In this document: piece after piece, positions 1-64,000 of the stretch
Layout of the letters: every line of letters starts with the position of its first letter
Numbering within the stretch: position 1 is the stretch's first letter
Source: Isurus oxyrinchus
Lineage: Eukaryota
Assembly: GCA_026770705.1 (NCBI GenBank)
Contig: JANJGN010000013.1
Coordinates: 130,572,001 to 130,636,000 of the forward strand
Reading direction: 5' to 3'
DNA: 64,000 bases
Notes under the pieces: model-generated
Told to the model about the DNA's origin: nothing
Databases searched by the model: none
The model's input: the letters and a program-made list of their open reading frames with translations, nothing else
Position numbers and translations under genes: made by a program

Positions 1-529
1 CTGCTTCTTAAATTAATCTCGTGTCCTGTAGTTAATTATACTTCCTAGCATACCGTTCCAGCTGTTGAGCATAGTTTATGCAAACTGAGTACCTGTCCTA
101 GAGCATCTGTCCTAAACTCTCACTTCACAACTCTGAACCTATACCCTTCTTTGGCCATTTGAGTATCTCTAAAAATGTTGTTCATATTTGCTTGTTTCGT
201 TCCATGAAATTTGTACAGTACCAAATACAATGTTCTTTCTGAGATATCCTCTCTCCAAAAGCTGGTTTATCAAGTTGTTCCTCATCACTGATCCTCTGAC
301 ACAAGTGATGAGGAACTAGATGCAGTCCACTGCACAGCTTTTAGGACCTGAACTGCCCACACTGTCAGCAATGTATCAGTACTCAGGGCATTATTGGATT
401 TGCACATCATTATGCTCTGCAAATACAGCATATGCCTATTCCCTGAGCTTTGCCAAACACTGTTATGCTATGGACTTGCTTGATTAGAAGTTGGGCCAAG
501 CCATGCTTATCATAGCTCTTAAGATCACT

Positions 530-650
530 GACAAGGCCAACGTTTATTGCCTATCCCTAATTGGCTCTCACAAAGTTAGTGGAGAGCTACCTTCTTGAAT
601 TGCTTCAGTTCATGTTGTGAATGTACTCCCACAGTGCTATTAGGTAAGAA
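530..650 (-). mobile_element. 3' tail fragment of the CR1/L2-group LINE family seen at 20225-20998
   Basis: tttattgcctatccctaattgg...cccacagtgctattagg is the reverse complement of that LINE tail. Confidence 0.6.
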
Positions 651-759
651 GTGTGTCATGCACATTAAATGCCACAGCAGATTTATTGAGCAAAATCTGA
701 TTTATTACTGGAAATCTTTAGTCAGGCCTCCATTTTGTGATATTAGTAATCTTTCAACT

Positions 760-1060
760 TGAGTTTGTCAGCTTAGTTCAGTTGGCAGCATGCTCACGTC
801 TGCATCGGAACATTGTGGCTTCAAACCCCCATTCTAGTATTTGGAGCACATAACACTAACATGATACTTCAGTACAGTGCTGAGGTAGTGTTGCATTGTT
901 GGAGGTGGGACCATTCAGATGAGATGTTAAAACAAGGCCTTGTCTTCCTTTTGATGGGTGTGGTGATTCCAATGATATGTTTTAAAGAAGAGCACAGAGT
1001 CTTCTGCTGCCCTTTCAATATTTAACCTTCAGATTTAGTGATCATAAAGTTGCTCTTCCC
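760..1060 (+). mobile_element. Degenerate tRNA-derived Deu-domain SINE (SacSINE1-like)
   Basis: Deu-like core cagtacagtgctgagg...cagatgagatgttaaaacaaggcc...gaagagca; similar to the copy at 44252-44690. Confidence 0.65.
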
Positions 1061-2739
1061 ACTCTTCTACATAAAAAGTCTCTGTTACGCTGTTAGCAGT
1101 TGAATGAATTTGTTTTCTCATTTTTTTGGACTCATTCAGTTTCAAACTAGTCCCCTCAGTTCTGCCAGGTGGTGAAGAAGAAAGCTATTAAATGGCATGC
1201 AATGAATTTTTTTTTGATAATTTATTGAGTAACCCAAGCATATGCACTACTTTACTACAAAAGAAATTATTACATAGTAAAAACAAAGTGTGATTGTGCA
1301 ATCTTTTAGTGAGATAAAGTTCCAATCTTAAAGACCTGCGAAAGCAGTGAGGGAGTTCATAATAAATATTATCTCTTCTCACCATGTTTTGGTTTCCTGT
1401 TATTCCAAATTAGCTGTAACAATGATGGACAGTAAAACTCATAAATGGGAATTGTTGATTTAAAGGAATTTATCAAATGCATCATAGTAGATGTGTCACA
1501 TAAATTGTGAAGCTGTCTAAATTAAATGATTATTTGCTGTTGTCACCATTAATAGGTGACACTTTTTCCCTTCCCATGTCTTCCAAGATCTTGGTCATGC
1601 TGGCCTTCATCTGGGTGATTAATTGGCTTCCTGATTGTTTCAGTATCTACTGTGTTAGGAACTTTCATTTTCTGCCCTGTCTTTTGGTGATCGAGTAAAC
1701 ACACAATCAGCTTTGTATTAAGGTCATTGATTCACGGGATTAGTGGCAGCTCAATACGCTCTTTATGAAGAAAGATTATTACAAACATCTCCTGTCAGAT
1801 GATATTTTAATAATTTAATGCACAGACTGCAGTTTTTTTTTACCCATCCGTGTCTCTCCACTCCCACGAGGGGGAGAGCCAAGATTGCAAGGTACAGGCA
1901 TGATTCTGTAGCACAGACAACAAGCAAACCTTTTAGAATGCAATGCCATTCTATTCAACCTTCCTGCTGTGGAAAACTGGATTTTAGCATTACTGTATGT
2001 TAGGGTTTAACAGAAATCCAATTTGCCAGAAATTAAATTCTGTCTGAACTATGGAGAAGCAACATGGAGTAAACCTGCTTCAGTCCTAATCGCATTGGGC
2101 AATTTTTTTTTTGGACTAGTCCAGCTGTGGAGAAATAGTTTAATAGATTTTTGTCATTTCCATTTTCCTTTTTCCTCTCGCTCCCCCCCCCCCACCCCCA
2201 CCCACCTCGCCCCCATTTTTCCCTTTCTTTTGCACCTTGAATAGATTACAGAGTTATAGAGTGATAGCAAGGCTCTCTAAGAGGAATTAACATTCTATTC
2301 AGCTTTGCATTGTATCTTTGATGCACAAAGGTGTTACAGTGTCACCACAGCAGCTCCTGTTATGGAAGATTTTAACATTTAAAATTCCACTGATTTCAAT
2401 CCAGAATTTTGTTGTTTATACCTATGAAAAGTGCATTGAAATATTACCACTACGTTCTGAGAGACTAGACGCACATGTACATGATACTATCGAGATATAT
2501 ATTATGAAAAATTAGCTCATCGCCAATTAGTTTTTAAACATAAATTATAAATAAACTGCATATTATACCACTGCTTGTAATTCTTGTTCTCAGGGAAATC
2601 GTGCAAGAGGTCTGTCCCGATGCCACTGCGGTTTATCAAGAGGATAGTTCATGCTATCGCTGCTTTAATGAGAAACCACTGGCATTTGATTCAAGGACTA
2701 CCGTACCTCAGCCTGTGTTCCAGGGAGGAGCTCACTTGA

Positions 2740-3450
2740 CACTGGCTCCCTCCACAGTTACTTACTCGGGTTGAATCAGAACTTGGGAAAACTTGATATC
2801 CTGTTCAACGCAGAACTATGGTTCTAATTCCAAAACACATCCGCTGCCAAAGTCTGCCAGCTTCCATTTCTGCAGCATCTGTCTGTACCTCGCTTCCTGC
2901 TGTATTGAAGATTTTATCCATGTTTTCATTGCCTTGATTTAATTGCTTCAGTTGCCCTTTTTGCCAGTCTCCCCAAACTGCACCTTATATAAACAACCTG
3001 TCCAAAAATCAGCTGCCCATTTCCTGCTCTGCACAAAGGCCCACTCGTCACTGATCTACACTTACTCCCAGTTCCCCAGTGCACTAAACTTAAAATCAGT
3101 TTCCTCATCTTCAAATCTTTTATGATTTTACCTCATATGAACTGTGCACCTTCCTGCAACTGTCCATCCCCTCCTGTACTGTCCGTTTCCCTGACTTTTG
3201 CCCAATTATTGGTGGTTGACCCTTTAGGCACGTTAGCATTACTCTGTGGCACTATTCTCCTGAACTCATATGCGCTTCACTTTCTCTTCCTGCCTCCAAA
3301 AGCCTTTTTGAAGTCCATCTTTTAACAAAGCTTCCTGTCACCTCCTCTATTCTGTGCCAAAATGCTCCATCAGTCAATTCCTTTTTCACCCCTGTAAAGA
3401 ACCTTAGGATTTTTGTTCCACCTTAAAGATACTATATAAACTGCAAGTTA
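2740..3450 (+). mobile_element. Decayed L2 LINE 3' end
   Basis: Similar to the minus-strand L2 copies at 53170-57100; ends in an L2-type tail (aaagatactatataaactgcaagtt). Confidence 0.6.
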
Positions 3451-3464
3451 TAAGGAACAATGAC

Positions 3465-3840
3465 ATACTTGTTATGTTATTGAACTAATATTCCAGAGGC
3501 CTACGTTTATCATCCAGAGATATGAATTCAAATCCCACAACTGCACCTGGGATACTTAGATTCAGTTAATTAAATAAATCTGGAATAAAACTCTAGAATC
3601 AGTAATGGTGACCCTAAAACTACCCAATTGTCATTAAAACCCATCGGGTTCACTAATTTCCTTCAGGAAAATAAATCTGCTGCCCTTACCCAGTCTGGCC
3701 TATATATGACTCCAGACCCACAGCAGTGTAGTTGACTCTTAACTCCTCTCTGAAATGGTCTAGTTAAGGACTGTTAGGGATGGTCAATAAATACTGGCCT
3801 TGCCAGAGATGCAAACATCCTGGCAATGAACCAAAAAACC
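3465..3840 (+). mobile_element. tRNA-related SINE with LINE-derived 3' tail
   Basis: Collinear with the copy at 51148-51495; tail ttagggatggtcaataaatactggccttgccag...catcc is shared with the LINE at 20225-20998. Confidence 0.7.
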
Positions 3841-4609
3841 GTTGTTCACGTTCTTCACTGAGCTTAAACCACCGGACTGGTTTTCTTTTAGAAAGACGAG
3901 GTGGATTTTGTCAGTTGGAGACTAAATTGTGACAAATGCACTTCATTTCATTTGCGATCCACAAATATCACTGGACCAGAGAAACGTTAGAGGTGGATGT
4001 ATTTGATAAATTACATAAGAAGAGGATTGCTATCTTATTAAATTGAAGGGACCTTTAGACCTCTGGGCTAGTTGATAATTTTGCACACAAAAGTAAGAAG
4101 CAGCGTTGAGTTCTTTATCAGCAGTATTTCAAGATAGTGAAACAGTGCAGTTGTGCTGATAGGTTGATGCAAAATCCATACTTGTGTGTATGGAGGTTGT
4201 ATTGGGGGTGGTGGTAATGAGGGGGTAGTATACAATCAGCAACATGATCCATTACTATTTATGGGATGCAAATTATTTCTACTGTACATCCATTAAACAC
4301 TAGAATTAGACTTGCCATCTCCTGCACTGGTGGGAGTTTCATGCAGGAGATTGCCGTTTCCCACCCTTCTATCAAGATCAATGCTGGTGATTCCTGGTAT
4401 TTCTCTATAAGATCGCTACTAAGGATGCCTACCTAAAAAATGTGCAGATCGAGGTGAGGAGAAGATCAACCTTGGCTTTGTACCCCACACTCTGTTCATC
4501 TGCCACCACTCATGGTCCATATTAGCTTTTGAGGAATGACCGTGTGGACAAGGTACTTAAGGGTTCCTAACCCCTGTCCAGTTGTACTCCAGCAAAATCA
4601 GTGACCTCA

Positions 4610-4970
4610 GAAGCTTTGATTTGTTTAAGGTTTAGATATAATAAATTAAGAGAAACTGTTTCTAATGATCGAAGAGTTGATAACCAGGGAGCACAGATTT
4701 AAGGTGATGGGTAAAGGATCCAGAGACAACATGAAGTAAAGCTTTTTTCACTCAACAAGTGATTAGGATTTGAACTGAGAAGATGGTGAGTACAAATTCA
4801 ATAATAGCCTTCAAAAGGGAATTTGATGAATTCTTGAAGGAGAGAAGATTGCAGGTTTATGGGGAAAGAACTAGAGAATGGGACCAACTGGATTGCTCTT
4901 AGAAAGGAGGGCTCAGACTCGATGGGTTGAATGGCCTCCATCAGTGCTGTACTGTTCTATAATTCTATAA
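4610..4970 (+). mobile_element. CR1 LINE 3' fragment
   Basis: Typical CR1 3' end (gatgggttgaatggcctcc...ttctataattctat). Confidence 0.75.
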
Positions 4971-6199
4971 GAGGGAAGAAATAGTGACAGCGAGGAAGCT
5001 GAAATGAGTGAAGAAGAAAAAAAATGATATGTTGAATGAACAAGTGTTCAAAGGTGCAGCATCAGTAAAAAAAAAACTTGCAGCTGTAAGCTTCTATGAG
5101 GCATGTTTCTAATTTCACGCTTGTATCTGTTTCACTGGCTAAACCTTAGTGGTTGATCATCTCACATGACTTCTGTTTGGACCTACTCATTTTTTTTCTT
5201 GGAGAATGCTCCTTCATTAATAAGTATTTTCTGGAAGGCTGTTTGCTTGTGAAAAATGTGCCATACTGATGAGCATAGGGCCTGCTGCAGTATACAGGCT
5301 GCACCACAAACTTGAGCCTTTATAGAGAAGAAGTATGCCCATAATCGACACAGGCTACACCTCAAGTAGATTTTGTTGCCTTTTAGATCACTTTAGTTTT
5401 TAAAATGTGCATCACTATGATATTTCACCCCAACCCTTCCATTGTAGCATCTTTGGAATATCCAAGTGAGTTCAGATCAAAACCATATTGCATGTGACAT
5501 TTGATGCATAAATCTTCTAAAATGTTTACTTCAGTAATCTGCTGCAGAACTTCTTTTGCTTGTGCTTAAAGTAAAAAAAGTACTTGATTCTGGAGGAAAC
5601 ATTTGGAAAGTACCATTTGCTGAGATTTCTGAGTGGAGACCACAATCAAATCTGTGCAGGTTTGCAACTTTGGACTGATTGGAGAGACTGTGATTGGGTT
5701 CCTGATGTGTGTCACTGAGTCCAAGATTCCACGTGCCTGCCATTTGTATTTTGGAGGGAAGGGAATCCAAACCAGCAGAAAGGATTCAAATTTTTTTCTC
5801 TCTTCATTGTCCTTTATTCATTATACAGCAAGCCCTAATGTTTGAAATCATTTGCTTTCCATTTTTATTGTGACAGAACAGAAAAATACAGAATGTATGT
5901 TTAATACCACCTGCCTTTATAAAGAGTATGCAACTGGACAACAGAATTTAATAGCAGGAGCTAGCTTCTTCAGAAAGTAATAACTAATGATGGGCCTTTC
6001 ATGATCTTCTCTCAGCACTTGTTTTTCATAAAGCCTCAATGTTGGCATAACAGGAGGCTACTTCGGACATTGTGTCCACTTTCTGATGGGATAACTCCAT
6101 TATGTAGCAATTGAAGTACTTTTTGATTTGTCCCATGTGATAATGAAATAGATTTCAGCAAATGCAGCAGCTAAAATTTGGTGGTCTTCCTCCTCAGAG

Positions 6200-6737
6200 T
6201 CATTAACGGCACAGAAGGAAGCCATTCAGCCCATTTAGTCCATGCTGGCTCTCTGTAGAGCTAACCAATTAGTCCCATTCCCCCGCACCATCCCCATAGC
6301 TGTACAAATTTATTTCCTTCGCGTCCATCCAATTTTCTTTTGGAATCATTGATCATCTCTGCTTCCACCACCTTCATGGGCAGCAAGTTTCAGATCATTT
6401 TCACTCACTACGTAATAAAGTTCTTCCTCACATCCCCACTGCATCTCTTGCCAAAAACTTATATCTGTGTCCCCAGGTCCTTGTACCATCAGGTAATGAG
6501 AACAGTTATTCCCTCTCTACCTTACCAAAACTGTCATAATCTTGTACATCTTTATCAAATCTCCCTGCAATCTCCCTTGATCTAAGGAGAACAACCCCAG
6601 TTTATCCAACCTAACCTTGTAACTAAAATCCCCCATCACTGGAGCCATTCTGGTAAATCTCCTCTACACCTTCTCAAGGACACCTACATCTTTCCCAAAA
6701 TGTGGTGACCAAAACTAGGTGCAATGCCCTGGTTGTG
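6200..6737 (-). mobile_element. CR1 LINE 3' fragment, interrupted at ~6737 and resuming at ~7568
   Basis: cacagaaggaagccattcagccc is the reverse CR1 tail; the ggttgtg|tggcctaatc continuity is split by an insertion. Confidence 0.75.
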
Positions 6738-7473
6738 TATTATGACACAGCCGATGGTAAAGGCTGAGTTGTTCAAATCCCAGAGGAAAACTTAAAACAA
6801 CTGTCATAACCCACTTTTGCAATTTGTAATTTCGAGATGCAAACTTTCAATTCTTATTTGAATAAGACCACCGAGTCTCATGGTTTTTATATAAACCTAA
6901 ATTAAATATTAATTAATTTTAAAAATTAAACGTATACACATGGCTACAAATTACTACTATAATAACTTGTTAACAAATCCCCAAATTAATCGCCACCAGG
7001 TAAATCTCCACTGAGGCAACAGTAACCCATAGACTTTAAATAGACACCAGGCAAAGCACATTTGACCTTATGAATTCCAAATGAGGTGCCTTTGCAAGTT
7101 GGTTAAAGATGTACAGGCTGGTTAGGTCTTAAATGCCTAGACCTTACACACACACACTCCTTTCTTTTTATACCTAGTTTTCCCTTTGAATGTAAATTTT
7201 CCATTGTATCACTAGGTCTTTTGAACTTCAGCTCTTCTAACAATAAAACACCTTTCACAGCACCAATTTTATTAGTAAGCTGAAAAGATAAACAGATTGT
7301 TTGGCTTCTAGCTAGGTGCAAGATTTTACCCACAGTCTTGAATGGTTTATTCGTGAAATGCAAATGATCAATTTATCTTACTGTTCTCCTTACTGTTCAC
7401 CCAATTAACATCTCAAAACCACAATAAATCAAAGCACCCAGACTAGGTGATTTTAATCCAATTAAAATACGTG

Positions 7474-7505
<32 letters not shown>

Positions 7506-7567
7506 AGAATTCTATTTTAAAGAATAATTTACAATAACATTATACACATTAATATCTCTTCATGACA
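6738..7567. mobile_element. Solo-LTR-like insertion (~830 bp) nested in CR1
   Basis: Termini tattatga...tcatgaca (degenerate TGTCATGA inverted ends); interrupts CR1; no clean 4-bp TSD. Confidence 0.55.
7477..7505. repeat. (CA)n microsatellite
   Basis: Seen directly. Confidence 0.95.
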
Positions 7568-8881
7568 TGGCCTAATCAGAGCTTATCCATCACCCTAATT
7601 TCCTGTAGTTATCTCCCTGTCTTTCCCCTTCCCATGCACCCACATGAGTAACTGTATTCTGCAGCTCATTCGTTCATTGCAGTTTGTTTGTTGATTGATC
7701 CACACGTGAGAGTGTGTACATTAAAGGAAATGAAGATTTTCATTTATATAATTTATCGCTCCTCAATGTCAAAACAATTCAAAGACAGCAAATTACTATG
7801 AAATACAAAATGATGTACCGTGTGGGCAAATGTGGCAGCTATTTTGCAGACAACAGGATCCCACAAACTTCATTTGGTGAATAATCAGATCATTTTGTAT
7901 TGGTTGGGGCACAGCACTTCTCTACAGATAACTTCTGTAACACTGATAAGATTCAACCTCTGGGGAAATAGAGTTAGCATTTGTACATTTTTACAAGGTT
8001 GCTTTGTCTTTTAACCCAAATTCTGAATGACTGTTTTTATCCTGTGCAAATATGTTTGTGAAATTATGCTGTGAAACTAGGCCTCATTGGTAATAAAGCT
8101 TAGCTTGCAAAAAAAAATCAGCATGATGCATTCACTTCTGAAATGATTGTTTGAGCTGAACTGTGCCCAGTATGACGGATTTGGAACACTGTCGCTTGCT
8201 CTTTTGAAGCAGATAAATTACGCAGGAGCACGCCTGCCTGAGGGACTCCGTGTCTAGTTCTGTATTTCCCCTTTCTATCACAATAAAAGCAGGTGGTAAT
8301 AAATGTCTTCAAACATCAGGGCTGGGAGTATAATGAGTAAATGATGGTGGAAGAGGAATACAAGAAACAAATGATGAATCCTATCTCTGCTGACAAATGA
8401 CTTTTTGATAAGTTGGCCTGCAATCAAATTAGAAAAGCCTTTCTTTATATTGAAACCCCAACTGAGCCGTTGAACAGCAATCAAAACAGCAAATAAACTA
8501 CTCAAACTATCGTGCCTAAACAAAAATGAGCCTTCAAGCTGAAACAATCAAAAATTACTATTGATTTTTACAGCTGTTGTGTTCATCTTTATTGATCCAG
8601 TAAAGAAAGATAAATCTGGTCCCAAATGAGATTACTGTACGTCAGTGCGTCAGACAACGAGACCGATTTTGAGCCATTCATCACCACGCGCAATGACCCA
8701 TGCACCCAAACCAGTTGTGCTCCTGTCTAATCACATTGCCATCGATTTGTATCTAATACAACAGACCTGGTGTCTGAAAATCATTTGCATCCTCAAACTG
8801 CTCCCTGCTGTGATGTTGGAGGGGGTGGGGGAGCCGACATGCACCTTGATGTAATTTTTACTTTCTTTATTTCCCCCCCAG

Positions 8882-8952
8882 AGTGCCCAATTCTACAAAC
8901 TGACCACTGAACAATACCAGAAGGCTGTTAGTGAAGTGGAGTCCAAGTTCAA
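8882..8952 (+). CDS. CHCHD3: CHCHD3/MIC19 internal coding exon (71 bp; SAQFYKLTTEQYQKAVSEVESKF+2 nt)
   Basis: Polypyrimidine tract and AG acceptor (tttctttatttcccccccag), GTAAGA donor at 8953. Translation closely resembles vertebrate CHCHD3 (SSEFYRVTTEQYQKAAEEVEAKFK). Ends in phase 2, matching the next exon. Confidence 0.95.
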
Positions 8953-9286
8953 GTAAGATCTAATATTACAGTTCATGTTCTTTTGAAAACTCTCTTTTTA
9001 AAAAAAAAACAAAAGAAATCTAATGGTGCCTTTAAATGCTATCTGTACACTTCAGTTCATCCAGCAATCATCAAGATACTTGCATCATTTCTCATTATAT
9101 TGATCATTTTCATTTGAAATGAAGCAGCTCAGTTAGCAGCATGGGAGTGTGCACTGCTGTTGAAATTCGCTGCTCATGCTGTAGAGCAATGCGGAGGTAA
9201 TGAGGTAGAACTTGCCCAGCACCCGATCGTTTTATTTCCTTTTCCAAATGATGATTCGGAAAAACAATCCTTAAAGTTCTGAGGTA

Positions 9287-9505
9287 AACAGAAAATTCTG
9301 GAAACGCGTATCAGATCAGTCAGCATCTGAAACAGAAAAATTCTAATAGAACTCTTCATCAGTGTGAGGGACTTGTTCCCAGTCATTATGAATGAGCCCT
9401 GGTGGATGGTTCCAAACAAGATATTAAACTGTCTTTTTCTTTTCTGTCCTGGCTGACATGCTGTGTATTTCCAGCAATTTCTGCTTTGATTTCAGACATC
9501 CAGCA
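9287..9505. mobile_element. Old head-to-head pair of Penelope-like element ends
   Basis: Left arm aaacagaaaattctggaaac...cagcatctg and right arm ...gctgtgtatttccagcaatttctgctttgatttcagacatccagc are degenerate inverted copies of the tail seen at 53547-53902. Confidence 0.5.
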
Positions 9506-11434
9506 TTCACTTCTGCTCTTAAAATTTTGCACCAGTTTACCCAAGTAAACAAGCATCATAGTTCAGCTGTGATGCTGTTAATGTAACAAATATTCTTAGT
9601 TAAAGCCAAAATTAATTTGATTAAAATGGACTGATGTGTGTGTTCCTTCTCAGAGAACTGGAATTCCATTGATAGTTTATACATTGTCTACTGTGATGGC
9701 ATTTCTGTACAGTTTAAATCTTTCATATGCTTTTGAATTATATGGAATCTACAGCATAGAAACTGGCCATTCAGCCCAAATAGCTCATGCTAGTGTTTAT
9801 GCTCCACATGAGCCACCTCCCATTCTTCTTTTCATCCAATCAACTTTTATTCCCTCGTGTGTATCCAGCTTCTCCTTAAATACATCGCACAGATGGAAAA
9901 ATGAAGCAACTCCTGTTCACCTCCTTGTTCTTAATATCTGCAGCAAGGGAGAAAAATGAACACACAGATTAAACATGTCTGTGGACACAGTAAATGTGGG
10001 TTGGGAATGGTACAGGCCAGTAATTCAATCAAATAGTTCTAATGATGCGCTGATTTGTGAGAGCAAAACTGAAGCCGTCTGCGAACCTCAGCATGATCCC
10101 AAGATTAAGCTATTGATTTACAAACTACCTGGCACTGAGTTTATTTGTTAAAATGTTAAGTCTATTATTTATATACATCTAGGTGAAGAATCAAGGCCCA
10201 TAGTGCAGGACACGTCCAAGATTGAAAAATGTAGGAGAGAAGATGAGTTAAATCAAGTAGCAGTTTGGGTTTTATAAACTTGTGGATTGGAAGAGGAAGG
10301 AGAGACTGAAGAAGGTGCGGAGCTCCACATCTTTGAGGTCCTAGGAAAGAGTGAGTTAGAGACAGTGCAATGGATCTTGATTTTAACGCAATGAGCATAT
10401 GGGAGGACAAAGAACATGTCGGGTGGTGTATTTGAAGCTTAGGAGAAGCCAGAGAGGAAAGAAAATTTCCCAAAATACACAACTGGTAACACTGTTCTCA
10501 TGCGCCATGAATGTGGTGCTTCTGTCTTTTTCCTCCACAGAAATGAATAATTTTGTGCAATATCTTTTATGTTCATGCCATATTTGTATAAAAAGAGTTG
10601 TATCATGTATCCAGAGAGCTAGACTTAATCATTAAACACAATCTCACTGACAGGATTTGATGTAATGTAAATCATAGCTGGGAAGAATGTGCATGTTAAT
10701 CTCATAGTCAGACCTCCAGAAACAAGTGGGTCATTCTTGTGCACATAAAAACATTTCCATCATATAAAGGGTCAATTAGCTGTCTGGACCATCTGTCTGA
10801 ACCTGACTCCTTAATGTAAATCCATCTTATTTAGTACCATTCAGGCTTCTGCTTTATGAGATAATATGTACAGTTGTAATTCTTTGAATAATAAAAGCAC
10901 CATTAGGAATTTTGATATTTGTTATTCATCAGGGTTTCCTCAGATGTTCCTGAGGCAATCCTAGTCATTTTCATAGAAACAGCAATACGTGAAGAGCAAT
11001 CTTTGTCCATTGTAGCATTGGATGATAGCTCTACAAAATAAACAGTATACAGAAGAGAACTGTATAAATTAAAAGTTACATTAAACAAGGCAGCTATTTA
11101 GAATGAACCCAAATATACTGAATATCTGTTGATTCTCTTTCAAATGTTATTGTAAATTTCTACAGTATTTTGTGAAATTTAATTGTGAAAAGGTTATATA
11201 TTGCATTTTTATATTGATTGTATTGTGTCATGCACAGTTAGGTACAGTTTTCCATTTATGCCAAATCCCTACTTCTGTTGCAGAAATTGCAGAGTAAAGG
11301 TTGGTTACTTAGAAGGAAAGGGAGAGTCAGACATGCACACAACAATCTTAAACATGTGCATTGCTTGAGATAGATACTGATTCCTGATGTCGAAGAACCA
11401 GTAGAGCGAGAAAAGATCATTGGAGAGTCCAGAC

Positions 11435-11520
11435 TGCTCTCTCCACAGACACTACATGATCTGCTCAGTGTTCCCAGCATTTTCTATTTCTATTTCAGAC
11501 ATCCAGCATCTGCAGGTTTT
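11435..11520 (+). mobile_element. Penelope-like element tail fragment
   Basis: ctctctccacagac...ctgctcagtgttcccagcattttctatttctatttcagacatccagcatctgcag matches the family tail. Confidence 0.6.
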
Positions 11521-14500
11521 TTAAATTTATTTTTTTGTAATTATTTTTACGTGAGCCACAAAACCTTTTCATATATTATTTTCTTTATAGATTGTGTCTT
11601 GTTTTAGACATGGCTATTACAAACCCTCAAAATAAGAGGTTGATTCGGAAGGTAGAATCTGTGGGTTAGGCAGTTGATCTTGAAGGTATTTCCCGAACAG
11701 CTATACATATCAGGAAATTTCCCAGAAGCATTGGCCTGCAAAACAGATGTGTCTACCAGATACATTAACAAGTAGCAGTTTGTCTGGAAATGAGGGAACA
11801 TTCATATATGTTCGGATGACAACAGAAAAAGGTTTTAATCTGCTGTTTACTTATGCGTGTGGCAGATTACGCTGAAGAATGAAATATTTTTCTTCATTTT
11901 GTCTTACTTGATTCCAGCACCACTGGGGTATAGGGAGAGAATGATCCCAGAATGACTCCTGATGTTCACAATCTTGCATTTTTTGCTTTGTTTAGTCTTC
12001 TTTTTTGAAATGCTTTCTAAAAACAAAAAGAAACGCATTGATAAATTTCTTAATTTCCATGAATTTTTGTCTTCAAAGAGTAGCGGAATATACGATGGTG
12101 GGCAATTGCCTCTTGTGTAAAACTGGCAGCATGCTTCTACCCATATGAAAATCTTTGTGTCCGTAGGAGTATAGCATTCCACTTATTCTCGTAGCATGGT
12201 ATTACCAATCAGATGCAAGAATAATATCCACAACAAATATCATTATAGTCCATACCAAAAGCTGATATTGGAAATTTGAATACATTAAACCACCTGAATA
12301 CATCTAACTTCCTATGTGCTAATGATTTATGTAAGTTAAAATAATTATACTCATTTCAAAATGGAAGTTCCAAGTAAAATGTTAATTCATTTAACATTAA
12401 GTCAAATTAGGGAGTCAAATTATGAGCAAATCCAGTCAGAGGCATCAACCACCCCGTGGCCTATTCAATTCTATTTTATAAATAATGTTGTCTCGAAGCA
12501 ATGTCAAGAGGTCAGCTAAATCTTTATGAGTTAAGAGTGCACTTTTTTCCCTAATTTTCTATTTTTTCCCAATACAATACAGACATTGAAAATTCAAGTT
12601 ATTATTTGAACTCAGCATTTAAATATTGTGAATAATGACAGGAAAATATTTTAAAAGTTGTTGGATTAGTATATTGCCTTCAATTTCCTAAACAATTCAT
12701 TGTTTAATTATCATCATCCAATTCCTTTTTTAAAAAAATCAAGTGGTAAGAAAATGATTATGTATGCAGTTCAAATATCCAGCTTAATCCTGATATTCTT
12801 TGAGCTAGGGTTCTGCATGCTAAAAATGCTGTACCTCTGAAGTCAAATGACTGAAAAGCATTAGCTTGACATTAAAATCTGATTTTTTTTTTCCTTTTTT
12901 AACAATTCTTGGTCTGGTTTATGCAATAAAGATTGAAGAAATTATCTGAAGTATTAGGCTTTCAGATGGTTATTAAGGCAATTTTAGGGACTAAATTTTC
13001 ATCAGGGGCTTGCTGTGTATTGCCTTCAATACATTCAATCTGTAACAAGCAAAGTGGATTTCTCAGTTGTTTGATTTGGAATTTCTCATGTATGATGATG
13101 ACATTCTGCGCATGTCAAATTCACAACTAACTGAAAATAAATGGCTCCAACTTAGAAACACTGCTAAGCCAATGCCTCTGATAACAGCACACTATTTTAA
13201 TAACAGTCAAAATAAATTTAAACAGTCAGAATTAAAGGATAATTTTTTTGTAGCCTTTCAATTTTTTTTGTAAAAGGCTTCAGATGAGTCTACCTGAAAA
13301 GTAAAGTGTATTCTACGACCATTTATTAGAGTCCTTTGTTAAAATTTGATGCATGTATAAGATTCTGGACTATTTAAAAACGAACTGAAATCGATAGAAA
13401 ATCTGGATAGGTTTTTAAAAATGACCCCGTGCAGTACTGCAGTGAAAATCCCCAGCTTTCAGCAGGAAGCTTAATGAAGAAGAAAGCCCATCAAATCTAT
13501 GAGTAGATGCAAAGTGTGCTGGATCCCGGCATTCGAATCCTGAGAGAGCTGTTATTGCGCACAGGCCATTGTGATTTCATTTCCTGCACTTTATTGCTTT
13601 ATTTTATAGGGGAATAAAATAGTCAAGTGTGATGTGTTTCAAACGCTGTGAATGATGGAGTGCCAAGGTGTATTATAATTAGCAGCATTGCCCAAACTGC
13701 AGCAGCATTAAGCAATAGATAAAGAATAATGCATACCTGGGACTCATTGTGAGGCAATGAATTACGCTGCAAACTGCAAAAAGTAAGTGGAGCTCCTCAT
13801 AATAAAAATCTTCCCAATGATGTTACATTACAGGCTTGGAAGCACTCCCTGGTATCCATGCATATTTTACTGACTTTTTTCAATGTAATTTTATTTTTGT
13901 TTTCATCCAAGCTCGTACATTTTTTAATTCACTTCAGCTTTTGGAGGCAGGTTCAATCGAGCCATTTCAGAAGGGAACTAAACTATCATCTGAAAAGGAA
14001 GAATGTGCAGGGTTACGGGGAGAAGGTGGGGAAATGGCATGAGGTGAATTGTTCATTCGGAGAGCCAGTGCAGTCACAGTGGCCCAGTGGCCTCCTACGC
14101 CATAACGATTCTGAGAGGCAAAGCATGGAAGTGATACTGCAGTAAAAGACCAGGTATTAAGTGATTGAGTAAGTTTTTGAATTCTGTGCTGTGGTAGCCT
14201 GAAAGTTGTTTTGCATATTTAAGTCAAGGTGTTTAAGGTTTAAAAAATAAATATTCTGATGACAAATTGTGGGGCAAGCGCTTTTTGCTGAACTCATCTC
14301 CTGAAGGCACTGGCAACCTCACAGTGCCCCAAGTAAGTTGCTATTCTTCTTTTGAGAGTTTAGGCGCTGAATGTCAACAGATTATTCAACCATGTGGCAG
14401 CACCGCAATTGAGCCTGTCTCAGCCAATTTTGCTTTCCAGTGATCGTTGCGGAATGCAGTAATCAGAAGCAGAAATCCTATCCAATTGTACCATCCTGCT

Positions 14501-16426
14501 GCAGTGTTTATTGAGATCTGCATGGCTCAGCTCATCACTTCTTTATACAGCTGGCCAATTGACTGAATCCCAACGAGGTTGTTTCTGAGAAGAATAACTG
14601 CAGTACGCACACATTCTACTTTGTTGTCAGCCTTTTCAAACAATTTGTTAATACTTGTCTGTCTTTAAAAAAAAAACAGGCTTCTTTTACTCCTACTACA
14701 TTTGGGTCTTGCTTTTCTTCTTCTTTTCGACAGGCCCTCTTTGCTGCTTGTGCATGACCCCTTGCAGCCATGGGGCAAGGAAGGCCATCTGCTTTTGACA
14801 GTGGCATTGGTAGAAAGCACCAGAAGGCAGTTACAAGTTTCCCTATTCCTAAACCTCTGGTTAGCGCTTCCTGAGATTGATAATTCAGCATAAGGAGAGT
14901 GAATGAGGCATTCTACCATGTGTGACTGCTCCACTGTATAATCTACGCATTTTCCATTTTTTAAAGGGTTAATTGGTTTCAGCCAATATATGGTAAACTA
15001 ACAGGTTCTGTTTTTTTTTCTCTCTGAACGTAAACATTATTATGATATTATTTTGACATGCTACAGCAGCAATGCACAGATTAGATTCCCCATAGTTAGA
15101 TTAAGAGCAGAAACGTTTGATTGAAATAGTCACATTTCCTAAATGGATCCAAAAGTCTGCACAGAATGCTTGATAAAACGTGATAGTGCAGAAGAATGGC
15201 CAGCCTGGGTGCCGGTTTCAGCTTTTAGTGATTGATTAGATTCAAGGTTCTTGACCTCTTTTTCTTGTGTAATTGGTGAAATGGCTACTACAAGAAAGGA
15301 AGGCTGATTTAGAGGTTTTGTCACACCCTAGACCTTAGCAACATCCTGATAATTGCATTTCAGACAGAACCTGTTTAATGCAATTAAGCTACTGATGCCT
15401 TTTTTTAAAGTTCGCACTGCCAATCAAATTATAGACGTTACAACAAGCTTTGTTTAACTGTAGTTTCCATCAGAGATGAATATGATTTCTGAGGGATGCC
15501 AATTGTGTTCAAATAATGAAATAATTTAGTCTGAGATTTTTTTCTATTTTTTACTCAGACTTTTCGTGGGTATGTACTCTTCCAATAACTATGCCTTAGT
15601 AGCTACTTAATCCAATTTAATAAAAAAAAATTTAACAGATTTGTATTTACAGACAGGCTGTAATTCTAAAAACAAAAATTAAAAATATTACTCCCCATAC
15701 TTTAAGTGGTTGAGAAACCGTTTCTCTTGGATGGGGTGAGCACATAATTTCACAGCTGCCTCTGATCCTGTAAACACGGACAGTTTCCAGTAAGAACCCA
15801 TTGGATCATGAGTGAGGAGTACTTGTAATTTTTAAAAATATAGCCCAGGAACATTGAAGCCACTCATTGTGTCCTAGCTATTATCAGAGTACAGAATGAA
15901 ACTGAAACCATCCTGATCTTTTTGGGTAACTAATTACAGCTTGTTTGAGCACAATGTCTTCATTAAGCTTTCCATGGAACTGTGATACATCTGCACACTT
16001 GTAAAACAGGAATTGGAGACAAAGCTACAAAATCTCTGCATGATTCTTACTGCATGGTGCCTTGATATCTTGGAGGGAGATATTCTTTTATTTTAGTATT
16101 CCAATCCTTTTGACCCTAGTCTGCATGACAAGAACAGTATGGTAAAAGATCGATTGGTGCTATCCACTCCATTCTTGAGATGTTCACTGCTGGAGTTCTC
16201 TCAATATTTAGTTAGAGAAAATTTCTGCTCACCCAGTACTGGATGTTGGGCCAGCAGTCTGAATTTAGAGGCAGTGCAGAGGTCAAAAGAGGCATACATT
16301 TTCTGGATAATTTCGCAGAGGGGCAGCATGTTGATGAGAAATCTGAGGTGGCCAATATAGATCTTGTAGGGACACCAGAGGTAATGATGCAGGAAGAGAA
16401 GCCATCACAGTTTAATCCCTCCACAT

Positions 16427-17334
16427 TGTCACGACCCACTGCGGATAGTGGGCTGTAATATCAAGTCCCACCGGGGATGGTGCGCTGTAATATCAAGCCC
16501 CACTGCACCCCAAGCCACAGCAAATGTGAAAAAGTTTGATCAAACCACCAGACTGCCCCAATTCTACTTAACTGTTTAATTTAGGTTAACAGAATACGAG
16601 CACCAGGTTTGTAAACTTAATAAATAAATAACAGTTTATTGAACAAACTGCTGTTAACCAGTGGCAAAAGAAATGTGAACTGCTAATTTCTAACTCAAGA
16701 CCTAAACTCCACCCCTTCTTAAATCCCTATACACACACATACAAGATGCACAAAAACATGTATTTTAAGGGTGGATAAAACAGTTCAATAGCACCAATTC
16801 CAGAGTACAGGATTCGATGGGTTGTTTTTGTTCAATGTCTTCCAAATTCCTTTCAGTTTTTGTTGATTACACGAGGTGGTCTTCCAGCATTTTCAGTGTT
16901 TAGTTCACTGATTGAGCACTTGCCTTTCGAAGTCTCTAAAGGTGATTTTCCCCATTGCCTCTTGACAAAGGTTTTCACAGAGAGAGTAGGTTATAGAGAT
17001 ATGAGGAGAAAAAACCAGCTAGCTATTATTGTGGAATCACTGGAATCTTACACAGGAAAGAGGCTTTAGGTCTTTTTCCTTTCAGGCTATGAGCTATTCT
17101 GCACTGCTCTCACACAAAACCTGGTCATGAGCCAATTAAAACATTGTTGCCAGGCAGCTCCCTTGGTCCAGGACTCCTTTCTGGCACTATCCTGTCTTTC
17201 ATGGCACACCTCTGTTCCAAGCCTGTAACATTGTATATATCTCTCATCCTATTCCAGTGGACATGTCTTTCAAGCTGCAGCCATTGTAATTTTAATCCAC
17301 AGTCCAACAGAAATAAAAAGATATGTTCCTTACA
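16427..17334 (-). mobile_element. Solo-LTR-like element (~910 bp)
   Basis: TGT...ACA termini, TTTATT (minus-strand poly(A) signal), internal ~32-bp tandem duplication (gctgtaatatcaag x2); TSD not evident. Confidence 0.5.
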
Positions 17335-17989
17335 ATGTCAAAGCAAAGGACAGTTGCAACCATCAGGGATAAATACTAATTGTAAGGTTAAGTTCATTAT
17401 TTTGCATTGACTGTGCGTGTGCCATGCATTTTATCCATCATACTGAGACAAGAGTTAATGAACCAAGGTGGATATATGGAGTCAAGACACAGATCAGCCA
17501 TGACCCAATTGAAAGCTTGGATATGTTTGAGGAGTTCAGGGGTCTATTAAATGCAAATAAAATAAGCTTAGTCAATATACAGATGTTTGGAAATACCATT
17601 GCTACAGATGCAAAAGACATTTTTTTGAAAGGAAAAAATATTAGTCAATTCTGGATATTTACGATTTAGAGCCTGAAACTAATGTCCTTTTTCCTTTTCT
17701 CACAGCTCCTTCTTCAAACAATTGAACTCTGAATGAACTGAGACTCTGTTAATTTATCAATTAAGATTGTGGCCTTAATTGAAAATAGTTGCACCTCAGC
17801 ATTAGCAGAATGCATTGTGCATAACATCCTGGCTTCATAATGAATCCTATCAGTTGGCTTACAGTAAGCAGTGCTACAGGAGGTTTACTAGTGAATTATA
17901 AATTATCTGCTTTATGGAGGGGGAAGTTGTAGCAAGTGTATGTAGTAATAATAAGTGTATTAAGTGTGTAGCAAATTTCAGTTGCACTC

Positions 17990-18460
17990 AGTACTCAGTG
18001 GAAATAGCCAAACTGCTGGTAGGTGACGCTCAGATTACAAGGTTTCAATTGGTGGACTAGGAGATCTCCTTTGTCATTGCTAACAAGGAACAGAGGCAGT
18101 AGGATACCATAGCAGTGTCATCATGAGTGTCCATGTGTGGAAAGTTGTTGAAGATTGCCATCAGATTGGAAAAGTTGACATGCTTGAGAAGTGAAATGGG
18201 CATCTTGGAACTGACTATAACTAGAGCCCCATCATCTGGAATAGTGGAAGACAACAGTGAGGACCATATATACAGAAGGGGATGCTCAGTGGGGACAGAG
18301 AGACTCAAAAGGGAGAGGATAAAGTTATCGTAGGGTCGCAAGTCAATGTAGCATTGAACGCCGAGAAGAATAGGGGCTCCAGGAACAGAGCCAAGAAAGA
18401 GGAGGCTTATAGGGACATGGGTTAGTGAATGGGTGATTGCTGGATCCTGGTCATTAGTTT
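17990..18460 (-). mobile_element. Decayed L2 LINE RT fragment
   Basis: Purine-rich segment similar to the L2 copies at 54140-54800. Confidence 0.45.
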
Positions 18461-18509
18461 AGTTGGACTAATGGATCTGGGTTGCTCGCTTGTTTTGGGA
18501 TGACTGAGT

Positions 18510-18760
18510 TGGTACCAAAGGCAGAGTAGATCAGCAGACAGTTCTTATGTAGAATATATTCTATTTATTTACAAAGGAACTCAGCAGCTACACTTGTGTG
18601 CTTACAACTCAAACTCTGTCTCTACATTACAGATCCTAACTTTGAACTACTCACTACTGACTACTCAGGTAGCCGGTGCTACTCTGCTATTGGATACTAA
18701 GATCATGTGATCTTACATTGTAACATTCTTCTTAAAGATATGTTACACGTCAGATTACCA
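18510..18760 (-). mobile_element. Short solo LTR (251 bp) with 4-bp TSD
   Basis: Termini TGGTA...TACCA flanked by GAGT at 18506-18509 and 18761-18764; TTTATT inside. Confidence 0.8.
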
Positions 18761-20224
18761 GAGTGGTAAAATATAATGAATAGCTGTATTATTCAGTTTG
18801 TATTTGTTTTCCAGAATTAACTATGTGAATTTAATCTGTGGGAGCAGTTTTGGAGGGTACCAAAACAATATGGCTGCCTGTAACACCTCTTCCTGTCTGT
18901 ATTGATCAAAATCATATGGTTTTATGAACCGAGCAGATAAGTGACCGTTCTTTTCTGTGCTGCAGCCACATTGAAACATCATCATAATGTGAACCATATT
19001 AACTTACTTTGTGTCTCAGTACAAGTGTTGTCAGGTGAGAGGTCTCATGAAGATTGTTATTGAGTCGTTCACCCTGCAGCCATACACAACAAGGCTCCAA
19101 TGGCTATGCATTTCTTGTACTATGGCATAGTCCTATTCGCTACTGGTTCTCAACCAATGTTGCAGCATCCCAATCTGACCCTGGTACCACCAGACACCAT
19201 ACCACCACATTGTCACTGCAGCAAAGTAGGGGCCAGTGAGTGCACAGCAGCTATGCTTTCCTCAGGCAAATGAGTAAATGCTGGGGCCAATTTATTTTAA
19301 CTTGAAAAAAGTAGTTGACCCAAAGGAATGGTACAAAAATGTAATTCTTTGTAAGGCGTGTAAGATTAATCAAACTTGGAGGTTTCAATTAGTGCATAGG
19401 GTCGGGAATACGGTACTTTTTTTTTTAACCTAACAGCATCAAACATGTTGTTAGAACCATTATAGCAAGAGAATTCCCTGATGGCTTTTCAACAGGCTCG
19501 AAAGCACCATGTTTTCTTCATCTTTTAAGTCCATGATTGCAGTCATTAATTCCTAAACACCTTAATTGACAGTAGACGGTAGGTGCATCATGGCCTGCAA
19601 AGGTGCTGGGGAATACTAAAACCAAAGTACATAGGGAGCAGGTACTACACCACTATCACCAGTAGGAGGGGTATAATTATAATGTGACAAGTTTAAGAGG
19701 AATCCAATGGAAAAAGGTTGAAGCAAAAAATCTGATAAATTAACTGGTACCAACAGGTAAAGCACATGGGCATAAGATTTTCAGTGGGTTACAAGTATGA
19801 AGATTGATAGCAATCAATTCTTCTGTTGCTAAAACTTAACCATTTAATAAGAACATAAGAAATAGGACTTGGCCCCCCCGAACCAGTAAGGTCATGGCTC
19901 ATCTGATTTTGTTTTTAATGTCTGTTTTTGAAATTGAATTTCGCAGAATGTGGATGTAGGTTTAACACAGACTTATTACTGGAAATGTCAATGGAGAGGC
20001 ACAAATTTCTCCTGGCCTGGCAATCCTGGTGCTTTATTATTCAGACCACCAGATAACGGGTGCCAGAACTGCCTGGAAGGTTTGCTGAAGTCCACAAAAG
20101 TAACATGAGCAAGAGAATATTTGCTGTTGATATTTTGAGCTGCCTTTTAAAAGGTCAGGATGCAGGTAAACCAATTTACATGGTGTCATTTAAACCCCTA
20201 AATTGGGGTTTGTTAAATTCGCAA

Positions 20225-20998
20225 AGTGACAAATAACATTTGTGTCAAGCAGTGACCATCTCCAACAAGAGAGAATTCAACCATCACCCCTTGACATTCA
20301 ATGGCATTACCATCATTGAATCCCCCTCCACTATCAATATCCTGGGGGTTACTATTGACCAGAAACTGAACTGGACCAGCCATATAAATACTGTGGCTAC
20401 AAGAGCAGGTCAGAGGCTAGGAATCCTGTGGCAAGACTTGCCTCCTGACTCCCTAAAACCTTTTGACCATCTACAAGACATAAGTCAAGAGTGTGATGAG
20501 ATACTGTCTACTTACCTGGATGAGTGCAGCTCCAACAACACTCAAGAAGCTTGACACCATCCAGGGCAAAGCAGCCCACTTGATTAACACCCCATCTACA
20601 AACATCCACTCCCTCCACCACCAGCACACTGGTAGCAGTATGTACCATCTGCGAGATGCACTGCAGGAACTCACCAAAGCTCTTTAGGCAGCACCTTCCA
20701 AACCCATGACCGCTACCATCTAGAAGGACAAGGTCAGCAGGCACATGAGAACACCATAATCTGGAAGTTCGCCTCCAAGCCACTCACCATCCTGACTTGG
20801 AAATATATCGCCATTCCTTCACTGCCAATGGTTCAAAGTCTTGGAACTCCCTTCCTAACAACACTGTGGGTGTGCCTACACCACATGGACTGCAGGGTGC
20901 AAGAAGGCAGCTCACCACCACCTACTCAGGGGCAATTAGGAATGGCCAATAAATGCTTGTCAGCGACATCCACATCCCATGAATGAATATAAAAAAAA
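20225..20998 (+). mobile_element. 5'-truncated CR1/L2-group LINE (RT C-terminal region plus tail)
   Basis: Frameshifted ORFs ILGVTIDQKLNWTSHINTVATRAGQRLGIL / WMSAAPTTLKKLDTIQGKAA; tail cacatcccatgaatgaat plus A-run. Confidence 0.85.
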
Positions 20999-23380
20999 TT
21001 CACTTACAAGTAACCATTAGCTATGTCTGCTGGGAACTATACTTGCCTATTTATGCTCATGTTGGAAACCACTGGCAAGCTTGAAGGGCATAAAGCTAAA
21101 AGCCATCTCCTTTCCACCTTTGAGGAGGTGTTTGTGAAGTACATTTTCGTTTCTTCATCACAGAACTCTGGTTTAAGTCTCTAACCCTGTGTTTTTGTGT
21201 GATTGCTCCATACAATTCCTGACAGGGGTAGGTTTGTTTTATTGAACAAAGATGTACACAACATAAGGTCATCTTTCATTTTCTCAATCTTAATAAGGTG
21301 AAGTTGTCCCTTAATAGTTTTTACATAGCAATGTAATCCTTTGAGAGCTAGAAACACAGCCTGAACAAGGTGCCATTCTGTGCAAATTTGAAGTAAATAG
21401 CATTACTCTTTTTCTCGTATCCAGCAAAGTGTAGAGTGTTTCTTTCTGGCTATAACCAATGAACTTGTCAGGGAAACATCAGATTCAATACATTTGCAAG
21501 CCAGCATTGTGACAAAAAATAAAAAAATCCTGCATAAATCAGCTCTCACTGATTCTCCCCTGAGGACTTTCAAGACATGGTAAATGGGCAGTGCAAAAGA
21601 AAAAGGGGCCTTTATCGTGATAACAGACTTGACCTCACTCTGTGAGATGCATCACAAAATAGCAGAGCCAAACACTAAGTATCTTAATAGTTGGTGTCGA
21701 AACATTAGCAAATCCTTTGGGAGAAGGTCATTCCACCAGCCCCAGGTTTTCCCAGCAGACTACTATGGATGATGAAACGATCAAAGCAGGATGCCAGTAC
21801 ATCATCAGAACCTCATTACACACCATTGTGCATACACAGCTGCTGCAGCAGCATTAGAAAACTTGGATTTAAATTCATCAGGGCTCCCATTTGACTTTCC
21901 TTTCTTTTCGGCCTCTTCCTCATTGCTGAAAGAATGCTAGCGCATGCAGCCCTGTTTCCAGCCATCCCCTCCTCCCTCTGCTGGTTATAATGCCATCCAT
22001 TTAACAGACCATTTGAAAAGCCTCATCAAGCCACCAGGGTCAGTCCTTTGGTGTGCATTAGGGGCTGACATGCTGTAATGTTGAGCTAGTTGTGATTTCA
22101 TGGACATGTTTATGAAGATTGATACAGCTAAGGTTCAGTGTTAACTTTTTACTGTCACTGTCTGCATTAGAATGCTTGTGTATTGGTTTTAGCATTGATT
22201 TATGAAATGGCTGCTCCATAACAGAATTATCATACCAGCCCTGTTGCTGTTTTCTGCAGAAATTATACAACAGCCATAAGAGTATCAAGCAATAACTATA
22301 ATCATGTTCCTAATAATCCTCCTCCTGGGCTCCCCATTGATTTGCTGTGTCTTCAGAGATCACAAGAAAATATTTGCGACAATGAGCCTTTCCAGCGATT
22401 TTTCATTGAAGGCAATTGGTCAGAGAGTTGCCACTAATACTAATAATGTTTGTCACAGATTCATACTGCATTCCTCAGCTAGATACCAAGAATTCTGAAG
22501 CTCTATTAAATTGTAGATGAAGTGATTTGGAATTGAGAGTGAGTGAGACAAGCAGTGAGCAAGCTAAGAAATAGATATATACAACTGGCTAATACTTGAA
22601 TTTTGAATAGGATCTCTCCACCCACCCACCCACCCACTTTACGACTGTTGAACTGGTAACTTAATTCTGTGAGTGTTACTGATGTTTTCACAGCCCAAAG
22701 AAATGATGGCTAATGATAGAGAAAATAAAAATCGTGCCTGTGTGTTATTGCTTGGTGCCCATTGGCACATGGTATATTTTTAAAGAACACTCCTGTATTA
22801 GATGGAACATCACCACCCAAGTTTTAGCCAGCCATGAAAATAACTTATTAATCACTTTTAATTTTCTTTGGACGTGATGCATGCTATCTTGTGAATTCAG
22901 TTCGTAATATTACAACCATTGCTGCTGTGACGTTTGTCTGTTGAGTAAAGAGTTCAAGTGCACCTGCTTTTAGGGCCACTCCTACCCCTTCCCATTCATT
23001 AAAATGACATTATGATTGCCACTAGAATTTAACTCCTGTATTGTACAGGTCCCACTAAAATGTTCTGATTTCACTTTTGCTCCCACCTTTTTTTAATTGT
23101 TCTCTCTGCTCAATATTTACTTATTTGGATGAAGTGATGTCCTGCTGCTTGCTTCGAGATGTTAACTGTACATTAATTGTGTTTAATTCTAAGTAGGTGG
23201 TGGCCATTAACTTAGGATTTACTTGTGTCCCTATAAATGTGCACAGACTGCAGCTGTGATTGTTGGATTTGCAGGTACTTGCTTGTAATCTGTAACTGTG
23301 TCAATAAACACTTATAAAAGTGTTTTACTCAATTTCACTCCATTTATTTCCTTCATCAGCTGGCTTTCTGGAGTATAGCA

Positions 23381-23398
23381 TGGGAGCAGAGGACGGTT
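23381..23398 (+). promoter_or_regulatory. Primer-binding site complementary to initiator tRNA-Met
   Basis: TGGGAGCAGAGGACGGTT matches TGGTAGCAGAGGATGGTT (complement of the tRNAi-Met 3' end) at 16/18, immediately after the LTR-terminal CA. Confidence 0.75.
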
Positions 23399-24044
23399 GT
23401 ATAAAGGTGAAGGTTGGAAGCTAACAAAAAAATTTTCAGACACAAAGCTACTATCCTCATAGCCATTGTGGAAAATGGCAGAAAGCAAATGTAAATTGTC
23501 AGGGTATGATTACCTGCCAGTGTTCTTGGAGTCAGACTCATATGATCAGTGTAAGATTAAAACGATATGTGGACGCGGGTTATGTCCCCACCAAAGGAAA
23601 AACAAGGTTTGGCCTTGGTGTTGCCGCTTCCAACAAAGTGTGAAATCAGAAGTATTTTGTGAACTGAATGCCAGTCAGTAGGATAGTGGTGAGGATTTTG
23701 ACCTACTATTATGAGGCATGGCCAGAATTTGAGAGATTTTGGAAAACAGATGGTCATTCCATGGAGGAATATATCATGGACTTGAACAGATTGTGTAATT
23801 CAATTTGGGGATTCACCTATGCCCCTATAAATGTGCACAGACTGACCTTTGTATTGCTGGATTGTGTTGCTATGTCTCATATGGTATACTTGTTTTAACT
23901 AGTGTTTGGTTCTCAAGATGGAGATCCTGTTGGATCAGATGTCTGCTGCCTTGAAAAAATTCCTGGGGAAAGTAATTTCCTTCAGCCACTGTGGAATAAA
24001 TGGGACATTCTGCAGCAAAATAAAGAATAGAGAACTCGATGTCT

Positions 24045-25025
24045 TATGCCCAATTATCTTCAGCTGCTTCATCAATAACTTTACCTCCATCATAAGACCA
24101 GAAGTGGGGAGATTCAGTACCGTTCCCAACTCCCCAGATACTGAAGCAGTCCGTGCCCACATGCAGCAAGACGTGGATAACATTCAGTCTTGGGCTGATA
24201 CATGGCAAATAACATTCATGCCATTTGAGTGCCAGCCAATGACCAAGTGAAACTTTAGCCATCTCCTTTTGACATTCAGCAGCATTACCATCACTGAATC
24301 TCCCAGCAAACAACATCCTGTGAATTACCATTGACCAGAAACTTAACTGGGCTAGCCATATAAATACTGTGGCTACAAGGGCAGGTTTCAGAGACTTAAC
24401 TCACCTCTGGACTCTCCAAAGCCTGTCCACTACCCACATGGCACAAGTCAGAAGCGTGATGGAATACTCTGCACTTAACTGAATGAATGGAGCTACAACA
24501 ACACTCAAGAAACTCCACACCACTCAGGACAAAGCAGCATGTTTGATTGGCATCCCATCCACCAACTTACAGTCATTCACTCCACCATCAATATACAGTG
24601 GCAGCAGAGTGTACCATATACAAGATGCACTGCAGCAACTTGTCAAGCCTCCTTCAACAGCACTTTCCAAACTCATGAAGGATAAGGGCAGCAGGCACAT
24701 GGGAACACTGCAACCTGCAGGTTCCCTTCTGAGCCACACAATATCCTGATTTGGAACTATGTCACCATTCCTTCAGTGTATCTGAGACAGTTCCTGAAAT
24801 CCTTTCCCAACAACACTGTGGGTCTGCCTATATCACGTGGACTGTCATGCTTAATGAAAGTAACTATCAACCACTTTCTTGAGCATGGACAAAAAATGTT
24901 GGTTTTGCCAGAGATGGCTAAAATTTCACTTGGTCATTGCCTGGCATTCAAATGGCATGAATATTACTTGCCACATATCAGCCCAAGACTGAAAGTTGTT
25001 CATATCCCATGGATAAATAAAAGAA
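24045..25025 (+). mobile_element. CR1/L2-group LINE copy inserted into the Copia gag region
   Basis: PIIFSCFIN..., MQQDVDNIQSWADTWQITF, ATTTLKKLHTTQDKAACLIG; same family as 20225-20998. Confidence 0.8.
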
Positions 25026-26859
25026 AAGATTGTCAGATTTCAAAAGTGGTCCAGATGCTAGATGCAGGTGTCAATACAATGGAAGGATTAAAGAATGGCA
25101 GAATGAGGATGAAAGCATCTTTAGCAGTCCTGGCTATTAAAGCAGACAGCAGAATTGAAACAGCAGTGATACACAAATGAATCCCAAGGATACCATAGAA
25201 ACAGTTAATGGATGCGTCAAGCATGATTCAAATTATCATTATTTGGAAAACAGCCCAAAGACAAGAGGCAAGAATTTTGAAATGACAAATGGAGAAGAGA
25301 ATTTTGAGGAAGAGGATGAAGATAATGATGAATCTGAATGAATTGTATTGGTCACAAGGATTGCATTCCTGTGGTGATTGTGTTGGTTGTAGACTCCTTT
25401 AACTATGCAGTTCTGAATAGTGCTTGTGCTTCCAGAGTTTGTGGACAGATGGGTTACAATGTTATCTTGATTCACTAAGTATTGGGGATTGATGCAAGGT
25501 TAGGGAATATAAAAGTACTATTTTATTTATGTTTGGTGATGCCAACATATTGAGATCACTAAAGAGAATTGTAATTCCACGTAAAATAGCTGGTGCAAAC
25601 CATTTTATAAGTTCTGATATAGTCTCTAGCGACATCTGTGCTGCTGAGTAAACCTATGAAATGGCACAAATGAAACTTGACATGCGACATAAGGGTTAGA
25701 TGATACCGTATCCCCAGTTCTCCCAGAACCCCGAATTTATGCATTGTATTAAAGCTCCTGTCAATAGCACAGGGTCTTGGAATATTAGGTCCACTACCTT
25801 GTGGTTTGTTATAAAATTCCATTGATGCTTCTAACTCACCCAAGCAAGTATTTTTATTGTGTGTGCTTTGGGTACTGAATTGTTGTAGTCTATGCAATCA
25901 TGCAAAAGCATCAGAGCTGAGGCCAATCCCAACCAGTGAGCAGCCAAATACAAGCACGTTCTAGCAGTTGATATCAGTGATGAGAGGAAGAACCCTGGCT
26001 TGACTATTTAATTCCCAAACCCAGGGGGAAGGAGGCCATTGTTGAGCTACTGCTAATGCCCAGCTCAAATCACCTAACCTGTCATGTATCCCGGATCAGC
26101 CTGTGACTTTCTTGATCCAAGTAGCTCCTTGCAACATCAAGCAGTATTTTTATCCACAAGCTATCCAAAAAGCTGTAATAATTTTGATTTTATTTTTAAA
26201 CATTTTCTTTCTGCTAAGCAAGTGAAACTGTGTCTGCACCACTGACATGCAACCAGCCAGCATCTGTAGTGAACTTGTGCATCACAGCATTAATAACTAC
26301 ATACAGCATTACATTTTAAATGCAACACTTAGTGCTGTTCTGCAAATCCCACTAATCTTATTAAGAAACTAGCAGGACAAATGGTTTTCAGGGGCTTTTT
26401 GTAAACAATCCATTTTCGTTCTGTATGACTTAATTTATTTAACATTATAAATACTAATACCAGAGTCACGCAGATTAGATTTCCTGTTTTCTTTCCTGAA
26501 CTGCTGCTGTATGTAATTTATGTTAACTCATGAGAAATGTTGTTAGGAACTGCACTCTTATTTTTTTGGTGTGGTGGTTCGCAATACCTTCTGGACCTTG
26601 AGAAGGATGCAGGAAAAAACTGCCCAATATTCAGCAGTAGCCAGGGATTACCTCCTTAGAATGTGCATCCAAGAGGACAGAACTTCTCAAAATTACCTGA
26701 TTTGTACTCTGATCGTTTCACCAAATAGTTTACTTTCTCTTTTCCCCCACCACCACCTTCCCCCTCAAATTTTCCCCCTCCTCTCCTTCGAGGGCTGACT
26801 CATGCTGAAATGTAGTTCCACAAGCATCCATCACCTGCATTTATTACATTGCGCTACAT

Positions 26860-27420
26860 AACATTTACAGCACAAAAATGTGCCATTTGGCCCAACTGGT
26901 CCTTGCTGTGTTGATGCTCCATATGAGCCTCCACTCATCCTCCTTCATCTAATCCTATCAACTTCTATCCCTTCGTCCCTCATGTATTTATCTTGATTCT
27001 CTTACAAGCAGCTATGTCTCCATGCAACTCCAAATTCCACATTCTAACCACTCTCAGCAAAAGGTTTCTCTTGAATACTTTATTGGATTTATTCCTGGCT
27101 ATCTTGTATTCATAGCACCTAGCGTTGGGTTCTCCCACAAAGGAAAAATATCTCCTGTATGTCGACCCGACCAAACCACTTCATAACTTTGAAAGCCTCA
27201 ATTAGGTCACTTCTCTGTATCTTTTTTTCTAAAAAACAGAGCCCAGCTTGTCCAGTCTTTCCTGATAGTTATAACCTCTCAGTCCTGGTATTATCCTTGA
27301 AAATCTTTTTTGTATCTTCTTTAGTGACTCAGTATTCTCTTTTATAATATGGAGATCAGAACTATGCAAAGTCTAAGGTTGGTGTAGTCAAGGTTCTCTA
27401 CATGCTTTTCAATTCTATTC
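26860..27420 (-). mobile_element. CR1 LINE 3' fragment
   Basis: Minus-strand ORF remnant ...FKRNLLLRVVRMWN...; reverse CR1 tail gccatttggcccaac. Confidence 0.7.
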
Positions 27421-30400
27421 CTCTAGTAATGAACCCCTCTAATTAACAAGCTTGGCTTTTTGGTCTCAAGAAGGAGCGGGGAGAGACTGGGCATTTTTGA
27501 AAAGTAGATGGCAGCTGAGCAGCAGCCTTTCTAGAGGTTTGGGAGCAGATCAACAGACTACATTTTCAGAACTGCGGAGCACCTAACAGGGTAACTGACA
27601 GGTAACTTAGGGTTTTGATCACAGTTCAGTAACCTAATGTGCCTTTTAAGGTTAAGTATTGTCTGTGGCAACCCAAGAAATTGCATTTAACATGTATATT
27701 TGAAAGGTCAATTGCAGTTTGGTAAATAGTTTGTAAATTTTAGATGTTGGGAAAAAAGTACCTGGCTATCCAATTCTGTTTTCTTGAAGCTTGTTTTGCA
27801 TCAGTAATTAAAGTTTGATGTCCAGTGTGTGATTCATGCGCAGTAAATGCAAGACTTCTTTCGAGACAAGACAATGCGAGAGAGGCAGGAGCTAAAATAA
27901 TACACAGAACCAAGGTAGACTGGGATTGAGACTGAAAAGAGATGCCATTCTGCACATATTTTCAATTCATACTGCTGTGACAGCCATAATGTTCTACTTT
28001 TGTAAATCTGTGCTACCAAACAGGTCCAGAGCTAGTGATCATTGCAAATCCTGTACAAGATGCATCATTTCTTTATAATTTTGTTTTAAAACTAAAAAGT
28101 AATTTTGAGAACTAAATTTTCCTGTGAATCATGTAACCATTATTCTGTAGTAGTAATAATGCAATCACTACTGTGCTTAGATATTAAACTGCTAAGTCCT
28201 AGACCTGAAAGCATTTGAACTAACTTTTAAGCTTATAGGGAGTATATTGTTTTATTTTTATTTCTTCTTCTTCCCCACCCCCCCAAACCACCCCACCACC
28301 CCCCTGCTCCTCTGATCTAAGCACTGACCCTTGCTATGCTCCTGTTCCTTGGGCTGCACTCCAGTATCTTGCCCAAATGAGTGTCATTCACACATGAGCC
28401 TTGATACTATGTGTAAGCAATGCCATTCAACCACAAAAGGCATCAGAGCTGAGCTTGCTTCTGTCCACCCCCAACAATCGCGCACTTACTTCCTAGTGAG
28501 GATTCATTGTTCAGGAGTAACTAATTATTTCTTCACCTCCTTACTACCATAGAAATCCACTTTGTTTTTCCTTTAAATCACAGATGCTCCTCAGTGAGCA
28601 CAAGGGCTGTAATTCAATCTCTGGATTCAGATGATGCTGTAATCAACTACTGCCTTATTCATGCCATTTTTGACATGTGAATTTCCCAATTAAATTAAGC
28701 CTTGTTACATGCTCCTAAACCATCAATTATATCCTTGCAAATCTTTCAGCATTTGAAGTGTTCGTTGATTTGTTTGAAATGAAAGGATTAATCTCAGTGA
28801 TCAACAAGCAAGCCAAGCTATATTATTTTTGTTAAAATTTAATTTGTTGCGAATTTATCTGCACGTCATATAAATAAAAGAAACTTAACTTTGAGTCACA
28901 GAACTTTAAAGACTGCTTGTTGATGTGTGCTGCAGCATCTGAAATGATCCTGGGTCCCACATTGCTGTTTTGTATTCTGGTTCTTTTCCTTTGACTTTTG
29001 TTGATGTTGAAGTAAAGGTTAATGACTTTCAAATGGTGTACAATGTATGCTGTATCGCGAGTGCCAATGCAATCAGATCTGATCTTGTCTAATGATTCAT
29101 ACAAACAAAAACATTGGAGTTGCTTTGCATGGAATTGCTGCATTCCTTTTTCTATTTGCAAAAGAAAACCAAGGGTAAGAACATGCTGCTTGTTTATTGA
29201 AATGGGCATCTTAGCAGAAAAACCCTCTTTCATTTTCCTGCAAGTAAGCCTGTGCATTATGACTTGGATAGCAAGTGGATGAGATCAATACCTTCTGCAC
29301 TCCTTGTACAGTTCTTCTGAATAATGGAGGAGTTTGCTGGAAGGAGGTGTAGAATGAGCAATTTTCTGACTGTTTTACCAATGATTGGTTTGAGTTTGAA
29401 TGTGGGAAGTGGTTATGGACTCTTGGTATTAAGTGGTTAAATCATGTCCAATGGGAATGCATGAATCATTAAATGGCTCCTGGTTTCTGGAAGCCTCTTT
29501 TCACAGTACTGAGTTCTGGTTAATGTCCGGTTTCAATAAGCTTTTAATTTTCTAGGAATGTTTAATTGATTTGGAAGGATTCAGTGAGTGCAAGCTGGTG
29601 ATGTGTTCTTTGTTCATCAAGTGCAGCTGTAAAACATGGTTGACTGAATGTGAGAAACAGTCATACTTCAAGCCTAAATGTATGAATAACTTGTCCGGGG
29701 AGTCATTTAGTTTAAACATCCTTGATGTTTGTTTGTTTGAAGAAAATTAACTGATATTAGCAATTAGCTTTCTACCAACTAGTGCTGTTCATGCCTCTTT
29801 TGTAAATAAAAAATTCAAACTTTCACAAAGAGTTATACAATAAAGTAGAAAAACACAAGCATTGTACGAGCTAAACCACATCCCTGTTGACTCAACCCAC
29901 CGCTGACTGGTTTGGTTACTGTTAATTCAGCACCTTCTGGCTTGGTCCTAGTCTGATTGTGCTTTCAGAGCTTGATGTTTAAAACAATCAGTATTTTAAT
30001 ATTTTCCTTCTCCAACCATCTATATGCTTCATTCAGAACCAAACTTGATGTCATTTAACGACCACTTCTTCTTGAATTACTGAAAATCCAATCAACTTCG
30101 GGGTCCTGCGCAATGCACCATTTACCTTCACCCAGGATTCACGATGAAAACAAAGACTCCCTCCTTGCCCCCCTCCCCAGAAGCCCTGACAACTTACTTA
30201 AGAGCTAGCTGAGCTTAACAGACCAGCAAGATCCCACCTGCAATCCTTAGTCAGTGCTGATTTCTTCCTGGGTGCCAGTTGAGGAGGTCCAAAACTGACC
30301 AAGTTTCCTGCTCCTAATCACAGTTTCAGCAAAGCCCACTGGAAGTGCCCTTGTGTAGGCATTTGATGAGGTCAGGATTCATCTCAGTTGTGAAGACCCC

Positions 30401-30929
30401 AGCAGCAAAGTAGCCTGCTGATGTCCATTTCCTGGGCTCATGGGTGAAGAATGGGTTATTAGGAGAGAGCCCCTGAGGGCAACTGACAGAAGTGGAACGA
30501 GAAAAAGAAAATTTAAAATGAAGGGGGATAGCAGATAACAAACAATGTTTATGATCAACCTTTTTAGCTCATTTTGAAAGTATGCTGGCAGCATTTTGCT
30601 GGCAATAGGTAAAATATTTATTAACTGGGTGATTAACTCCTATATGGAGCTATGACACTGATATTTACTTAGTGATTTAGAATTCTGCCCAAGTACGTCT
30701 TATTCAAAGAACAGAATAAATCTAACCTACCCAAGGAATGGAAGGAGTCATCAATTGTATTATCAATTGATACTTAGCACTGGTAAGAAAACAATTGCTC
30801 AGTTCAGCTATCACCAAAAACATTTGGCTCCAGTCCTCATCACAGCCTCGATCCAGAGGTGGACGCAAAAGCAGAACGCCAGAGGAGAGGTGTCAGTAGC
30901 TGCCCTTGCCATCAGGGTGGCAGTTGACA

Positions 30930-31810
30930 GTCTGACACTGAGGGGCGCTGGAAAACTGAGAAAATGTGGGTCAAAGGGAAAATCTTCAGTGGCTAGAGTC
31001 ATACCATACTTTACACAAAAGAAGGTGGCTGTGGTTGGTGGTGCCTCAGGATAGCACTGCAGAGTTCCTAAGGAAGGTATTGTTGGCCCAATATTTTCAA
31101 CTGCTTCACCATCATTCCCTCAGTCATATGGTCAGGAGTTGAGTCTGTGCACAGATAATTTCATAGTGTTCATCTCCATTCACTGCTTCAGATAATGAAA
31201 CAATCCATTCCAGCCTACCACACAACGTGAATGAAATTATGGTAAGTGGCAGGTATCTTGGGCACCTTATAAATGCCAGGTAATGTTGATATCGAGCTGT
31301 AGACGGTCCTCAGATCATCACCCCCAGCCTTCAACGGCATCACCATAGCCTATCGGCCCACCATTGACCAGAAGCTGAACTGGATCAACTATATCAACAC
31401 TGGCTACAACAGCAGGACAGGTGCCAAATACCCAGTGATGAGCTGACCTTGACCTGTCAAAGCATCCCTACCATCTACAAGGCTGGAATCAGCATTGTTA
31501 TAAAGAACCTCACTCCTTGCCTAGATGCGTGCAGCCACAATAACACTTAAGCTCAGCACCATCCACAACAAAGCAGTTTACTTGATTCACCCCCCTGCCA
31601 CTGTCTGAATATCCAATCCCTCCACCACTAGCACAGGATGGCTTCAAGATGTACAATCACAGAATGAGGTGCAACAACTCTCCGAGATTACTTCAACAGT
31701 TAATCCCACCCCTACAACACAAAGAAGGACAAAGAATAGTAACGTAATGAGAGCACAATCACCTCCACATTTCCCTCACTTTGCACACCACTCTGACTTG
31801 GATATCTATA
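30930..31810 (+). mobile_element. Older degenerate copy of the CR1/L2-group LINE
   Basis: accattgaccagaagctgaactgg, ccatctacaaggc, gatgcgtgcagccacaataacacttaag match 20225-20998. Confidence 0.65.
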
Positions 31811-31864
31811 TATCGATACCCTATATACTTTATAGCTGTTTGATGGTACAGAACTTCAGTTTTG

Positions 31865-32619
31865 CTGAAAAAAGACATTTTGTCAAAGCTTTTCATCTTG
31901 CATTGAAGACAATTCACAAGAATACCAATGTAAGGGAAAACAATATATTTATACTGCATTAGTGTGCTGATTAGTTGGCAAGTTGACGGGCAGAGGCATT
32001 GCCATGGTGAATGTACCAGCTAATGTGACTGACTGTTAACTGCCAAGCATTGTTGCAATTTAAACTGGGCAGCTTGACTCTGATTGGTCAAGGCATTGCC
32101 CTGAGGAATGAACCAGCAAATGGCTGTCACTTATTTAGTTTAGCTGAAACAGGCACAATGCATTCTTTCTGTCCTCAAAGAACAGGACCCTGTGTGTTAA
32201 CATATGTAGCTTCCAGTAGACGCAAAAGTGCCACACTGCGAGCCCAACTGACCATGTTAAATTGGTTGTCAGCGTAATTCTCAGCACACTGAGGATTATT
32301 TAGCACATGTCCAATCACAAAATCACATCTAATGTTGGACACTGTGTTTTGAGTTTTACAAGTACGGGCTGGTTGGGTAGACTCTGTACCTTGCCATTGT
32401 GAACAGTCGAAGGGACATGCTATCTGCCAGTCTTTTGGTGTATGGTCTATACTTGCGTGATAGGCTGAATGATGTGGTGTATGAATTTCAGTGCCAGTGT
32501 GATGCTAGGTATGTAGGCTGTCCAAATTCCATTTGGAATAATGCCCAACATTAGATGTGAATCTGCGATTGGACAATGTTTGCTAAATAAGCCTCAATGT
32601 GTTAAGAATTACACTGACA
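31865..32619. mobile_element. Penelope-like element remnant (GIY-YIG endonuclease region) with internal inversion
   Basis: Plus strand 32471-32521 reads DVVYEFQCQCDARYVGC (GIY-YIG-type motif); minus strand ~31865-32430 carries the endonuclease C-terminal region and 3' repeat; 32545-32619 is an inverted copy of 32267-32338. Confidence 0.65.
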
Positions 32620-33940
32620 TCCATCATGGGGAAATGTTAGAAGCTATTATTAAGAAGCTATGGCAGGGAACTTGGATAAGTTCAGAGTAACCAGGGATAT
32701 GATTTTGTGAAATGGAAATTATGTTTATCCAACTTATTGGAGTTCTTTGAGGAAGCACCATGTGCTGTGGATAAAGGGGAACCGGTGGATGTACTGTCCT
32801 TAGATTTCCAGAAGGCACTTGATAAGGTGCCACATCAAAGGTTATTGCGAAAAATAAAAACTCATGGTGTAGTGGGTAACATATTGACAAGCATAGAAGA
32901 TTGGCTGGCTAATTGGAAGCAGAGAGTAGGCATAAATGGGTCTTTTTCAGGTTGGCAAGGTGTAATGAGTGTATGCCACAGGGATCAGTGCTGGGACCTC
33001 AACTGTTTACAATTTATATCAATGACTTGGATGAAGGGATGGATGGGATGTTTGCCAAATTTGCTGATGACACAAATATAGGTAGAAAAGTAAGTTGTGA
33101 AGAGGACAAAAGGATGCTACAAAAAGATATAGGTTCAGTGAGTGGGCAAAGATCTGGAAAATGGACTATTATGTAGGAAAATGTGAAATTGTCCCATTTT
33201 GGCAAGAAGAATAAAAGAGAAGCATTGTATCTGAATGGTGAGAGATTGCAGAGCTCAGATGCTGATGGATCTGGGTATCTTAGTGCATGAATCGCAAAAG
33301 GCTAGTATGCAGGTACAACAAGTAATTAGGAAAACTAATAGAATGTTATCATTTATTGCAAAGGGAATTGAATACAAAAGTAGGAAGATACTGCTTCAGT
33401 TGTACAGGGCATTCGTGAGACCACATTTGCAGTACTGTGTACAGTATTGGCCACTTTATTTAAGGAAGGATGTAAACATGTTGGAAGCAGTTCAGAAAAG
33501 GTTTACCATCTAATACTTGGAATGGATGGGTTGTCTTATGAGGAAAGGTTGAAAGGCTAGGCTTGTATCCTCTGGAGTTTAGAAGAGTAACATATAAGAT
33601 TCTGAAGGGGCTTGACAGGGGACGTGGAGCGGATGTTTCCTCTTATAGGAAAATCTAGAATGAGGGGTCACTGTTTAAAAATAAGGAGTCGCCCATTTAA
33701 AACAGATAAGGTGAAATTTTTTCTGAGTGTTGAGAGTCTTTGGAACTCTCTTCCTGAAAAAGCGGTGGAAGCAGAGTCTTTGAATATATTTAAGGCAGAG
33801 GTGGATAGATTCTTGGTAAGCAAGGGGGGTAGGCAGGATGAAGATTTGAGGTTAATATCAGATCAGCCATGATCCTATTAAATGGTGGAGCAGGCTCGAG
33901 GGGCTGAATGGCCTACTCCTGCTCCTTGTTCCTGTGTTCA
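32620..33940 (+). mobile_element. 5'-truncated CR1 LINE, reverse transcriptase domain plus 3' tail
   Basis: NLLEFFEE..VDKGEPVDVLSLDFQKALDKVPHQRLL; PQGSVLGPQLFTIYINDLD..FADDT; LLQLYRAFVRPHLQYCVQYW; tail gggctgaatggcctactcctgctcc. Frameshifted. Confidence 0.95.
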
Positions 33941-36160
33941 ACCACTTCACTGCCTGGCTCAGCCATGCTGTATTGGAAGTCGTGAGTGGGAGTTCGATAT
34001 TTCCCTACAAGTGATTGGGGGAGTAGGGGGCTGAGGCGTATTGTAGAATAAGCAAATGAATTGCAACAGATTCCTTGCTGTGCCTTTGGCTGCAATTAAA
34101 CTTGACATTCCCGACCAAGTAACAGGCAGAGGAAAAGGTATCTGCTTTCACCCTAGTGCTAAATGGAAATTGAAATTCAGTCCACCCTAAATACCGTCAA
34201 TGTTGTTATCAGCAGCAGCCTCTTTACGTTGCTGATCACTCAAGCTAATTGTTCATCCAGACCTTTTTTCTTTGTTTCCTTCCAATGCTGCTGAAACTGT
34301 TCATACTATGCAAATGCATGGCTTTCAGATGGTCATTATCTAAATTCTCAAGTTGCTCAGCGATTTTCCTGGCCACCGCCCTCCTGAGCAAGGACCCACA
34401 TTTCTCAAACTAATTTTGGTTCTTGCCATGTCTTTTGCTTTCAATCTCCTTGCCTTGCTTCCCCTCATGGGCCTTTTCCAGAGTGTGCAGGACCTGCAAT
34501 ATAAGACAGCCCCACTACCAAGATTTTCGAGCAGCTCAGAATAAATTCTCACCTTTCCCTCTCCAAATATGTATCCGCTTCCCTTTTTAAATGTAATGTG
34601 GATTCTGCTTTTGATGGAGCATTCAATCTCCTTAACATAAAATTAATCTTCTTAATCTTTCTCCCTTCCCCATTCAACTCTTAATTTCAAATGAGCTTCC
34701 AGTAGCTGTCAGTAGCTGGAAAAATGAAATCTGTAACACACATTGTTTAAATTTTTCAAGGACACTAACTGAATAGAAATTAAAAAGGATTATGATGTAA
34801 CAGTTTTAAGGATGCTGATGAATACTTTCCTTAATGGTATTTTTTAGAATGGAAATTATAGAAATATAGTTTTTCAAAGTGCCTCTGAAGTGCTGTGTCT
34901 CAGCAGCAGTTTATTAACATGAGTAAAAATTAACTGGGTCAATTTGCTTGTTGCTTTGTTACTTCTGAATATTGGAAAACAGCTGATAACTATAAGTGAC
35001 TCGTGCATGTGTGTGGTTCACATCCGTCTGGGATTGAACTGACTCCATTTCTGGTGTTCCTGGACATTTGCTCTGATTGCTGGATTGAACTGGTTTCCAT
35101 GTGTGGACAAACAGATGGAACTATTTATCATTAAGCATCACAGTGGGAATTCAGGCGTCTTGTGCCTAATACCCCGTTTAAACTGGAGCTGTAAATTCAC
35201 ATTTGTGCTGAAATTGCAGCTTAATGGCAATAACTAGGGAAGTATGAAGAGTGGGAGAGCTATGCTCCCTGCCTGGATTAAAATTTCCAACCTTTTTTTT
35301 TCTTCCCTGGGGCCCCACAGCAGGCAATTGGCATTGGACTGATATAATTAGCTTTGCTTGGTAGAACACCCAATTCTAATCTGCAAACACCAACTATAAA
35401 TGAAAAAAATAGATCTTTGTAGGTTGTTTATACTAAAGTAAAGGATACTTGAGAGTGATTACAAAGTGGTAACTTGCCCAATGGGTTCAGATGATTTTAT
35501 GTACAATTGAAATCCAGGTGATGAAATCATAGAAACAAATAATGAGGCTTCAGCATTTTGTAGCCGACTTGTGTATTCCTCAATGAGATTACTGATCTAT
35601 AATCGCTTGGATATCAGATCACATTACATGCGCGTGTGCAGGCTTTACTTCTTGAAATCATGAGCATGAGCAATGATTAATTTTCCCTTCCCTGCCCTCC
35701 TCTCCCTGACTAGCCCTGCCTTAAGCTAATTGCTTCACCACAGCTGAGATCAACAAGCTTAGAACAGACTAATGATCAAACTTGGTACTTTCAAAATGTT
35801 ATCACATGGTAATTACTTGTTGTGGCCTGGACAATCAGAGAATCGGTACATATTTAGTTTTAAGACTTTGACTTCATGAGCTGACTTGGTGCAACACTTC
35901 AGATCAGTATGGCCTCAGCAGATCATGTTTTCGCGGCATTGAGTTTGTAAATGGCACTAGTTATTTATTGAATGCCCAAGTGCAATGTTTGGTGTCTGCG
36001 CACTGCATTGGTACTGGCCTCTGTTTAGGGAATGTCCTGTCTTTACGTGAAAGGTGTTAGCTTGTATGAAACCTTTGCATGATCTAATATTCCATCACTT
36101 ATGCTAATTTTTTTGTTCACTCTAATCTAATCTTTCTTGCACTCCATTTCTTTTCCCCAG

Positions 36161-36296
36161 GAGGTACGAGTCACGACCCATCTGTGCTGAGCTGCAAGAG
36201 GATGTCCTCCGTTGCTATCAGAAGAACCCAGATCAGACTCTCAGCTGCTCTGCATTGGCCAAGCAGTACATTCACTGCATTAACTATGCCAAACAG
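36161..36296 (+). CDS. CHCHD3: CHCHD3/MIC19 CHCH-domain exon (136 bp; (K)RYESRPICAELQEDVLRCYQKNPDQTLSCSALAKQYIHCINYAKQ)
   Basis: Acceptor catttcttttccccag, donor GTGAGC at 36297. Splices in frame to 8882-8952 (AA|G = Lys). Contains CX9C-X10-CX9C. Closer to CHCHD3 (RYESHPVCADLQ...QTLKCSALATQYMHCVNHAKQ) than to CHCHD6. Confidence 0.96.
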
Positions 36297-38019
36297 GTGA
36301 GCACAATATTGTCGGTCAAAAAGCTGGACATGGGCAGGGAGGAATTGGGCCAGAGGAGAGGAGGGACTGGCACTTGTGGACCTTAATGAACTGAGCTTCT
36401 GCTCTGAGCCCTTTTTATAACCATTTACCTGTAAAACTGGAGACCCTTTTAGCTTTATCACTTCCCCATCAAAACACACTTTTTCTTTTTAGCTTTTTAT
36501 ATGCCTAAGCTCACAAAAAAGGTCAACATGTGAGCTTTCTCTGATAACTCACTTTATAAATTGACAGGATAAGATCTGGTGTGGCTGTACTGCCTTCCAT
36601 GATGAGAAATGGCTTTGCTAATACTCACTTTCTAATTTCACCCATGAAGAATGGCCACTTGGACAGTAACAAAGGACTGTCTTTTCTGTTGGAGCTGTAC
36701 AACAGTAAGAATCAGTCAGTGCCTTCCTGACAGGGGATGAGTCAAGGAAGTGTTTTTATATAGAATTTACAGGATAGCAACAGACCATTTGGGCCAAATA
36801 GTCTGGGCTGGTGATTGTGCTCTACACAAGCCTCCTTGCATCTTATTTCACCTAATCCAAGCAACATCCTGCTCTTCCTTTCTCCTGGTACAATTCCTTC
36901 CTCTCCCAGTGCTGGTGCCAGTATATTTAATATCTATCTCAGTGAAAACATGGTCCATCGAGCGATAGTAGAGCTCTGCTTCTTGTAAACGCTTGCAAGA
37001 CAAAGATTTTCAATTACTGTATTAAACTAATTTTCAGCAGTGTTATTTTAGCACTACTCAATGTCTCTCGTTGTACTGAGTACGTTGGAGTTGGAATGAT
37101 CCAAGTGAGGGAAGCATAGAACTGATTGTGACCTAAGTAACTGAATCTGTCATCATGTAATTACTGTGGGGACTGGAAGAAACAGTTTACTGAGAAATAA
37201 AGTCATGCATTACTTGAATAAAAGAAGAGAGTCAGAAAATGTATAGCATATTTGTCTTTATTTGTAAAGGATGTGTACCTTTTATCAGTCAGAGACACTT
37301 TTTTTTCCTCCTGGACAAGTGTCCAATATATTTTTCAAAACGGAAGAGGAAGAAAAACAAATGAGTGGTTAAGTATCTTATTAGCCAGCATCTTGCAGTA
37401 AAAATAATGGTGAGGTTGATTCGGACTTTGTGTCTCTCAGTAAGGATTCCTCAATCTCATTGGTTAAGGAGATGCAGCATTACGTGCCTAGGTCCTACAG
37501 GTCCAGGAACCCATGTAGAGGGACCATGTTGTTTTGAAACTTAAATAACGACAAAAGCTGTTATAAGTGCAAAAACCCACAGAAAGTTTGTGAAAGTATA
37601 ATGAACATAAGAGCGCCATTTATTCATTGCTGATCACAAGATCCAGTCGGTTATTGAATTTTGGCTTTGTCCCAGCCTGTATCCCAGCCCCGGTAGGAAA
37701 ATAAGAAATGATTCAAAACAGGGTAATCTGTTGAATATCTGACTGCTTACAAGTAGACTTAAATGCAGCAGTACATCAGCAAACGTTCATTGTGTATTGG
37801 CATTGATTATTGGAAAAAGAACTCTTTCATAAGAGTAAATAGAATTAACAAATTGTTACTGAAAGAAACAATGATTCTTACATGGGAACAGATGTATTTT
37901 TGACTATTTGGTGCATCAGATCTGCTCTACCATTTTCTTGCCATAGCGCCTCTTTGTATATCAGTCCTCTTTATTTTCTCTTCTCTATATCTCCTTACTA
38001 CTTTTACTTTCAGATAAGA

Positions 38020-38290
38020 TTGTAGTCCGAGGTCTCACCTGTCTGCTCAGTTCAATGCCAATTTCCCATTCAAGTTCGAGAAGGAAATCTCCTGGTGTTG
38101 TGTTCAACTTTCCTCCCTCAAACCGACACCGCCAAAACATAACTGCTCATTTCCTGTTTGTGGTATCTTTACTAGCTGTCAGAGTTGCCTGTTTTACAGC
38201 AGTGAACACTTCAGAAGTAATTCATTTGCTTAAAGCAGTTTGGGCAGTCGTAAGTAAGAGAAAGTCACCGTATAAATCAAAGTTATTTCC
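38020..38290 (+). mobile_element. Degenerate Deu-domain SINE fragment
   Basis: ccgaggtctcacctgtctgctcag...cagtgaacacttcagaagtaattcatttg similar to 44252-44690. Confidence 0.45.
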
Positions 38291-38387
38291 TTACTGCCTA
38301 AGTGCTTACCTATTTTTTTAAGTATCTCAATTGATATATATGCTATGTTGGTGTGTTCACATTTGTGCAACCATTTGTGTTTGTTTT

Positions 38388-38850
38388 TTTGATTCGTTTA
38401 TGGGATGCAGGTATCGCTGGCAAGGTCAGCATTTATTGCCCATCCCTAATTGCCTTTGAAAAGATGGTGCAGTCTTTGTGGTGTAGGTATACCAATAGTG
38501 CTGTTAGGAAGGGAGTTCCAGGATTTTCACCAGCACTGGTGAAGAAACAGCAATATAATTCCAACCTGGGATCATGTGACTTGAAGTGAAACTTGAAGGT
38601 GATGGAGTTCCCGTGCACCTACTGCCCTTGTCCTTCTAGGTGGTAGAGGTCGCAGGTTTCGAAGGTGCTGTCAAAGAAGCCTTGGCGATTTGCTGCAATG
38701 CATCTCGTGGATGGTGTACACAGTTTGCCACTGTGTGTCTGGTGCAGGGAGTGAATGTTTAAGATAGTGGGTGGGATGCCAATCAAGCGGGCCTTTGTCT
38801 TAGATGGTGTCGAGCTTCTTGAGTGTTGTTAGAGCAATGACCGTTCAAGC
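38388..38850 (-). mobile_element. CR1/L2-group LINE 3' fragment
   Basis: Reverse complement of ~20520-20995. Confidence 0.85.
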
Positions 38851-41800
38851 AAGTGTGTGAAGTAATTTCTGAAAATTCTTTTAACCAACTTAACCCCTTG
38901 TTCAGGATTCCTTAACTAGAGAGGAGAGTTGCTCCTAATGTACCTTTCAATCCCTTTTGTTTTAAACATCTCAGTCAATTACCCCCTTAACCTCCTCATC
39001 CAAGGAAATATTATTCAAATTTACCGAGTTCTTATTACATTACTGATGATATACTGGTGAATCATCACCAGATTTTGTTCAAAGCCAAGAAGCCTTTCCC
39101 AAAAGAAAACATAATATTCCACGATTTTTGTTTAATATTTCTGCTATTTTAGGGCAAATGATTTGGCACAACATGATGCCTACTTCTAATTCCTGGGCTT
39201 GAAGTGTGGTAGTTTCTGAATGATGACAAATGCCTTGCCCTTGTTAGTTTTTATTTCACGCTCATTTTATTTTTCAGTTTACTTGCATAATACACCATTC
39301 CCTACACAAAGTATAAAAAAACAGAAGAAAACATAAAATGAGAAAAAAAAACCATTCCATCCGACAAGCCTGCAGCTTGCACAGACCAATTGCAGTCTAC
39401 CCTTCCTCCAACAACTACAGACATTCAGACTAAGAGAACTGGCAGGCAAAACTGTGGCTAATAATGCTCTGTAACTAGCAGCAGCATCATATACCAGGGT
39501 GATAGGTGGCTTCCATTTTTCCCCCACCTCTGCTTTGATCGTGTAACAAACGCAAGACAAGTTGGGGATAAGAAGTGATCGGTTGGCCCAACATGGGTCA
39601 CCCCCTTTTAAAACATCATCTCTACCAGCATGGTGCACAAATTAATTTTACATTTACTTTGCACCATATTCCACTTATGTTCTCCTTTTCATTCTAAAGC
39701 ACAAAAGCAAGTCTTTCTTTTTCCTGCAGCAGGATGTATACATTGCCAATCGGCTTAATGAGAACTATAAAAGGTTTATTAGGTGAATGTATTACATTTA
39801 TTAAGATCGATTATCTTAATAGAAACAGAGAGAGTGCAATAGGCTGCAAGTGAGTACATTCCTGAAAAATCAAACAATTGGTTGAAAACAACATGGAAAC
39901 CTTTGATAGTCTATTCTTTTGCTCTTTTTATAATCCTGTTTTCCTTCCTCACTTTAGAGCCTACTGGGTAAAGGAGGTTAAAACAACCTGCCACCACATC
40001 AAAAAGCCCTCATCGTCCATTTCAACAACGGAATATCTTTCAGGAGCAGCCAAAGAAGCTCAGCTAAGCATCAGGACAATATGGGAAAGAGGAAACAAAA
40101 GGCCATTGTCACCACGGCAACAGCAGCAGCAAGCACCCTAATTTAATCAGTGGGGATATGTTCAGCCAGGTTGTAAATGCCTTAACAACCTGTCAGGCTT
40201 ATAGACCTACCAGAAAAATGTTCAGCTTTTCTGTAATTGTTCTGTCCTATGACATTAAATTGAATATTTTTGTTTTGTTTCGTATGAGGCCTTTGAAACA
40301 TTCTAACAATAAAATGCAATTAAATCTGTCTTTCAAAGATCAAAATGCAGCATACTTGTCCGAAGCTTTGTGGTTCTGGTAATAGTGTCTGGGTATTTGA
40401 TATACAAAATGCCTTCGGTTATTTTGTGTGTACATAATTTCACAGTCTAGTTCAATAGATTTTTGTTTCTAAAACCTTTTGGTGATCAGCATAGCAGACA
40501 GTGTTTGGACATTGTGATTTTGTTAAGCTGAACTAGCATAACTCCATTATATCTCGAGCCACATCTGAGCTGCTAAAATCACAATTCAAATCACGAATAC
40601 CCTTTGCTGCGTATGGGCCTGGATCTTGTGAAAAGAAGTGACCAACTAACCTGGTCCAGAATCACCACCAGTAGTCTATTGATCATCCTAATGGTGAATA
40701 CAAATTTAACATCAATAAAAAGTTGTTTTGGCCTCAGTCTGACATTAAATTTGTGGATAGTAAATTGGGAATTATGGCCCAAGCCGACTGCAAAGAGGAA
40801 TGGAAGAACTCGGTTTCCTCCAGGGAAACTTGCTTTGCTCTGGTGGCATATTGAAGACTGAAAATAGGTGGAGGAGGATGATGAGTGGCATTTTACCACA
40901 ATTGCAATATCACAGGTTATTATTGTGGCTTTGCTAACGTTCTGACTCAGACCTACTCCCAGCTGAGCCACAGCTCACACTGTATTGTGTTTAACAGATT
41001 TGGAAAATGTGGAGGGACCTGTAAAACCGGGTCTCTACCCCTAACGGGCATGATATTGGTTTCCCAGGGATGAGTGATGCAAGTTCCTGCTTGGAACATT
41101 CTACTATGCAAACAATACAGGTGAGGCATTATAGCACATTCTCCATTTCTATCTGACCTCTATGCCCGGCTCATGTTATTCTGAAAAGATGCCCATCTAA
41201 GTGAGTGAATAGAGTTGCTAGATGCTAAGCAGTGGAGAGCCATTGAAGAGTCGTTTGTGATCGCTTGTCTTTTTTCTGCTGCGGCCTAAGTTCTCACAAG
41301 CCTTTAAACCCAGCACCCTAATCCCAGCATGATACTGCATGAAAGAAGGTATGCAGGGGTGATCATCAGGCAGCAAAGCCTAATTAACTGCATTCCCCTC
41401 CACTATTGCCTATCTTTTCAAACATTGTCACAGCTACCTGGCAACAGATAATGGAAGGTCCTTCATAGTAACTTGGTCATGTTCACCATGGAGATTGTGA
41501 GGTAGTCACTATACCAAGTCAACTACAGATTCAAGTGTATTCCTAATCCCTTCCATGCATGTGTTTATGGGACTGGTGCTATGGAATGCCACAAGATGGA
41601 ATCTTCTTTGTAACCTCCGAATGCTGCACCACAAACAGGTGATTCGATGCTGGGCTACTCAAAGTTGCCTACAGTCTTGGGGTTTCCTTTACATTTATTG
41701 TTCTTAATCATTTCTTAAGGCCCTGGTCTTTTTCCCTTGCCAAAGACCACTAATGAGTTGAGAGATGCATTTTTGTACCTTCCCAAAGGGTTTCATTGTT

Positions 41801-43661
41801 CCTGTCACCCTATTGTCACACTTGATTTTAATTGCCCGCCTTACTTCAAAACTTTTGCTTACAGTTGCCCTCAGTTTTCTGCTCTCCCCTACCTTCGCAA
41901 ACTTATAAATAATTATACAAATGGACCGACCCAGGAAATGTAATTACTATTCGCACTTCAACATTCTGACAGATCAACCCCAGTTTGTAACAATCTAAAC
42001 TAATTGACACTAGTAAACAAACATCAGGCCCATTTATTCTCTGCTGTTTGTACTCAATGATTACGGATGGATTTCTTGATCTGCGCTCTTGGCACCTCTT
42101 ACAATGTCTTTGTTATAAAAAGTTGTTAACGTATCTGTACTCTTGCCCTCTACCTGTTGTCTGCTGCTGACCCACTTTATAGTTTGTCCATTCAGTCCTT
42201 CAAGCCTATTGAGGACAATGCAGTTCATTCATCGCTGATCTGGATCTTAATCGCCATTTCCCCACTTTGGATTTATGTCCCTTAATACCCATGCCCTACA
42301 AAAAAATACTTATCAATCTGAGTCTTGAAATTTTTATTTGACCTGGCTTCTACAGATTTTACGGTGTTATGAAGGAAACTGGCCTATCTATATTTTTTTT
42401 ATCAGTTCTAGTGAAGAGTCTAATCCAAAATGATGGTCTGTGATTATTCCGTTTGGATCTGTGCACCAGCTTTGCCAAAACCGGTTTCCTTAACCTAAAA
42501 TCGGGGAACCCTAAAAATATGGGTGCACAATTCTACCACTGGAATAAGAAAAGCTTAATGACGATAGGTAGGCCAACTGTACATTTTCCGTGTTTTGTAT
42601 CAGAATTTCAGGTTTGCACTCTTTTTTTATCTCAGTTTTCATTTCCGACGTGAACAGCTAAAAGTTATCCTCATGGCTAACAACGAAATACAAGCACACT
42701 GAAATAAAGCTTTAAAAAATGGGTGTAAAATCAATTAATCCCAATCGTCTACCACCACTGCTCGCAACACTCCTGACCTAAAACGTGTTAAAATGTTAGA
42801 GTTTGAGTGTGGCCACACTGTTTTCCATAGAACTGGAAAATCATAAATCACAGCTTTTGATGGATTGGGAAGTTTTACAAATCATTGTTACTTTTCCCAA
42901 GTCATAGAGGTAATTTGAGAAGTGTTTGGCCAGTGTGGGAGTGAGGGGGGAAAAAAAAAGATGGCAGGAGTGGTGGGGCTATTGAAGCCACCCAGGCTAT
43001 TGAAGTAATCAAAGACTTAATGCCAGCCAGAGCCTCTATCTTTGTCTCCTCATGGTTTGATCTACAGCACCAAACAATCATTTTGGGCTAAACCTATGTA
43101 TGCATTACAAATCATGTTAATTTCTTAGACTTAATGCTGCAGTTAATTCAGAAAGCACTACTTTTTTTATATGAATTTGTGACCACGCTACCATATTGGC
43201 ACCCATTCAAAATGTTAATTTGATAAACCATGATCAAGTTCCTGAATGGAAACTGTTGCCCCAGTCAAAATTTATGATTTTGGCATGGTCAAAACCACAT
43301 CACACATGGGATTTTAATGTGCTTTAAAATTACAGTGTCACAAATAATCATTCTAAGTGCAGTATCATATTCAAACACCCTATTGCGAATAGAAATTAGA
43401 CTCAGCCTCAATAAACCAGCACGTTTAAAATCACTACCCTTTTAGGCTAAAACATAAGTTTTCAACCTGAGAACATTGTGGGTTTGCTTTATTTTTGGAT
43501 AAGGATTCAATCTTTTTTTCCCTACCTGGTTGGCTTCAATAGCCCCTCCACTCCTGCCATCGTCTTTTTTTTTCCTCTCCCCCTCACCCCCACACTGGCC
43601 AAACACTTCTCAAATTAACCCTTTGAATTGGGAAAAGTAACAATGATCTGTAAAACTTCCC

Positions 43662-44040
43662 CAAAAATGAAAGCAAAAAACCGCGGATGCTGGAAATCCA
43701 AAACAAAAACAAAAATACCTGGAGAAACTCAGCAGGTCTGACAGCATCTGCAGAGAGGAACACAGTTAACGTTTCGATTCCATATGACTCTTCAACAGAG
43801 CTAATGAAAAATAGAAAAGAGGTGAAACATAAGCTGGTTTAAGGGGTGTGGGGTGGTGGAGCAGGTAGAGCTGGATAGAGGGCCAGTGCTAGGTGGAGAT
43901 AACCAAAAGACATCGTAGACAAAAGAGCAAAGAGGTGTTGAAGGTGGTGATATTATCTAAGGAATATGATAATAGGTGACATTAAGGGCAGAAAGCAGGA
44001 CGAGCAAGGTACAGATAGCCCTAGTGGGGGTGGGGTGGGG
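43662..44040 (-). mobile_element. 5'-truncated Penelope-like element end with 13-bp TSD
   Basis: TSD TGTAAAACTTCCC at 43649-43661 and 44041-44053; contains the family tail and a hammerhead-like motif. Confidence 0.85.
43764..43802 (-). ncRNA. Minimal type-I hammerhead ribozyme-like motif (variant core CUGUUGA)
   Basis: Minus strand AGCU-CUGUUGA-A-GAGUC-AUAUG-GAAUC-GAAAC-GUU-AACU; one mismatch each in helix I and helix II. Confidence 0.5.
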
Positions 44041-44251
44041 TGTAAAACTTCCCAATCCATCAAAAGCTGCATGATTTTCCAGTTCTATGGAAAACTGCGT
44101 GGCCACACCCAAACTCCAACATTTTATCACGTTTTAGGTCAGGAGCTTTGTCCTGCTAAGCATTAACAGTCTTTTCTAATTTTCTTTCAGATTTCTAGCT
44201 TTTTGTCTAACTTTCTGGTTAGCTAGAGTCATCTTTATTTGTATTACATGA

Positions 44252-44690
44252 GTGTCAGCCATGGCTCAGTTGATAGCCCTCTGTCACAAGGTTCTGGCTT
44301 CAAGCCTCACTCGAGGGCTTAAGTACAAAAACTAAAGCTGACGGTCTGGTGCAGCATGGTCCGAGGTGCTGTCTTTTGGGTGAGACGTTAAACCAAGGCC
44401 CCATTTTCCCGCTTGAGTGGCTGTAAGAGGTCCGATGGCACTATTTTGAAGAAGACCAGGGGTGCTACTCCTGGTACCCTGACCAATAATTATCCCTTCA
44501 ATCAACATCACAAAAAAAACTGAATATGGTCATTATTCCATTGCTATTCGTGGGGTTTGCTGTGTACATATTGGCTGCTGTGTTTCCTGCATTACATACA
44601 TGCACTTCAAAAAGTACTTCATTGGCTGTAAAGCACTTTGAGCCATCTGGTGGTCGTGAGAAGTGCTATATAAATCCAAGTCTTTCTTTC
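44252..44690 (+). mobile_element. Near full-length tRNA-derived Deu-domain SINE (SacSINE1-like)
   Basis: tRNA-like head (tggctcagttg...ggcttcaagcc), Deu core (gaggtgctgtcttttgggtgagacgttaaaccaaggcccc...atggcactattttgaagaaga), L2-like tail (gctatataaatccaagtctttctttc). Confidence 0.8.
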
Positions 44691-44844
44691 TGTAACCAGT
44701 TGCTGATTCTTGGACAGCATAACCTTAATCCCAATTACTGGATCTCGGCAGGATAAAGTAAAGTCAACTTTAACTGAAATTAAATGCGTTTCTTTTTAAG
44801 GGTAGAAGCTCAATACTCATTTCCATTCACCGCCCAGTGTTGTG

Positions 44845-46150
44845 TCATCAGCCGTCGCTCGATTTGAGAATGACGCCTACTCAGGGTCACAAGCTCTGCC
44901 ATGGGCCTTCATGTGACTGAATAGGCCGGTTCTCGACCCGCAGATCTTTCAGTACATGGAGCAGGACACCCTACAAGATAAAGGGATCCAGAGTGCAGGA
45001 TTTGCTTCCTTTTATTTCCATCTCTGCCTCACCATTTAGGTTCAAAACATAATGCAGCTGGAAAGACAAGTTGCTGCCCTTTTGAACGATTGGTGGCAAA
45101 CTCCTCCCAGTTAATGTCAATGCCACTGCACTTCAAGAGGAGCTTCAAAATGGCTTTGTAGCATTTTCTTTGTCCTCTCCAGAACACTGGCCATTTAAGA
45201 GTTGAGAACGCAGGACCTGATGGGGATGACACCTCTCAGCCATCCAGACACGATGTCCAGTCCAGCGTAGGTGAATTTTCAGGAGTTTTGCCTGACTGCT
45301 TGTGGAGCTAGCTTCTATAAGGACACTAACATTTGTTCAACAGTCCTCCTGTTGCGCCTGGAGGATGTGGCGAGGACATTGCTGATGGAATTTCTCTAGC
45401 ACATTTGCACAGTCCAGGTCTCGCTGCAGTGCAGGAGTGCGGTAACGGCAACTACTCTGTACGCTAGGAATTTTGTGAACTTGCGGAAGGCTTTGTTGTC
45501 AAACCTCATTGCCATAGTTTGTAGAAAGTTGAGCTGGTGCAACTGATCCGGTTTTGGATCTCCATCAGTGGTGGCCTTTTGAGAGAGATGGCTGCCAAGG
45601 TGTGGTAATTGCACAACATGTTCCAGAATGTCTCCAACATAAATGAGAGGTGGAATATTTGACTGACCAGGTCTCAGTTGATTTGAGTTTTGCTGTGGCA
45701 ACATTCAAGGACAGGCTGAGTCTCTCACATGCATAATTGAAGAGATCGAGAGTGGCTTGCAAATCTGGTGCAGAGTGGGCTATGATACTGCAGTCATACG
45801 CAGACTATAAATCTTGTATGTTATGGTGGTCAATTTAGTTTTGGCACGGAGGCAACTGAGATTAAAGCATTTTCCATCTAGGCGATATTTAATGTTGACA
45901 CCAGAGGGCAGTTGATCTTTGAGGTAAATAACCACTGTCAGATTGTAAATTGTATGGGGGCTATCACACAGCCTTGCTTGACCCTGGTTTGGATTTTGAA
46001 GGCATCTGTTTCAGATCTCCCAATCAAGACAGCTGCAGTCATATCACCATGAATCAGTTGCAGGATTGTGATAGATTTTTGGACACCCAAATCTCTGGAA
46101 CACAATACACAGACCCTCATGATTTACTGAGTCAAATTAGCAATGCATAC
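44845..46150 (-). mobile_element. RTE LINE 3' half (RT C-terminal part plus 3' end)
   Basis: Minus strand ITILQLIHGDMTA..VKQGCVIAP..FTI; VTALLHCSETWTV; RTE-type 3' end near 44845. Confidence 0.85.
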
Positions 46151-48537
46151 ATAATACAGCCCTCCACGGATTGCCACCTTGACATGGTGGAGAGGCTTGT
46201 GTACTCTGATGATCCTTTGAGTGTTGCTGTAGGGAGCTCCTTGCTCCTGATAGGGGCATCCATGGCAGAAAGATCAGGAAGAGGTGCCAGACAAAATGCA
46301 GTCCAAAAAGTCCTAAACGGCGGAACAGGCGAAGGAAGACTGTGCATCCCACAGGCTGCAGTGGTGAAGTGGACCCGTTTTTTGTGGTTCAACACATCAC
46401 CAAAATCTGATCACCAACCTGTAAAGATCGTGTAAACAATGGCGGCTCCCCAAGATCCTCACGTTAAATAAAGTCATGTGCAGGCTCCCACCAGGATTCA
46501 TCTGCCAAGTCCTGTGGCAATGAAGAATTGGTGAAGGGGACAGGGCTTTGAACCTGGAAGACTCGAATGAAGAATCTGCACACAGGTGAATGTTGTTGGA
46601 CACCTGTATTGGAACAGAGGTGTCTTTGAGCAGCAGCATCTGTGACTGAGCAGCCATCTTTAGCATACCATCTGTTCACCCCAAATAGGGAAGGAGCTAG
46701 AAAAGGTGCCCTAAAATAGGCTGTCCCATATTCTCCTGGCTGGGGAACCACATCCTGCAGAATCACCATTTTTGTGGTCAAAGAAAGAAAACTTGGAATG
46801 TTAGACCATTCATGGATAGTCTCAAGAGTGACCATCCAGAAAAATGACTGCAATCGTATCATGTGAGCTATCAAGACCGCAAATTGACATCTCTGCCTTC
46901 AGTAAGATCCACTTCCCTGGGGAGGGGCAGCTCAAAAAAACAAGCGGGGGATACATCTTCTACTAGAAAGGAAAGGCTGACAGAGTTTGTTTTGCCATCT
47001 GGAATAGGATCTTGAATGCACCTTCAGAACTCCCCAATTGTAGAAATGAAAGGCTCATGACACTTCACCCACAGCTCAGCTATAATTAATATGCCACCGT
47101 CATCACTAATGCCCTGACCGTTGACTCTGATGAAGATGTTAAGGAAGAGTTCTACTCTGACCTTGATGAAGTCCTCACTGCCATCCCAAAAGAGGAAAAG
47201 ACCATCCTTCTGGGGGATGTTACTGCCAGAGTTGGCTGTGACTCTGATGTCTGGAGAGGAACAGTTGGGAAAAACAATGTAGGAAAAACCAATATAAATG
47301 GTGCCATCCTGCTGACAAAGTGTGCTCAGCAAGGCCTCATTATAACACCTTCTGACAGAAGGTCAAATACGAAACCTCAAAGCGTTGGCGCCTCTTGAAT
47401 TGTGTCATTGTTTGGGTCAAAGATATAAGTGATGACTGTATCACTCGACTGGGGGACTGATGCTTGCTGGACAGATCATCAACTTGTTTGATTGGTGATG
47501 AACTTCCACCAGTGCAAGACATCACAAGAACCAAAGGTCAAAGAGAAGAAGATTAAAGTCTCAGCCCTAAAACAGTTCAACCGAATACAGGAATTCACAA
47601 TCAACATGGAAAATCTTCACACATCCAACCTAGTTTTGGAAAGTCAACTGTACTAGACTCCTGTATCCAGACCATTGGGTTCAAGCATTGTTGTCAATGG
47701 GGCTGGTTCGAGGGAAACTATGCAGAAATATGTGGCTTCCTGGAACAAAAATGAACAGTCTTCATTGCCTGGCCGAACAACCTAAGGTCTCAAGTCAGGA
47801 AGGCAGCATTCCAACAGCTCAAGGCTGACACCCAAACATAAATCCAGAAGATAAAAGACAAGCGGTGGGAAGAGAAAGCCCAAGTGATCCAACAATTTGC
47901 TGACTGTCATGATATGCAAAGCCTTTTTGAAGCCACCAGGGCCATCAATAGACCAGGATCAAGTGGACAGTGAGGATGCCATGCCATTCGTCAGTGCTGG
48001 GAAGAACATTTCCAACGACTGTGAATTCACAGTGGCAGCTGATACTCTCCAGACTACCCCCCAGTACCTTGTGATAGAATCCATGGGTGAAGCACAATCG
48101 ATGGGAGAGGTGCACTAAGCGATCCAGCGAATGATAAACAACAAAGCCTGTGGCCCCGATGGTATTCCAGCCGAGGTCTTCAAAGCTGGTGGACTGTAGC
48201 TCACATCCTAGACTCCAGGCACTCATCCTTTCGGATTTGGGAGGAAAAAGAATTAACCCCACCCCTAATTCCAACTTCAGCAATGTGACAATTGTATCTT
48301 CAAAAGGGAGATTAATCAGGCTGTGGAAGCTATATAAGTATTCCCCTCTTGTCCACAGCAGGGAAAATCCTGACATGCATTCTCCTGTATCATCTACTTC
48401 CTGTGGCTGAGGAAATCCTCCCAGAGACACAGTGTGGCTTTAGGCCTTCCAGAGGAACCTCTGACATGGTCCATGTGCCAGACAATTTCAAGAAAAATGT
48501 CAAGAACAGCAGAGTCACGTATGCATTGCTAATTTGA
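46151..48537 (+). mobile_element. RTE LINE 5' half (5'UTR, AP endonuclease, RT N-terminal part), inverted relative to its 3' half
   Basis: 5' end gccaccttgacatggtggagagg; TWNVR-like endonuclease start near 46790; STAGKILTCILL..LPETQCGFRPSRGTSDM; ends where the minus-strand half begins. Confidence 0.85.
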
Positions 48538-48619
48538 AATAACTGTACTTAAATTCACTTGTCAGTCTGTTTCACTAGAAAATATTTGACACTGAAACAT
48601 TGGAGGAAGCTGGAGGACT

Positions 48620-49000
48620 AATCCCTTGGTGTCAGATGTCTGAACAATGAAGAAAGACTGAAGAAACTTGGACTTCTCAGCTTTGAAGGATTTCTTTATA
48701 AGTAGATTTGAAGGTCCTATATAAGTATAAAAGTTAGTGAATTCTATGGATAGGATAAATCCAGACAATTGCTTTAACTTAACTTATGAAACTAGGCAAA
48801 GAAACATGGGCTCAAACAAATGAAATTTAGGGCTGACACCAGTAAGACCTATTTTGCACGAAAACAAAGAACAGACTTCAGAACAGAGCCATGAAGATTA
48901 AAACTTTGCAATCTTCTGGGAACCATTAGATGCGGTATTAATAATTTCAGGGTCATTCTAGGTGGATGAATTTAGATAGGACGAATAGTCTCCCTCATCC
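48620..49000 (+). mobile_element. Old CR1 3' fragment
   Basis: Degenerate gaagaaagactgaagaaacttggacttctcagc...gataggacgaatagtctcc. Confidence 0.5.
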
Positions 49001-49425
49001 ATAGCTGACTACTGACTTGTTTATGAATCATGGTGCTATGTTGTCCCTGAACCATTCCAAGTATATACACTTTATAAGAATGCCATTGATTTGGGGTGCA
49101 CTTAAACCGCAGAATTATAGATAGCCATTCACAGAATGTGCTTTATGAGAGGTGTTCCTCATTTGCAATTATCTAATGAACTCTCTACTTGCTCCAATAG
49201 CTCAGTGCTATGTGCCAGGAAGGTACAATCCCTGCTCTGTTTTGAGTTGACCAGACTAGACAAATTATCAGCACCATTGCTACCACCGATCTCTAACCAG
49301 ACCCTCTCCCACACTTCATAGTATGTATATGTGGTTGCCATATGATTCCTGATCTGGCTCAGCAGTTATTTAACTTGCCCCCTGCCTGTCCCCACACACA
49401 TTTGCAAAGGCATACTAACATTAGC

Positions 49426-49612
49426 AAAAGTAGCTGGAAAAACTCAGCAGGTCTGTCGGCATCTGCGGAGAGGAACACAGTAGACATTTCGAGTCATGTG
49501 GACTCGAAACGTCTACTGTGTTCCTCTCCGCAGATGCTGTCAGACCTGCTGAGTTTTTCCAGCTATTTTTGTTTTTGTTTCAGATTTCTAGCATCCGCAG
49601 TATTTTGCTTTT
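49426..49612. mobile_element. Fold-back (palindromic) Penelope-like end
   Basis: 49431-49495 is the reverse complement of 49501-49565 (3 mismatches), loop ATGTG; tail continues to ~49612. Confidence 0.85.
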
Positions 49613-49921
49613 ATCTAACACACATTAGGTTAATGCAAGATGAATAACCACTTGGGAGTGGTATTGGGAGCCTACCGAAGGCAATTTTATGTTTGAACAT
49701 TGCAAACAGCCCTGACTTGTTTCAGTTGCAGTAGGATCAGCTTTTTCATGGTCTCCAGCTGCTTCTGCCTAGCAACTAATGGAAAATAGCGCTGGGTATA
49801 AACACAAGTATGATGAAATCCACAGGTTGCAAACTGTTTCCAGCACTAGCTTTGGAATTCAAAGCCTATATTTTTTGAGACAGTCCCTAACTGAAAAATA
49901 TACCAAAACTTCAGCTTTCTG

Positions 49922-50687
49922 TGTAAGAGTGGGTGTAACCCAGGAGTCCTGGCTGTGACACCAGATTTCTGGGATATCAGCCTGTGACTTTAGTTTGTTA
50001 GAGAAACAGAAGCTGATTGAAAGCCTTGTGTCTGTTTTTTTCCCCTCTGAGATCAGATTTCAGCAAGGGTCAAAGCAGAAGAGACTGGTGTGAAGATCTG
50101 TGTGAGTGAGGCAGCTAAAATAGAACAAAAACTGAAGTTTGGCAGCAGGAATAGTGAAATTAAGTTACTGCCGCTGCTTCAGTTTTTACCAAAGTGGGCC
50201 AGACTGAGATGTTATTGAGTGGTTGGATGAAGGTGGATCTGGGGAATCTATGCCATATAGACTGTTGTGAACCAAGCTTAGGAGGTTCTGCAGAAGCAAT
50301 CCCTTTTTGGTGATAATCATATCCGAGGAACTCAGATGGAGTAAAGCTATTGTCGGAAACAACTTGAGGAGCAAATCCTGAGTGATAAAATAAGAGTTGA
50401 ACTCCACCAGAGGAATATAGAGTTGTGAAGGACTTTGGGATTGCATGTGGTGCCACTTGTGTGCTAAGAGGACTGCCCCCTGTATCATTGTTGTATCAGC
50501 TATTTACAGTGTAATTTATAGCTTATATTAAATACAAGTTACTCATTAATTTACGTTTCATTCATGTTGATTTTGGTTTGCTTGTTATTAAAGTAAATGG
50601 TATAAAAGAGAAATCTTGTCCTTTGGTTTCTTCCGGTGGGGTCATATGCTAAGTTTGGTTCTATTGGTCTCCACAGGGACCATGACG
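49922..50687 (+). mobile_element. Solo-LTR-like element
   Basis: TGT start, catgac(g) end, ATTAAA signals and T-rich U5-like segment; TSD unclear. Confidence 0.45.
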
Positions 50688-51147
50688 CAAGTGAAGAGCG
50701 TTGTTCTCCTGAGCTAACAGTGCTGTACAAGAACAAGGTAATGCCATCCCATGGAATTGTGCTCCAGCATGAGTCACTGCTTTTCAGAGCAGGAGGAGAC
50801 AAAATTGGCAATTTAAAAGAAAAGAAGATACCTGCTTTTTATGTGAAAAAAAAAGACCCCTCCATTTGAAAGTTGGGAGATTTGCTCTTAATTTTTTTGC
50901 TGGTTTGTCCTTGTGAAAGCAATTCAAGGTTTCTCACCTTGTGTTGGCTGGCATGAATGGTGGCTGGAAGGCTGATGAGGAAACAATTACATTTGAATCC
51001 TTCCTCCATTTCAAAGTGTCTGTCAGGAATCCAAATCAGGATCTCAATAAACAATATTGCACTCTATGAAGGATCTACTATGGTGCAACATGACTCTTTT
51101 GGGCAGTACTCTTGAAGCTTTGTGTTGTCAGACCATTTTAAAGGGAG

Positions 51148-51495
51148 ATGGTGGTGCAATGATAATCAAAAGGCCCAGACTAATGCTCTGGGAACATTGG
51201 TTCAAGATTCACCATGGCAGCCGGTGGAATTTAAATCCAGTTAATCAGTAAATCTGGAATAGTCCCAGTAATCATGACCACGGAACTATCATCGATCGTT
51301 GGTTCACTAATGTCCTCCGGGAAAGAAAGCTGCCGTCCTTTGCTGGTCTGGCCTACATGTGACTTCAGAACCACAGCAAAGTGGTTGACTCTTAACTGTC
51401 CTTTGAAATGGCCGAACACGGTTCAGTTCAAGGGCAATTAAGGATGGCAACAAACGTTGACCTTGTCAGCGATGCCCACATCCCATGAAAGAATC
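51148..51495 (+). mobile_element. tRNA-related SINE with LINE-derived tail (same family as 3465-3840)
   Basis: Shared body (ggttcactaatgtcc...gtctggccta...gttgactcttaact) and tail agggcaattaaggatggc...gcgatgcccacatcccatgaa. Confidence 0.75.
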
Positions 51496-53546
51496 ATTTT
51501 TGAGCCCTTGTCTTCAATCTGCAACATAAGTGATCTAAATGCCATAGAAAAGAAATAAACTTCCATTGCCGATCAGCTATTGTTATACCACATGTACCAG
51601 TTTGGGCTTGGTTCCTCCTTGGAGTGGCAGCATAGCAGGCATGATCGATTGTTGTAACTCCTGCATCTGCCCTGGACCAAGGAAAATTGCAGCTCACACA
51701 TGTGCAAGTGTTACTCACTAATTGGTTAAAAGTTTCAAGTTAACAAAAACAACCGAGACTTTGCTAAATTTGAAAAGAAAAGAAGTTAAGTTTGAAAAAT
51801 GTTGATCTTGCATCAATTGTCTCTGTTTTATTTGGGAAACTTTCACATTAATTATATTATTACAGCCTGTATCAAAATTGCTTTGTGTCAACAGGAAACA
51901 ATATGAACACAGGAATATTGGATGGACACTCCCAGACTTCCTGCACTGATCCCCAATGATAAATCAGATAATTTGCTATGTTGTGAAGACCATCATATAC
52001 AATGAAATAATTCAGCTGCTAAAACAAAGCTGTGATCTTTTAGTGACACCAAGTCTAATTAACAGTATGTAAACATTAGGCATTGTGAGGATGTAATTGT
52101 TTTTCAGGTTTTCAGTTCACAACTTTTTTTAAAACTGTTTTAGCAAGGTCACTCAGTAGTTACAGATAATCTGGCTCCTTTGTCAAATTACGACCTGTGG
52201 TTCTTAAAACTTTTCTTTTTGAAGTGTGATTGAAATTTGAAAGTGCCACTTGCAAAATGACAATCAGAAAGTGTATTTTTAAATTGTTTATCAAATGTAT
52301 AAAGCATGTTTTATTGCATTGAAAATTGTATACTATGAGTTGAATATAGTATTGAGTTGACTCAGCTGCTAAACCTTTAACTCTTGCTCCACAGGCTGTG
52401 GGATCAAGGCCCACACCAGGAATTGAGCACATGGTCTAGGCTGATATTCCAGGATTGACACAGGTGCTGTCCTTCAGATATAAAACTGATGTCCCGGTCA
52501 GATGGGGTTAAAAAGACATGTCATGTAATGTAATGTAACATGTAATGAAAATATATCTGGTTTGATATACTTGAAAGACTGAGATATTAATAGGCCCAAA
52601 GCACCTTCTTCATTTGAACATACCTTCTGATCTCAATTTTGTCATCAATGCTGTTTCGGGGAGGGAAATATTTTTAAATTGTATGCACTTGTGTAGTTTG
52701 AATGTGGACCCATTAGAAAGTGGATTGATGATGCCCAATTTGCACCTCACTTAAGACCCTTGCAGCTGAAGAGACTTCCAACCAATCAGTGTATGTTGGA
52801 TTCAAATCCAAATTCCAGAGTTTAAAATACCACATGCAAATTTATCATGCCACTCAAACCTTTAATGTTTGACATTTCTATTGCTTGCGTGCCAAACATT
52901 TTTAAGAGCTAATACTTTAGAACTCTAAATGCCTTCATAATTACTGTACATGATGCACACAGCTTTAATCTGCAGCATTTTAATCACCTAAATTAAGAAT
53001 TGTAATTAACAGCTCCAACACTCCCCTGGAAAAGAGCCATGGTGCAAGTTCCACAACATCTAAATATATTAACTACTAAGTTCCTCATTAATTACTGTAT
53101 GTAAATTATGAGTTCTCCATTTTCATGGTTTGTCTGTCATGACATCTGTGCCACAAATATAACTTTGTACCTTTAAAGGTAGGAAAACATCCCAGGTCAC
53201 TTCACAGGAACATAATAAGTTCGCACCAAGTCAAAGAAGGAGATGTTAGGATAGGTGACCACTGTTGTTTTAAGAGAAGTCTTAAATGAGGAGAAATGGA
53301 TGAAGAGAGATGGAAAGGTTTTGGGAGGAAATTTGGGAATTTATAGCCTTGACGGTGAATGATTGCCAATGATAATTTGAAGGAAGTGGGGGCGACAGAC
53401 TAAAGAGTTGGAGGAACACAGAGTTTTTGGAGGGTTGCAGGATAGGAGGAGAGATAGGGAAGGGTGAGGCCATGTAAGATTTTAAACACAAGGATAAGAA
53501 TTTTAAAATTGAAGCGTTGGAGGACCAGGAACAAGTATAGATCAGC

Positions 53547-53902
53547 AAAACAAAAACAGAATTACCTGGAAAATCTCAGCAGGTCTGGCAGCATCGGCGG
53601 AGAAGAAAAAAGTTGACGTTTCGAGTCCTCATGACCCTTTGACAGAACTGAATTTGATTTGGTTGACCACACTATCCACTTCCATTGTCCCATTGAGTGG
53701 GACTGCCTTTGCCTCATTCCACTCTTAATTATCCAGTCATAGCCTAAGAATCTCCTGAAGTTCTGTCGAAGGGTCATGAGGACTCGAAACGTCAACTCTT
53801 TTCTTCTCCGCCGATGCTGCCAGACCTGCTGAGTTTTTCCAGGTAATTCTGTTTTTGTTTTGGATTTCCAGCATCCGCAGTTTTTTTTTGTTTTTTTGTT
53901 TT
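53547..53902. mobile_element. Composite insertion: inverted PLE end + 110-bp captured local DNA + PLE end, 14-bp TSD
   Basis: TSD TATAGATCAGCAAA at 53536-53549 and 53903-53916; arms 53547-53649 and 53759-53861 differ at 3 sites; 53652-53761 is the exact reverse complement of 54556-54665. Confidence 0.93.
53759..53797 (+). ncRNA. Minimal type-I hammerhead ribozyme-like motif (variant core CUGUCGA)
   Basis: AGUU-CUGUCGA-A-GGGUC-AUGAG-GACUC-GAAAC-GUC^AACU: 4-bp helix I, 5-bp helix II, loopless palindromic helix III (ACGU), GUC cleavage triplet. Confidence 0.65.
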
Positions 53903-55079
53903 TATAGATCAGCAAACACCGGTGAGACAGGTGATCAGGACTTAGAATATGGGCAACATAGTTTTGGAATAGCACAGGTTTATGTAGGGAGGGAGATGGG
54001 AGGGTATCCAGGAGAACATCATTAATAGGATTCATATCTGGAGGCAACTAAATCATGGATGAGGTTTTCAGTAATAGATAAGCTGAGGCAGGGGCAGAGA
54101 TGAGTGATGTACGGAGGTGAAAGTAGTCGATCTTTGTGATTCAGAGGATATGGGATTGGAAGCTCAGCTCAGGGTCAGATAGGATGACAAGGTTGTGAAT
54201 AGTCAAGTTCAACCTAAGACAATGGCCAAAGAGGGTTGGAATCAGTGCAAGGGAACAGAGTTTGTGGAAGGGGCTGAAGATAATGACTTTGGTCTTGCCA
54301 ATGTTTAATTGGAGTAAATTACAGCTCATCCAGAATGGGATGTTGGACAAGTAATCTGATAAAACAGAGGCAGTGGAGGCTTCGAGAGAGATGGTTGTGA
54401 GGGGGAACTGTGTGTCATCAGTGCACATGTGAAACCTAATGTCATGACTTCAAAGATATTGCCGAGGTACAGCATGTCAGTGAGGAACAGGAGCAGGATA
54501 AAGATTGATCCTTTCAGGAGTCCGGGTGTAGCAGTGCAGGACAGTAAGAGAAGCCACTTCAGGAGATTCTTAGGCTATGACTGGATAATTAAGAGTGGAA
54601 TGAGGCAAAGGCAGTCCCACTCAATGGGACAATGGAAGTGGATAGTGTGGTCAACCAAATCAAATGCTGCAGAGAGTTCAGAAATATGCACCGTGGTTGC
54701 AGTCACAGAGGAACTCATTTGTGACTTTGATTAGAGTAATTTTCAGTACTGTAGCAGGAGCAAAAACCTGATAATTGAAGAGATAATTGATAATTCCTGT
54801 GGGAAGGATGGACTCGGATTTTGGAGGCAACACAGTCAAGGGCCTTTGGAAAAGGAGATTAGGGATGGGAGAGTGGGGTGCAAGGAGAGAGGGGGTCCAG
54901 GGTAGTCCTTTGAGGAGGGGGTTGTTGATGGAAAATTTTGAAGTGTGGGGGGGACAGCTCCTTAGGAGAGGGAAGAATTCCAAATCAGCTATCATAGGTC
55001 CCAGGAAAGGATGTTGGATGCCAAGGATTTTGAACTTTTTGAACACAGACTTTTTGGTGCCTGTCCATAAGGAAGACTA

Positions 55080-55420
55080 AGTAAGGCTTATGGGCCAGTA
55101 ACTGTCAGAGTTATAGGGAACAATTTTTCCTTCCAGCAGAGAAATCCAGTGTACAGGGATATAATAAAATTAGGAAGTGATTCCAGGAATAATTATTACA
55201 CGTAAAGAATAGTCAGGATGTGGCATGCACGTAAGGCCACAGATTCAGAATCAATTGAGGTGTTTAAAAGTACAGATAGATACCTGAAAATAAGGGAGTT
55301 AAAAGCTTGAAGAAAAGATAGAAAATTGGGTCTAAGTAGCTAAAATGGATAAAGCTTTAAAAAAAATTAGCAGGGACAGTTTGCCGGATAAATGACCTAT
55401 ACCTGTTCCTGTGTGAGTTA
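55080..55420 (+). mobile_element. Old CR1 3' fragment
   Basis: Degenerate gaatagtcaggatgtggcatgcac...gccggataaatgacctatacctgttcc. Confidence 0.5.
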
Positions 55421-55729
55421 GTTGATTAATTTCTTACCTTATTGTCAAGCCTCTTGGAACATTGCATACGGCAATTTGCATGATTATAAGATTAGTCTCT
55501 GAGGTGCAAAAACTCACTGATAATCTCCCAGTGGACTAGGCATTAATTTGAGAAAAGCAAATAGATGGCATTGTGCACTCTGTAAAGCTATCGTGGAAGA
55601 ATCTACAGAATTCAATATGAGCAAGGTCCAAAGAAAACACCCTTCCGACAGTGAAGTGAAGAACAAACCACCCTTCCTTGTAGCAAGTCACCTAATGGTT
55701 GAAAAAACATATTGAAGGGAGATTATAGG

Positions 55730-57100
55730 TCAGAATTTTTTAAGATGGAGGAATTTTAATGCAGGCTTGAAAATGTTCAAATTGAGGCATTGTTAATCAA
55801 TGTAACCAATGTAGGTCAGTGAGCACATTGGAGTGAGGGAGGGTGGGGTGGATGGAGACAGGGCGATGATGGGTGAAAGTGACTTGGTGCAAGTTAGGGT
55901 GCAGGCGGCAGAAATTTGGAAGAGCTCAAGTTTGTGCAGGGTGGAAGTTTGGAGGCTGACCAGGAGAGCCAAGATTTGGCAAGTCCAGAGGTAACAAAAT
56001 TATGGTTGAGCACCAGATAAGATGTTGTAGGGGGCAGAGTTATACAAAGTTATAGAGGTGGAAGCTGGCTTTCTTGCTAACAGAGTGGATATGTAGTCAG
56101 AAGCTTATCTTGGTGTCAAATGCAACACCAACATTATGAACTGTTGAGTTCAGTCTCAGAGAGTCACCATGGAGAGTGTTAGATCTAATAGCTAGGGGAC
56201 AGTTTGTCGCAGAGACTGAAGAAAATGGCTTCAGTCTTCCCAGTACTTAGTTGGAGGAAACCTCTGCTCATCCAGTACCGGATGTCAGATGAGCAGTCTG
56301 ACAAAACAGAGGAGGAGTCAGGAAATGGTGATGAGGTAGAACTGGGTGTTGTCAGTATACACGAAGCTGACATGTTTTTTGGATGATGTTGTCAAGGGGC
56401 AGCATATAGATAAGAAATAGGAGGGTGTCAATAATAGTTTCTTGGGGATTTTGGAAGTAGCTGTGCTTGAGCAGGAAGAGAAACCATTGCGTGTGGCTGT
56501 CTGGTTATGGCTGGATAGATAAACATGGAACCAGTAAGTGCATTCCCAATAAACTACTGGATGATACAGGAAAGGCATTGGAGGAAGATAGTGTGGTCCA
56601 CTCAGCTCGAGGAAGGCGGGAAAGCAGCAAAGGCAGCTGAACAGATGCCCTCAGTCTCATTAACAAATTCTCAGTAATAAAGAAGTCCAGGAACTCCACG
56701 CACTTGTTGGAAGTGAGTTTGGAGGAGGTGGGGGAGTGGGGTTATTAATGGAGAAGAGAAGCCCAAAGTCATCTTTGTATTCCAGAATGATCCTGGAACA
56801 GTGAACAGTTTTGGAAGAGGATATCAGGATCTGATTGTGCTTTATGTGTTTCAGCCAGATCTGCACTGAATGGCAAAACCAGTGGTCAACACTCATGTCT
56901 GTAGCCCTTGAATTTAAGGAAGTAGAGATGAGGGCCACACCAGGCTAATGACAAGGGCGGGAGAGTATAATGGCTTTAATAAAGACAAGGGCATCAAAGG
57001 CAAAACTGAAGATGTGATTGGGCAGATTGGTAACTGGAGAAATGGTCACAATGATTGGAGAGACAAAAGCTAGACACTCAGTTTATTTTAAAGTGCAGTT
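55730..57100 (-). mobile_element. L2 LINE fragment
   Basis: Minus strand VLSDCSSDIRYWMSRGFLQLSTGKTEAIFF; YTDNTQFYL; WFHVYLS. Confidence 0.8.
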
Positions 57101-58136
57101 GTAAATCACTTGGGGAAGAGTTTGTCCCCTGGACAGACACAGAAGGAAGGAGGAGGGGGTTGTGAGGAGGTTGTCAGCTAATCATTCATGTTTTTAAAAA
57201 ATCATAAATAAGGGAGGTTATAGATCATGAGTTTTTAAAAGTGGGACATTACACAAATGTTTGCAAATTGACTGTGTGTGAGGAAACCCAGGTTTTCTAA
57301 CCACTGTAACCTCCAAGGAAGGTCACAATTTCTAGGCCTCAACTGAACATCTCATCTGAAAGATGGCAGCTTCCCTCAGAAATATGTTTTGGGATCTACT
57401 TTGCCCTTCTTATTCAAGATATTTTCATTTCATATTTTAGACTGCTGTCATAGATGAATCCTAGTCCCTCGTGGCATAAAGAATTTCTGCACTGGCTTTG
57501 ATATCTACATAAGTTTTGATAGCATGTCTGCGATAATGAACAGAAAACCTTTCTTCAGATTTTGTTGGCTAGTGGACTTGTCCTGTGCCTCCATTAAATG
57601 TGTCTCACATCATCTGAGAAACAGTAAAACTTCCCAACAACTTTCCAACTTTAGCTGACAAATAAACGTAATAGAAATGAGGTTACAACCAAATAAATAG
57701 CAGCAACATAATATATATTTACAATAGAATATGTTAACTCTTCAAAGTAAGGAAGGTAATAAATGGTTTTTAACTTTGTATCAAACAATATTTCAATTAC
57801 TATTTTATCTGGATAATTTTTTTAATATTCCTAACATCTGCTGAAGCTAACTGGATTAGTTGCTTAGAAAGTTAAGAGTAAAAAAAAACGGATTATCTGG
57901 TCATTATCGCATTGCTGTTTATGGGAACTTGCTGTTTATAAATTTTTGCTGCTGTGTTTTCTACATTACAACAGTGACTACACCTGAAAACAAGAGCTGT
58001 GGGACACCCTGAGGTTATAAAAGCGTCTATATGAATTCATTAACCACTCTGACTAGTTTCTTTGAAATTTGCACACTGATCCAACCTGTTGAACAGTTAC
58101 TGGGGACATGGGTTTGAATATCTGTTTGCTAAATTC

Positions 58137-58432
58137 TGTTACGGCTGGGATGGGAGGAGTGCGCAGCTTATTTAGCCCTACTACGCCACAGAATTAGTTT
58201 AAATGGTTAATTCACTCACCAAAATGGCCAATTAATTATCTTCACTATGTTCAACCCAGAATAAATGAAACTTTAAGCAGGCTTCTTTCAATAAACTCAG
58301 AATGATTGATTTATTATAAAACAAAGCTTCTTTTTTAAAACAGGTTGCAAGAACTGGTAAACACACAATTTGTAACTCGTAAGTGTAACCATCCATCCCT
58401 CTTAAAATTCCCTAGCGCAAGCATGCATGCGT

Positions 58433-58471
<39 letters not shown>

Positions 58472-59097
58472 GAGACAAACAAATAGGGTCTCTGCAGAGA
58501 TGGCAGTTGAAGAAAAAACTTTATAAAACTTGAAGTTTGCGACGGTTTGACACTGTCGATCTGGTGCTCCCTCATGTGACAATGGGTCACTAGGCCCTGT
58601 AGATGCCTGGAAGCTCTCATCAATGGAGCTTCAGTGTGGTGGAGAGTAGGGCCGGATCAGTCTTTCTCGCCTCAGCCTCTCAGGTTTCCAAATACAGACA
58701 AGTTCCCCTGAGATTAGGATTCCTAGCTGGATACTGATACCCACACTATTTCAAGCAAGGCAAGGAGAGTGTGAGTTGGGCAGCTTTCCCCCTTTTTAGT
58801 TCATTCCCAACGGAGCTCAAAACAACTAGTTCAAAACATAAATCTCCTCTATCTGGTGATTTCCAGTAAATCACCAGGCCTTTGCCCTTAACACAGTTTT
58901 TTTCCCCATTAATTAAAGTGATTGCAGTTCAAATAAACAAATAGCTCTCCTCCACAATTGCCAGGCATGCTTTGTTCATTCCAAGTTGAATTTATGACTT
59001 TTTTTAGAAAAATCCAAGTCAGCTCCCAAGTCCAAATAATGCAATGTTCGTCCAAATTTTAAAAGAAAATATAGTTCTTGTAGATATGGTTCTAACA
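58137..59097 (-). mobile_element. Solo LTR (961 bp) with 4-bp TSD
   Basis: Termini TGTTA...TAACA flanked by ATTC at 58133-58136 and 59098-59101; TTTATT inside. Confidence 0.85.
58434..58469. repeat. (CA)n microsatellite within the LTR
   Basis: Seen directly. Confidence 0.95.
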
Positions 59098-59839
59098 ATT
59101 CAAATAGGAGCTGCTACTCGTGCACATAATTGAACAAATCTCACAATACGTTTAGTTTTTATTTTTAATTGAATGTGCTTCTTTCTCAGAAAAAAAGAAC
59201 CCAAAGCAAACTGCACTCACACCTTCAGTATAATTCAACAAAAGGTCAGGAACATGATAATAAACATAGCTGAGTTTTAACTTCCTATTCATTGTCACTT
59301 TTATTCTTCATCTAGTTTTAGCTTGGTAGTGGCTTCACTTTTGTCTCTGTAATCTTTTCGGGAACAGTGCATCTTGTTGCAAAGTTTTCACTATAATCAC
59401 ACACAGCCTGTGATTTTCTCAGTAATGCCAGGTCACACATGGCAGCTAGTAGTAAGAGATCTGTTCAAATGGATAGGGTGTAATTACTTATGAGAGACTA
59501 CTTTTCAAGATTTGTTGAAACTGTAAATTCATCACCTAGAGACTGTAACTGTTTTGCTAGCTTTGATTGTATGGTGTAGTGGTTTATCGCTGGGTGTTGC
59601 CTGTTCAGTTGACGTGAGAAGCCTAATGTAGCACCCGAGGCAGTAATTTCCTTGTGTGAATGTGTGCTATCAGTTGGGGAGGTTGAGGGTGGTCTCTGGT
59701 AATTGCCTGGTTTCTTCTACTTCCCTGCTCTCTCCATTTTGGATGTGGGAAAATTGTTTTAATATGAAATAAAAGACACAAGACTTGCATTTGTATGGTG
59801 CCTTTCGTCATTCCAGGACATCCCAAGGCACATTTTTTA

Positions 59840-60510
59840 AAATTTATTCTTGCATGGGATGTAGGCAGGGCCAGCAATTATTGCCCATCTCTAATTGCCC
59901 TTGAGAAGGTGGTGGTAAGTTGCCTACTTGAACCACTTCAGTCCATGTAGTGTAGGTACACACACAGTGCTATTAGGGAGGGAGTTCCAGGATTTTGACC
60001 CAGTGACGGTGAAGGAATGATGATGTAGTTCCAAGTCAGGATAGTGTGTGACTAAGGGGGTATCTTCCAGGTGATGGCGTTCCCATGCATCTGCTGCCTT
60101 CATCCTTCTAGATGGTAGACGTCATGGGATTTGGAGGTGCTGTCGAAGGAGCCTTAGCAAGTTGCAGTACATCTTGTAGATTGTACACACTGCTGCAATT
60201 GTGCGTCGGTGGTGGAGGGGGTGAATGTTTAAGGTGGTGGATGGGGTGCTAATCATGGAGGCTGCTTTGTCCTGGATAGTGTCAAACTTCTCGTGTGTTG
60301 TTGGAGCTGCACTCATCCAGGCAAGTGAAGAGTATTCCATCACACTCCTGACTTGTGCCTTATAGATGGTGGACGGGATTTGGGGGGATCAGGAGGTGAG
60401 TTAATAGCTGCAGAATTCCCAGCCTCTGACCTGCTCTTGTAGCCACGGTATTTATATGGCTGATCCAGTTCAGTTTCTGGTCAATGGTAACTCCCAAGAT
60501 GTTGATAGTG
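59840..60510 (-). mobile_element. CR1/L2-group LINE 3' part
   Basis: Minus strand MEYSSLAWMSAAPTTHEKFDTIQDKAA; reverse complement of ~20330-20995. Confidence 0.88.
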
Positions 60511-60519
60511 ATACTTCAC

Positions 60520-60825
60520 GGACAAGGAAGTATTTCTAAAGTATAGTCGCTATTGCAACCTAGGAAATATCACTGCCAGTTTTCCCCTCAAACAATAATG
60601 TGATAATCTTTCCTTTAGTAATATTGATTGTAGGATAATATTGGCTAGGACACCCTCTTGTTCTTCATCAAGATAATGCTGTGGAGCTTTTTACATCTGG
60701 AAGGCAGAGCCCTCTCCATATACTGGAGAATTCAACTTAGATTTTTGTGCTCAATTATCTGGAATAGGACTTGAACTCACACCCTTCTAACTTAGAGACA
60801 AGAGTGTAACCAACTCAGCCACAGC
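60520..60825 (-). mobile_element. Degenerate Deu-domain SINE
   Basis: Reverse tRNA head ggacttgaactcac...aaccaactcagccacagct; reverse tail gaagtatttctaaagtatagtcgctattgcaa. Confidence 0.6.
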
Positions 60826-62549
60826 TAGTGGCAGTTTTGGACCTGAAGAAATGCATAGGTTTTGAAGCCTAGGAAAAGACCTGAAGCCTGACAGCTCCCA
60901 AAGGAGGAAATTAGTCAACAGTGCTTGAAGGTACACATTATAATAGCTCCATCCTTAGCATCATAGTAGTTTATAACAGTAGCATTGATATCATTGCACA
61001 AGCTGAAGTGACAAACTAAGGTGCACTGAATTATGTGTAGCTGCTGGCACTATAAGAGTTAACATTTTGTTATGCATCCTCTGCCAGAGTACGACAACGA
61101 TAGGAAGCCGGACTGCCACTGAGACAAATGATTAAAATATAGTGTTCCCACAGCATAAGCAGAGGATTTTCTGGGGACTGGAGTAGGAGATTAGCTCCCA
61201 GCTCCTGGTCCTGAATAAATCATGCAAACAAGAAGCTGTTCAATAGCAGGAAGGAATGCAATGGTCTCTGTCTTCACGCAAATGGAATAAATGATAAATG
61301 TTTCTACTGGTGGGACTGGCCATGTGTCATTCACGGCTTTATCAGTGCGCACTCATCAGGTCGGACTCACTGTGGAGATATTTATCAAGTGTCACAAATG
61401 TCCTTGACATTCATTCTTCATTCATTCATTCATAAATTCATCAATTGTGTTGACTCATTCTTTCTCACTCTCTGTGTCTATGTGTATTTGTAGATGTAAA
61501 TTTGTCCCCACTGAAAGTCATACATTTTTCCTTATTTCTACATAACTCTTTGGCTACGTAACTATAAATTATAATTAAAAATAAATCTATGGCAATTTGG
61601 GACCAGAGTGGTAGAGTTGGTTGCAGCAGAGAAATCTGCAGTACAGGTTGAGGAGATGGGAGCTGCCACACTGGAGTACTAAAGTGCCACCACTGGCAGG
61701 AGGGTGAAAGTGCAGTGTGACAAGTTTACATTTGGAAATTTCTATTATAAATGTGCATATTAGAATTTCTATTGAAAAAGATGATGATAGGAAGCGTGTG
61801 CATATGTAAAATTGTTCATACGTTATGGGTATGAACTGTTTGTTCACAGATCTGTGGCAGTGCCTATTGTAAGTCGGAAGAAATACTTTTTTTTAATAGC
61901 AATGGACGTGTAATGAACAAACTGTGATGGAAAATGGTAGTGAGGAAGTGTTATTGTTAACATGTAAGATATTTACAGAATGCATGTTTCCTGCATTGCA
62001 ACAGTGACTACACTACAGAAGTACTTCATTGCTGTAAGCATTTTAGAATGTAATGTGATCTTGAAAATACCACGTAAATGTTATATAATTTCTTATTTAT
62101 ATCTAGATCTATATAAATATATATTGCCTATGCACAGAGCTAGATTTTTTCAAATTTAATTCTGGGTGCATTTTGTATCTTATTATTAAAAGTTCGGTAC
62201 TTCCAATCTCATGCATTTTGAGCGTCGTAGACTCTTAAGTCAGGTAGCTACAGTGTTCACATTTATTTTATGGGTTTGGAGTTGTGGCTTATATATTCAG
62301 AGTTCCAATTAGAAGTTTCAACTGAAGCAAAAATGTTGTTGCCTGAATGGAATCCTTTTTCTTAATTCTTGTTATTAATGTCCCTTTTCAGAAAGGGATC
62401 AGTAATCTGGGAAACTCCAGTGGCACACAGAATTAGGGTAGCCTAATTCTAGCTCAGTCAATCAGAAATGTATGAATTTTGGAAGAGAAGTACAGATTAA
62501 CCAAATCATGTTCTATCCTTAATTTTTGGATTTTTCTGCAATGGTGATT

Positions 62550-63535
62550 GGGTCACTAACTCTGGTTGGATGTACTCCTGGAGGTTTCATAACACAAATT
62601 CCTGTCTTTAACGTGCACTGCCCCCACCATTGGTCTCCCACATAACCAACACCCTTCCGTGTCAACTGGATGGCAAACTGGCTCTCACTCAACAGATTTG
62701 GGTTATCCTTGACGGTCAGTCAAACTACCTTTTTAACACATCTGCAATATTTTTACAACTAAGAAATGAAAGTGTTCAAAGAAAATTAAATTAGATTTTT
62801 TTTTAATGTCCCTACGTTCAGCATCTTTAATTCTTGGGGATTCCAGGACAACCCTGGAGAGTTAGCAAATGGGGACCTTTGCAAATATTCACACATTCCC
62901 AGGAAGGGGCCTTTATCATAGATTGTGAAAGGCAAGGTTAATTAACTAAGGGACTTTGTCACTGTGACAGAAACCATTTATTTTTTGTGTACAGCAATAG
63001 AAATAAGTCAACAAATATAGAAATCTGAGCACTTTGTAGATCTACTGGCATCTGGGAGTATAAAAACATATGCCTTACTACAATAGGAGCTCTGATGAAA
63101 GGCCATCGACTTGAAACGTTAACTCTTGTTTCACTCTCCACAGGTGCTGCCTGGCCTGCTGGAGATCTCCAGCATTTTCTGATTTTATTTCAGTTTTCAG
63201 CATTTTGCTTTTGGGTTAATTTGGGTTGACTGGAGTCTCCAGGAATTTAAGACGTTGCTGCGAGCAGCCCAGGAAAGAATTATACGGGCAACAATTATTT
63301 TTTATTTTCTTTGAGCTGTCTTGTCTATTTGTTATAAAGATAGCAGATATGGAATGCAGGGCTGCTTGACCGACAGTCTGGAATCATCCAATCAGGTAAG
63401 AAAGAGTCCAATTCACTTTCCAATTGGAGTGGGGACCATGAGGTTTGACATGTTAGGTAAGCAATCATGGGATTGTGGGGGAGGGCCAATCAATTAATGG
63501 CACAGCCAGGATTATGTCCAGCCAGAATTGGTACC
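62550..63535. mobile_element. Two oppositely oriented old copies of a MITE-like repeat (62550-62870 and 63222-63535)
   Basis: Degenerate reverse complementarity (tctttaattcttggggattccag / ctggagtctccaggaatttaaga; gacggtcagtcaaactacc / gctgcttgaccgacagtc). Confidence 0.5.
63087..63125 (+). ncRNA. Minimal hammerhead ribozyme-like motif (canonical CUGAUGA core) in a PLE end extending to ~63215
   Basis: GAGCU-CUGAUGA-A-AGGCC-AUC-GACUU-GAAAC-GUU-AACUC followed by the family tail. Confidence 0.6.
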
Positions 63536-64000
63536 TTACAATGATAGTAATTAATATTATATAATGTCTAAACCATTTTGATACATGTAAACGCTTCCAC
63601 ATACAAAGAATGGCTCAAAAAAGCAAAATTTTGGCAGATTTGTCAGAACATTCCAGAAAGTGAATTTGCAGGACACAATTTGCTGGATCATTTCCTCAAC
63701 TTTTATAAATTTCAATTTCAATTAGTAACTTACTTGCCAGTATCTGCAAAATGCATGAGAACTTAGAAATGGTTGTGGCAATCCATCCATGGGTCGCATA
63801 ACTGGAGGATGCAAATATGTGAGAGGTTAATGACACAAAATTGAAACCTGGTTGAACGAGTTGTTCATTCAAATAAAAAACTATAGCTGGCTGCTAATTT
63901 GCACATTTGTAAACATATATAGACATGTTTATATCTACTACATTTATCTACTACCTCTTGCAGGAAGCTAGAAATACACTCACACACGTTAAGTATTTAG

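What the first reader, a model, noticed from the sequence alone, without database searches (positions are those of the whole stretch)
49426..49612. PLE fold-back whose axis is exactly the hammerhead helix II hairpin
Seen: 65-bp arms (3 mismatches) around a 5-nt loop, centred on GAGTC-ATGTG-GACTC. This is helix II of the hammerhead motif in sister copies (GAGTC-ATATG at 43781-43790 minus; GGGTC-ATGAG-GACTC at 53771). The CUGNNGA core is missing, replaced by the inverted arm. Inference: the cDNA folded on the ribozyme's own stem-loop and self-primed, so ribozyme structure may set the inversion breakpoint. Within the CHCHD3 pre-mRNA it would form a ~70-bp near-perfect dsRNA hairpin (possible ADAR or Drosha/Dicer substrate).
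Basis: partly seen in the sequence, partly recalled or inferred. Interest (0 to 1): 0.7.

Follow-up and report, generated by a model that had tools for sequence, protein, structure and literature searches.

The report
Mirror-image Penelope stub, ribozyme-stem joint
This DNA hairpin is one of tens of thousands of back-to-back stubs of a Penelope-like jumping gene in this genome; its two halves were likely copied separately onto the two cut ends of the target and joined at five shared letters of a ribozyme stem, a rare joint rather than the rule, and it lies past the end of the neighbouring gene's RNA as assembled, not in an intron.

Summary
The hairpin is real: 65-bp arms, 3 mismatches, loop ATGTG on hammerhead helix II. 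It is a head-to-head insertion of two ends of an endonuclease-bearing Penelope-like element, with a one-sided 43-nt tail and a 10/14-bp target duplication. This layout is published (PMC3846280).

The helix II axis accounts for at most 57 of 15,732 pairs, while 9,247 join near the ribozyme's 5' edge. Fold-back predicts the loop always lies on the long-tailed arm; it lies there in 14 of 31 simple helix II cases and 19 of 39 cases of the commonest junction. One pair joins two subfamilies inside a 16-bp duplication, and two pairs hold copies of nearby DNA. This favours priming from both nicked strands, then microhomology joining.

The CHCHD3-like transcript ends about 8.7 kb upstream, so the hairpin is not intronic. 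This scan reached the twin-priming reading before, on other DNA.

The parts
49415..49424 (.). Left copy of the target-site duplication (10 nt; lacks 4 nt of a CA run present in the right copy)
   Evidence: in the family, 40 of 63 pairs have a 13-16 nt duplication
49425..49495 (-). Short-tailed arm: inverted PLE end, from the 3' strand of helix II to the short 3' end
   Evidence: starts at element position +23, where +1 is the A of AGTT at the 5' edge of helix I
49491..49495 (.). 5-nt microhomology GAGTC shared by both arms: the 5' strand of helix II of the right arm and the reverse complement of the 3' strand on the left arm
   Evidence: L001: pL 13, pS 23, overlap 5
49491..49614 (+). Long-tailed arm: PLE end starting at helix II (+13). 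It holds the loop (49496-49500), GAAAC-GTC with the predicted cut after 49513, and the tail
49572..49614 (+). One-sided 43-nt tail, present on this arm only
   Evidence: 58 of 63 pairs have one long and one short tail
49615..49628 (.). Right copy of the target-site duplication (14 nt)
53546..53886 (.). Sister head-to-head pair with both arms ending at the 5' edge of the ribozyme (+1 and -1). The 108-nt spacer 53652-53759 is an exact inverted copy of 54558-54665
43667..44110 (-). Sister solo copy with upstream pLTR, hammerhead motif and long tail (5' end approximate)
36161..40732 (+). Last two exons of the MIC19/MIC25-family (CHCHD3-like) gene: CHCH exon 36161-36296 and last exon from 39958, stop at 39979-39981, AATAAA at 40308 and 40714. 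It ends upstream of the hairpin

Best explanation
The locus is a dead head-to-head insertion of two short ends of an endonuclease-bearing Penelope-like retroelement, likely made when both nicked target strands primed reverse transcription separately and the two cDNAs were likely joined at the 5-nt sequence GAGTC of ribozyme helix II. Steps. (1) Staggered nicks about 14 nt apart give the duplication (duplication shown, nicking inferred). (2) One strand primes at the outer RT start (long tail) and the other at the inner start (short tail); the pattern is shown, and assigning it to two RT starts is inferred from PAc biochemistry. (3) The cDNAs usually end near the 5' edge of helix I (shown; cause unknown, possibly an RNA 5' end). 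(4) The two 3' ends are trimmed and joined by end-joining repair at the insertion site (inferred from microhomologies, blunt joins and local templated inserts). Helix II acts only as one of several self-complementary spots where the two ends can pair.
For: 58 of 63 unselected pairs have one long and one short tail, and 40 of 63 have a 13-16 nt duplication (control 4-10). The short-tailed arm reaches further 5' in 27 pairs, the long-tailed arm in 22, with 9 ties; fold-back cannot make the first group. Loop side is 14 long: 17 short in simple helix II joints and 19: 20 in the commonest joint. Junctions: 25 microhomology, 9 blunt, 29 with inserts. Locally copied DNA lies between the arms in the window's sister pair and in L171. 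L185 has arms of two subfamilies (14 differences in 34 upstream positions) within one 16-nt duplication. A loop-less TCATGA joint is at least as common as the helix II joint (85 at gap 8, 40 of the first 50 TCATGA-centred). In vitro, PAc nicks and extends both strands, starts RT at two sites bounding the tail, and is predicted to dimerise (PMC11167929).
Against: At this locus the loop is on the long-tailed arm, which fold-back also allows. Both arms share a rare variant (GTCTACT), and arms within a pair are more alike than random arms (mean 3.4 vs 5.9 differences in 62 nt); this fits one template or fold-back as well. Only 1 clear and 1 possible chimera were found among 11 comparable wide pairs. 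9 of 40 helix II hits are complex, mostly short inverted copies, which suggests snap-back on this stem can occur. Helix II joints are about 1.5-2 times the rough independent-ends expectation (about 35-46 vs 20-30). PAc lacks the linker type seen here, so its biochemistry is borrowed from another clade.
Confidence: 0.65

Rival explanations
1. Twin priming first made a longer palindrome with both arms reaching the 5' edge of the ribozyme. Later, its centre was deleted by slippage between the two direct GAGTC repeats about 45 nt apart, leaving the helix II joint.
For: The commonest pairs (9,247 of 15,732) would hold those direct repeats, and such a deletion gives the same sequence and the same even loop-side ratio. 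Palindrome-centre deletion is a known instability (own knowledge).
Against: Many helix II events have arms identical over the 20 nt compared and long exact duplications, so they look young. Junction inserts show that trimming and joining already occur at insertion. Not tested directly.
Confidence: 0.15
2. One reading: one cDNA, primed at the long-tail start, stopped after helix II, folded on its own stem, and copied itself back to make the second arm.
For: The sequence at this locus fits: loop on the long arm and a perfect 5-bp stem, with a predicted cDNA hairpin of -3 kcal/mol. 8 of the 9 complex helix II hits are in families with ATA/ATG-type B loops. Self-priming was proposed for A. vaga Penelope from junction palindromes (PMC3846280).
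Against: No excess of loop-on-long cases (14:17, p 0.72); the 95% bound leaves at most about 28% of helix II events to fold-back. It does not explain why the second arm ends at the family's recurrent short end, which solo copies also use. Helix II is 0.4% of joints.
Confidence: 0.12
3. Fold-back makes a symmetric double-stranded palindrome away from the target. The endonuclease then cuts one arm long and the other short at random, and the unit integrates.
For: It would also give the even loop-side ratio. The tail has been ascribed to EN-mediated resolution of an intermediate (PMC8557442).
Against: 38 of 63 joints are blunt or carry inserts. Spacers copied from DNA next to the insertion site place the joining at the target. 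A two-subfamily pair needs two templates.
Confidence: 0.08

Closest known systems
EN+ Penelope-like insertions with an inverted pLTR, one-sided tail and TSD (Adineta vaga Pen2a; PMC3846280, passages read; PMC8557442, passages read)
   Same: Head-to-head inverted ends, a tail on one arm only, overlap at the joint, and a target duplication.
   Different: Here there are only about 70-125 nt per arm and no ORF; the TSD is about 14 nt rather than 8-10; there are at least 23,538 such pairs. The paper infers self-priming, whereas these counts favour two primed ends.
PAc (Poseidon of Anolis) in vitro (PMC11167929, parts 1-2 of 4 read)
   Same: Hammerhead in the pLTR with an ATG at stem II; two 3' ends bounding a tail; both strands nicked and extended.
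   Different: The passages read report no analysis of inverted junctions. This family has a CX4CxxC linker of Neptune/Nematis type.
Minimal type I hammerheads of metazoan PLEs (PMC4209133, parts 1-2 of 4 read)
   Same: In sister copies: an extra nucleotide before stem II, the G10.1-C11.1 pair, palindromic ACGU in place of helix III, and a 4-bp helix I. The paper also notes pairs on opposite strands 100-700 bp apart.
   Different: This locus has lost the core and the 5' strand of helix I, so it is not a ribozyme. Many sisters carry CUGUYGA instead of CUGANGA.
L1 twin priming (Ostertag and Kazazian 2001; recalled, no call)
   Same: Both target strands prime; inverted pieces joined by microhomology; TSD.
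   Different: In L1 the two pieces are different parts of one RNA. Here both arms copy the same stretch from two fixed starts, and at least once from two different RNAs.
Synthesis-dependent / polymerase-theta end joining (PMC5728401, PMC9303309, PMC4912351; search listing and abstract starts only)
   Same: Short microhomologies, apparent blunt joins, and short inserts templated in cis or in trans.
   Different: The enzyme responsible here is not identified.

Membership tests
EN+ Penelope-like element (Neptune/Nematis type) | pLTR with a hammerhead motif | tested here: met
   48 longer copies show pLTR followed by the motif; sisters
EN+ Penelope-like element (Neptune/Nematis type) | C-terminal GIY-YIG endonuclease with CCHH, upstream of the pLTR | tested here: met
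   The frame with LVY..YIG and C,C,H,H ends about 400 nt upstream of the motif in L009, L011, L020, L029. Pfam GIY-YIG hit E 2.7e-4 at 21.6 bits, just under the 22.6 cut-off, in 1 of 2 frames scanned
EN+ Penelope-like element (Neptune/Nematis type) | CX2-5CxxC linker before the endonuclease | tested here: met
   C-x4-C-x2-C in L181, L078, L152; definition from PMC8557442
EN+ Penelope-like element (Neptune/Nematis type) | RT domain placing it in a PLE clade | tested here: inconclusive
   A YIDD motif is seen in a frameshifted copy (L152); no Pfam RT hit; no tree built
EN+ Penelope-like element (Neptune/Nematis type) | Inverted 5'-truncated copy, one-sided tail, target duplication | tested here: met
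Minimal PLE hammerhead ribozyme (this locus) | Catalytic core CUGANGA and helix I | tested here: not met
   Absent at the locus; no Rfam hammerhead match in the window at E<=1
Minimal PLE hammerhead ribozyme (sister copies) | Self-cleavage, as dimer or protein-assisted | not testable with these tools
   The monomer fold of a sister forms helix II and helix I but is not more stable than shuffles (z 0.57)
Self-primed fold-back product | The 5'-longer, loop-bearing arm is always the first-made, long-tailed arm | tested here: not met
   14:17, 19:20, 22:27 with 9 ties
L1-type twin priming | The inverted pieces are non-overlapping parts of one RNA (recalled) | tested here: not met
   The arms overlap over 71 nt here; it works like twin priming but is not the L1 form
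Intronic dsRNA / miRNA precursor in CHCHD3 | Lies inside the transcription unit | tested here: not met
   Stop at 39981; RNA-like contigs of two studies end at 40732, where a genomic-looking run goes on (a weak hint). Read-through is not excluded
Intronic dsRNA / miRNA precursor in CHCHD3 | A-to-I clusters or 21-23 nt reads | not testable with these tools
   Only assembled contigs were offered, and the repeat attracts contigs from other copies. Rfam mir-3158 scores 51.8 bits against a gathering score of 97

The most novel reading that the evidence does not exclude
Head-to-head PLE insertions are made by a dimeric protein that carries two RNAs, possibly paired through the palindromic ACGU of their minimal hammerheads. 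Each protomer primes one target strand at a different RT start and runs off an RNA 5' end at the edge of helix I. The ribozyme would then serve as an RNA-pairing and boundary element for double-ended integration, not mainly as a cutter, and the roughly 30,000 junctions in this genome are a ready read-out of the mechanism.
Probability: 0.2. Interest if true: 0.75.

Novelty: new member of a known kind. Interest (0 to 1): 0.42.

Why it matters
How PLEs make their inverted, one-tailed insertions is described as undefined (PMC8557442), and the explanation I found in print is self-priming (PMC3846280). Two things bear directly on that question. The loop-side test (even in 31 and in 39 events) and the two-subfamily pair argue for two primed ends, and they turn the in vitro finding of two-strand priming into genomic predictions. 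I found no paper applying twin priming to PLEs: 'Penelope' + 'twin priming' + 'inverted' gave 2 hits, neither about PLEs by title; 'Penelope' + 'twin-priming' gave 0; searches added nothing. The library lacks most subscription papers. The locus itself is an ordinary dead copy with no sign of function.

Tried and rejected
1. Helix II as the general breakpoint: rejected.
2. One amplified palindromic subfamily: rejected; flanks and duplications differ in every event, and several loop sequences occur.
3. A cap-derived G marking the 5' hotspot as a capped start: not seen (G before +1 in 4 of 81 truncated arms).
4. A spliced template with a common first exon at the AG|TTCTG acceptor-like site: no shared upstream sequence among 42 copies. 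The cause of the hotspot stays open.
5. Expression or editing of the hairpin: no listed holder is on record as RNA. The RNA-like contigs leave the unique flank 48879-49355 uncovered, and the repeat is covered by contigs of other copies. Neither is evidence for or against.
6. Rfam hits to mir-3158 and psbJ-4 are generic hairpin matches below the gathering score.
7. Local templating of spacers: found in L171 and not in L174, L178, L180 or L199 (1 of 5 within the loci held).
8. Chimera search by internal sequence was not decisive; the top differences were mostly short arms or indels, and L135 may simply be old.
9. PMC9977147, PMC2377424, PMC5625713 and bioRxiv 10.64898/2026.07.22.740005 (passages only) gave background, not a test.

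Full report
OBSERVATION. The hairpin is as described: 65 paired positions with 3 mismatches around ATGTG at 49496-49500, and an RNA fold far beyond shuffles. The left arm ends at 49425. The right arm runs 43 nt further, to 49614. The unit is flanked by a direct repeat, 10 nt on the left and 14 nt on the right, differing by part of a CA run.

WHAT IT IS. The arms are the end of a very abundant repeat in a 4.98-Gb genome; the shark-like look is recalled, not from a call. Longer copies carry a pLTR ending in a minimal hammerhead motif (48 copies). About 400 nt upstream they carry the end of an ORF with a GIY-YIG-type endonuclease, CCHH residues and a C-x4-C-x2-C linker (the Pfam hit is just under cut-off). 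That is an EN+ Penelope-like element of Neptune/Nematis type by the criteria in PMC8557442. I number positions from the A of AGTT at the 5' edge of helix I (+1); helix II is +13-17 and +23-27. At this locus the long-tailed arm starts at +13, the short-tailed arm at +23, and they share GAGTC. The core is gone, so the locus is not a ribozyme.

Exact outer anchors find 23,538 head-to-head pairs with a 20-170 nt gap (control 0) and 6,137 more with a 171-500 nt gap. With inner anchors on helix II's 3' strand there are 15,732 pairs. Of these, 57 have the 5-nt gap of a helix II axis, 85 have gap 8 (40 of the first 50 are a loop-less TCATGA palindrome), 1,552 have gap 38 (about 41 of the first 50 are one joint in helix I's 5' strand), and 9,247 have gaps of 35-55. 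In the GTTAAC-type families, to which this locus is closest, there are 563 pairs. None of the first 50 listed is centred on helix II, and 3 of the 50 helix II-gap loci carry those anchors. These counts need exact matches and so favour young copies.

UNSELECTED SAMPLE. I analysed 63 pairs: those in the loci around the first 50 matches (first 7 Mb of C1), incidental neighbours in other loci, and the window's sister pair. Three pairs with gaps of 120 or more, or overlaps over 50, were dropped; loci chosen for their junction were left out; the finding itself is not in the set. The 5'-most arm starts between -5 and +5 in 43 of 63, and none has the helix II joint. So the axes are not uniform, but the hotspot is the 5' edge of the ribozyme, not helix II.

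A rough independent-ends model expects 20-30 helix II joints and 17 TCATGA joints among 15,732. About 35-46 and about 68 are seen. Helix II is therefore a modest microhomology peak, weaker than a palindrome with no loop.

FOLD-BACK OR TWO PRIMED ENDS. 58 of 63 pairs have one long and one short tail, and 40 of 63 have a 13-16 nt duplication (control 4-10). In fold-back, the first cDNA must hold both the long tail and the loop, because the copy cannot contain what its template lacks. I examined all 50 listed of the 57 gap-5 loci: 10 are a different joint, 31 are simple helix II joints, and 9 are complex. Among the 31 the loop is on the long arm in 14 and on the short arm in 17 (p 0.72; fold-back at most about 28%). 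For the commonest joint, 40 loci picked from the first 50 listed gave 19 long, 20 short and 1 unclear. In the unselected set the short arm reaches further 5' in 27, the long arm in 22, with 9 ties.

Joints are microhomologies of 1-6 nt in 25, blunt in 9, and carry inserts in 29. The sister pair at 53546-53886 holds an exact inverted copy of 54558-54665, and L171 likewise copies its flank, so joining happened at the target. L185 has arms of two subfamilies inside one 16-nt duplication, with short and long tails; it is 1 clear case among 11 comparable pairs. In vitro, PAc nicks and extends both strands and starts RT at two sites that bound the tail (PMC11167929). Together these favour two separately primed cDNAs joined by end-joining repair.

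RESULTS AGAINST THIS READING. This locus has the loop on the long arm and a perfect stem that the cDNA is predicted to form (-3 kcal/mol, not beyond shuffles), so fold-back cannot be excluded for it alone. Nine helix II hits are complex; in most, only a short inverted copy next to the stem is present before another joint, and 8 of the 9 are in B-type loop families. That fits brief snap-back on helix II, or abortive pairing between two cDNAs. Arms within a pair are more alike than random arms. A later deletion between two GAGTC direct repeats in a longer palindrome would give the same sequence and was not tested.

THE 5' HOTSPOT. It sits at a pyrimidine-rich stretch followed by AG|TTCTG, which resembles both an initiator and a splice acceptor (consensus motifs recalled). 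In D. virilis Penelope the intron end maps to the 5' end of helix I (PMC4209133). I found no cap-derived G (4 of 81) and no common first exon. An RNA 5' end is my preferred cause, but it is unproven.

HOST GENE. MIC19/MIC25-family exons lie upstream of the window on the + strand. Contigs from three RNA-like runs splice these exons and end at 40307, 40688 or 40732, next to AATAAA signals at 40308 and 40714. The hairpin is 8.7 kb further on. It would form strong dsRNA if transcribed, and Penelope repeats are heavily edited in lizard (PMC5625713), but nothing here shows that this copy is transcribed.

KNOWN AND NEW. The layout is published, with self-priming as the proposed cause (PMC3846280). 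The searches found no paper applying twin priming to PLEs, within a library that lacks most subscription journals. I read no supplements; Figs S1-S2 of PMC11167929 may bear on start sites and junctions. Earlier reports of this scan reached the twin-priming reading on other DNA and noted local copying; my reading was set down before I looked.

VERDICT. A real but ordinary dead insertion with a rare joint. The family-wide junction data remain a useful test of how PLEs insert.

Noticed in passing
window 53652-53759 and 54558-54665; L171: The spacer between the two arms is an exact inverted copy of DNA about 800 nt away; L171 shows the same kind of local copying.
   Followed up: yes
L185:2235-2823: One insertion with a 16-nt duplication whose two arms come from different subfamilies; L187 and L186 are possible further cases.
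   Followed up: partly
L006, L024, L058, L061, L073, L102, L137, L158: Copies that run past the long tail show a GT donor-like site after CCAG and an acceptor-like site just before an ATG, so the tail may lie in an intron. This locus has CT in place of that GT.
   Followed up: no
window 53760-53800; 48 reference copies: The 5' hotspot keeps a conserved AG across subfamilies whose upstream 30 nt differ widely; it looks like both an initiator and a 3' splice site.
   Followed up: partly
window 53776 onward: An ATG sits in the helix II loop, as in PAc, but in this family it opens only a short frame of about 18 codons.
   Followed up: no
listing, e.g. G000:C1:233320793-233320863: Several pairs have different helix II loops on the two arms; these may be more two-template events or simply age.
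   Followed up: no
window 49591-50186 (run X15): A genomic-looking contig of organism B, about 1-2% diverged from the window, starts inside the tail and runs into the flank, so the insertion may be shared.
   Followed up: no
window 63108-63203, 9449-9506, 11439-11521, 44152-44199: Older, 72-78% identical relatives of the same element end.
   Followed up: no
window 42951-43570 and 32263-32623: Other inverted repeats (46 nt arms at 91%; 43 and 34 nt arms), possibly DNA transposon ends.
   Followed up: no

What the first reader, a model, noticed from the sequence alone, without database searches (positions are those of the whole stretch)
53536..54665. Hammerhead-bearing Penelope insertion that captured a perfect inverted copy of neighbouring genomic DNA
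Seen: TSD (TATAGATCAGCAAA) - inverted PLE end (53547-53649) - 110 bp identical to the reverse complement of 54556-54665 - sense PLE end with T-rich tail (53759-53902) - TSD. Both arms stop at essentially the same point, the 5' strand of hammerhead helix I (AGTT), and the right junction has 3-nt microhomology (AGT). The source is an old, decayed L2, so 110/110 identity means it was copied from this locus, not from another L2. Known: PLEs carry minimal hammerheads and often insert with inverted termini. Inference: within one insertion event the nascent strand switched from the PLE template to DNA ~0.65 kb from the target site, then switched again to make the inverted arm. The product is a hairpin-flanked cassette of host sequence that resembles a MITE but arose by retrotransposition.
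Basis: partly seen in the sequence, partly recalled or inferred. Interest (0 to 1): 0.85.

Follow-up and report, generated by a model that had tools for sequence, protein, structure and literature searches.

The report
Penelope-type insertion with copied neighbouring DNA
A small retrotransposon landed here as two back-to-back copies and, while being stitched into the chromosome, picked up a perfect 110-letter inverted copy of DNA lying 0.64 kb away; it is a clean but not unprecedented by-product of retrotransposon integration.

Summary
One 14-bp target-site duplication (53536-49, 53903-16) encloses two inverted 104-nt copies of a very abundant short retroelement (101 of 104 letters pair), a one-sided 40-nt tail, and a 110-nt spacer that is the exact reverse complement of 54556-54665.

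The arms, tail and duplication are the published standard layout of Penelope-like insertions. Only the spacer is unusual.

Best reading (0.62): one integration event. Both target strands primed cDNA at two start sites 40 nt apart, and both cDNAs ran to the RNA 5' end. One 3' end then copied 110 nt of local sequence through 3-nt homology before end-joining. The template was either its own resected flank DNA or a local minus-strand transcript.

Later repair of a palindrome cannot be excluded (0.2).

Contig data favour the insertion being absent from a sister species about 1.1% diverged. The spacer also matches the window's own version of the source, not the sister's.

Rfam finds no hammerhead, and the motif's core is non-canonical. 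The MITE comparison is not supported.

LINE-1 insertions with sequence templated from nearby DNA, and rotifer Penelope captures, are already in print. This scan also noted the same phenomenon on other pieces of this genome (s1-871673, s1-897434, s1-898322), which I did not check.

The parts
53536..53549 (.). left copy of the 14-bp target-site duplication
   Evidence: Identical to 53903-53916. Its last 4 nt (CAAA) are also the first 4 nt of the inverted arm.
53546..53649 (-). inverted arm: antisense copy of element positions 1-104, without the tail
   Evidence: 101 of 104 complementary to 53759-53862.
53650..53651 (.). two letters (GA) between the left arm and the spacer. They may be untemplated, or 2 further nt of the element.
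   Evidence: They match neither the source nor the right arm. Their complement equals the last two letters of the weak consensus of read contigs upstream of 53759 (table 7, agreement about 0.4).
53652..53761 (+). spacer: exact inverted copy of 54556-54665
   Evidence: 110 of 110 letters, with identity ending at both borders. The last 3 nt (AGT) are shared with the right arm.
53759..53862 (+). sense arm, starting at the recurrent 5' end of the element (hammerhead-like head)
   Evidence: The older copy at 63088 starts at the same element position.
53863..53902 (+). one-sided 40-nt T-rich tail
   Evidence: Present only at the right arm. It matches the 30-40-bp one-sided tail described for Penelope-like insertions.
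53903..53916 (.). right copy of the target-site duplication
54556..54665 (-). source of the spacer, inside a decayed reverse-transcriptase-like repeat on the minus strand (about 54141-55046)
   Evidence: A contig of run X1 breaks exactly at 54665, while contigs of organism B run through it (table 8).
49417..49606 (.). second head-to-head pair of the same family in the window. It has no spacer, its axis lies in the helix-II-like hairpin, and its tail is again one-sided.

Best explanation
A short non-autonomous Penelope-like unit (104 nt, or 144 nt with its tail) was inserted once at a break staggered by 14 bp.

Step 1. Both target 3' ends primed reverse transcription on element RNA.
- The bottom strand started at the distal site. 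This gave the sense arm with the 40-nt tail.
- The top strand started 40 nt further in, paired through 4 nt (CAAA). This gave the inverted arm without a tail.

Step 2. Both cDNAs ran to the 5' end of the RNA. This is why the arms stop at the same element position.

Step 3. The two 3' ends are identical, not complementary, so they cannot anneal to each other.
- The 3' end of the tailed arm's cDNA paired through 3 nt with local sequence 0.64 kb away. The template was most simply the bottom strand of its own flank, exposed by 5' resection (a fold-back). The alternative is a local minus-strand transcript.
- It copied 110 nt and was then joined to the other cDNA without homology.

Step 4. Fill-in synthesis completed the unit.

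Shown: the anatomy, the local origin of the spacer, the microhomologies, and the recurrence of head-to-head pairs.
Inferred: the order of events, which end did the copying, and whether the template was DNA or RNA.
For: - One perfect 14-bp TSD encloses everything.
- The spacer matches the source 110 of 110, while other relatives of the source repeat are 71-75% identical.
- There is 3-nt homology at the spacer/right-arm junction, 4-nt homology at the TSD/left-arm junction, and none at the left-arm/spacer junction.
- The source lies on the side to which the tailed arm's cDNA is attached, and the copy is inverted. Fold-back copying predicts both.
- The arms end at a recurrent 5' end of the family.
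  - The copy at 63088 starts at the same element position.
  - Many read contigs diverge at 53758/53759 (table 7).
- All 15 joints shown, of 407, link the left arm to the right arm. Run X1 shows 13 of the 15 and at least one organism-B run shows 10 of the 15 (table 5). Head-to-head pairs are therefore a routine product of this family.
- The fillers shown in other pairs are 1-7 nt (12 shown of 260, table 5c).
- The second pair in the window has the same one-sided tail.
- Literature on Penelope-like elements:
  - An inverted 5'-truncated copy plus a 30-40-bp tail at one end is typical (PMC8557442).
  - A purified Penelope-like protein cleaves and extends both strands and starts at two adjacent internal sites that delimit the tail (PMC11167929).
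- Timing:
  - The spacer shares the window's version of the source, which lacks 14 letters that organism B has behind 54632 (table 4).
  - The word share of 0.61 in organism B fits absence of the insertion (predicted 0.57-0.67) better than presence (0.71-0.78).
Against: - The arms differ at 3 of 104 positions while spacer and source differ at 0 of 110. If both pairs have the same age and rate, P(0 of 110) is 0.04; Fisher's exact test gives p = 0.11 (data). The spacer could therefore be younger than the arms. Alternatively the arms came from two different RNAs or from an error-prone polymerase.
- The 238 nt on the 5' side of the 43.6-kb copy shows that some members extend beyond the supposed RNA 5' end.
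- No read spanning the whole unit was seen. The listed contigs of run X1 do not cover the spacer junctions, and the X1 contig does not break at the other source border, 54556 (table 8).
- The empty site in organism B was not seen directly.
- Transcription of the source could not be tested, so DNA versus RNA template stays open.
- Penelope membership rests on layout only. No RT or endonuclease gene of that kind was found in the window.
Confidence: 0.62

Rival explanations
1. Two steps. An ordinary head-to-head insertion with abutting arms formed first. Later the near-perfect 208-bp palindrome broke at its centre, and the break was repaired with a templated insertion copied from 0.64 kb away.
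For: - Abutting full-length pairs exist elsewhere in the genome (joint 53649 to 53758, table 5).
- The arms show 3 differences in 104 nt against 0 in 110 for spacer and source, as if the spacer were younger.
- Templated inverted insertions at breaks through fold-back are reported in yeast (PMC11724301; only the start of its abstract was seen, in the listing).
Against: - Neither arm is eroded at the centre. Both reach the family's recurrent 5' end to within 2 nt, whereas breaks in palindromes usually remove central sequence (recalled knowledge).
- The difference in divergence is not significant (p = 0.11).
- Scan notes describe local inverted copies also at single-arm insertions (s1-898322; not checked by me). 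A palindrome break would not explain those.
Confidence: 0.2
2. One nascent strand copied the element RNA, switched to local DNA, then switched again and copied its own first cDNA to make the inverted arm.
For: - It yields the same final order of segments.
- The 4-nt homology at the left TSD junction could equally serve to anneal the finished strand to the target overhang.
- Self-priming has been proposed for Penelope inverted repeats (PMC3846280).
Against: - Arms copied from each other would be identical at birth, but they differ at 3 of 104 positions in an insertion that looks young.
- The outer end of the inverted arm falls at about the same internal position in 2 of 2 pairs in the window. 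It also matches the published one-sided tail, which is explained by two defined start sites.
Confidence: 0.1
3. Assembly artefact. The spacer, or the whole fold-back, was created by misassembly of a hairpin-forming repeat.
For: - Published work warns that complex Penelope structures cause assembly problems (PMC8557442).
- No spanning read was seen.
Against: - A perfect TSD, defined microhomologies and the canonical one-sided tail are not what a misjoin produces.
- In run X1 a contig ends exactly at 54665 and the next begins 30 nt before it. This is the branch expected if that 30-mer has a second neighbour, as in the spacer. Organism B contigs do not branch there (table 8). However, X1 may be the sample from which the window was assembled.
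Confidence: 0.04

Closest known systems
Canonical Penelope-like insertion unit: an inverted 5'-truncated copy next to the sense copy, a 30-40-bp tail at one end, and a TSD of variable length. Sources: PMC8557442, PMC3846280, PMC11167929 (passages read for the first two, whole main text for the third).
   Same: Inverted arms, a 40-nt one-sided tail, a 14-bp TSD and a hammerhead-type motif in the repeated end.
   Different: The unit holds only the terminal 104/144 nt and no ORF. The arms are separated by 110 nt of locally copied host sequence instead of abutting or overlapping.
Rotifer (Adineta vaga) Penelope captures: host genes or unrelated sequences between pLTRs (pseudo-LTRs, the element's terminal repeats) inside a TSD, spacers of captured host DNA, and a 304-bp piece repeated in inverted orientation upstream of a pLTR (PMC3846280; abstract and passages).
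   Same: Foreign sequence framed by Penelope ends within one TSD.
   Different: The rotifer cases were read as mobilisation in trans of a composite. In the passages I read, the origin of the captured DNA is not described as local. Here the source lies 0.64 kb away, is inverted and is 100% identical, so the composite formed at this site.
[quoted passage not shown]
   Same: Priming from both ends of the break, microhomology at the junctions, a preserved TSD of 12-18 bp, and locally templated filler.
   Different: - A different retroelement class and a different enzyme (a GIY-YIG endonuclease plus a telomerase-like RT, per the literature).
- In LINE-1 twin priming (recalled from the original description, not read here) the two segments come from different parts of one RNA. 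Here both arms copy the same 104 nt.
LINE-1 chimeras made by RT template switching to other RNAs, such as U6 or mRNA (PMC13174262, passages).
   Same: An extra segment fused to the 5' end of the element in the orientation expected for a switch at the RNA 5' end. This is the RNA-template variant of my explanation.
   Different: Those partners are abundant RNAs from distant loci. Here the partner is single-copy repeat debris from the same locus.
MITE (miniature inverted-repeat transposable element)
   Same: Overall shape: terminal inverted repeats, a TSD, small size and a strong hairpin.
   Different: - The arms are retroelement ends with one asymmetric tail.
- The cassette occurs once. The spacer has only itself and its source in the window. 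Summed read depth in the spacer bin is close to that of unique sequence (35 against 27-29 in X1).

Membership tests
Penelope-like element (PLE) insertion | Inverted 5'-truncated copy adjacent to the sense copy, forming inverted repeats around the unit | tested here: met
   Arms of 104 nt, 101 of 104 complementary. Definition taken from PMC8557442.
Penelope-like element (PLE) insertion | Extension (tail) of 30-40 bp at only one end | tested here: met
   A 40-nt tail at 53863-53902, absent from the left arm. The pair at 49.4 kb shows the same asymmetry.
Penelope-like element (PLE) insertion | Target-site duplication flanking the whole unit | tested here: met
   14 of 14 letters.
Penelope-like element (PLE) insertion | Link to an ORF with a PLE-type reverse transcriptase and a GIY-YIG endonuclease | tested here: inconclusive
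   - The window has 4 ORFs of at least 140 aa.
- 3 of them were scanned against Pfam and matched no family.
- The fourth runs across the insertion itself and was not scanned.
- No autonomous copy with this end was available, so membership rests on layout.
Penelope-like element (PLE) insertion | Hammerhead motif in the repeated end | tested here: inconclusive
   - Read by eye, the head has the minimal hammerhead layout described in PMC4209133: a short helix I, an extra nucleotide after the core, a G-C closing pair of helix II, GAAA, and a palindromic CG in place of helix III.
- The core reads CUGUCGA (right arm) or CUGUCAA (left arm) instead of CUGANGA.
- An older copy at 63088 has CUGAUGA.
Hammerhead ribozyme families of Rfam | Score at or above the family's gathering threshold | tested here: not met
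   - No match in the whole window at gathering thresholds.
- No hammerhead match in 53500-53950 even at E up to 10.
- The only notable hit there, MIR837 at 35.3 bits against a threshold of 117, merely reflects the long hairpin.
LINE-1-type twin priming | Inverted and sense segments inside one TSD, with microhomology where the second primer annealed | tested here: met
   A 4-nt overlap (CAAA) between the TSD and the inverted arm.
LINE-1-type twin priming | The two segments derive from different, adjoining parts of one RNA | tested here: not met
   Both arms copy the same 104 nt. The feature itself is recalled from the original description, which I did not read here.
MITE | Many copies of the same cassette, mobilised as DNA | tested here: not met
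   - The spacer has 2 places in the window, itself and its source.
- Summed contig depth in the spacer bin is 35.2 in X1 against 27-29 in unique flanks.
- The one-sided tail also breaks the symmetry expected of terminal inverted repeats.
Retro-insertion with filler templated from nearby genomic sequence | Extra sequence inside the TSD that is identical to DNA near the integration site | tested here: met
   110 of 110 letters, with the source 639-749 bp beyond the right TSD copy. The kind is described for LINE-1 (PMC11702581).

The most novel reading that the evidence does not exclude
In this genome, integration of Penelope-like elements regularly resolves its two run-off cDNA ends by fold-back copying of the resected flank. 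One very abundant element family would then be a steady source of local inverted duplications from 0.1 to several kb, each framed by hairpin-forming ends. Their junctions would record the still unknown late steps of Penelope integration.
Probability: 0.3. Interest if true: 0.6.

Novelty: new variant of a known kind. Interest (0 to 1): 0.4.

Why it matters
The late steps of Penelope-like integration (second-strand handling and joining of the two ends) are not known; the one in vitro study I read says so.

A young insertion with intact junctions and a traceable, locally copied filler is a natural record of those steps.
- It shows both ends reaching the same RNA terminus.
- It shows one junction with 3-nt homology and one with none.
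- It shows a template within resection range, on the side of the tailed arm.

If the other cases noted in this genome hold up, a survey of them could separate DNA fold-back from RNA template switching. It could also show how much local inverted duplication this element class creates in a vertebrate genome.

As a single case it is a tidy example, not a new principle.

Tried and rejected
- Rfam: nothing at gathering thresholds on the whole window. At E up to 10 on 53500-53950 there was no hammerhead. The MIR837, IS009 and CrcZ hits are a hairpin or low-complexity artefacts.
- Pfam on six ORF pieces around the source and the left flank: no family at E up to 1.
  - The 'L2' label therefore rests on atlas hits of 0.93-0.95 to clusters in which 10% of members carry RVT_1.
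  - It also rests on RT-like motifs that I recognised by eye and from recall.
  - I ran no further search on this.
- Homology between the left flank (52500-53535) and the right flank, which might have guided the copying: no match.
- Search for an autonomous Penelope gene in the window: none among the 3 ORFs of at least 140 aa that I scanned.
- Empty site in organism B: not seen directly.
  - Table 5 shows only 15 of 407 joints, and all 15 come from the repeat family.
  - I fell back on the word share and on contig break points. Both are indirect.
- Trans-splicing of a local transcript onto the element: rejected by eye, because no acceptor or donor dinucleotides fit the spacer borders.
- A second lay of reads, and a search for RNA runs to test minus-strand transcription, were not possible. 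Both caps (one call each) were used.
- Literature searches for locally templated filler in Penelope insertions gave no paper whose title or abstract treats it.
  - four terms, 5 papers.
  - three terms, 1 paper.
  - two terms, 6 papers.
  - The library lacks many subscription journals, and supplements were closed. Figs S9/S10 of PMC11702581 and the supplements of PMC11167929 may bear on the comparison.
- The organism was not identified. Run tables give coded names, and an earlier scan note calls it a shark, which I did not check.
Full report
WHAT IS THERE

- A 14-bp direct repeat lies at 53536-53549 and 53903-53916, 14 of 14 letters.
- Two inverted arms lie at 53546-53649 and 53759-53862. They are 104 nt long and 101 of 104 letters are complementary.
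- The spacer at 53652-53761 is the exact reverse complement of 54556-54665, 110 of 110 letters.

A script adds detail.
- Identity between spacer and source ends abruptly on both sides.
- The spacer and the right arm share 3 nt (AGT, 53759-61).
- The left arm shares its first 4 nt (CAAA) with the target duplication.
- Two letters (GA, 53650-51) lie between the left arm and the spacer.
- The right arm alone continues into a 40-nt T-rich tail (53863-53902).
- The three arm differences are one at a CpG, one C/T and one T/A. The spacer has no CpG.

The 110 nt occur only twice in the window. As single-stranded DNA the unit is a near-perfect hairpin: -129.7 kcal/mol against -33.1 +/- 3.5 for shuffles.

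THE ELEMENT

BLAST inside the window finds these other copies:
- a copy at 43663-43802 on the minus strand;
- a second head-to-head pair at 49417-49606;
- an older copy at 63088-63203;
- a weak one at 11440-11538.

The copy at 63088 and both arms here start at the same element position. This is the first letters of a hammerhead-like head.

Read by eye, that head has the minimal hammerhead layout described for Penelope-like elements (PMC4209133, passages). The young copies read CUGUCGA, CUGUCAA or CUGUUGA where the core should be CUGANGA. Only the old copy at 63088 has CUGAUGA.

Rfam reports no hammerhead at gathering thresholds, nor at E up to 10 in the local stretch. 'Hammerhead-derived' is fair; 'hammerhead-bearing' is not shown.

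No Penelope-type gene was found among the 3 scanned ORFs of at least 140 aa. The Penelope label therefore rests on layout.

THE LAYOUT IS THE STANDARD ONE

- Craig et al. (PMC8557442, passages) state that Penelope-like insertions often carry an inverted 5'-truncated copy at the 5' end, and a 30-40-bp tail at only one end of the unit.
- Arkhipova et al. (PMC3846280, abstract and passages) describe the same layout in a rotifer, with TSDs of 8-10 bp and a 31-bp tail.
- Frangieh et al. (PMC11167929, whole main text) report two things about a purified Penelope-like protein. [quoted passage not shown] Reverse transcription starts at two adjacent internal sites in the RNA, and the sequence between them is the tail.

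The present unit fits this. One arm ends at the distal site with the tail. The other ends 40 nt further in.

The pair at 49.4 kb shows the same asymmetry. Its axis lies in the helix-II-like hairpin and it has no spacer.

READS

One search listed 24 runs, of which 20 hold the stretch.
- Four runs of organism A (one sample) hold 0.92-0.96 of the sampled words.
- Sixteen runs of organism B (six studies) hold less. Thirteen of them hold exactly 0.61, and the other three hold 0.58, 0.40 and 0.24.

I laid contigs of X1 (organism A) and of X5, X8 and X17 (organism B, three studies) on 53000-55200.

Abundance and head-to-head pairs:
- Summed contig depth over the arms is 10^5 to 10^6 times that of the unique flanks, so the family is extremely abundant in both organisms. 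The tool warns that this figure is not a copy number.
- All 15 joints shown, of 407, link the left arm (53572-53649) to the right arm (53757-53837).
- Thirteen of the 15 fall within the last 15 nt of the left arm and the first 17 nt of the right arm.
- X1 shows 13 of the 15 rows, and at least one organism-B run shows 10 of the 15.
- The sides of these joints are short (18-27 letters), so the rows describe other copies of the family, not this locus.
- They show that head-to-head pairs joined near the element's 5' end are a routine product.
- The fillers shown are 1-7 nt (12 shown of 260).

At the locus itself:
- An X1 contig ends exactly at 54665, and the next one begins 30 nt before it. This is the branch expected if that 30-mer has a second neighbour, as it has in the spacer.
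- The three organism-B contigs run through 54665 unbroken.
- The X1 contig does not break at the other border, 54556. I can explain this only by graph simplification, so I list it as evidence against.
- No listed contig spans the spacer junctions.

AGE

- Organism B differs from the window by 20 substitutions in 1782 aligned letters, or 1.1% (X17 rows, counted).
- B has 14 extra letters behind 54632, inside the source. The window and the spacer both lack them (table 4).
- The extra letters are flanked by a 4-nt direct repeat. Read by eye, they keep the RT-like frame going. B is therefore probably ancestral, and the spacer was copied after a deletion in A's lineage. This polarity rests on my reading and on recalled RT motifs.
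- A simulation predicts these word shares in B:
  - 0.78 if the insertion is present and identical;
  - 0.71 if it is present with four extra substitutions;
  - 0.57-0.67 if it is absent.
- The observed share is 0.61, with a standard error of about 0.04 on 166 sampled words. Absence is favoured but not proven. Even the runs of organism A reach only 0.92-0.96.

THE SOURCE

- On the minus strand, 54141-55046 carries pieces with RT-like motifs.
- The atlas places the 95-aa piece next to clusters in which 10% of members have RVT_1, at scores of 0.93-0.95.
- Pfam sees nothing in any of the six pieces.
- Relatives of this repeat in the window are 71-75% identical, so it is old.
- The clade (L2) was not tested.

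MECHANISM

With the tailed arm in sense on the + strand, its cDNA is the minus strand, primed by the bottom strand of the right flank.

After reaching the 5' end of the RNA this cDNA ends in ...ACT-3'. The next letters it carries are those of the + strand from 54556 to 54665. Its template therefore had the minus-strand sequence of that stretch. That template is one of two things:
- the bottom strand of the very flank to which the cDNA is attached, which would be exposed if the top strand was resected by at least 750 nt;
- a transcript made from a minus-strand gene or from the old repeat.

A fold-back on the resected flank explains four facts at once: the proximity, the inversion, the side, and the 3-nt homology. 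An RNA template explains the orientation only by chance. I favour DNA at about 60:40 within the single-event reading.

The far end of the copied piece meets the other arm with no homology and perhaps two added letters, as in non-homologous joining.

The need for a bridge follows from the geometry. Two cDNAs that both ran to the same RNA end are identical, not complementary.

For LINE-1, fold-back of a cDNA end onto a hyper-resected flank is described in a preprint (PMC11702581, passages). [quoted passage not shown]

RIVALS

A later break in the palindrome repaired with a templated insertion.
- For: it would explain why the arms differ at 3 of 104 positions while spacer and source differ at 0 of 110. 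P(0) is 0.04 at the arm rate; Fisher's test gives p = 0.11.
- Against: the arm centres are not eroded.
- Against: the arm differences can also come from two template RNAs. If the insertion is younger than the A-B split, only about 1.2 differences would be expected from later mutation (P of 3 or more = 0.11).

- Against: it predicts arms identical at birth.
- Against: it predicts no fixed outer end for the untailed arm.

An assembly artefact.
- Against: the TSD, the microhomologies and the branch at 54665 make it unlikely.

EARLIER NOTES OF THIS SCAN (not checked by me)

- Three other pieces of this genome carry local inverted copies tied to Penelope insertions.
  - s1-871673: 3.1 kb. This note was followed up and judged real, with a pointer to rotifers.
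  - s1-897434: 406 bp.
  - s1-898322: 327 bp.
- Note s1-864202 judged the head-to-head layout with a one-sided tail to be textbook.
- I followed the rotifer pointer. The paper (PMC3846280) reports unrelated sequences captured between pLTRs (pseudo-LTRs, the element's terminal repeats) inside TSDs, spacers of captured host DNA, and a 304-bp piece repeated in inverted orientation. In the passages I read it does not say that the captured DNA was local.

VERDICT

The arms, tail and TSD are ordinary for this element class. The locally copied spacer is a variant of a known by-product of retro-integration. It has been documented for LINE-1, is hinted at for rotifer Penelope elements, and has already been noted elsewhere in this genome by the scan. 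Its value is as a well-preserved, datable specimen for working out how Penelope-like insertions are completed.

Noticed in passing
window 43662-44040 (minus strand), with the paralogous empty target at 42770-42928: Another insertion of the same family, bounded by a 13-14-bp target duplication. The duplication is visible because an uninterrupted paralogue of the target lies 0.8 kb away. The insertion holds one sense copy plus 238 nt on its 5' side that match nothing else in the window. That extra sequence is either a longer part of the element or a non-local capture.
   Followed up: partly
window 49417-49606: A second head-to-head pair of the family. It has no spacer, its axis lies in the helix-II-like hairpin, and the inverted arm again stops short of the tail. 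The target duplication is short (about 6 bp, judged by eye).
   Followed up: partly
window 63088-63203: An older, diverged copy that starts at the same element position and has the canonical hammerhead core CUGAUGA. The three younger copies have U at core position 6.
   Followed up: partly
window 54632 (inside the source): Organism B has 14 extra letters here, in all three runs laid. They are flanked by a 4-nt direct repeat. This is probably a microhomology-mediated deletion in the window's lineage.
   Followed up: partly
window 53506 and 54153-54172: Contigs of both organisms break at the same two places in the flanks, which implies short repeated words there. Summed depth rises to thousands in 53444-53517.
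   Followed up: no
window 56191-56356 and 16202-16279: Further decayed copies of the same RT-like repeat as the source, 71-75% identical to it.
   Followed up: no
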